Assembly (NCBI RefSeq): GCF_003704095.1
Contig: NW_020844494.1
Location: 186,001 to 250,000 of the forward strand
Length of the DNA: 64,000 bases
Reading direction: 5' to 3'
From: Pocillopora damicornis
Taxonomy: Eukaryota
A program made the position numbers and the translations under genes. Under the pieces are notes generated by a model, which saw nothing but the letters and a program-made list of their open reading frames with translations, did not search any database and was not told the origin of the DNA. Below are positions 1-64,000 of the stretch, piece by piece; positions within the stretch are counted from its first letter, which is position 1; every line of letters begins with the position of its first letter.

Positions 1-1108
1 ATGTTAACTTTATTAGAATATAATTTAAAAACAGCAACTGACAAGGTACATGTAAACATGACTTAAATTTTCCATAGTTGGAAGTAAAAACAGTTAGGTC
101 TGGTCAGCTCACAGCCTTTGTGAGTGAGGTTGCATAATTAAATAGAAGGCACAATAATTTATACTCCATAACTTGAGATAGTCAAATTAATCTTTAAGTC
201 ATCCAAATTTCATAATATTAATTGATAGAATGTATATCTGATTCTAAAGTATGTCGCAGTTCTTGCAACATTCAAGGCATATCAATTTAAACCCCATTGA
301 ATCTAGTTATTGATGAGAAATCTTGCCACAATCAAATTCAAATCTAAAATCTTGAAAGTTTAACAAAATAGATGAGTATATTTAGAGGGCAAATTTCTTC
401 CACTTCAGGATTCCTTTGAAACGTTTTTACAGCCATTTACACTCTTTTAATTGACTTGAGTTGAGACTCCAAATAAAGACATATATCAAACAGATTTTAA
501 AATTTGTCATTTGAAAATATCAATAAATTCATGGTTCATAATTTACCCCAGTGCCTCCAGCTCTCTGGAAACCACAAAAGATGAGGCAGGAATTCTAACT
601 ACATATCAAAATAAGTATCATAATCAATGTTGCCAGCATTATCATAATTGTTATTATCACAATTATTACTATTAACTTCATCACCTTCATCAATATTATC
701 AGCATTAAAAAACAACCAATATGTGGGGGCTATTATGCTGGATGAGAATAAATTATAAACAAATTATATGTTTTCATTATCACAGGATACTAAATAAATG
801 TTTTTTTTAACATTGTCATTAGTTGAGTATTAGTAATTCTAATGAGAACTTGCCACCTTTGAATTAATTTTCTGTAATGAATATCTTGAGATTACTGACA
901 TACATGGTATAGCTGTAACTCTCCTCAAGGCACTATAAAGCAGCAATTGCCACTATTAACCAACACACATTCTTCTTAAAGGTTTCTCTCCAAAATTTTA
1001 CTTGCTACTGTAAATTATCATTGAATATATTACTAAACAACAATGACAAAATCCTTAAATTATCAAAGTCTTCAGTTTGCATCCATTTTTTACATGATCA
1101 CTCTTTTG

Positions 1109-3943
1109 CTATTGAATGGCACAAACAGCACTCTTGTTCTGTTGTAAGGCAGTTGGCAGATCAGTGCTTTTGTTTAGTCGTACCATCTCTAAAATCTGAG
1201 GATGACAAGAAAAGGAAAACTAGGTTTTATTGAAAGTTCTTGCTGGTAGCAAAAATGAAGACCCCCGAAAGCTAAGACCTAAGACCTAAGACCCAAAAGT
1301 GAAGACCTGAAAACCAAGACCAAGAAACCAAGACCCAAACAAAAAGACCTGTGGTACCTCTTACTATTCCCTAAAATTCCTTGTAATTCTTGAAAATTCA
1401 ACAGGTAACATGATTGTTCTACTGAGGTCTAAAATTTTCTTTTACCTATCATTCTTGAAATAAGAGAGAAAACTGCTTGATTCTCCTTTTTTCCCCTGAC
1501 CTAGTGTCCCGTTGCTCTGCTAGAGCTGTACTGAATTTCAGGAGAAGACCTTAAGTTCAATTATTTCTTTTGGAAACACGCTCCAAAGAGAAGAGACCCA
1601 TTTGATGATTTTACTATGTTTGAATCAGTTAATGTATCATACAGCTCAGGGGAACACTTTCCTAAAATACCTCTCCAATCATACACTGAGGCAGCACCTA
1701 TTTAACTTAATTAACTTAATTTTACCCTTAATACTGCTTTTAACTCAGAACTAAAACAGCAACCAGCATTTCTTTACCAAATAGCTTTCTCTTTTATAAG
1801 TCAAGAGAGAAGGAAATCAGATTTCAACTTACCCCTATACATTCAAAGAAGTCTATGGAATTTGTATTGTCCACATCTATCTTCTTAAATATCTTTTCCC
1901 TTATATCTGCCTTTGTGTACATCATAGAGTTCCCCTGCTGAGCTATTAAATCCAACATCTTTTCTAGTTCATCACTGTCTATGGTCTGAGAAAAAATTAT
2001 AACAAATCAAAACCAAAATTAAGTAATTTATACAACATGTGCATATTAACTACATTCAGTATTCATGTAGATAAATCAAGTTAAGAGTATAAAAGCCCAC
2101 TTATAAGCCCTCTTGTTTAATATGTGTTTTCCAACCCAACCCTTGACTGTGGCTTCATCCTTATTTGTGTATCAATGGAAAGAAAATATATTTGAAAAAA
2201 CCCATGTTTTTTTTTCCTTTGATTGATTTGCTCCTCTAAATTCTTATAGAATGAAAAATTCAACATAACTTTAAAAACTTTCCTAACCCCATTCCTGTCA
2301 AGATCTGCCTCCACAAACTTTTTCTCAGCAATGAGAACTGTACTTAGAGGAACATCAGGATATCTGCTGGCAATTTCCTGCAAAATTCAAGCAAGAGATT
2401 AACTCTAGAGACAGATATTTTCAAGCAATGTGGCAGACACCTAATTCAAATCACTACCTCATTTGCAAAATTCCATAAAGGGGAAATCTCACCAATCAAT
2501 GAGAAGGAAGCTTTGCATGCTTCCCCAATCAAGTGGCTGCATAATTTTTTTTATTCAATATTCGTGCAGTTTTGGTTTGTCAATGAAGCTAAGTGTTTAT
2601 AGCAATGCAAAATGATGTGGAAACAGGTCTCAGCCAAAATGCACTAGATATTTGCTCTTAAATCAATTAGTGCTAATTCACATTTTTTGACAAGATACAT
2701 GTACAGGTTGCATGTTTTTATTTTTTTTCAGAGGCATGCCCCAGTAACATCTACTTGCTTAGCTTTTCATGACCTTAAGTTCCTGTCTTCTCGGAAAGGT
2801 TTAACAAGTCAGTGGTTGTCTAGTTCATCTTGCAGTGATATTCCAATAACATTTACCAGCCAGTCTCAATTAGCGGTATTGCAATATGTGCTCTTGAGTT
2901 TGTTAAAAATGACCCAATTTCTTAATTTTCAAGTAGATTTTGAACCCAGCATAGTTTTTCTTAGTTTAGAGTTTCACCTGGTATAACTTCTCTGGGTCAT
3001 CAAATGGGTTGTCTATATTCTCTTTATTGTTCCCATCAGTTTTCTCTTCAGCGCCTTTAGTTCCTTTGTCTCTTTTTCTTTGTGCTGGTCTTTTAGGTTT
3101 TTTTGCCTCTGATTGACGGCGTTTTTTGGTTTCCTACAAATTTGTGAACAGAGAATTTTAACTATATCACTGTTGATTGTTGATTCAATTCATCAAAATA
3201 CATGATAGCAAGCCAATAGCAGAAAACAGTAGTCTCTTGCTTGGATTACTTTCAATTTGTAAAAATCCTATGAAGAATTGAGGGGTCTGCTAACTTCCAA
3301 TTAATTCTAGATGTACATTGCTGTAAAATGTAAATCTGATTATTTTGAAAATAATTTTTAAAAAAAGATATCAGGGTAAGACTTACCTTATTCTTTTCAG
3401 CCAACTTTAAAGAAAAAAACAGCAACAAAAAAGAAATCAATAAATTTGTTATATATCTGTAGCTAAGCAGCGTCTTAAGGGAGAAGAATTCTTCAAGTAA
3501 TCCTTAGAAGTTAGGGCGTGTTTAAATGTGCATAATTATGAGGTAGTTTAAATGTAAACAATTCGTAATTTCAACGGTTGTGCGCGCGGAAGGAATTGTT
3601 TGATCGGTCAAACACCTGCTCTTGCATTCTTACAATTACTGACGAATTCTTCAAACCTATCAAACAAAGACAACTGTAATTATCACTTGCTTTACTGTGG
3701 ATCGTTAAAAACAAATATTTATCGTGTTAATCGAGGGTTTCTTCAGATATTTATGCTCACTTGTTTCTCCAATTCCTCCATTTTCTTGCTCATGTCATAA
3801 ACTGTTCCCTTTAGCGAATTACATTCTTTCTCCCTTTCGTGAAGTTTCGCTTTCAGTTCCTCTCTTTCCTTCAATCCCGTCAAAAAATCGTGGGTTGTTT
3901 GATCCCTTTGCAGGGCTGGCTGATCAGTGGTTTCCTCAGACAT
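1109..3943 (-). CDS. Uncharacterised ~239-aa protein: N-terminal coiled coil, basic linker, EF-hand pair, C-terminal CaaX (CAIQ)
   Basis: Seven GT-AG exons, all phase 0, splice into one open frame: 3761-3943, 3616-3648, 3387-3404 (18-nt microexon LAEKNK), 2978-3133, 2288-2377, 1833-1985, 1109-1195. EF loops are DLDRNGTIDSDE and DVDNTNSIDFFE. The protein ends ...NKSAVCAIQ*. Confidence 0.8.
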
Positions 3944-4556
3944 TTGGCAGACAAACTATCGCCAGATCGTTAAGTGAAATTGTCAATCCTATTAAATACA
4001 CTGCAAGTACAGACTCAGTCAAGACGAACTTTGCTAACAAGTGTTAAGACTAACATATCCATGTTCATAGCGCGTGCTGTTTACCACGCTCAGTTTGGCC
4101 TTGTATGTAAACAACTGTTTGTTTGTTGTGTTGCTAGAACACGAATTCCTTTACGCTCTGCTGCTCTTCATTGTGCATCCAAGAACTCGACTACCACAAC
4201 GAATCAGGTAAAGAGCAACACCAAAACAGCCTAAAATTTTCATTTATCAAGAAGTACTTCCTGTCGCGACTCGTGAATGTAACTAATTAGCTTTTATTGT
4301 AAACGAAATCCTACATTCCAGTGGACAGTTGCCTAGACCGTCCTCCGCCCCACCCTCTCCACCCATCCTGTTCCCTTTTTTTTTTTTTCTTTCGCTGATA
4401 TTTTGAGCCCACAAGTAAGCAGCGTATGTAGTCCCTTGTGAGCTAATACTTCATTCATGTAAACTGTCACTTTTTGTAGCCAAAATGTAGGACGACGACA
4501 AACCTCTAAGAGCTTGCAGTAAATGGAAAGTTCTGTTGAATTGGCAGGCTGACAAC

Positions 4557-23345
<18,789 letters not shown>

Positions 23346-23486
23346 CTGGCTTGTTCTCACTATAATTATCAGTTGAGTAAGGCATGGAAAAAGTTTTGTG
23401 CTGGGAGTTTGACTGTAAAATAACAATGTTACCAATAAATGACTGTGAATATATGAAAGTCATATATTTGAACTACAGATTAGGCA

Positions 23487-23639
23487 TGAATATGAAAGAA
23501 ATCTTCGCAGTAATGAACATTACTTGCACAGTTGTGAAAATAAGGCCTGAAAAAATAATTCAGGCCTGTACAGGATCCTGGGATTCGGGATTCACTGTTC
23601 AAGTAGTGTTCATTACTGCAAAGATCTCTTTCATATTCA
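23487..23639. repeat. Inverted-repeat (MITE-like) element in the probable HEATR5 3' UTR
   Basis: TGAATATGAAAGAAATCTTCGCAGTAATGAACATTACTTGCACAGT pairs with ACTGTTCAAGTAGTGTTCATTACTGCAAAGATCTCTTTCATATTCA. Confidence 0.75.
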
Positions 23640-24226
23640 GTGTTACCATTGGTAACAAAATCTCAAGAGCTGTGTCTCCAAACGTCAAATGTGAAAGCCC
23701 ATCATGTCAAACGAAATGCTGTCACTGGAAAAGGAGCAAATGGCCCATGACAGCTACTGAATTTTAAACAACAAAATGTGCTTCTTAAGCTTCCATTACA
23801 CCTCACTCAATTAAAATTGTAGTATGTGCTGCTGTATCAAGCTTACTGAATGACAATAGATCAATAGTTCAGCCATAACAAATCAAATACAATCATTTAG
23901 TTTTATTTTGTACAAAGATTTTAGAGATATTATATAACCATAAACAAATGCAATTTTAGTTCACACATAAGTAAAATTTGAGTTCTAACATGAAACTTAC
24001 ACACTCAAGAAGCCCTGTGAACTAATTGACTTGTTGTAACTAAAGAATCTTGGCAACAGATGGATCCTCTTTGTTTACATTCAAATTAAAAAATCTTATG
24101 ATTGTCTAGAGTGCTTTGACATCAAACAGCTAAATTGAACTTAAATCAACACACTGGACATAGGAAAGCTGAAAATAAAACTTTTATGACCAAAAGGGTT
24201 CAGTTACATTTAATTTCTTTCAGTGC

Positions 24227-25055
24227 TCATTCTTCACTACCCTCCTCTTCTCTCCTTTGTTCTCTGTACTTATTTAACATGTCCACATGTTGTTTGATTG
24301 CTTCTTTCTCTTTTTGTTTGATGTACCTGCATACCTCCCTAAATATCAGAAGACGAGTCAAAACATTTTAAGGGAAAATACTTAACTGTCTTGAGTAACA
24401 ATGGCTATGTATCATCTGAAGTTTTTTTCAACCCAACAACAAATCTCCAGCGGGAGAATGTTCATAATCATCCTTTATGTGTGTAACAAGATAATGGTTG
24501 AACCTGCCCCTTCCTCCATGATCTGCGCAAGTTTGCGGGTTAGGATCGCCACAATAAATTTTTAAATCATTATAAAAATTTGAAGTGCTTGACTCTGTGA
24601 AAGTATGACAATGAGCACATTACCAGCTTCCAAAAGAGATCAAGGCAAAGCCACCAACTGCAAATCGACAGGACTTGAAAACGTGCACTGCAATTACAAC
24701 AAATCAACACCAGGCAATAGAGATTTTCACAATCATTCCTTATGGGAGACTAGCCAAATTTTATTAAAAAATATGAAGCTATCTATAAAATATTGGGTCA
24801 ACTCACTTGTCTTCATAAAGCAACCAAAACCAGCTATCATGCCAGCACCGATACCATACAAGAGTGACTCCCGAGCACAAGGCGTGCGCTCGATAAATTT
24901 TTTAAAATTCCAATTGTACTGAAAACAGGAACAACATAGGATGATTGACTAATAAACCATAAACATTTTTTTTTGTCAAGCAACGCATTTCTCGTCAAAT
25001 TGTGACGTATACAAACCTTTTTAGTAGTAGCGGAGTCAAACACATCATCCGCCAT
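24227..25055 (-). CDS. COX20: Cytochrome c oxidase assembly factor COX20 (FAM36A), 4 exons
   Basis: Exons 25017-25055, 24807-24918, ~24624-24687 and 24227-24338 give ...RTPCARESLLYGIGAGMIAGFGCFMKT...FAVGGFALISFGSWEVCRY..., the family motifs. Confidence 0.9.
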
Positions 25056-25227
25056 TTTGTTTGTTATGCAATAAATCGGTCAGCAGTCGATATCATGAGT
25101 AAATAATTTGTAGTGGTTGACAGCCTCGAAGGATGTTTTTCAAGATGCTTCCAGATGTTTGACAATAGTACTGTACAGTAAAGAAATTCCCTTAATCGTG
25201 CCGGCAAGCCGTAGATCTAATACAAAA

Positions 25228-28200
25228 ATGTCCGGCTACCCGGTAGTGATAAACGTCTACGACATGGTGGGTAAAGTCAGATTATTATCACTGAGAGATC
25301 AAGTTGAAAATATTTCGTGAGAGGAAACAGATGTGATAGAAGTCATTAAGCATCTTCCGACAGTGTTTAAGAAGAAGAATCTTACAGTTCTTATTGTTTC
25401 TTCTTTGTAGTACTGGATAAACCAATACACTTTCCCTGTTGGTCTTGGCGTGTTCCATTCAGGAGTAGTTGTACACGGGAAAGGTAATAACTCTTGGCTT
25501 AATTGAATTGAGAAGCTAGTATAACAAAAGTCTCCTTAAAAATTCGTAGTTTAGCTACTCTTCGTTTTTTCCTTGTTTTTTCGTCATTATTGATATTATT
25601 TCACTGAGTCCTAGACAATAAAATGAAAAAGCGCGTATAGAATAAATTAATATCAAAGACTGAGACATTTACTCACGGATCTCAGTGCTTGTAAGATTTA
25701 CGACAGGTAATTAGAAGTTTCAAGAATTACGATTGTTTATTTAATTAACTTATTTATTTATTTATTCATTTACTCGTTTGCTTAGTTATCTTTTTAATCT
25801 ATATTTCATAATATTTAATTTCCCTCACGCAATAATGATTCATATCGCTATGCCATTTGTTTTCTCACAACGAATATCTTTAAATGTTATCCTCAGGCCA
25901 TATAGTATTGTTTGACATTCTTTGCATGCAACTCATTAGTTCAACTGAGGCACACTTTCTTATACATTTTCGTAAGGTATACACGAAAAGAAACACTACC
26001 CTTGATGTTGTTATGTTGGCAGTCATATCGTGTGCAGTAACATGCTGTTAGAAAAAAAAATGTATAAAATGTGATGGACAATGATGTATAATTGTTTTAC
26101 TGATCCTTTCCGTCTTACCAAAGGAAAATAAAATGCAATTAAAGTTAAAGAACTCCAGTAAGTTGGTGATCAGAAAGGCATGCAGAAGTGATTAACATAA
26201 TAATTCTCCCTATAATATCTTCTAACTATCCAGCAAACAGGTAATGAGAATACTCAAACTTATCAAGTAGAAGTTATCTTGATCTAACTCCAAATTCTTG
26301 TAACTAATTTGCAAAGAAACATGTAGCAGCCAGAGGGGAGAATAAACAATCAGTTCTTGGGAAATAAATAGCAGTGTTTACTAATAGCAAAAACTCCATT
26401 ATTGTTTTGTTTATCTTTTATAGATAACAACGAAATTACCTATCTTGTATCTTTTGTCAATTTATTCTCTTCTTCTAGAATATGCATTTGGAGGACACCC
26501 TTACAACTTTTCAGGAATATTTGAAATGAATCCCAACTCACCTGAAGTTTTAGGAGAGGAATTTAAGTTCAGGTTAGTGTGTCCAATGCCCACTGAATGC
26601 ATCTTTTAGTTTTAATAGACAACCATGCCCTCAACCACACTCTGAAAACCCAGTAAAATAGTTATATTAACATTCTTCTGTTTTCAGTATATTATATTTA
26701 GCAGAATTAGACATGCATTTTTATCAGTTCTTACTTATGGTCTATTGGAGGAGAGATATACAGATGACCTCACCATTAAAAACTTGCTGCTTCTTTAATA
26801 TATAAAACAAATAGATCAGAAAAGAGGGCAAATGTGGTAAGAACATCAGAGGCACAATCAGCCAGGCCTTGTGGACCACTTTTTTATTCTTACCACATTT
26901 TTATGTCATCTGTGAACTATTACTCAACAGACACACAGTAACATGGAATCTGTTTGTTAACCCTTCAACTCCCAAAAGTGATTAGCATGTAACTTCTCCC
27001 TATAATATCCATAGATTAACCTGCACACAGGTAATAAAAATACTCAAACTTATTAGGCAGAAGTTGTTATCTTGATCCCATACCAAATTCTCATTACTAA
27101 TTCACAAGGAAATGAGTTGCAGCTAGAGGGGAGAATTAACAATCAGATCTTGGGACTTAAAGGGTCAATTGTTTTCTCAGCTAACTTTTCCCTCTTCTGG
27201 TTCACATAAACATATATTGAGTAATTCTTTACCTATTTACTCTTTTATTCAAGGGAAACTATAAAAATTGGAACAACAAAACTTTTACCAAGTGAAGTAG
27301 AGGCTCTCTTGAAAAGAATGGGAAACACATACCAAGGACGTTCGTACCATCTCATAGACAAGTATGAAGAGGCTGTTTTCTTCCAGTGGTTGACTACAGT
27401 TTTGAAAGAATTTGTTTGGAGATAAGAATTTAATGCAGTGTTACTTGCTAAAGTTAATTTTTGGTTTCTGTTATTGGAACAGTAACTGAACTTTTACTTA
27501 AAAGAAATAAGATTTTAATCAGAAATGAAGTTCTTTTTAATTGATTTTCTATAATGCCTTTTAATTATGATTATGGTTGATTTCTGTTCCAGAAATTGTA
27601 ATCATTTTACTTCAGAATTTTGTCAGGTGAGAAAAGTCTCTCTATCAAAGTATGACAAAAATAGTATTTCTGGTAGTACATTGTGTCCTTACAACCAGAC
27701 TGCTTTCTTAGTCAATGTTGAAAGTAAACTGCTATGAAGATTGTCAACTTGATGTGGGTCGATCATAAGTAACAGACTGTGAAGTGTCACAAATTTTTAC
27801 ATTTCAGCTTTGCCTTATCCAGTTAATAAGCAAGATATCATGTATGACTGCTGCCCTTTCTCTCTCTTTCCGTCTTGCATTTAGAATCTTTCTGGGTGGT
27901 ACACATGGCTATAAATGACACTCTGCTAGGGAATTTTTTGGTAAAAATTTTCAATAAAACAGTGGAACCACTCTAGGAGTCATGTTCATTAAATTTTGTG
28001 AAATATATCCTATGTGCTCAGCTTGTCATAATGTGTGATGTGGTGTTATTGATTACAGGCTTTGTGTAACAAATCAATTCCGGGTTGGGTGAACAGATTA
28101 GCATCTGTTGGTTCATATTTGCCGTTTCTCCTTAAATGTCTTCCAAAAGAGTGGATACGTCCTGAACCCTATTCTCCAGTTGGAAGCCCTGGCTATGAAT

Positions 28201-28831
28201 CACGCCCTTTTGATGGTAACAATTTATTTTATTACACAACTCATTTTTCTTTCTTTTCCTTTTCTTAAAAGCTCATTTCACAATCTGCAAAATAATGGTT
28301 GTTCAATATGTATGGACATCAAAATGTGTCATGCTATAAATAATACTTCCCTCATGTGTAGTTGTATCTACACCCTTCCTTCCAGATCAAATTTGTAATT
28401 CTCCTTACTGTCAACTATACAATTCTTATAATGTTAGTTCTGAGAATTTAGTGTTGGATCAGTATTGATATTGTAAGGAGAAATTAGAACTGTCTTGGTC
28501 ACTTATGGGAGTTTAAGGGTTAAGCTTTCAAACATTATGCAGTAACAAAAAAGGAACAATAATTTGTTGCAATTGGTAGGTGGTGTACTTTTTTTTAAAT
28601 TCAGCATCATTCCAGTGTTGAATAATGATATTATTTGATTTAGATAAGAAATTTATCAGTGAAACCCTATAAAACCAAGATGCGTAGTTTAGGATGGTTA
28701 AAAAGCTTAGAATACTGATTTGTCACATGCCATTTACTGTCAGAGTTACTTATTATAATAAACAATTTTTTTTTCCCCTAGATTTATCAACATTTGATGA
28801 AGATGATCAACGCAAGTCCAAGCGTAGCTGA
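25228..28831 (+). CDS. DESI2: Deubiquitinase/deSUMOylase DESI2 (PPPDE peptidase), 7 exons
   Basis: [19 protein letters not shown]...[28 protein letters not shown]...YHLIDKNCNHF...IPGWVNRLA; the catalytic His and Cys are present. Confidence 0.93.
26957..27168. mobile_element. piggyBac-like MITE (TTAA-CCCTT...AAGGG termini)
   Basis: Terminal inverted repeats TTAACCCTTCAACTCCCAA / TTGGGACTTAAAGGGTCAA, about 210 bp long; multiple related copies in the window. Confidence 0.7.
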
Positions 28832-29437
28832 CTAGTGGCACCACAAACATCCTGAAGGATTTTCTTACAAATACATCAGGAATTAAACTAGTTAGCTATT
28901 ATTGTTCCTTATGACAGGAACCAGCAAAGGCTATGAGGGAAAGTAGTTCGAAACAAAACAAAGGAAAAATAGGCATGTTACACTCACATGTAACTGAATT
29001 AAAATAAAGTTAACAGTATTTCTTTCATGACATTCATGTATTCAAACCTGAATTTCAAAACTGGTGACAATATTTGCTAGAACAGGAATTGTGATAATGT
29101 GGCTGAAACAAACCATTTCAGAAAAACACAATATAAATAGGAATTTCATTTCCTACAAATTTCTTTTGTTAGATGATGACTTCCTCTAGAAAGGTATTTT
29201 TCAGGATATTTTCCACGTTTTTTTCTATTTTACTCATTTGTAATGAGGTTTTTCTTTTTTCTTCTTGTTATTTCCTCTTTTCCAAAGGACAAATGTCAGT
29301 TATTTCTTTGATCTTTGGAGAATTATTACTCTTAACAACAACATAAAACTTGGGTCAAATCATACTGTAAGTACAGTAATAATAGTTGGTAAAGCTTGAT
29401 GGCCTCGTTGTGAGTAGTCCTGAGGATGACTATTGTC

Positions 29438-29518
29438 TGTTGTAGTAATTGAATTTCTAGATAATGTTGTAGTAATTGAATTTCTAGAAAATGTTGTAGT
29501 AATTGAATTTCTAGATAA
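29438..29518. repeat. 27-bp tandem repeat x3 embedded in a Penelope-like repeat relic
   Basis: TGTTGTAGTAATTGAATTTCTAGATAA occurs three times (one substitution in the second copy). Confidence 0.9.
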
Positions 29519-30002
29519 TCTAAGGGGAAGTCATTATCATAGTCTATGTTTTTCATATTACAATGAAGTCCGGGTCAATATCGACTTATTGTACCTTTTG
29601 ACAATAATAATTAGTCCTTTTTGTGACTTATCTTCTTTTATTTGAATGATTTTGTGTCTGAGTAAATTTCTCACAAAATCTTTGTTTTGTTTCTTTTTTT
29701 TTGTCATCATGATACGTAATGTGGCCATTTATGTTAAGTAAATTTTAAAATGATAAAGTCACATAGGGGACGGAGACAGCTCCTAGATGTACAATGATTA
29801 TTTATTTCTGCTTTTTTAAAATTGTCCATGCTTCATGGTTGGTTATTTAAGGGTGATGAATTCTAAATTCATAATAAATAATCAACAGGAAGAAACAAAT
29901 AAATCCACATGAAAATAATAGAGATATTCTGGTAGTGTCTGCTTTTCTATTAAGTTTCTCTTTCACTGACTCCAAAGATTCAATAGCCGTCAACACTGCC
30001 AA

Positions 30003-30275
30003 CCTTGAACCTTTTTATGTGGAATCCTGTGCACTAATCATTATGCCTTGAACCTTTTGATGTGGAATCCTATGCACTGATCATTATTCCTGGAACCTTT
30101 TGATGTGGAATCCTGTGCACTGATCATTAAGCCTTGAACCTTTTGATGTGGAATCCTGTGCACTGATCATTATGCCTTGAACCTTTTGATGTGGAATCCT
30201 CTATACTGATCATCAGGCCTTGAACCTTTTGATGTAGGATCCTGTGCACTGATCATTAGACCACCATGCCTCCCA
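30003..30275 (-). repeat. 43-bp tandem repeat x6, derived from a tRNA-SINE head, just downstream of the CCDC97 stop
   Basis: Units start at 30003, 30046, 30089, 30132, 30175 and 30218. The minus strand begins GGGAGGCATGGTGGTCTAATGATCAGTGCAC. Confidence 0.85.
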
Positions 30276-30341
30276 TGGGTAACTCATGGGTCAAGTTTTC
30301 ATGTTCAGTATACAGCTGATAGATTTAAAAAGGTGAGACAC

Positions 30342-31999
30342 TTACATGTCTTCACTGTCAAAGTACTGTTCTTCTTCATCTCTTCCTCGTATGGTCAGAT
30401 CATCATACTCATCATTTGCGTCAACTGAACTATAGTCAAACTCTTCTTCTTCACCTCTCATGAATTTGTCTTGCATTGCACTAAGAAATTCTTCATGGAG
30501 CATAAGTTTTTCTTCCTTAGTAGGACATCCCTTGATTGGACTCCCAGGTTCCACTGTAAGAATTAAAGGTGTTTACAGAAGTGACTAGAGACTGACGACC
30601 ATCATAACACAGCTGATTGTCTACGAGCAATTATAATCTGGGTTGTTCAAATCTGGGTTAAGATAACCCATGGTTAGCAAAAGAAAATTCAGTTGAAATC
30701 TTTTTGCTTGCAATTTGATCATTGGATGTTCTAAAAAGAATAGGGAAAGTTTTCTCTAAAAGGCTTTGGAAAAAAGAAATATAGAAACCTGCATTAAAAT
30801 TTAATCCTGTGCTAGCACTAATCAGCCTTTGAACAACTGGGCCCTGATGAAGACTTTTGCTCAAGTTGTCAAAACATTAGTCACAATTGGACAATCATTT
30901 TTTCAGCATAACTCTCACCCAGAGAGCTACACAACATAGTTACATAAAATTTTTGTTGGTGTGCTGTGAGAATTTCATGCTATATCCAAACAATTTCCTC
31001 AACCTAACCCTTTATTCCTAAGGACTAAACATCAATTCTCTATGTTGTTTCCCATACACTTCCTATCATCTAATATCTAAGATTTTGGTGTGGAATCAAA
31101 GGACATTTCCTAATTGAAGTGAACTCTGTATGCAGGTGAATGGAACATTCCATTTCTTTTAACCCCCCGCCCCCTCCACACACACCTGAAGAAGGCCAGA
31201 TTCTGATACCCAAAATTTTTGTTGTCATCACTTTTATTATTAATTTTTGAATCTGAAGGGTTCAAAATTATGTTGGTTTACTTGAAAAAATATTTAAACA
31301 GGCCCTATGCCACACCTCTTCGATGTTGGGTGTATATTACAATGGAGAAGGTGACTAAATTAAATAATCACCTTTATCGATTGAGCTGTCACTCTCCATA
31401 TCTGATTCTTCCTCTTCTTCTTCTAGACAAGCCTCCTGATCTCTCTGATAATTGAGATACCAATCGTTCATTTCCTTCTCTTGTCTATTCATGATCATTT
31501 GTGACAGGCACAGATCGTCTCCAACTTCAGCTCTGTCCCGGTCAAGTTTTTCCTCTGCAGTAAGATACTGACCTATATATTGTTCGTAAAGAAGAGGGGA
31601 CCTTTTTCTCATCTGCTCTTCGCTGAAGAAATCCGTGTCTTTCATTAATCGCTGTAAACATTCATATCGTCTGTTACGTATCCCTGTTTTCTTCTTCTTA
31701 CCATCAAGGATATTTTTTACTTCTTTAAGACGAAAATCTATCTCATATTCTCCCCTTAAATGTTCGAAATTTCCTAGGTCTTTTTCGGAAAGATATCTTC
31801 CAAATCGCATAAGAAAAGAAGCTGGTTTTTTATCGTAAAGCTCGTGTAAAATAGCAATTTTCTCATCCACAGCTAATTCTGGTTCGCCTCTCTGCTGACT
31901 TTTTACAACAGCATCAGTGCTTGCAATGCGAGAAAGCATGTGTTTCACGTTTTGCTCGTGTGTATCTGTGATGTTTTCTTCTTGAGCACATGCCGCCAT
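30342..31999 (-). CDS. CCDC97: Coiled-coil domain-containing protein 97, 2 exons (31372-31999, 30342-30553)
   Basis: KSQQRGEPEL, FLMRFG, IRNRRY, FFSEEQMRKRSPLLYEQYIGQYLT, FLSAMQDKFMRGEEEEFDYSSVD, DEEEQYFD. Confidence 0.92.
30636..30930. mobile_element. MITE relic (CAGGGCCCAGTTGTTCAAA terminus) abutting a second Penelope-like relic
   Basis: Terminal inverted similarity between 30636-30670 and 30810-30846, followed by CTGATGAAGACTTTTGCTCAAGTTGTCAAAAC...ACTCTCACCCAGA. Confidence 0.5.
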
Positions 32000-33038
32000 A
32001 TTGTTTTGACTCCAGGCCTCGCTCGTTCATAGAATCCCGCAGTGTTTGACAGGTTAGACAGGAAGTCAACCGAAACGAAACCGAAACGCGGGAAATTTTC
32101 ATTGATCAATAAATAATATCGTTTTCTGTCACATGATACACACGGGATCGTGGCGTAACCGGTATAAACACAAATTGAAACTGGAATTCCATGGAATTTG
32201 GCTCGGAATTCTTGTCCTTCAAGGTCATCAAACGGACCGAAGAGAATTCAGAATAGGTCAGGGAAGAATCAAAGGGCGGGTATTCAGCCAAACGATCGGA
32301 CTTTAGGTCCGATTTAAGTTTAGTAAAAGTTTCACATGCGAATTAGGCTCACTACGTATAAATAAACGATCGTACATTCATCTTCAACATGTCAACTTAT
32401 ACTTTATTATATTCATCGAAACAATATGACTTCCTTTGGACAAAAATTTTAACGATATGTACAAAATTTACAACATAATTCAAAAATTCAAATAGTTTGC
32501 ATCGAATTTTATATTTTAAATTTAGAACTATCATAAGGAATCGAAGAAAAAAATCAATATTCAGCCTTTGGTGGGCACCACCTACGTACAACGTCTCTCT
32601 CCTGAAAGAGTTCGTATTCAAAATAACTACGCTCTCTAGCTACATGACAATGTTCTAAAATCTACATAAAATCATCGACTTTTTCAACGGACACCAAAAA
32701 TATATTTTAACATTTAAATAACAAAAAACAATCACTCCAGAAAGAGCGCGTCCATATTCAATAATTCCTTTAGTAACGACATGTTTACAACATTTGCACT
32801 TCTTCGATCATTTCAAAAAACGAACAACTTTGAAAATTTATACATAGACTATGTTAACTTCTTAACTAAACCAAATATACGATTTAAGAGTTCTAGTAAT
32901 ATCAAAGTCTTTTGCCAGCGAAGGCGATCAACATCGCACGGTCTATCGATTCGTCAAATGCTTCTGTCCTTTCACATTTGTAAAATCGAAACGTAAACAA
33001 TGGAGCGCTTTCACAGCTGAGGTAGTTCGTCACGAACT

Positions 33039-33365
33039 TTATCTTCCCGCAAAACGAAAAGCTTGGAGCCACATCCTGTCTTTCTCACTCAGTGTTGAGA
33101 ACGTAGATGTACCAGAAAAGTTCGAAGCTCCTGAGATGGTCCTCGTTCGTTTCCTCCCTTTGGCTGGCCTTTGCCATGTGCTTGGCTCTTCAACGGACAT
33201 ACTGTCGATAGAGTCGATCGATTCTTGACTAGATGTTTGATAATCTGTACAAGAACAACTCCTTCCATTCCTCTGGCATCTCATCTTCTTTTTCCGGATC
33301 ACAATTGGAAAACAGCCTCCGATAAGGAAGAGAAAAGCGACCAGAATTTTACCAAGAAGAGACAT
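33039..33365 (-). CDS. Unknown 108-aa single-exon protein with N-terminal hydrophobic anchor, polybasic tract and C-terminal WLQAFRF motif (paralog A)
   Basis: Intact ORF with protein-level homology to ORF 42117-42401 at both termini. Confidence 0.7.
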   Translation of the reverse strand: MSLLGKILVAFLFLIGGCFPIVIRKKKMRCQRNGRSCSCTDYQTSSQESIDSIDSMSVEEPSTWQRPAKGRKRTRTISGASNFSGTSTFSTLSEKDRMWLQAFRFAGR

Positions 33366-33476
33366 CTCCTACGTCTAGAATTAATGCGTGGACGACTGAA
33401 TTGCTAATGAATTCGTCTACCTATTTGAATGGTAACTATACCGACCTTTGTACCAAAACAATAAGAATAGGACGCC

Positions 33477-33486
33477 ATGACGTCAT
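33477..33486. promoter_or_regulatory. Perfect CRE palindrome (ATGACGTCAT) ~110 bp upstream of small ORF A
   Basis: Direct reading; matches the CREB/ATF consensus TGACGTCA. Confidence 0.4.
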
Positions 33487-35358
33487 AACAAAATTACTTC
33501 TATGTAGGGTACAGTAAGTACCATTCTGACAAAAAGAAAATTGACGAGTCGCACGATTAAAATACCAAAAATGAACATTGCCTTATTCGTGAATACCTTA
33601 ATACCAAGTTGTTTTTGATGTATTGAATCTTTGATTTTTTTTTATCATGGCAATTTTCCTTCCTTGAAATAAAACCCTCGCTACACCTCCCCCGGTATGA
33701 AAATTTTTTTTACGCTAAATTTAACACTTTCCTTCGCGGGAACTCCGTGACAGTCTTGTGACAAGAGGTGCACATGTCGTGCTATTATTCCCTGCCTGTC
33801 ATGTGCGTGGATTACTCGCTTACATGGCAAAAACAAAATTTACCGGAGGTTACTTGAAAATGTCGAGCGAAGGGCATGAACTTGCGATTTTTTGAGCAAT
33901 AGTTAGATTAATGGGTGAAAATGTGCTCAGGTTCAGCTCTTTTTTTTTCTCTTTTTTTTTTCCAGTTTAATTCGCATTATTTCCATTCCAAGACTGCATC
34001 CTATTTGCCTCTGATCTATAGAGTTACAAAGCTTCGGCGGCTGCTAAAGGAATACCCTAAAAATATCTATTATGGTTGTTTTGATACCAGCGTTCTCCCA
34101 GGGTATTCCCGTGACTCGCAGAGTTCTGTCATAGGGTAGGCGATAAATTTTAAATTCGGGTGATGTAAAAATCAAGTGAAATTACACTTGCATTATTTGG
34201 GATGTTGTTTACTGACACGTCCTGGCGTGTAAGCCAAGCTTAGATTTCACTTCCTCCTATTTTCCTGTTTTTAGCTCCGATCACTTGATTGAAAAATATG
34301 ATGTACATTAAAGTGTTGATTTCACATGTATTTATTTCGATCTCTCGTTCGACGTCTTATTCAAACGATTCTAACATTTTTCCCATCGAAATCAATACAA
34401 TAATATGCCGAAAGCTTGTCTACGAGACAAGACTGAAACGTATACCTTACAGAAGGCACAAAGCCAGTATTATTTGAGAGATGAAGTTCCACAAGACGAC
34501 GATTGAATAAAAAAATTGAATTGGAGAAATGGGCTAAACTTGCTCTAATCAACTTCATCTTTACTCTCTTCTGTTTGATTATACATGTTTCTTTTTATCA
34601 CAAATATGCACTGCATAAGTAGCTTGCGTGCAAGTTAATGTAGAATGAAACGGGAAGAGGATTGAATTACGACTGGGTTTTGAGACGTACTAAAGACAGG
34701 GTTAAGGAAGGTCATGGAGTGAAAATACCTTTCGAAGGGTTATGTTGCAGAACAGAAATGTGCAACCGAAACTAATTCTCTCTTATTTCCCGTGAATCCG
34801 AACAGCATACTTCCATCTATTGTCACGCGTCACGCAAGTGGTTGTCTATCACAAGAGGAAACATCACTTAGCGACACCGAACAACTGCCGCGCAAGAGAC
34901 CAGCCACCAGTAAGCTACATACTTTAATTATGTTTTAAACAAATATTTTGGCACTTTTTCCTTGACGCTGATATCTGTGCGGAAACAAGCCAAAAAAGCA
35001 AGAGCTGAGAGAAACTCACACTATTCCAAACTCTGTAAAAAAAATTGAAAAAGTTATTATAAAATGGAACATCAAGAGAAATTGAAGATTTGCGTCACTA
35101 CCGCGTTCCAGGCATGCGCATCAAGAATGCACGATACAATCATGAGGAGGCTAAAAGGGAAGTGTGGCGGCGAGCACGCGCAGTGAATAGCCATTCATAT
35201 GTCATCAAAGGCACACTCAGCGGGCAAAAGTACACCCGTACCCTATCTACCATAAAGTTGAACTAACAATAGCCTTCCCGTAAGATATTAGTAGTAGGAA
35301 AAATTTACCAGAGACAAAGCGGACTTTCAAGAGGAAAAAAGATTGCAAAAGCTTTTAG

Positions 35359-38300
35359 ATGGCTACAGACGATCGTCAAATATCCGCGGGTCCAAGCGCC
35401 AATTCGAGCAGACTGGAAAATGAAGAACCTAACGTTCTACCCGCTCTGAGAGGCACAGAAAGTAATAATAATCTTAGGGGAGGGAGTCTGCCATTTGGCA
35501 TCTTTAGCCTGAATCAAGTTGACACAACAAACACTGCACCTCGCAGCTTTAGTGTCAGTGGCACCCGGGCCCGGGACACGCCCATCACCTTGGGCCTCTG
35601 CAGGGAAAATAAATCAGCTTTCGAAGATTTACCTGTCTTTCTAGGGAAGATTGGTCAAAATAAGGAAAATAGGTGAGCAAAGTTATGCAAATGGAAGTCG
35701 ATATCATCTGTAACGGAAAAGTTGTAAACAAAATGGTTCAGAGACGAGTCGACGGGAACAGAATGATTGTATAGGCTTCAACGACGAGGAAACTGCTGAT
35801 AACATTTTATAGACATAGCTTCACTCAGAACAACTATTATAGGCTAAACTTTATTGAGTTTAATTACCTCTTTAGAAAAAACGGATAAACTAATTTGACT
35901 GATTTGATTTCATGGATTTGACTCCCCACCTTCATCTTCTACCGAAGATGAAGGTGGGGAGGAAATAATTCCTATATTTCATGTTGGTTTAACATTCTAT
36001 TCTAACTCTTGAGCATAAATTACTCTATAACCTTTCCTTTCGTGTTCAATATTCTCTCCTTCCATAACTTTTTTCCATAGTGAGGGAGAATCTTCACGAC
36101 GCCCGAACGATGCGAATCTCAGTATTACCGAGTACGCATGCGAAAAAATAAAAAATGAAGATGATTCGTCGTCGACCAGGGACAGAAATGTATGGTAAAT
36201 TTTCAATGCTTGTAGAAATAAGACGTATAATAATTACTGGACGAGGTTTGATGGTACAAAGAAAGGAGTGCTTTGTCTCAGTTGAAGGGGTTATGGCAGA
36301 AATCAAATGCTTTCGTTCTTAATTAAATAATCTCTTCTGTTAAAATCTCAAATGGACACACGGTAACTCGGTTGTCTTCAGCTGTATACATAATTGAGTT
36401 CTCTTATTCAGTACCAGTTCGGTTCACATAGCTATTCGCGAAAAACCTTTCAGATACTTTTGACGGGAACCCTCTTCCAGACATGGACCCCTGCTGCGTC
36501 CAGAGTAGAGCCTGAAAAATCATTGTCCTCCAATTTAACCAGGTTTGTAAAATCGACAAGTTAGGAATTAAAAGGTCTTCTCTTTTGTGCCTTTTTTCAT
36601 GAAATTGTTTTGCTCACGATATTTTTTGCTGTTTGTGGTGGTAATTTTAAAATATTTGACGCTTTCTCCTACAAACGGTCAAAGTAGAAAGAGAGAGACT
36701 GGTTCTAAGGTGTTCGTAGCTGAGCTAGTGAAGATTCGACTGTGAATGTCTTTATCCTACATGATTTGATGGCTTGTAAGTTGTTATCGACCTTTCGGAA
36801 ACTGTAATTTTGAAGACAGTGGCAATTCGTAAAACAGGCAAAAAGCGGAGAGCGCCAAGAATCAGAAACTCATCGATTCCTTGAGACAGCTAGTAACAGA
36901 ACCAAGTTCAACAAAGAGACTGAACAAAAAAGAAGATGAAAGGAAAAAGGGAAGCCAGAACGAGAGCAACGAAACACTGGACACAATACTAAAGCAAACA
37001 GCCCATAGACAAACTGAAAAAGAAGTAGCTGACAACTCAAAAGAGCCGGAGGACAATGAGGACAACGCTTCTGAAAGCAGGGTAGGAACTATTGGGCTTT
37101 CTTTGATAACAAAGATTATGACCTCTAATGGTCGTTACTAAATAGTGATAGTTTCCCTACCGTGAAAATAATGATCAATGAAAAATTAGCAAACGCCAAA
37201 CGTGTGGTTTCGCTTTCTGACGTCTTCTGTGATCTTTACGTCTGATTTCCGAAAAATCACAAGGAAGATGTAGAAAATCTCTTTCGTTTCTAAATTTCAA
37301 GTAAGATTTTCTCCTCTTCCTCTTCCTCTTCCCCCTTCGTATTCTTTTTGTATTCACGCGCGGTAAAGAACCAATCGCAATGAGTGTATAAAATTTCAAG
37401 TTACAATTTTTCTCTTCCTCTCCCCCCTTTGTATTCTTTTTGTATTCACGCGCGGCAAAGAACCAATCGCAATGAGTGTATAAAATTTCAAGTTACAATT
37501 TTTCTCTTCCTCTCCCCCCTCTGTATTCTTTTTGTGTTCACGCGCGGCTAAGAACCATCCGCAATGAGTCTATAAAATTTCAAGTAACAATTTTTCTTTT
37601 CCTCTCCCCACTTTGTATTCTTTTTGTATTCACGCGCGGCTAAGAACCAATCGCAATGCTTTTATTAAATTACAAGTGACAATTTTTCTCCTCACCTCCC
37701 CGCTTTGTATTCTTTTTGTATTCACGCGCGGCAGTAATGGGCTCCTGCGCGCGGCTAAGAACCAATCGCTATGCGTGTATTAAATTTCAGCTGGCAATTT
37801 TTTTCCTCCTCTCCCCGCTTTGTATTCTTTTTGTATTCACGCGTGGCTAAGAGCCAATCGCAATGCGTATATAATTTAGCCTAATATATAAACCACGCTT
37901 GTAAATAAAAGCTCGATGAACTTCGTTTGGAAGAAAAGAAGTACAATTTGTTAACTTTAATAGCTGTATATGTCGCAAAATAATCGCACAGACTTCGTCG
38001 TAAAAGTCCACTTTTTAATCTTGTTGGCTTTTTATTCTACTGAATTGGGACACGGAAGTTTCAAGACAAACTAAAAGGAAATCACTTTTTAAACTTTTTG
38101 AGGAAATTAATTTCTTAGAGAATAATTTTTTGTTACCGCTATTCCCCTCCCTTCCTCGAAAGTTTATGTTTCCGCTTAAATCGGTTTGGGAGGACTAAGA
38201 AAGGTCTGTACTTGGAGGCAGATTCACAGTTTTGTGCTGTAAAAACCAGAGCCTTAGTCTCGCTTTTCTTTTCCACTTCCAGGAACGTTTAGATATAGTG

Positions 38301-39632
38301 GAATCCCTTTTGGAGTTTCCATTCTTACCTCTTCAAACCGACAGTCGCCGTAAATCATCCCCAGGGTCTTTGGAACCATCTTCTGCCCCCGCCCATCAAA
38401 CTGGTGCCTCTCGCCAGAGACATTTCTCTCTTGGAGGCGTACCACAATCCCCGTCTACTTCAGGACAGTCCGAAGCCCTTTCAGCTCCGAGAAGTTCCAA
38501 CGAGGCAACGAGGAGACGAAGCTCGCAATCGAGGAGGAGCTCCATAGCCGCATCGTTGGCAGGGCCTGGTGAGACTAAGAAAGGTGCGTTGGGATTAGGT
38601 ACGCTGGCAGCTTCTCTAGTGAAATGGAAAATAAATAGTGCGAGAAAAGTGATAAAGACGCAAGAGACCATTGCTAAGGTAAACTTTTACGTCGAGGTTA
38701 CCAGGAGCTCTCTCAACCTGGTTAAATAACCTAAAAAGTAAAGTATTTCTCTGATCAGAAGTTAACAAAACTATGCCAAAAGCTTCCTCATTCCCTTTTA
38801 AAATATACAACAGAGCCCTTGTAGTCTTTAAAATATCATTCAGCAGTTCACTTGTGGTATAAGGCCTCCTTGCCATGAGTTTAAGGTAAAAATGTAATCT
38901 CCTAAATGTTTTTTTTTTCAGGCAAGATAAAGTTTTTGAATTGTTTTTACAATTTCAGGATGCCAAGCACCAAGAATTTATGGATAGAGCAGCTGACCGA
39001 ATCAAAACTGAGGTAGGTGCTGGAGATTACTGATCAAATGGAAGCAATTAAAGGAAAAAATTGTATCATTCTCTGTGATTAAATGCATAAGAAATGATTG
39101 TTGTATTGTAGCAAATGCCTGACTGAAATATTATTATTTTAGCTTCCAAGGTCTTTATTAATCAGTATCCAGGAAGAGGCTTATCCTATTGTACTGAGAA
39201 CAGCTCAAGGTACTGGAAATTTTACCAGATATTACTAAAACATATTATCAAAAAAACATGCAGAATTCAAGTTCTATGCCAGCATATTGTGCCCTTTATC
39301 TGTAAAATGAGAGGTTTGGCATCTAGTCCCGACCACATACCCCTAAGGATGGCTGGAATTCAATTCCAGAGTACAATCTTGCCTGTCACATAGCTAAAAG
39401 AAAGGATTTGGAAATGTTGCATGATTTGAGTGTACATAACACTTACAAGTAACAACCTTTTTCACATACTTTTACATTTCAAGTTACTTTCTTAATGCAT
39501 AGGTTAATATTGTAAAATGAATTTGTTATTTTACAAGCTTATAGATCTCAGCTGGGAGCAAAACATAAGCTGACAGTTCAAGCTTCAGAACGACTGGCCG
39601 ACCTAATGCGAGACCTTACCAATCCTTACTAA
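35359..39632 (+). CDS. Uncharacterised, largely disordered protein (~8 exons) with a helical C-terminal domain resembling CatSper zeta (TEX40)
   Basis: Phase-compatible exons 35359-35672, 36081-~36189, ~36412-36543, 36838-37081, 38283-38678, 38959-39012, 39143-39209, 39538-39632. The C-terminus reads HQEFMDRAADRIKTELPRSLLISIQEEAYPIVLRTAQAYRSQLGAKHKLTVQASERLADLMRDLTNPY*. The middle exon boundaries are uncertain. Confidence 0.75.
35922..35961. repeat. Perfect 18-bp inverted repeat with 4-nt loop
   Basis: CTCCCCACCTTCATCTTC-TACC-GAAGATGAAGGTGGGGAG. Confidence 0.95.
37292..37875. repeat. ~92-bp tandem array x6 (intronic)
   Basis: Units start at ~37292, 37391, 37483, 37575, 37667 and 37782; most contain TTCACGCGCGG and AACCAATCGC, with minor variants. 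Confidence 0.92.
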
Positions 39633-39859
39633 TACAACTGTCAACAGTATCAACTTATCTCTTCTTTTAATAGAAAACTGTATGAAGAATTTTACTTAAT
39701 AAACCTTTATGTGTTTGATTGAAAAACTGTCCTGGTGTCCAAAATCTGCTTTAAACATCTGCTACTAAGTAGTTTTTGTTATTCAGGTTTTTTTTTCTTC
39801 TTACATTAGGCTTATATAGCATGGAGATACTTAACTCTCTCAAGACATACTAAAATCTG

Positions 39860-41131
39860 CTATCTCCAAATAAAATATTTTTTCTTATTGCTATAAACAA
39901 TTTCTCCTTTTGAATCACTAGTAAAAATATTAAATTCAAAAGTGACATTCATATGCCGTCTATATTTAGGATTTCGTCTCAAGGTGGCAGAACCTTCAAT
40001 AAAATTACCAACATGAACAGTCACTGGCTCTTCTAGTAGAAAAAGATTTTGTTTCCAGTGAGTTTGTTCTTGATCAGGTGCTGTTGACAGTATCACACAT
40101 TCTGATGTATCTGTGATGGGTATCCCTCCAAAAGTTACACTGAACCATGAACACAGCCCATGTAATGTACCTTCCTTACTAATCACAAACTCAAAATTTT
40201 CAGACATCAGTTCAAGATTTTCCTTCACAAACGTGGACATGTCAATATCCAAAAGAACTGCTCCTTGAGACAAGCAGTCCCTTGGGTCAAGCTCATGGTT
40301 ATGCAAAGGTCTGTTAAGAACTTCTGTCTTAGCTCTGTTAAGAAAAGGAGAAAAATCAAAACCATATTGATTGTTCCATGCAGTAACTTTCTCTTTATAA
40401 GCTTCTTCTGCACAACAAGGTACAACAAATAACTTTGCATTTGAAGGCCATATCACACCATCAGGCTTCAACCATCTGTCTCGTGCATACAGCACTGTGT
40501 CGATCATAAACTCGAAAACAAGGAAAGTACCCATCCACTCAGAGATAATAATGTCAACTTTCTCTGGTAACTCAATTTCTTCAATCTTTCCTGTGATAAC
40601 GGTGATTATCTTGTGTAAATCGTTTCTTTCAACGAGTTCTTTGGTCAGTTCCCCGATATCTACACTTCCATCCACAGCGTAAACTTTACTTGCCTTTCCA
40701 TCTTTAGCACAAAACAAGCTCAGAATCCCTGAACCACATCCAACATCTAAGACAGTTTTTCCAATGAAAACATCTCGATGCTTTTGGATGGCGTTTCGAT
40801 AAGCAAGAGTTCTTGGATGATCGCTTAACATCTCAAGGTGGATTTTCACTTTACCGTATGCGCCAAAGTACTCTTCATCCTGCCAATCGTGATTCTGTGT
40901 GTGCCGAGATAGGTACTCAGAAACAGGTACCACATAGGACACCGGAACATATCCACATATTTCATCTAGTTCGGCCCACCACCAAACACTGGAACTCTCG
41001 CTTAAAATAGTCATTTCGTCACCTTCGTTGAAGCTCAATTGAGTGTTATCTTCTGCGACGAAATCAGCCATTGCAACAACTAATTTTGGAGACTGTTTTT
41101 CTCTCTTATCCACATCGTTGTTAGCAGCCAT
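39860..41131 (-). CDS. PRMT2: Protein arginine N-methyltransferase 2 (SH3 + type I PRMT), intronless CDS
   Basis: N-terminal SH3 (AMADFVAEDNTQLSF...WWW...GYVP), motif I VLDVGCGSGILS, post-I VYAVD, double-E loop SEWMGTFLVFE, and THW loop. Confidence 0.95.
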   Translation of the reverse strand: MAANNDVDKREKQSPKLVVAMADFVAEDNTQLSFNEGDEMTILSESSSVWWWAELDEICGYVPVSYVVPVSEYLSRHTQNHDWQDEEYFGAYGKVKIHLEMLSDHPRTLAYRNAIQKHRDVFIGKTVLDVGCGSGILSLFCAKDGKASKVYAVDGSVDIGELTKELVERNDLHKIITVITGKIEEIELPEKVDIIISEWMGTFLVFEFMIDTVLYARDRWLKPDGVIWPSNAKLFVVPCCAEEAYKEKVTAWNNQYGFDFSPFLNRAKTEVLNRPLHNHELDPRDCLSQGAVLLDIDMSTFVKENLELMSENFEFVISKEGTLHGLCSWFSVTFGGIPITDTSECVILSTAPDQEQTHWKQNLFLLEEPVTVHVGNFIEGSATLRRNPKYRRHMNVTFEFNIFTSDSKGEIVYSNKKKYFIWR

Positions 41132-42116
41132 GTTGGCCGGGAAGAATGGTGATGAAGCGAACCAATCAACAAATCCCAGCGGTCATCATTACGGCTAACC
41201 AGTTCGGAGAGCTTTTCCTCTAATTTTATTTTTCCAGAAATGAAACTACTCTTGCCTTGCGGGCTTCAAAGCGAAATCTAAGGGCTCATTGACAGGTCTC
41301 CATGTAAAATTATGTGGCGAGAAATTGGCGAGCGCAAAAGTTTTAGCGAGAGGAAGGCGCCCTTGCCATGATCATTGCGTGACCTTATTCCCAGACCACT
41401 CTCGGCTTGCTAGCCCCTCTGAGGATTCTTCCCTATCACAGTTCAAAGGGTATCCATCTAAAGAAAATATGAAAAACAGCTTCCTATCATTAACGCCAAC
41501 TACTGTGCGCTCTTAGTCATTGTGACCTCCCAAAAGATTAATGCTAAAATGACAATACCTGACTAAGATATTATTTTGGATGTTTCAAACTCTTCTGTTC
41601 AACTTACTTAAAATGTATTGTGATACGTTATATGTACCGCCCCTTGGCAAAGCTAAGTAGCATGAATGTCACGTTTCTCTAAATCTATCTGCTGTGACTT
41701 TTGAGGAGAACTTTTCACGGATACATCCCTCGCGGAAATTTTGTAGCTATTTGACTACGTGTTACAGCATAAACTGAAAAGCCTGTGCTGTATGTATATT
41801 TAAATCCTAAAATAATAATAAATCAATTGGCCACCAGATTAAATGTTAAAAGCGGAATATCATATTTCGCGTTGATAATGTACCGATAACGTACGGCCTG
41901 GATAACATAAGTGTCAGTTTAAACTTAGATCATGCGGTAATGCTGTCAACAGAAAAACTTTGTCACATCACATGTGGGCGCATGGCCAAATTCACGCGAA
42001 AGTCAAATTGTAGCTCATTGTTGACTGGCTAGTACAAAGTATGATTGCCTGTACAAGGGTTTTATGTCGATTGCGCAGCATGTTTTATTGAGTAAAAACA
42101 AACAATCTGAGCAATT

Positions 42117-42401
42117 ATGAGAGCACCGGGAATTGTAGCTTTCTTGTTTCTCAGTGGATGTCTACAATTTTTGTTTCCAAGAAGACGACAGCGAACACAA
42201 AGAGGAAAGAGAGATTGTGCCATAGATGGAAGGAAAATAAGGAAAGTTCCCACCAACGAAACGTTTAGCAAATCACATGAATCGTCCGTTAGCCGTAAAG
42301 GAACGAAAAAACCATCCCGAGTTTCCCACTTCTGTGGACCGCAAAATCTGAACAGAGAAGATCAGCTGTGGTTACAAGCATACCGCTTTGGAGCGAGATA
42401 A
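42117..42401 (+). CDS. Unknown 94-aa single-exon protein with hydrophobic anchor, polybasic tract and C-terminal WLQAYRF motif (paralog B)
   Basis: Homologous to 33039-33365: VAFLFL-x-GC at the N-terminus and D-x-(L/M)WLQA(Y/F)RF at the C-terminus. Confidence 0.7.
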   Translation: MRAPGIVAFLFLSGCLQFLFPRRRQRTQRGKRDCAIDGRKIRKVPTNETFSKSHESSVSRKGTKKPSRVSHFCGPQNLNREDQLWLQAYRFGAR

Positions 42402-43924
42402 ACAAGGAACATTTTCAGCCTGCTACACGTCAAATACACAAGGATACTGATGAACTCAATGGAATTTTTTACTATATTTTTTTTATTTTGAAATCTGAAA
42501 GAAGGGATGCCGCCTTTGTTCCCAGTAATGTTTGACAGGATGTTTTAACAACCGCAACAGGAAACCCGGAAGTCAACAATAATTAGCTTCAGCCAAAACG
42601 ACGACATGCATTGAGAGACACTCGTGCTATTGTGAAACTTAATTTTTTGCTTAAACGCAATTTTACAATGATTTCTGCAGTGAACGAATATTGCAATATT
42701 TAAAATGATAGTTGCAGAGATTTCATGTTTATACCCGCTAACCGGTCTATTCGGACAAGATTAATTTGCCTTGCAATAATTCAGTCAGTAATGAGGTCAT
42801 TGATAATTATATCAATATTTAAAAGGGTAACGAGCAAATTTTGGTTCTTGTAGAAATGAGCCACTTGGATGCTTTTTTCTATTAACATGTCATGCTTCAG
42901 TAATGTTTATTGATTCAATTTTTATTTGCTACCCTTGCTATATGTTTTACCCGCCCAGAGCTAAACTGTAATCTTATTGTTTACAAAAGATAAAAGTTGA
43001 AGTGGCCTTTGATGAGGGCAAATCTTTAAAGAACAACAAATAATGTTATCAGAAATGCACATACGATAAAAGAGACACATTAAGTTTTAAATGACAACTG
43101 TATAGTACGAATGTAAAATTGTATGACAAACTTTGACCGACAATGTATTCTTCAGCGAGCTGATGGGTTGCCAGGTTTCAGCTTGTAAAGCAAAATTATT
43201 TATATAAACGGGAATAAAGTTTTGTGGAGCTATGTAAAAACCTGTTTAAGACTATTGAGGAGAAACAGTTACTGAAGCTTGGTGTACCAAGTCGAGGTCA
43301 AAACCAGGACAGGAGCAACACAAGCACAAGGACCTGCTCAGTCGCATGCTAAACAAGCAGCCATGGTGAGAATTTGAAGCCTACGTAACACGTTGTATGG
43401 AAAAGAAAATAACCTATTCTCTTCATAAAGCGAAGCAAGCGCTTGTCACGAGAGGTGCGTTAGTTTTATGATTCTAACGATTCCTCGAGTAAATTAATGC
43501 CGCAACGCTTTATGCTTTCAGCGAGTGAATGGGTTAACAACCTTCGCCCTTCTCCGCGAGACTTGAATCTGGGACACTTAAGCATAGCTCAATGACAAAT
43601 TTTTCATTGCTTGAATGGCACTCCTCGTAGCCTCATAAATTTTAATAGCGTTCGCCCAAAACATTGAAAAAAAATTCCAATCCTTCAGCTGCAATATAGG
43701 TTTCCCCTGGTAAACAACATTTACAGTAAAGCATGAAAATAGCAGTGCTGATAATTTGCAAGAATAATAATCTTAATACTAGTAATAACAAAATGAATCT
43801 ATTGGCTCAATTGGCCACCAGATTAAACCATGCTCTACAGAATGCAAAGGTGGCTTGAGGTCGGCTGTTTTTGAATTTTCTTCTACGAACGCATACTTCC
43901 CAGCATCCCGTCAATCTGAATAAC

Positions 43925-43990
43925 CGCTGACTGTCAGCTGTGTCTGGGTGTTCTTCTCCAAGTAGCCTCCGTCTAATGTAAAGCGCGTAA
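43925..43990 (-). pseudogene. Isolated TPR-repeat fragment (kinesin light chain/NPHP3-type)
   Basis: ALYIRRRLLGEEHPDTADS motif with no flanking repeats or plausible gene context. Confidence 0.55.
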
Positions 43991-44370
43991 ATGAACATGC
44001 ACTCTACTGGTGGAAATGAAAATGGTTGATTTTGAGCTTGGTGGCTAAAACGAAAAACGACGCATTTGTCTCTAACAGACGCACTTGGAGACTTTCAAAC
44101 AAAATCATGTTGTCGAGGACCATCCCTTCAGTTTTTGTCTATGTTTACTCAGCTTCTTTTGAGTTTTCTTGTTTTATTTTGGGAAAGTGAACCTCCTAGA
44201 CACATGGGGCGGGAAAGCCACAATGAAACAAAATCTACACCTCTCAACAACTCGATACCTAAACCAACACCTTTATTTTTTAATTATTTTCTTACAAGCA
44301 AGTCCATCGATACTTTGATTGAGTTTTTTTCCCCAAGAATCCCAACACCACCGATATTACTTGAAGTAAA

Positions 44371-44816
44371 CTAGTGATTAGCCTTTTTCTGACAAAGAAT
44401 CACAGGGGCATCTTTGGCGTGCCGTGAAACGTCAAGACTGCAATAAACATCATTCCATCTTCCTTTCGCGGAACCTGTTCCCCACATATGACCACATTTC
44501 TCTGAGAGCGAATTTGGTTCACGTGTAAACCAAGCATTGTAGCCAGTTAGTAGAGTGTCATCTGCCCAGTAGAACTTATTGTCTGCCTTACGATGGAGAC
44601 CAAGCCATACACCAAATAGGGTTACTTTTTTCTGCTTGAGGAGGAGCCCGAAGATGAACTGATTCTCTGCGCTCGATGTGATCTTTACGAGATCTCCGCC
44701 GAACCTTTGGCAGTTTCGTCTGGCGTCTTTCCATTCCAAGGTTGTAGTGTCGATGATGAGGAAACAGGAATTTCCATGGCGCACCCAACCGTCTGGACAG
44801 GCCGACCCTCTCTGGT
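44371..44816 (-). CDS. C-type lectin domain, terminal exon (EPN/WND, mannose/glucose-type); upstream exons probably in or beyond the gap
   Basis: Acceptor ttccctcttcttag, then SACPDGWVRHGNSCF...WKDARRNC...WLGL...WFTREPNSLSEKCG...GRWNDVYC...ILCQK. Confidence 0.88.
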
Positions 44817-45034
44817 CTAAGAAGAGGGAAGCGGTAAATTACTGTTAATAGACAGAAAAGTCACACATCTGTAGATCTTCGATCAGGTGTGCTTGTAGGT
44901 GAAGCTAGTAGGGGAGGGAAAAAGTCAGGGAACACTCAGGGGCGCTGTGACTTTCGGGCATTCGAAAGTAATTTAGTTGAAAAAGTTTAACTGTCACTGT
45001 AAATTTTGATAATTTCTGGTGGTCAATCTGTGTT

Positions 45035-45133
45035 NNNNNNNNNNNNNNNNNNNNNNNNNNNNNNNNNNNNNNNNNNNNNNNNNNNNNNNNNNNNNNNNNN
45101 NNNNNNNNNNNNNNNNNNNNNNNNNNNNNNNNN
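45035..45133. other. Assembly gap
   Basis: Run of Ns. Confidence 0.95.
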
Positions 45134-45577
45134 NCCCCCCTGTTACTGACCTACTAGTTTCTGCCTTTCTCAAAAAGGATTTTGTCCGAGCGACGAAATA
45201 TCTCCAAAAGTTTAAAAATTATTATACAATTTTTGTACCAAAGACAATAATTTTTCCACAAGGTTAGTCTCTGGGTCATGACAGTGTCTATATTTTTCTA
45301 CGTGTATTTATAAAGGAGTCGTTCAACCTATTTCCCGATGTCATTTAAAGAAAAAAATTGCGTACTTGAAATATAGCACATTAAGTTTTGACGATATGGC
45401 ATGAGAAAACAAGTGACAGAATGATCGTCATATGTTACAATTAATTGCAATGAGAGGTGAATTGTTCGTGGTGCTGTCAATTCCTGTCGCGATTTGATAA
45501 ACACCATGCGCGGCTTTGATTTTGACATCTCAGAAGTGAAGAAGGCAGAAGGTATGGATGGAAGACCAAATCTTCAG

Positions 45578-45886
45578 CTTATCAGTCCCCTAAATTTTAT
45601 TCTTACCACAATGAATACAAAAGGTTTGCTGGCAGATTTATTTAAAAAAAAAAACCAAACAAAACAAAACAAAACATGTTAACACACAACAGAAACTAAT
45701 ATTAAGTACACCCCCTAATAGACTATGATGAGTGTTCTCCTTCTCCTCTTATCAGTCACCCTAAATTTTATTCTAGCCACAATAGATAAAATAGGTTTGT
45801 CGCAGATTTATTTTTAAAAAATATTAACACACAACAGAAACTACGATTAAGTATACTCCCTAATTGATTATGATGAGTGCTCTCCT
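45578..45886. repeat. Diverged tandem duplication of ~140-165 bp
   Basis: CTTATCAGTC...AAATTTTATTCT...TTAACACACAACAGAAACTA...TATGATGAGTG occurs at 45578-45741 and 45748-45886. Confidence 0.85.
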
Positions 45887-46088
45887 TAAACCTCTTGTTG
45901 ACTCAGAGGTGATACGTCACAGGTGGGGAGGGGGGAAATATTCTATCTCAGCGCCTCGGGGGGGCTAGATGGGCCATTAGTGACAGAACCGAAATTTACC
46001 CACTCGAAGGATTTCGTTTCATAAATTTGGTTTAAAAATGCCTATTTCATTTTACGAAGCAGCAAAGCTTTCAAACGAAGAATTGTAA

Positions 46089-46328
46089 GCCTTCTTAGCA
46101 TCCGAAGCACGTTCAGTGTTGGTGGAAAGCTGGGTCTTAGAGGACGCAGCAACAGAACAGCTCATGAAGCATTTCTTCAAACACCTGGACAGTGAAGGAA
46201 GTGCCAATGAATCTCTTCACCACGACAGGAAGTGACTGAGAAACAACGGCTTTACTAACACCTTCCAATGGGCTCCGTTTATGCTGATGGGAGATAACTT
46301 CAACTTTGATTTTGAGAAATTGAGTTAA
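46089..46328 (+). pseudogene. CHAT-domain C-terminal fragment (TTC28-like TPR-CHAT family) with an in-frame stop
   Basis: AFLASEARSVLVESWVLEDAATEQLMKHFFKHL...SANESLHHDRK*LRNNGFTNTFQWAPFMLMGDNFNFDF; the TGA is at 46233-46235. Confidence 0.8.
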
Positions 46329-47396
46329 TTAAACATCTTTTCAGTGATTATACATAAATACCACTACCTAACTGGCCTTGTTCATGTTACTGAGTAGTGA
46401 TGTATTTCTTTTTATCCGTGAAATTTTTGGAAGACGTTTGATACTTTATCTAATGGTCTACTATGCAATTAGGAAATATTGTAATGGTTTGTTAACTAAT
46501 CTTAATTGACAATGGTTCAGAGTTGCTTCTGTATGCTAGATATTTCATACATATTTGACCACTGCGCTTTACAGGTGAAACTTTTCACCACTCATAACAA
46601 ATACTCAACATCTTTGTATGTTTTTGTTTCAGGAAAGAAAAGCCAACTACAATGGAAAAGAATGAGGGAGACAAGGAAGAGAGTGATAACTAACTCTTTC
46701 ATGAAGATTCCTCTCCTCTTCAATTGTCTTGAACAAGAAACTTTTGGTATTTAGCACAGACATTTTTAAGTCTGGTAGCTGTTTTTGCATGCAGAGGGTA
46801 GCGCTGAAGGGCATTACTTACTTATTAGTTTATCAGGTATACGAATGAGAGACCACAATGACCATGGTTGGATAAATTGAACACAGGAAATCAGATGAGT
46901 TTTTTAAGAAGTGTTAATTGAACCATTCTTTGGGGCCACTCTCTGAGATGTCACATGATGCCATCCATTAGCATGGACCCCTCTTTGAGGGGTTTGACCA
47001 CACCTCAGTCCCCCTGGATCTGCAAAGCTGTTATTAGCAAAGATCAAAGAAAACTAACAAAGTCACCAACGTCATGAGCTTATCAGTTATCTCTCCATAC
47101 AGACTTCTTAATTTTATTAATGAACTGCATTGCAAAAATTACATAACTCCATATCAAATATTTACAAATACAATAATAAGTTAAGTTCAAAAGTCTTTTG
47201 TATGCAGTGTAAAATATTGATAAAACTTTACTTTAGTGATAAATTTGACAATATTAGATACAATGTAAAATATCAACTCAGCTTTGTTTTTTAAATTGGT
47301 TAGTTTTTGTTTTTGCTGGATTCTTTTCCTCTGTACAGACCAAAAAGATGATTTTCTTCCTCATGAATCTGATGATGTTGTCAGTAAACAGATATT

Positions 47397-50300
47397 TTAA
47401 TTTCCTAGTAATGACCGTACTGGAGACACCAAGGCACTGAAATACAAATGGTAAACTTCAATATGATAAGCATACTCAAAGCAACCCTTAGGGCTTAAAG
47501 ATATTAATATCAATGAAAGAATGGCTGATTTTTCTGTTGTGGGGGAATTAAACATAAGTTACAGAAAGACAGAAGGAAGGTTTTTACTTATTCAAGGTTA
47601 TAACATTCCAATAATTTCCACAAAAATATTCTTGGACTGAAATTGTTTCAAAACTATATAAAAATTATCATTTAACCATGGCCTTTCTTAATTTTGTTTT
47701 TCTCAGAAATATAATTTTGCATGTACTCCATGACTGTCCATAACTTTCCAGATTTTCCATGATGTAAGGAAACCCAGAACAAACTCACATAAGTGATGAA
47801 GAAGTCTTTTTTCTGTTCTGGAGAGACAACTAAGTTTACTACTACAACATCTTAAGTAAAATTAAAGAGAGGGGAAATACAATCAGATTTTTGTACTTGA
47901 ATACTTTTTGAAGTCCTGAAGTGGGCTGCTCACTATCTGTCAAAGGAATGAAATTTTTTACATAGGTTGTTTGCATAGTATGTTTCAAATTAATAATCTA
48001 AATAACATTGGAGAGAAGAGGGATGCAGCTTACCATTTGTTGCACTGGCTAGATGGATTCACCAGTTTACAACTGAATAAAAACAACCCTGGATCTTATC
48101 TCTAAAAATATATGAAAAATTCAACTCTATTTTTAACCACAATGGAAAATTTGGCTTCTTATATTTTCCAAACTTAACATTTATTTAAGAAAGAAAATGA
48201 GTGATTTAGCTGACAATTCTGTTAATTGCAAGATGCCTAAGTTATTTAAATCTTTTTTTCTTTAAAATGTTCAGTTTATGTAACATACCTTCAGTTTGCT
48301 TATCATCTTTACTTGCCAAATTTTGAAGTCTGAGAAACTCCTTCAGTTCCTTCTCTTCAACATCATGACGGTTTTTCTGTCCATACTCAGTGACTGAAAT
48401 TAAAAAGCCTTCAGGTGATGCCTGTGAAATCACTGGATGCCTGGAAATTTTCCACAAAGTTTGTCTAGATGCATTGTGTAATTCACAAGGTGAAATTTAC
48501 TACTAGTGTTTACTCTATAAGCTGCACAAATAGAAAGATAGACTGATCTGGAAGAAGAGAAACAACAAAGAAGTCCTGATGAGTCAGATGTACAGTAAAG
48601 AATATAGCTTTGTTGCCTTTTCCTTTGTGGTTCCATAGCTTTCACCAATTGTCTTAAGATAACAGGCTTGAGAGGTCACAGGTCAGAGTTCTCACGAGTG
48701 TTTTTCCAAACCTCTGACAAAAATGAGTTCAAACTTCTCTTTATCTTTTGTCTAAGATTCTCAATACTAAGAATAACCAGAAAATGCGAGATATCAAAAA
48801 TCCTGAAGTTACATACCAATTCTCTCTTTGCTACCACTTGGCTGTAAAAATAATGAAAACATCTGGTTTGAATACATAGGTAATTGTCATGAACAAGTCC
48901 CTGTAAAAAACCTCTAAGCTAACTAATGGCAAACATAAAAAAATTTAAAATATGACAAAAAAAAATTGAAAAATTTTTTAGTCTTATTCCTCCAAAAGCT
49001 TTAACCCTTTACACCTTAACATCAGTATGCATATTCTCCATACTATTCCCTGAGCATTTCTGTCAAGACTATCCAGGAGAATTTGTTCAACAATAAAGAG
49101 CTTCTTAGATTAGTGATCATTTTCATTTTTAATGGTACCTTAGTGTTTGATTCAAGGGTAATATTGTGAGGAGAAATTAGATGCCAGTCACTCTTAGGGA
49201 TCTAAGGGTTAAGTTATGCATGTACAATGCACTTACTACTGAAGTCTGATTGACATGCTCTTCCTGTTCTTGAGCTCTGTCTAAAAGACAACAATCACAG
49301 ACACACAAGAATATGATATTTATATAGGACTCTCCAATCTTCATCCTGTTCACTATGATGCACCTCAGCCATGAAATCTTGAACATAAGGTGCACCTCAG
49401 TTATCCAACACCATAAAAGAATATTAAAAATCCAAAGAGAGTTGCTACATTTAAAACAAAACTTAACACATTTTTACTCAAGAAATATTTACATTAGTCT
49501 TTACTCTTAATATTTTCCAAATATTTATAATGTTCAAAACTGCCTTTAACATGTCAGCTAGGACTAAAGATTTTCTTATTTATTCTATAATTTATATTTG
49601 TGGCAACTGCATTGAGGTCAAATGTGCCCTCAATAAGAACTTATATATTATTATTAATACCATAAATATATTTAAAGAATTGATCACATCCAATTGGTTT
49701 AGTATACCTGTCTGTACAATTTGTCCCTGGTTTTTTTGTTTCTCTTCCACATAAAATGTAAGGGAATACTTATGAGCCTCTAGGAAATGGCCATGCTGAG
49801 AAAATACCAGTCTTTCTCTTGTTTCCCAGTAGTTTTTATCTATAAGCTTTGGGTTAAGTTGGTTTTGCAACAAATGTTTCATCGGAAAAGGACATGACAA
49901 TGACTCTTCACAATTGTCCCCTACTATTATTTCATCTTTGAAAAACAATGGCAAGATTTCTATGTAAGCCCATATTTTCTTTTTGCATACAGTTCTTTGA
50001 TAAATTCAAATGATTTGAAAACAATAAATTATCTTTAGGACTTAGGCTTTGTTTTAGAATAGTATCAGATTGGACATAAATCTTTCCATAACATCCATTA
50101 ATACTACCCACAATATAATATTCCCATCAGCAATTGTAAATTGTCAGTTCAATTTAATTGCATTAATTGAGTAGGTGGACATTTTCAGCATCAAATATGA
50201 TCATGACAAAGGCTTCTGTTTGTCATTATTAAATAAAATCCGTAAAAAAAAAAAATGGTAAAAGACAGTGTTATTTTAAGCCTCTTCCTAGGGGCACATC

Positions 50301-51115
50301 TTAATCCCTTATTGCTATCTTCTTCCTGGGTTCTCTCTCTCAGACTTACGAAATGTTATATGTTTAGTTTTGTAGCAATTAACCCTTTAACCTCCAAGAT
50401 CTAAAAGTCAATTCTCCCCTCCAGCTACAACATATTTCCTTTTAAATTGGTTACAAGAATTTGGTGTTGGATCAAGACAACAACTTCCTCTTGATATGTT
50501 TGAGTATTTTCATTACCTGCTTGCTGGGCAATGTATAGATATTGCAGGGAGAGGTCGGATGTTAATCACTTGTGGGTTACTGTGTTAAAAATTAATAATT
50601 ACTGATTGCTAATGCAGTGTATTTACTGTTGAAAGGATACATGGATAGACGACAAAATTATCTGTTTGCACTGGTATAAGATCGTATGTGTTCAATATGG
50701 CACAAACAACTCTCTGAGGAGAAGGAGTTAAAATTACGCATAATGATTACTTGAAATCAGACAGTCTGTAGTAAGGATTCCAAGAGGTTTTTCAAATTTA
50801 AATGGACTCTGACGTAGGTCCGACCAAAATGAACTCACCTCTAGATCTTTATTGTTTTTGTCTTCTAAAAACAACCGTCGAATACTCTCTCTGTTTGGGA
50901 ATTTAAAAATAGAGACGCTTTGGTAATTTATTGGAGAAAAATAACAGCAATAACAACATGTACATAGCAGCGACATCAAACATGTGAAAACCAATCGCGT
51001 AAAATTACCTGTCAGAAGATTGTCTACAAGTCACCTTAATCTTATAGACTATATTTTGGTATACTACGAGTCGAATGTCTGGTTTTTTGTCAAAATTAAA
51101 AGGCTGTAACGGCAT
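47397..51115 (-). CDS. MAJIN: Membrane-anchored junction protein (meiotic telomere TERB1-TERB2-MAJIN complex)
   Basis: Exons 51009-51115, 50839-50890, 50641-50713 and 49708-49839 give MPLQPFNFDKKPDIRLVVYQNIVYKIKV...DLERVVCAILNTYDLIPVQTDNFVVYPYKNYWETRERLVF...YSLTFYVE, matching the recalled MAJIN N-terminal domain (MSLKPF...VYKFKI...FIVFPYKSKWE...TLYVE). The 3' exons (~49237-49280, ~48817-48841, ~48289-48393, 47897-47936, 47397-47436) are less certain. Confidence 0.82.
49001..49212. mobile_element. piggyBac-like MITE, intact, with TTAA at both ends
   Basis: TTAA|CCCTT...AAGGG|TTAA. Sister copies lie at 53746-53957, ~61515-61728 and ~61951-62153. Confidence 0.75.
49840..50640 (-). other. U12-type (minor spliceosome) GT-AG intron in MAJIN
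   Basis: 5' splice site GTATCCTTTC; branch-like ACTTAAC about 13 nt before the 3' AG; no polypyrimidine tract; splicing restores the conserved YP-YK..W. Confidence 0.75.
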
Positions 51116-51250
51116 TTTCTAGTCAGTCACTTGGCTGAGTCACTTAGCCTGGCTTGACTCTCCCGCCATTTCGTGTGAAAGCGCACCTTACACCAGCCTC
51201 GATTTGATTAGCCGAGGAAGACTAAGGCGACTGCAAGTGCCACAGTGAAG

Positions 51251-54200
51251 ATGGAGGATTTCTTAGCCACGGTACGATCCATTTCTGCCGATAAAGATTA
51301 CGTCCAACTTGCAGATTATTTAAACAGATCTAATGATTTATTAGCCAAGTATGCAGGCCAGATTGATGCTGCGATTGCATCACTTGATCCTGATCAGCAT
51401 TCATTGGCATTCATGGCTCTATTGTGAGTATCTCGTTCAATGTTCCTGTTTGTTTTTCTGTCATAATGATCGGCTTCCGTTTTTATTTTCTGTTTTAACT
51501 GCTTGTTCTTTTTTTGTCCTGATTATTGCTTAGGTTGGTGAAACTATCCTTACCAAATTATGGAGACTTTGAGTTGTTATTCAGTCAGATTCAGCAGTTC
51601 ATAACAATTTGCTCAAAGGAACAAATCCAATTTGCTGGGGATAAGTGTAAGTCGTTGTCAAACTATTCAGTCTGGGTCGTTTTGTTTGTTTGTTTGTTTT
51701 TTTCCAATAACATTTTCATATTTGTGGTTTACAGTTGCTCACCTGTGTCATTTCATAACGCATTGCTTAGTGGATCTCAAGCAGGTAAGATATTATTTTA
51801 AAGCTCTTTACTATGCATTAGAGATTACCCAAGGAATATAATTAGGCTAAATCGATGGCCTGAGGAGTTCTTCATTCAGACAGGAACATTTTTCCCCGAA
51901 TGAACTTTTTAAAATAGACTCACTTAAGAAGGTGGGTTTTCAGATATTTTTTTTATTATTATTATCTAGGTGGTTAGCTTAAAAAGGGATGAAAAGAACC
52001 TAATGTTATTAATAGTATAGGGACAAATTGCTTACCATTGTTTTGTTTCAGCCAATGAGAGGGATAAGAATGATGTGTATTGCAATAAAAAAGGCACAGC
52101 AGTCCCCTACACAACTGACTTCAATTCATTCAGATCTTGCACAGGTGAGATTTCTTGTTGAAAAAATGTTCACTTTACGGCAGGTTAAAGCTCTATTTTG
52201 CAACCCTGTTTTGATCATGTTTTCATGTTGCACTTAGACTGTCATGATTGTATCAAACATCAGAAATCAGATATTATTTCTTTTGTTCTCTTGACAGCTT
52301 TGTTTACTTGCCAAGTGTTTAAAGCCAGCCCTCCCCTTTCTGGATACAGATATAACAGACATTCACAAAGAGGTAGACCATTATGTCCATGAGTGATCAA
52401 GAGAGAATTTCTCGTTACGATATCAATTCAATATCAAGCAGACACATGATGAGAATAAAGAAAAACATCAATTAGGAGATGACTGGTTGATCCAATACCA
52501 AATTCTCAAAAACTAACAAAAAGAGAACTGTATAGCAGACAGCAATGAGAGTTGACAATGGAATCTAGGGAGTGAAAGGGTTAAATATTTTATGTTTGAG
52601 TTCGAGTTTATTCTAGCTAATGCTGTTGATGAACCAGATCAATATCAATATCTGGGCAACTTCCCACCTACCCCTTCCCTAACCCAACATTAACCCTAAC
52701 TTGTTATCAATTGACTGTTTTTGGGTTAGGGGAGGAGTAGGTGGGCAGTTGCTTAGATACTGATATTGATCCGATGAACCTACAAGTGCAATTTAAAGTG
52801 ACTTCAAGGCTTTTAGGCAATAGAACCCCTCTTTCATGATTCACAGTTAACAAATGGGTACATAGTTTTCTGTGTGTGTTTTGTTCTTCACTGCAGGGTG
52901 GGAAGTATGATGCAAAGGCATTACTCAGTTATTGTTATTATGGTGGAATGATTTACACAGCTCTGAAAAAATTTGAAAAAGCTTTGTACTTTTATGAAGT
53001 GGTGAGTAATCTTAAATGCTGTGAACATGTTTAATGAGATAGAAAATTATGTTTTAATCTTGTAGACAAGGTATTTCTATATCTCTATCCCATTTCCGTA
53101 GATGGTGATTTGTGCATGTAAAGTATTATTTTTTTATGTTGTTCATTTTGTATCTGTTGTACTGAGATCCCCTTAGACTTTTGGTACCTCAAATAAAATT
53201 TTACTTGATTAATTTAAGGTATCCATAATAATTGCTTTCTTTAAGTATTAAAATGTAGTAACACTTGCTTGTGTAATAGGAAAGTAATGTTCCTTATCAG
53301 GAGGTAAATAACCAAAAAATAAGCCTTTAGAAAGAACAATAAACTAAATATCATTTTATATGTTAGAAATGTTAGAAAGCCTCTTTGTGACTTTATAAAC
53401 TTAAGAAATATACTGAATGGTTGTCACACATGTCAAATTAGGTGGCAGATTGAATTGCCAGAGGTCTGTTTTCCAAATCAATAATTTCCTAACTCTTAAC
53501 TTACATTTTATGTTCTTCAGGCAGTCACCTGTCCAGCTGTTGATGTTAGTCATATAATGTTGGAATCATACAAAAAGTTCATCCTAGTTTCTCTCATTCT
53601 TCATGGAAAGGTGAGACTGATATCACTAATGTTTGTGCTTTGTTAGTTCACAGATGTTTTGCCCCATTGCAATTTCCCCTGATCAATTTCCCCCATCAGT
53701 TGCCACAGATTTTCACCACAGTCTCCTTTACCAGATTGTGTTCTTTTAGCCCTTTACAGCCTAAAATCAGTATGTATATTCTCCATACTGTTCGCTATAC
53801 ATTTCCTGAGGTTCTGACAAGGAGACTTTGTTCAACAATCTAGAGCTTCTTTAGTTGGTGATGATTTATTTTATTCTCATGATCCTAATGAATGATTCAG
53901 CAGTATTAATTTAGGGAGAAATTAGATGTGGGTCACTCTTAGGGTTTAAAGGGTTAAGAGAAGAGGGGAATAATAATGGTCTTAGTAAATTTCCAAACAT
54001 GTGCAATTCATCTAAAAGGTAACACATTCTGCCTCTGAGGAAATTAGTTGAAAGATTCCAAGACAAATTTGTGAAGGTGGAAGTAACCTTGCTGTAGCTG
54101 ATGGGATAAATGTGTCAATATGAGGCAAACTAGTAGTAGAGAAGAATTTGCAATGGGTTGAAACTTCCTGATACTGCTATGAATAATTACTAAAGCTTTT

Positions 54201-56223
54201 ATTTTTGTGTTGAACTTTCAAGGAAAATGTAGCTAACCAACAGTTTGACTTACTCAACAGATTATGGACCTTCCAAAATACACTTCACATGTGGTAATGA
54301 GATTTCTTAAGGTAAGAATGAATTTAAACACTTCTCATTGACACAAATGCATAATATAACTGGGACTCATACTGCCCTCTTGAAGATGATATTGGTCCAT
54401 GCAAATGTGTGATGCATTGGTTTAAAACCTGTTTAGTTTTTTCACAGTGAACTATGTAATACAGTGTAGTGTGACATATTTTTATGCAAAGAGGTGAACT
54501 TGAGAGAATGGGAAACGAACAAACAAGAAAGGCCTTTTATCACTTCTTCCAAAAAGGCAAACTTTATTTATTGGTTATCTAAGAAAATAGGTGAAAGTTT
54601 TAAATGAGCAAATTTTCTTTTCAGCACTGTGGTATGCACCATATTTGTTATTACAAAACAATGATTGAATAAATCTCTGAAACAAAAAAACAATGGATGA
54701 TTTAAAGAATCATTTGTGTATGTTTGATTATGCGCAGCCTTTCAACAATATCATCACCTGTTCAGTTTACTTTTATAGAAGACATTGTACTTTTTATTTA
54801 AAATAGATGTATTTTATGTTATTTCCTTATATCACAGCCTCTGAGTGCTTCATATCATGAACTTGCATCAAGTTACTCTTCAAACACTCCTAATGAGGTT
54901 CGAACAGTAGCTACAAAGAATGAGGAAACATTCAGAACAGTAAGTAAAATGTGGAATGAGTAGTTAAGTGTTATCTGTCAGCCAATAAATTATTTCTGCT
55001 GTACAGAACACTTTTGGTATCCATAATCCCTTTACATAATTTTCTCTAATGTTTGTTCTTAACTTTTTAGGAAGGAAGTTCTGTACTTCCAAATGTAAAT
55101 GCAAATTTGGGCTTTTGAAGGTAGTTAGAAATTAGATGAGCCAAGAAACAAAATTGAAAAAAGGTAAAAAATAAAATGAATTGGCTACATATGGAGGGTT
55201 TTCCCTAATTTTTTTAAATAGTCCAACCTTATATTGGAGATCATATATGAATTGATTGTATTGTCCAGATGGTTCTGATTCATATGAGAATTTCTTTGGT
55301 TGATTTTTTTGGTGGAGTGAAGCAGATCTCAACAGACTCTTTGTTCTTTGTTATTGAACTGTGTTTAAGAATAGTCTGTAGTATTCTACTTAGCCAGTTG
55401 TGAATAACGGTAGATACCCCTTTTGACAAAAGTTAATTTATTATGTACTCTAGGACAACAACGTTGGTCTGGTGAAGCAAGTGGTTAGCTCTCTATATAA
55501 GAAGAATATTCTCAGGCTTACAAAGGTATTTTAACTGACAAGTTAAACTTCAAAAAGGAATACATAGTTACAAAACTGAGAAATGGGAACAGGTTTAGGT
55601 GGAGACTTGCATTCATTGCATTCCAAAGCAGGTGTGTTGGACATTAGAAAGTTCTTTGACTGGGTTCAGTTTTAAAATAGAAAAGTTAAGAGCGTGGGAT
55701 TCAAAAGTGAATTTGACAATGTTCATTAGGTTCCAGTACTTAGTGGCAATTGACAAGAAAGCATTTTGGGTCCATCATTTNNNNNNNNNNNNNNNNNNNN
55801 NNNNNNNNNNNNNNNNNNNNNNNNNNNNNNNNNNNNNNNNNNNNNNNNNNNNNNNNNNNNNNNNNNNNNNNNNNNNNNNNCCAACGTTGTCTCGGTGTTG
55901 TATCTGATTGGTTGAGGGGATGACATTAACTTTTGTTTCCATTGGCCCTTTGATAAACTCCCACCATCCTCTTAACCAATCAGCTGCAAAAACAACGACT
56001 TGTTCTCCAGCATTTTTCCGCGTTGCAGGCAGTGTTCTAGTTTTTCCCTTGAGTTCTCAGTGGCTCCATGTCATATTTACCTTTGTTTTGTTTGGCCTTT
56101 GTTCGTACTCTGGTTTGGTTCTACCAGAATTTTTCTTTTCTTTTTTCTATTTAGACCATGGGAACACATTGTGATGAGGATGTAATGATGAGTAGAATGA
56201 GAGGAGATGAAGGACTGATGTGA
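51251..56223 (+). CDS. COPS3: COP9 signalosome subunit 3; several exons hidden in the gap at 55781-55880
   Basis: [94 protein letters not shown]. The probable last exon is 56155-56223 (TMGTHCDED...). Confidence 0.93.
52628..52780. mobile_element. 137-bp palindromic MITE with 8-bp target-site duplication (hAT-like)
   Basis: GATGAACC at 52628-52635 and 52773-52780 flanks long imperfect TIRs (GATCAATATCAATATCTGGGCAAC... / ...GTTGCTTAGATACTGATATTGATC). Confidence 0.8.
53746..53957. mobile_element. piggyBac-like MITE copy
   Basis: Similar to 49001-49212; ends AAAGGGTTAA. Confidence 0.7.
55781..55880. other. Assembly gap inside COPS3
   Basis: Run of Ns. Confidence 0.95.
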
Positions 56224-57426
56224 GAGCCATGTCTCGTTCAACAATTTTACTTCTGAGCATGTTTGCAAATCGATATCTTCAATGACCGTCTGTCTATGAA
56301 CTTTGTACCTTTGAGAAAGCAGAAATTATGGAGTTGTTAATCTTCTTAACTCTGTACAGTAGGAATTACTGAACGCGTGACTTAAAAGTTAACCCTCTCG
56401 CCTTCTTTTATGGGAATAGTTAAAAATAAAGTTTAGTAAAAATCTGGACTTTGTTAGCGTAATGATGTTCGCGTTTCGTTTTGTTTTGTTTTGGTTCATT
56501 ATTGTTTCTTTCTTCTCGATGACACGGGACTGGGTGGCTCCATTCTTTTTTTCCCTTTTTTATATATCTGGTTGCTTTTCGGGGAGTTGTGGAAGTAACA
56601 CATTTTAAAATTTTAGGGTACGCGCGCCAAAAAACTATCGAGTCCTAAAGAAATGGAGAAGGGGGTTTTTCTGGCTTGGTACTTTACTGTAATGACTTCA
56701 TAAAAAGAGAACTTTAAACGTTTACCAGATTAATGCCATCTCAGCCTTAGAGAAAGCATGTTTCCGGGAGGCATCAGGAATTGCACCGTCTTGTTTGTTG
56801 GATTATAATTTAGCTGAGAACGTCTTCAAGGGTGCAAGTATTTTAAGACTCATAAAATTTGTTCTTATCGTGTATCCTGATTTAGTTTTGGCATGTCTTT
56901 TTCCCACTTTCTCTCTTTGGTCAAGTAAAGCAATGATTCTCGCAGGAGAGCAGCAATTTCAGCAATTGCAGAAATGAACCCTAGTAAAAAAATTCAGGGC
57001 TCCTCTCAGAGCGCCCTAATTCCCTAATCAACTGAGCTACGAAGCCTAATGTTGGGAGCGAGGCAAATCCTTGATGAGGCTAAATGCGGTAAATTTGGGG
57101 TACTTTTGTTTTGCTCGTTTTCAAGAGTGATATTCATTGTACTTGCATTGAAAATTTCATCCAAATGGAACCGAATGGTCTTCTTTTCTTAACATTTTAG
57201 TCGACAGTGTCTCGAGAGATGAGAAATATAGCAACTGAACTTCGCACACATCAAATAATCCAATTTTAAAAAGTGAAATTTTAACTTCAGTTCACAGTCT
57301 TTTGCATTTAAATTGAAGTTTCTTTCTTTCCCGACCGACCAAGTACCGACATTAAAGTTTTTAAATCTATCCTGGAGTGGCTATCCATAAATCTTGCTTA
57401 ATTTTCCAGTCTGTTAGTTTATGAAC

Positions 57427-57440
57427 ATTACTATGGCAAC
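57427..57440. promoter_or_regulatory. Candidate RFX X-box upstream of MOK
   Basis: ATTACTATGGCAAC resembles GTTNCCATGGCAAC and lies ~190 bp upstream of the ATG. Confidence 0.35.
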
Positions 57441-57622
57441 GACGTTATACGCAAACTCCGCTAACTCGTTCGAAAGCAAACAATTGTTGGGTTGCCTTTG
57501 GTGTCCATGAACTTATGTTATAACTTTTATTCCGCTCGCGCTGATCTTTAAGAGGTTTCAGATGAAATATATATATCATATCCGTGAACAATGACTATAT
57601 AAATTCATTCACGCCGTAGGAA

Positions 57623-60600
57623 ATGCAAAGTGAGTGAAAGATTGATGTTGCTTCACATGTAAAATGTTCGATGACACTTCATCGCCAACTGCGTTCTAAG
57701 CGCGCGCTGTTACTCATTTTCTGATCTTATTTCGCTCCACAGAATACCGTATCCTCGGCAAGAAAGGGGAAGGAACCTTCTCAGAGGTTCTGAAAGTTCA
57801 GGATATTCGAGATGGTACTTACTATGCTTGCAAGAAGATGAAACAGCGCTATGAAAGGTAGATTTGATTTCTAGTCACGGCATGACTTAGTGAGCTGCGG
57901 CTTCCCGCACGGCCTAAGCATTGTTCTCCTCTTAAGTAAGGAAAAGAAGAGCTTTTGTTGTTTTTGTTGTAAGTTTTTACTTCAAGATGTAATGAAATTG
58001 TAGGAAAAGATTATGTAAGGTACTTACATTCGTTTTATCTTATATATTTTCTTCTTCAGCATTGATCAAGTGAACAATTTGAGAGAGATTCAAGCTATGA
58101 GACGCTTGAGTCCCCATGGAAATGTGGTTGAATTGAAGGAGATTATCTTGTAAGAACATATTTGTAGCCCTAAACTTATTTAACGAACTTGATTTTCTGG
58201 GGACAGTAGTTGAATTATGCAAATCTTCGAAGCACTAGCATGTGAAACTTAAATTTGTCGTTGAACGCGGTCACAAAGATCTTTCATCACCCCTGAGCTC
58301 TGGATTGAACATTTTAAAGCCTTTTGACCACGAATCGATGTTATTCAACAGAGTCAAATTACTTTCCGTGATATATTTTGTTTAAAATATATTCGGGATC
58401 GCATGTATATTCATTTCAATTCTACGAACAGTGATGTGGAATGGTCTAATAAGCTGTTTTTGATCTGTTAGTGCTACGGAAAGTACATGTTTTTAATAGA
58501 AGAGCAGTTAATTTACACTTCCTCGAAATGAAAGGAACAACAAAATTCTTTGAATGAGATCATTAAATTCACACGTATGATCGTGAGGTAATTCCACTCG
58601 CCGCTCATGTCAAAATTTTGCATGCTCGTTGTCAAATGTAATGGATGTTAATTGATTTGGCGTTGGGAATACTTCGTTTATAATTGGTTAGTTAATCTCC
58701 TGCAAACAATGTCGAGATGAAAACTGTCAACAACAGATTCTGTGGCGTGGGGTTTAATTGCTTTTTAGTGTTTATGGACCTTAATACCTGTCTATGTTGT
58801 TGTTGTTGTTTTTTCTTATGAAAAAAAGAACTTTCAATTTCATTTTGTATCCTCTGCTTTTGAGCGTGTTAAGAAATGATCACCAGTTTGTTAAAACTAT
58901 GTGATTTGAATACTTTAGTGACAAGAAGAATGGAACTTTAGCCTTGATCTGTGAGCTAATGGATATGAACCTGTATGAAATGATAAGAGGTAAGAGCTTT
59001 TATGAGAGCATTTGTTAATTAAATTTTTAAATTTTTTTACATTTGTTTTTAAGATTTGATGGGAGAAATTTTGAGCTTTACAAATATGAAATAGTTTACA
59101 ATATAGATTTTTCAAATTCTTACATACTTAACATTATCATTAAGGAAAAGAAAAATTTAAATAAGTACAATTATAAAATAAAATAGGCATAGACAACTAA
59201 CTAACATAACTCCTTAAAAAACACCATATATATATATATAGTCTTGAAAACTATTTTTTTTAGGACGGCGACACTACTTGCCAGAAGCAAAGGTTAAAAA
59301 CTATATGTACCAGCTTTGTAAGGCCATTGATCACATGCACAGGTAAGATTCAAGGACTGGTGAGATTATATTTGGAAAATAAACATGCATGTACATCTAA
59401 CTCCTAATAATACCAAAAAAAAAATTTTTTTTCACTGCATGTTTACTTTCCATTTTTCAAGTAATAGTGGATCAAGTTGGCATTTGATGCAAGATTTACC
59501 AAGTTTTTGTATTTTTACCCTTAAACTCCAGAGATCTGATTGTTGATTCTCTCCTTTCTAGCTGCTATATATTTCTTTGTAAATTAGTTACAAGAGTTTG
59601 TTGTTAGATCAAGACAACAATGCTTATCTGATAAATTTGATTATTCTTGTGACCTGTTTACTTGTAAATCACATCTGGCAATTGAAGGGTGAGACACAGA
59701 CAGTGATGAGTTATATGTTAATCTTTTATAACTGATCTCATTCTTTTAATACAGAAATGGAATATTTCATAGAGATGTTAAGCCAGAAAATATTTTGGTT
59801 AAGGTAACTAAAGGGTCTTTTTTTATGTTTTAGTTGTACATGACCTTATTAGCATGATTCAAGGGTATTTTATCTAAGTATGTTCAACAGTTTTGAATTA
59901 CTGGTCGCTCTAACTTGGAGGAAAAATAAAAGAAGGAATCACTGATATTTTAATTATCTTTTGATGTCATCTTGTTCACTTAACTTATTGTTTCCTGTGG
60001 TATGGTTTGCCTGATAGAGCATCTCTAAACAATTTGTCAAGGTTATTTCATTTCACCAAAAAGTTCCATCAATGAAAGTAAGCTTTTGTTGACAATGAGA
60101 AGTATTTCAAATTCATGGTTTTCTATAAACTATCATATTTCAGGATGATGTTGTAAAATTAGCTGACTTTGGATCATGTCGAAGTGTTTACTCAAAACAG
60201 CCTTACACAGAATACATATCAACTAGATGGTGAGTTGGGTACAAACACAATATTTGCTCGACTGCATTTTCTGTGATGACTTAAAAACAAGTTACTGTAC
60301 ATCTACTATTAGCCGAAGAAAAACTCTGAAGAAGAAGAAATGTTTGAATAAAAGCTCTTTCCAATGAGAGTGATATTTTTGATCAAGGTTTAAATTTGTT
60401 TGGTCCATAATTAAAAGTTAAGGCTTTGCTTCGCATAAAAATTTGCAGAGAAATGTTTAAGAGATACTGTGGCATATGAGACAGCCCCTTTACTCTCAAA
60501 GTGCTGTCCTCCAATATAAATGGGTACCAGCAAACTATTATGGTATTCAATTGAGGTGACAGACGTGGTTGCCTGGGTTAGACTGCGTGTCAATTCCAGT

Positions 60601-63600
60601 AGAAGAAACAAGAGTCCGTCGTGTTGTAAAAAGCGCTGTAAAATACTAGGAAAAGCATTATCAGTGGTGTGGGCTCCCTTTCCCATGTGCAGAATGAACT
60701 TTTGTGAGAAAATCTAAGAGTTCATGGCAGATGTTGACTTAAATGAAGCATTGACAGTCCTTTTCAAATGCTTCTTCCACCTTATTTATAAATTATTTGT
60801 TTGTTTTCAGGTATCGTGCCCCTGAATGTTTATTGACAGATGGTTACTATACCCATAAGATGGACATGTGGAGTGTTGGTTGTGTGTTCTTTGAAGTTCT
60901 AAGGTGACTTGAGCTTAAACAAATATTTTTATCGACTATTGATTAAATTTCTTGTGTTTTTTGTTTTATAGAGGAAGGAACTTATAGGTAGACATAATTG
61001 TCAGAATTATAGTGATGTCTTGAGGATATGTGTACTGCTTTTAGATATCCAGTATGCAAAAGTGATTTTAAACTTATTTGATATGATTTCTTCTTTGCTA
61101 TTAAAATAAAAGTGTACTGTGAAATCATTTTAACCAAAATTTATTATAATCTTAAATAGTCACTAGTCTAAGAGTTTCCTAATATTTTTAATTAACATAA
61201 AACACATTTTGAGAATTTTTAAGTTTGATTTGGCTTATATATGTTCAAAGGAAACATTTTTATTACTTTTATGAACTTTTCCAAAGCTTATCTTCCCAGT
61301 TAATGAATAGTATGATCTCACATAAATGAAGGAATTATTATGAAATAGTACATTTAATATTCATTATTTTGTATTCACAGCTTACATCCTCTGTTTCCTG
61401 GTTCTAATGAAGTTGATCAGATTGCCAGAATTCATTCTGTCCTTGGAACACCATCACCTAACATACTAAAAAAGTTACAAAAGTGAGTTGAACTTATCAA
61501 GTGATAATGAGTTTTAACTCTATATACTTTAATGTCAGTATGTATATTCTCCATACTGTTCTATATACATATCTTAAGGTGCTGACAGGGAGAATTTTTT
61601 TTAACAATCAAGAGCTTCTGTAGTTGGTGATCATTCCTTTATTGTTGTGATCTTAATTAATGTGTCATTTTGGGGCGATATTGTAAGGAGAAATTAAATG
61701 CTAGTCACTCTTTAGGGTTAAAGGGTTACCATAACTGGAATTTTCTTCATCAGCTCACAGCAATTTACAAATAAGCCAAATAATTTTTCTCCTTTTGCCT
61801 TTCAGTAAATCACGCAGCATGAATTTCAACTTTCCACCCAAAACAGGAAGTGGCATCAGTACGTTGCTTCCACATGATCACGTGTCTCAGGATTGCATTG
61901 AGCTCATTGAACTCATGTGTGCTTATGATCCTGATGATAGGTAATTTGAATCAACCCTTTGCACCCAAACATCAGCATGCATATTATCCATCCTGTTCTC
62001 TAAACATTTCTTAAGGTGATTATAAGGAGGATCTGTTTAACAATCAAGAGATTCTTTTGTTGGTGATCATTTCCTTTATTCTCCTGGCCTTGAAGTTTGA
62101 TCTAGGGCAATATTGCAAGGAAAAATTAGATGCTAGTCACTTGCAGGGTTTTAATGTTACTACATGGCTTAATAATTTTAGGGGAGATTTATTTTGTAGA
62201 TTGGTGAGATTTTTTCCTTTGAAGGAAAATTGTTTTGCCGTTGGGATGACTGATTATCAGTAACTTTTGCTTGGAAAAGATGTTGTGGGAATTTCTGTTT
62301 GAGCAGTGGAGAATTAAGGAGAAAGGGAATGTGCAGATTATTTTCCAAGTTCTCCATCGTGTCCTATAGTGTTTCCAGCTTCTGTTTGATACTTATTACT
62401 ATTATAAATGTTCTTTTGCAATTTTTTTCATAGAATATCAGCCAAACAAGCTCTGAGGCATCCTTACTTCAAACAACTCAGGTATAGTTGCAACCTAAAT
62501 AAAGTCAATTACAAAGAAAATAAATTAAAACTTATGAAAATTAAAAGACACACATCATTAGGAAATGAATTTGTCTACTAAGCATTTTCTCGTATGTAGA
62601 TAGCCTTGATAAAAAACAAATATGAATTATGTTTTCTCTTTAAAGTATTTTGAAGAGGTTACTCATTTTGGGCTTCCAAAATATAACAGCAGGAATTTCA
62701 GTTTGATGGTTATGAAAGAAAATGTGATGTCTATAGAATAAAAATTTAATGTCCTATGTAGACCAATTAGTTTCCAATTGATTCAACTCAACAGGGAGTT
62801 AGACAAAAGGCAAGTTGCCGCCAACACAAGGTATTCATCGCCATCTGAGGCTTCAGTTATAACCAAACCACATCGAATGGTGAAAAAGAAGGTGAACTCC
62901 TTGTACAGTGTATATCTGAATTGTGTTTACAGAAAGGCTTTCATTTTAAGGTTGAGCTTTGCTTTTTCCTCTGTAAGGTTTTTCTAACACATAGTTTTTT
63001 GTTATTACCATCAGAGAAAGCATGTGAGAGGTCATGCACGTTCACCAACTGAGGTAAAGTTTCACAATTTCTGCTAGAGGCTTTGAAAAAGTATATTTAT
63101 TGACTACTGATATCATGCATACAGAGAGCATAGTGTGCAAAATGTCAGTAGGTAGCATTTCGACTGTCAAAGATGAAAAGCTTGATGCTGAGATTTACTT
63201 CAGGGGTAACATCTCCATGTGTAACTGAACAGCAAACATCCTCCTTTATCCGGAAGATCAAAAAGTTTCCAATCATTATATGTGTTCTTAAAACAAGAAA
63301 GGCTTAAAAAAATTGAGCATCCTAGTGAAAAGCATGGGACTAAGAGAAAACTATGAATTTTACCATGTTGTGATAGTAAAATCAGTTCCATGCCTTCTTT
63401 AATGTAATATTTTTTCTTTGTTACAGTCTATTCTTCCAAAAGACGATGGTTTTGGCCTAACAGGAGGAATAGTTACCCATCAACAGCCGTCATTACCATC
63501 TTTAGGTGTAGGCTTCAAGACCAATACATATGGCACAACTTTACCCAAGATACCAGTTGCAACTACCACACATACAACAACTTTCCCAACATCATTTCCT

Positions 63601-64000
63601 TCAATTATCCATCAAGAAAAAAATAAAGTCAAGGTGATTATTTTTATTAATGGTCGCTAATCACAATCATTGACAAAATTGAAGAAACTGGTAAATACAC
63701 TTGTGATAATTCTCTGAGATGGACAGCAGAGAATTTAGAAAAACTTTACTCTCAATTTAAGCTGTCGTATTTGTTTGGCTGTGTGGTCATTAGAGACAAA
63801 CAAGGAAGAGAGCGATTTAGGATGCATGTTATGACTAAGATTAATGGATGGTTACAAGTATATTATTTTACCAACATTTTTGAACACTGTGATGGAGCAT
63901 ACAATACTACAGACCAGGATAAACCACTGGCGAGTTGTTAATTTTATCATGATAAATGTTGTTCAGTATGTATTGTGGTTTTTTTTTTTCCAGAATCAAA
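57623..64000 (+). CDS. MOK: MAPK/MAK/MRK overlapping kinase (3' end beyond the window)
   Basis: 7-nt first coding exon, then [17 protein letters not shown]...[13 protein letters not shown]...[10 protein letters not shown]...[33 protein letters not shown] (TEY loop). Confidence 0.95.

What the first reader, a model, noticed from the sequence alone, without database searches (positions are those of the whole stretch)
33039..42401. Two diverged paralogs of an unknown small membrane/secreted protein family
Seen in sequence: ORF A (33039-33365, -) and ORF B (42117-42401, +) are single-exon, divergently oriented and 8.7 kb apart. They share an N-terminal block (GKILVAFLFLIGGCFPIVIRKKKMRCQR vs GIVAFLFLSGCLQFLFPRRRQRTQR) and a C-terminal block (LSEKDRMWLQAFRFAGR* vs LNREDQLWLQAYRFGAR*), with a variable Ser/basic linker. 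Inference: conservation limited to the termini implies selection on a membrane anchor and a terminal helical binding motif. I do not recognise the family. Options include a membrane-tethered regulator with PKA-like sites (RKRTRT, RKGT) or a peptide precursor, since ORF A ends in G-R (an amidation signal) and ORF B contains RFG.
Basis: partly seen in the sequence, partly recalled or inferred. Interest (0 to 1): 0.75.

Follow-up and report, generated by a model that had tools for sequence, protein, structure and literature searches.

The report
Orphan coral small membrane phosphoprotein family
Two small neighbouring genes in a Pocillopora coral are real, transcribed, old paralogs of an undescribed coral protein family that most likely sits in a membrane by its first 25 residues and carries a kinase-target tail in the cytoplasm.

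Summary
ORF A (33039-33365, -) and ORF B (42117-42401, +) exist, are 31% identical (E 1e-12) and are the only two copies in the 234-Mb genome. Both are genes. ORF B lies in an unspliced ~1.2-kb contig in 4 of 4 RNA runs. ORF A's words stand in 12 RNA runs. Both have orthologs under purifying selection (dN/dS 0.10-0.46 for clade A, 0.13-0.39 for clade B). The tree gives three supported clades: A, B, and a third clade, C, which has no hydrophobic N-terminus and three copies of the RxRTISG cassette. No Pfam, PDB-sequence or ESM Atlas relative was found, and no paper holds the motif strings.

Conservation is not limited to the termini. In clade A the whole tail is conserved: an acidic Ser cluster, an invariant RxRTIS, a six-step S-x-x-S ladder and the C-terminal DxxWLQAFRFxxR helix.

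Best reading: a membrane protein with its N-terminus outside and its tail in the cytosol, acting as a phospho-regulated adaptor. The membrane anchor and the tail's location are well supported by sequence; the kinase switch is inference. The peptide-precursor reading is disfavoured because clade C lacks a signal sequence and the terminal Gly-Arg is not conserved in clade B. It is a new orphan family of a familiar kind, of moderate interest.

The parts
33039..33365 (-). ORF A coding sequence, 108 aa plus TAA stop (clade A paralog)
   Evidence: Twenty relatives at 56-99% identity. dN/dS 0.10-0.46.
33297..33347 (-). ORF A residues 7-23: hydrophobic anchor containing the GGCFP motif
   Evidence: Kyte-Doolittle mean 2.83 over 17 residues, followed by net +7 in the next 15 residues. 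AlphaFold2 helices 3-15 and 21-28, broken at GGCFP. The Cys is invariant in clades A and B.
33087..33155 (-). ORF A residues 71-93: RKRTRTIS basophilic site followed by six Ser at period 3 (S78 to S93)
   Evidence: R.RTIS in 14 of 14 clade-A rows and an S/T ladder of 6-7 steps. Nearly invariant columns.
33042..33086 (-). ORF A residues 94-108: C-terminal motif E-K-D-R-M-W-L-Q-A-F-R-F-A-G-R, predicted helix
   Evidence: D96, Q101, A102 and R104 are invariant in all 27 rows of three clades. AlphaFold2 helix 94-107, block pLDDT 72-76.
33424..33569 (-). Conserved upstream block of ORF A: CRE-type octamer TGACGTCA at 33478-33485 and invariant GTACAAAGGTCG at 33442-33453 (probable promoter and start region)
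   Evidence: Alignment of 7 upstream regions. Positions of full and half sites. Each occurs exactly once in the window.
32403..32408 (-). AATAAA 631 nt after the ORF A stop: probable poly(A) signal
   Evidence: A signal lies 626-659 nt after the stop in the 9 of 10 clade-A loci that extend that far. Not tested with reads.
42117..42401 (+). ORF B coding sequence, 94 aa plus TAA stop (clade B paralog)
   Evidence: Ten relatives at 35-97% identity in the exhaustive HMMER search. dN/dS 0.13-0.39.
42126..42176 (+). ORF B residues 4-20: hydrophobic anchor (weaker; GCLQF in place of GGCFPF)
   Evidence: Kyte-Doolittle mean 1.92, followed by net +6.
42348..42398 (+). ORF B residues 78-94: C-terminal motif L-N-R-E-D-Q-L-W-L-Q-A-Y-R-F-G-A-R
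41998..43240 (+). ORF B transcription unit: unspliced RNA of about 1.2 kb, with AATAAA at 43213-43218
   Evidence: contigs 41998-43240 (X1), 42045-43229 (X5), 42028-43181 (X12), 42015-42888 plus pieces to 43191 (X15). No joints. Bins 41400-41799 and 43400-43599 are empty in all 4 runs. Sequence.

Best explanation
ORF A and ORF B are two anciently duplicated, intronless, polyadenylated genes of an undescribed coral-restricted family. Each encodes a roughly 100-residue single-pass membrane protein. About 6 residues lie outside or in the lumen. A 17-residue anchor ends in an invariant Cys, a possible S-acylation site. A strongly basic stop-transfer cluster follows. The rest of the chain is a disordered cytosolic tail. 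In clade A the tail carries an acidic Ser cluster. It also carries an invariant R-x-R-T-I-S site of the type used by Akt/SGK/S6K/PKA-class (AGC) kinases, then a six-step S-x-x-S ladder that a priming-dependent kinase such as CK1 could extend. The tail ends in a conserved helix, D-x-x-W-L-Q-A-F-R-F-x-x-R. The proposed mechanism is a membrane-tethered phospho-switch or adaptor: phosphorylation of the cassette just before the helix controls what the helix or the phospho-cassette binds, for example 14-3-3. SHOWN: the genes, their transcription, the paralogy, purifying selection, the motif architecture, the absence of known homologs, and the soluble clade C. INFERRED: the topology, acylation, the kinases, the switch and the partner.
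For: Real genes: ORF B lies in an unspliced ~1.2-kb contig in 4 of 4 RNA runs from 4 studies, with silent flanks. Words of ORF A's stretch stand in 12 runs recorded as RNA, at shares of 0.54-0.75. All 16 metagenome loci carry intact ORFs. dN/dS is 0.10-0.46 in 26 of 28 clade-A pairs (2 saturated) and 0.13-0.39 in 15 of 15 clade-B pairs. Paralogy: E 1e-12, and only 2 copies in the genome. The tree supports the clades at A 96/98, B 98/97 and C 100/99. Anchor and topology: hydropathy is 2.35-2.99 for A and 1.92-2.75 for B over 17 residues. Net charge is +6 to +8 in the 15 residues after the segment, against +1 to +3 before it. AlphaFold2 predicts helix 3-15 and 21-28, disorder over 34-58 and helix 94-107. 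Cytosolic tail: clade C (3 clusters, all starting MVKG) has no hydrophobic segment (0.31-0.53). It still keeps the cassette, in three copies, and the C-terminal motif. Phospho-cassette: R.RTIS in 14 of 14 A rows and 3 of 3 C rows, with S/T ladders of 6-7 steps in A and 5 in C. Promoter: a CRE-type site is kept at -114 to -131 in the window and in 8 of 10 clade-A loci.
Against: No experiment or predictor of topology, acylation or phosphorylation was available. The kinase and 14-3-3 consensus motifs are recalled, not tested. Clade B has lost RxRxxS at the homologous place (0 of 10 rows). Pocillopora ORF B also lacks six residues there, so the 'switch' cannot be the shared function of A and B. 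The C-terminal helix is not clearly amphipathic: shuffles reach its hydrophobic moment in 1-34% of trials in the 5 rows tested of 27. UniRef calls the P. meandrina ortholog 'Secreted protein'. One RNA run (X15) shows G>A at 42378, which turns the otherwise invariant Ala of the C-terminal motif into Thr. The AlphaFold2 model is of low confidence overall (mean pLDDT 59.6). Variant density is 1 per 285 nt in the coding part against 15 per 839 nt in the 3' UTR, and the difference is not significant (Fisher p 0.087).
Confidence: 0.55

Rival explanations
1. Secreted peptide precursor. The hydrophobic N-terminus is a cleaved signal peptide. Convertases cut at the basic clusters. The C-terminal ~35 residues, or a shorter FRFA-amide-type end, are released as a hormone or neuropeptide.
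For: The UniRef automatic name for the P. meandrina ortholog is 'Secreted protein'. G-G-C could serve as small residues at a cleavage site. Clades A and C end in G-R, which could give a C-terminal amide. Basic clusters (KGRKRTR) precede the conserved C-terminal third.
Against: Clade C keeps the cassette and the end motif without any hydrophobic N-terminus (hydropathy 0.31-0.53). The hydrophobic segment with GGCFP is conserved between A and B, with the Cys invariant, which is unusual for a signal peptide. Net +6 to +8 directly follows the segment. Eight of 10 clade-B rows do not end in G-R. There is one candidate peptide per precursor. The Hexacorallia survey that includes P. damicornis mostly reports multi-copy preprohormones of other types: GPRGamide, Antho-RFamide, GLWamide, TRFamide, FHIRamide (PMC7523074, passages read; its additional files were not seen). 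The Ser ladder behind an RxRxxS site is typical of cytosolic kinases (recalled).
Confidence: 0.12
2. The same protein, but anchored in an organelle (mitochondrial outer membrane or ER) as a signal-anchored tether or import/regulatory subunit, not a plasma-membrane signalling adaptor.
For: It has a very short N-terminus, a short 17-residue anchor containing Gly, Cys and Pro, and a basic cluster immediately behind it. From memory, this arrangement resembles the targeting signal of signal-anchored outer-membrane proteins. Short anchors are also typical of early secretory compartments.
Against: The clade-A anchor is very hydrophobic (2.35-2.99), which favours ER-type insertion over mitochondria (recalled rule, not tested). 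There is no homology to any organelle protein.
Confidence: 0.2
3. Chance ORFs, or conserved non-coding RNA or promoter sequence, not proteins. Alternatively, ORF B is a decaying copy.
For: The ORFs are short. Pocillopora ORF B sits on a long branch (0.91), has lost six residues of the cassette, and has three upstream ATGs in its leader.
Against: Frames are intact in 16 of 16 loci and dN/dS is well below 1. The 90% cluster of ORF B has 29 members, and 14 of the 15 listed are 94 aa. The RNA contigs are polyadenylated-library contigs.
Confidence: 0.03

Closest known systems
Transmembrane adaptor proteins of vertebrate leukocytes (PAG/Cbp, LIME, LAT type)
   Same: The layout is the same: a very short extracellular N-terminus without a cleaved signal, one membrane span, cysteines at or behind the cytosolic end of the span, and a disordered cytosolic tail whose function lies in phosphorylated linear motifs. 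The layout is taken from the abstracts of PMC2213442 and PMC2194117 in the listing; the rest is recalled.
   Different: There is no sequence similarity (Pfam blank). The tail is 80 residues, not hundreds. Its motifs are Ser/Thr (RxRTIS plus an SxxS ladder), not tyrosine-based. It has a conserved C-terminal helix. It is an animal-lineage-restricted coral family.
Small single-pass pump/channel regulators with kinase sites (phospholemman/FXYD1; phospholamban-type micropeptides)
   Same: They are of similar size (about 50-110 aa), with one span and a basic juxtamembrane stretch. A basophilic-kinase site in the cytosolic part switches the activity (recalled).
   Different: There is no FXYD motif and no Pfam FXYD or phospholamban match. 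The orientation and anchor end differ, since phospholamban is C-terminally anchored. No partner is known here.
Cnidarian neuropeptide preprohormones
   Same: Both have an N-terminal hydrophobic segment, basic clusters, and a C-terminal Gly-Arg (in clades A and C).
   Different: There is a single candidate peptide. G-R is not conserved in clade B. Clade C lacks a signal. The end does not resemble any of the families listed for Scleractinia in PMC7523074 (passages read).

Membership tests
Any curated protein family (Pfam-A) | Score above the gathering cut-off for a family model | tested here: not met
   ORF A, ORF B, P0108, L018 ORF and L003 ORF: 0 families at E up to 1. The A5 profile against PDB sequences had a best E of 1. 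ESM Atlas gave no usable hit for ORF A or P0108.
Cnidarian neuropeptide preprohormone | Cleavable N-terminal signal peptide in all members | tested here: not met
   Clade C (3 of 3 rows) has no hydrophobic N-terminus. For A and B, cleavage could not be tested because no signal-peptide predictor was available.
Cnidarian neuropeptide preprohormone | Conserved amidation donor (Gly before the basic processing residue) at the peptide's end | tested here: not met
   G-R ends 14 of 14 A rows and 3 of 3 C rows, but only 2 of 10 B rows.
Cnidarian neuropeptide preprohormone | Several peptide copies per precursor (usual, not obligatory) | tested here: not met
   The end motif occurs once per protein. Multi-copy is the rule for families #1-5 in PMC7523074.
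Transmembrane adaptor proteins (LAT/PAG/LIME type) | Short exoplasmic N-terminus, single span and cytosolic tail | tested here: inconclusive
   Hydropathy and charge bias fit, as does the AlphaFold2 model. Topology was not tested experimentally.
Transmembrane adaptor proteins (LAT/PAG/LIME type) | Tyrosine-based signalling motifs in the tail | tested here: not met
   The ORF A tail has one Tyr, which is not conserved. The conserved motifs are Ser/Thr-based.
FXYD / phospholemman | FXYD signature and Pfam match | tested here: not met
   No Pfam hit and no such motif in the alignment.
Transposon or dispersed repeat | Many copies in the genome, or transposase/retro-element domains | tested here: not met
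   Two copies in 234 Mb. The flank is syntenic with a CCDC97-like gene in other corals.

The most novel reading that the evidence does not exclude
This would be an anthozoan-restricted signalling module that has never been described. It consists of a phospho-cassette (R-x-R-T-I-S-G-x-S-x-F-S-G plus a Ser ladder) coupled to a terminal helix (D-x-x-Phi-Phi-Q-A-Phi-R-Phi-x-x-R). The module is deployed either on a short, probably acylated N-terminal membrane anchor (clades A and B) or as a soluble protein with three cassettes (clade C). Clade A would be transcribed from a promoter with a conserved cAMP-response-type element. That would make it a coral-specific membrane feedback adaptor of cAMP/AGC-kinase signalling, possibly recruiting 14-3-3.
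Probability: 0.2. Interest if true: 0.6.

Novelty: new variant of a known kind. Interest (0 to 1): 0.4.

Why it matters
Small intronless ORFs like these are easily missed by gene annotation. Of the 30 clusters whose members I looked up, only one holds organism-named entries: Porites evermanni and P. lobata, in the P0014 cluster. The only other named protein is the P. meandrina entry P0001. The family is nevertheless conserved, at least between Pocillopora and Porites, and is under purifying selection. It adds a well-defined, testable candidate to the poorly known membrane-proximal signalling of reef corals. The candidate has an invariant basophilic kinase site, a Ser ladder, a conserved terminal helix, a natural soluble variant and a conserved CRE-type promoter element. 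It is not a surprise in kind, since lineage-restricted micro-membrane proteins are common.

Tried and rejected
Known-family assignment: Pfam, PDB sequences with the family profile (best E 1), and ESM Atlas twice all gave nothing.

Wider homologs: the exhaustive HMMER search used ORF B only, which is the most divergent member, and found 10 hits, all in the family. The word-indexed profile search gave 31 hits, 30 clearly in the family plus P0038. Searching with P0038 gave only clade C. Remote relatives may still be missed.

Organism names: three cluster look-ups of 30 clusters named only Porites evermanni and P. lobata; P. meandrina was named. The taxon range of clades B and C therefore remains unknown.

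Amphipathic-helix idea: the hydrophobic moment of the last 15 residues is not exceptional (5 of 27 rows tested), so I dropped 'amphipathic' as a claim.

Other ideas were considered by eye only, against recalled consensus motifs, and not pursued. The IQ/calmodulin motif, RVxF (PP1), the beta-TrCP DSGxxS degron and the PIF-pocket motif do not fit in register across the clades. The bacterial lipobox likeness (L-S/G-G-C) was rejected as coincidence in a polyadenylated animal gene.

Bicistronic ORF A with CCDC97-like: rejected. The conserved block at 32100-32190 sits just before the CCDC97-like ATG, with its own promoter-like motifs. A conserved AATAAA lies about 630-660 nt after the ORF A stop. 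No reads were left to test this.

Inverted-duplication remnants: outside the coding parts, the DNA alignment of the two loci with 200-nt flanks shows only a short GTACAAAG...GTAT likeness near the presumed starts.

Literature: no paper holds the four motif strings or the four accession numbers.

Rows dropped: I left out L015-L017 (same protein as L014) and L008 (same protein as L007). In some searches I used 27 rows only, leaving out members whose database entries carry upstream extensions or read through a TGA stop. Supplements of PMC7523074 (the preprohormone sequences) were not seen and could bear on the neuropeptide rival.

Full report
OBSERVATION. Each ATG is preceded by a close in-frame stop: TAG two codons before ORF A and TGA three codons before ORF B. 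BLASTP of A against B gives 31% identity and 50% positives over 101 columns, E 1e-12. A six-frame search of the whole assembly (234,350,878 bases, 4393 contigs) with ORF A returns only ORF A and ORF B, the latter at E 1.1e-5. The pair is therefore a true two-member family in this genome and not a repeat. At the DNA level the two loci align only within the coding parts, plus a short GTACAAAG...GTAT stretch upstream.

WHOSE GENOME. The best hit of ORF A is a 108-aa 'unnamed protein product [Pocillopora meandrina]' at 99% identity, so the window is from a Pocillopora stony coral.

BOTH ARE GENES.

(a) Transcription of ORF B. I laid Logan contigs of four RNA libraries from four studies (three poly(A)/oligo-dT, one cDNA) on 40000-45999. 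Each holds a contig collinear with the genome across ORF B:
- X1: 41998-43240
- X5: 42045-43229
- X12: 42028-43181
- X15: 42015-42888, plus pieces to 43191
There are no joints. Bins 41400-41799 and 43400-43599 are empty in all four runs. An AATAAA lies at 43213-43218. This fits an unspliced mRNA of about 1.2 kb, although contigs cannot prove ends.

(b) Transcription of ORF A. Twelve runs recorded as RNA hold 0.54-0.75 of the sampled words of 32700-33700. A share of 0.75 is what an RNA starting near 33450 would give, but that is an inference.

(c) Orthologs. The searches gave the following:
- ORF A: 20 proteins at 56-99% identity.
- ORF B: 10 proteins at 35-97% identity in the exhaustive HMMER search.
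- Family profile: 31 proteins, of which 30 have E at most 1.2e-21.
- Metagenome scan: 16 loci, 10 of clade A and 6 of clade B, each with an intact frame of 98-109 codons.

(d) Selection. NG86 dN/dS is 0.10-0.46 in 26 of 28 clade-A pairs (2 pairs had saturated dS). It is 0.13-0.39 in 15 of 15 clade-B pairs (L008 and L015-L017 were left out as duplicates). Clade B evolves faster. Pocillopora ORF B sits on a long branch of 0.91.

(e) Points against. Among the four RNA runs the coding part of ORF B shows 1 variant in 285 nt, against 15 in 839 nt of 3' UTR, which is only a trend (p 0.087). That one variant (42378 G>A, run X15) changes the otherwise invariant Ala of the end motif to Thr.

FAMILY STRUCTURE. 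A maximum-likelihood tree of 27 rows gives three supported groups: A (14 rows, 96/98), B (10 rows, 98/97) and C (3 rows, 100/99). Both A and B contain deep diversity, and both occur in the same metagenome (Ga0126343: L003 is B, L009 is A). The A/B duplication therefore predates the split of several coral lineages. Named clade-A members come from Pocillopora and Porites. From memory, these two genera lie on the two main branches of Scleractinia. Clade C (P0038, P0107, P0108) is absent from this genome, and its organisms are unnamed.

ANATOMY.
- Anchor. Residues 7-23 of ORF A form a 17-residue hydrophobic segment (Kyte-Doolittle 2.83; clade A 2.35-2.99, clade B 1.92-2.75). It ends in G-G-C-F-P, and the Cys is invariant in A and B.
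- Basic cluster. The next 15 residues carry net +6 to +8 in all 24 A and B rows, against +1 to +3 before the segment. By the positive-inside rule (established knowledge) this places the N-terminus outside and the tail in the cytosol.
- Acidic Ser cluster. In clade A this is SIDSIDSMSVEEPTTW.
- Phospho-cassette. R-x-R-T-I-S occurs in 14 of 14 A rows. Serines then follow every third residue: six steps, S78 to S93, in ORF A.
- End motif. L-S-E-K-D-R-M-W-L-Q-A-F-R-F-A-G-R. D96, Q101, A102, R104 and F83 are invariant over all 27 rows of three clades.
- Model. AlphaFold2 with the 27-row alignment gives helices 3-15 and 21-28 (broken at GGCFP), no confident structure over 34-58, and a terminal helix 94-107 with block pLDDT 72-76. 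Mean pLDDT is 59.6.
- Clade B. It keeps the anchor, the basic cluster, S-R-A-S-H-F-S-G and the end motif, but has no RxRxxS at the homologous place (0 of 10 rows). Pocillopora ORF B lacks six residues there.
- Clade C. It has no hydrophobic segment (0.31-0.53) but three R-x-R-T-I-S-G cassettes and the end motif.

MECHANISM. The soluble clade C shows that the cassette and the end motif work without entry into the secretory pathway. This is the strongest argument that the tail of A and B is cytosolic. R-x-R-x-x-S is the recalled consensus of Akt/SGK/S6K/RSK-type AGC kinases. pS-x-x-S is the recalled priming rule of CK1. R-[ST]-x-pS resembles the recalled mode-I 14-3-3 site. I therefore read clade A as a membrane-tethered phospho-switch or adaptor. 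A basophilic kinase primes S78, the ladder is filled towards the helix, and binding by the helix or by the phospho-cassette changes. All of this paragraph after its first two sentences is inference. Because clade B lacks the site, the function shared by the whole family must lie in the anchor, the S-x-F-S-G block and the terminal motif. The helix is not clearly amphipathic, so I treat it as a protein-binding motif and not a membrane-binding one.

PROMOTER. Upstream of ORF A a block is conserved among seven species-level sequences. A CRE-type TGACGTCA lies at 33478-33485, the only copy in the 64-kb window (on its own not significant, since 31 of 100 shuffles have at least one). GTACAAAGGTCG lies at 33442-33453 and is invariant. 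Among the 10 clade-A loci, full or half CRE sites lie at -114 to -131 in 8. L010 has only a half site at -69, and L014 has too little upstream sequence. The ORF B side has none.

NEIGHBOURHOOD. ORF A is followed on the same strand by a 214-aa CCDC97-like gene (31355-31999, PF09747 E 4.4e-21). Of the 10 clade-A loci, 7 keep its coding part, 2 more keep its promoter block, and one is too short. Between the paralogs lies a single-frame SH3-PRMT gene (39860-41131), which is transcribed.

COMPARISON AND NOVELTY. No curated family, solved structure or Atlas cluster matches. No paper holds the motif strings or the accession numbers. In layout the proteins resemble vertebrate transmembrane adaptor proteins (abstracts of PMC2213442 and PMC2194117) and small kinase-regulated single-pass regulators (recalled), but they fail the defining features of both. 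They also fail three features of cnidarian preprohormones (PMC7523074, passages read; its supplements were not seen).

VERDICT. This is a real, expressed, conserved, undescribed small-protein family. Its kind, a small single-pass phospho-regulated membrane protein, is familiar. Interest is moderate.

Noticed in passing
window 39860-41131 (-): A single open frame of 423 aa with SH3, methyltransferase and PRMT_C domains (PRMT2-like architecture), apparently intronless. RNA contigs are collinear over 40000-41192 in 4 of 4 runs.
   Followed up: partly
window 31355-31999 (-), promoter block 32100-32190: An intronless 214-aa CCDC97-like gene (PF09747) lies directly downstream of ORF A on the same strand. 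The microsynteny is kept in other corals. Its conserved upstream block contains TTTCCCGCG (E2F-like; consensus recalled).
   Followed up: partly
window 42041-42116 (+): The ORF B leader holds three upstream ATGs (42041, 42064, 42080; 16, 18 and 3 codons). The ORF A leader holds none in its last 90 nt.
   Followed up: no
window 37384-37783 (+): Three head-to-tail units of about 92 bp, seen as near-identical 55-56-aa ORFs in the ORF list. This is an intergenic tandem repeat.
   Followed up: no
window 44268-44818: RNA contigs in X1 and X5 end at 44818 with the same loose sequence beyond. This is probably an exon edge of a neighbouring spliced gene.
   Followed up: no
L009, L011, L012, L014-L018 (stop codons); proteins P0002, P0005, P0010, P0012, P0016, P0032, P0033, P0035, P0036: Database entries of clade A that continue as ...AGRW... 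are gene calls that read the TGA stop as Trp. The true proteins end at G-R.
   Followed up: yes
window 35359-35676 (+) and 38232-38729 (+): Two Ser/Pro-rich ORFs of 105 and 165 aa lie between the paralogs, without a Pfam match. They may be exons of other genes; another note of the scan concerns 38959-39632.
   Followed up: no
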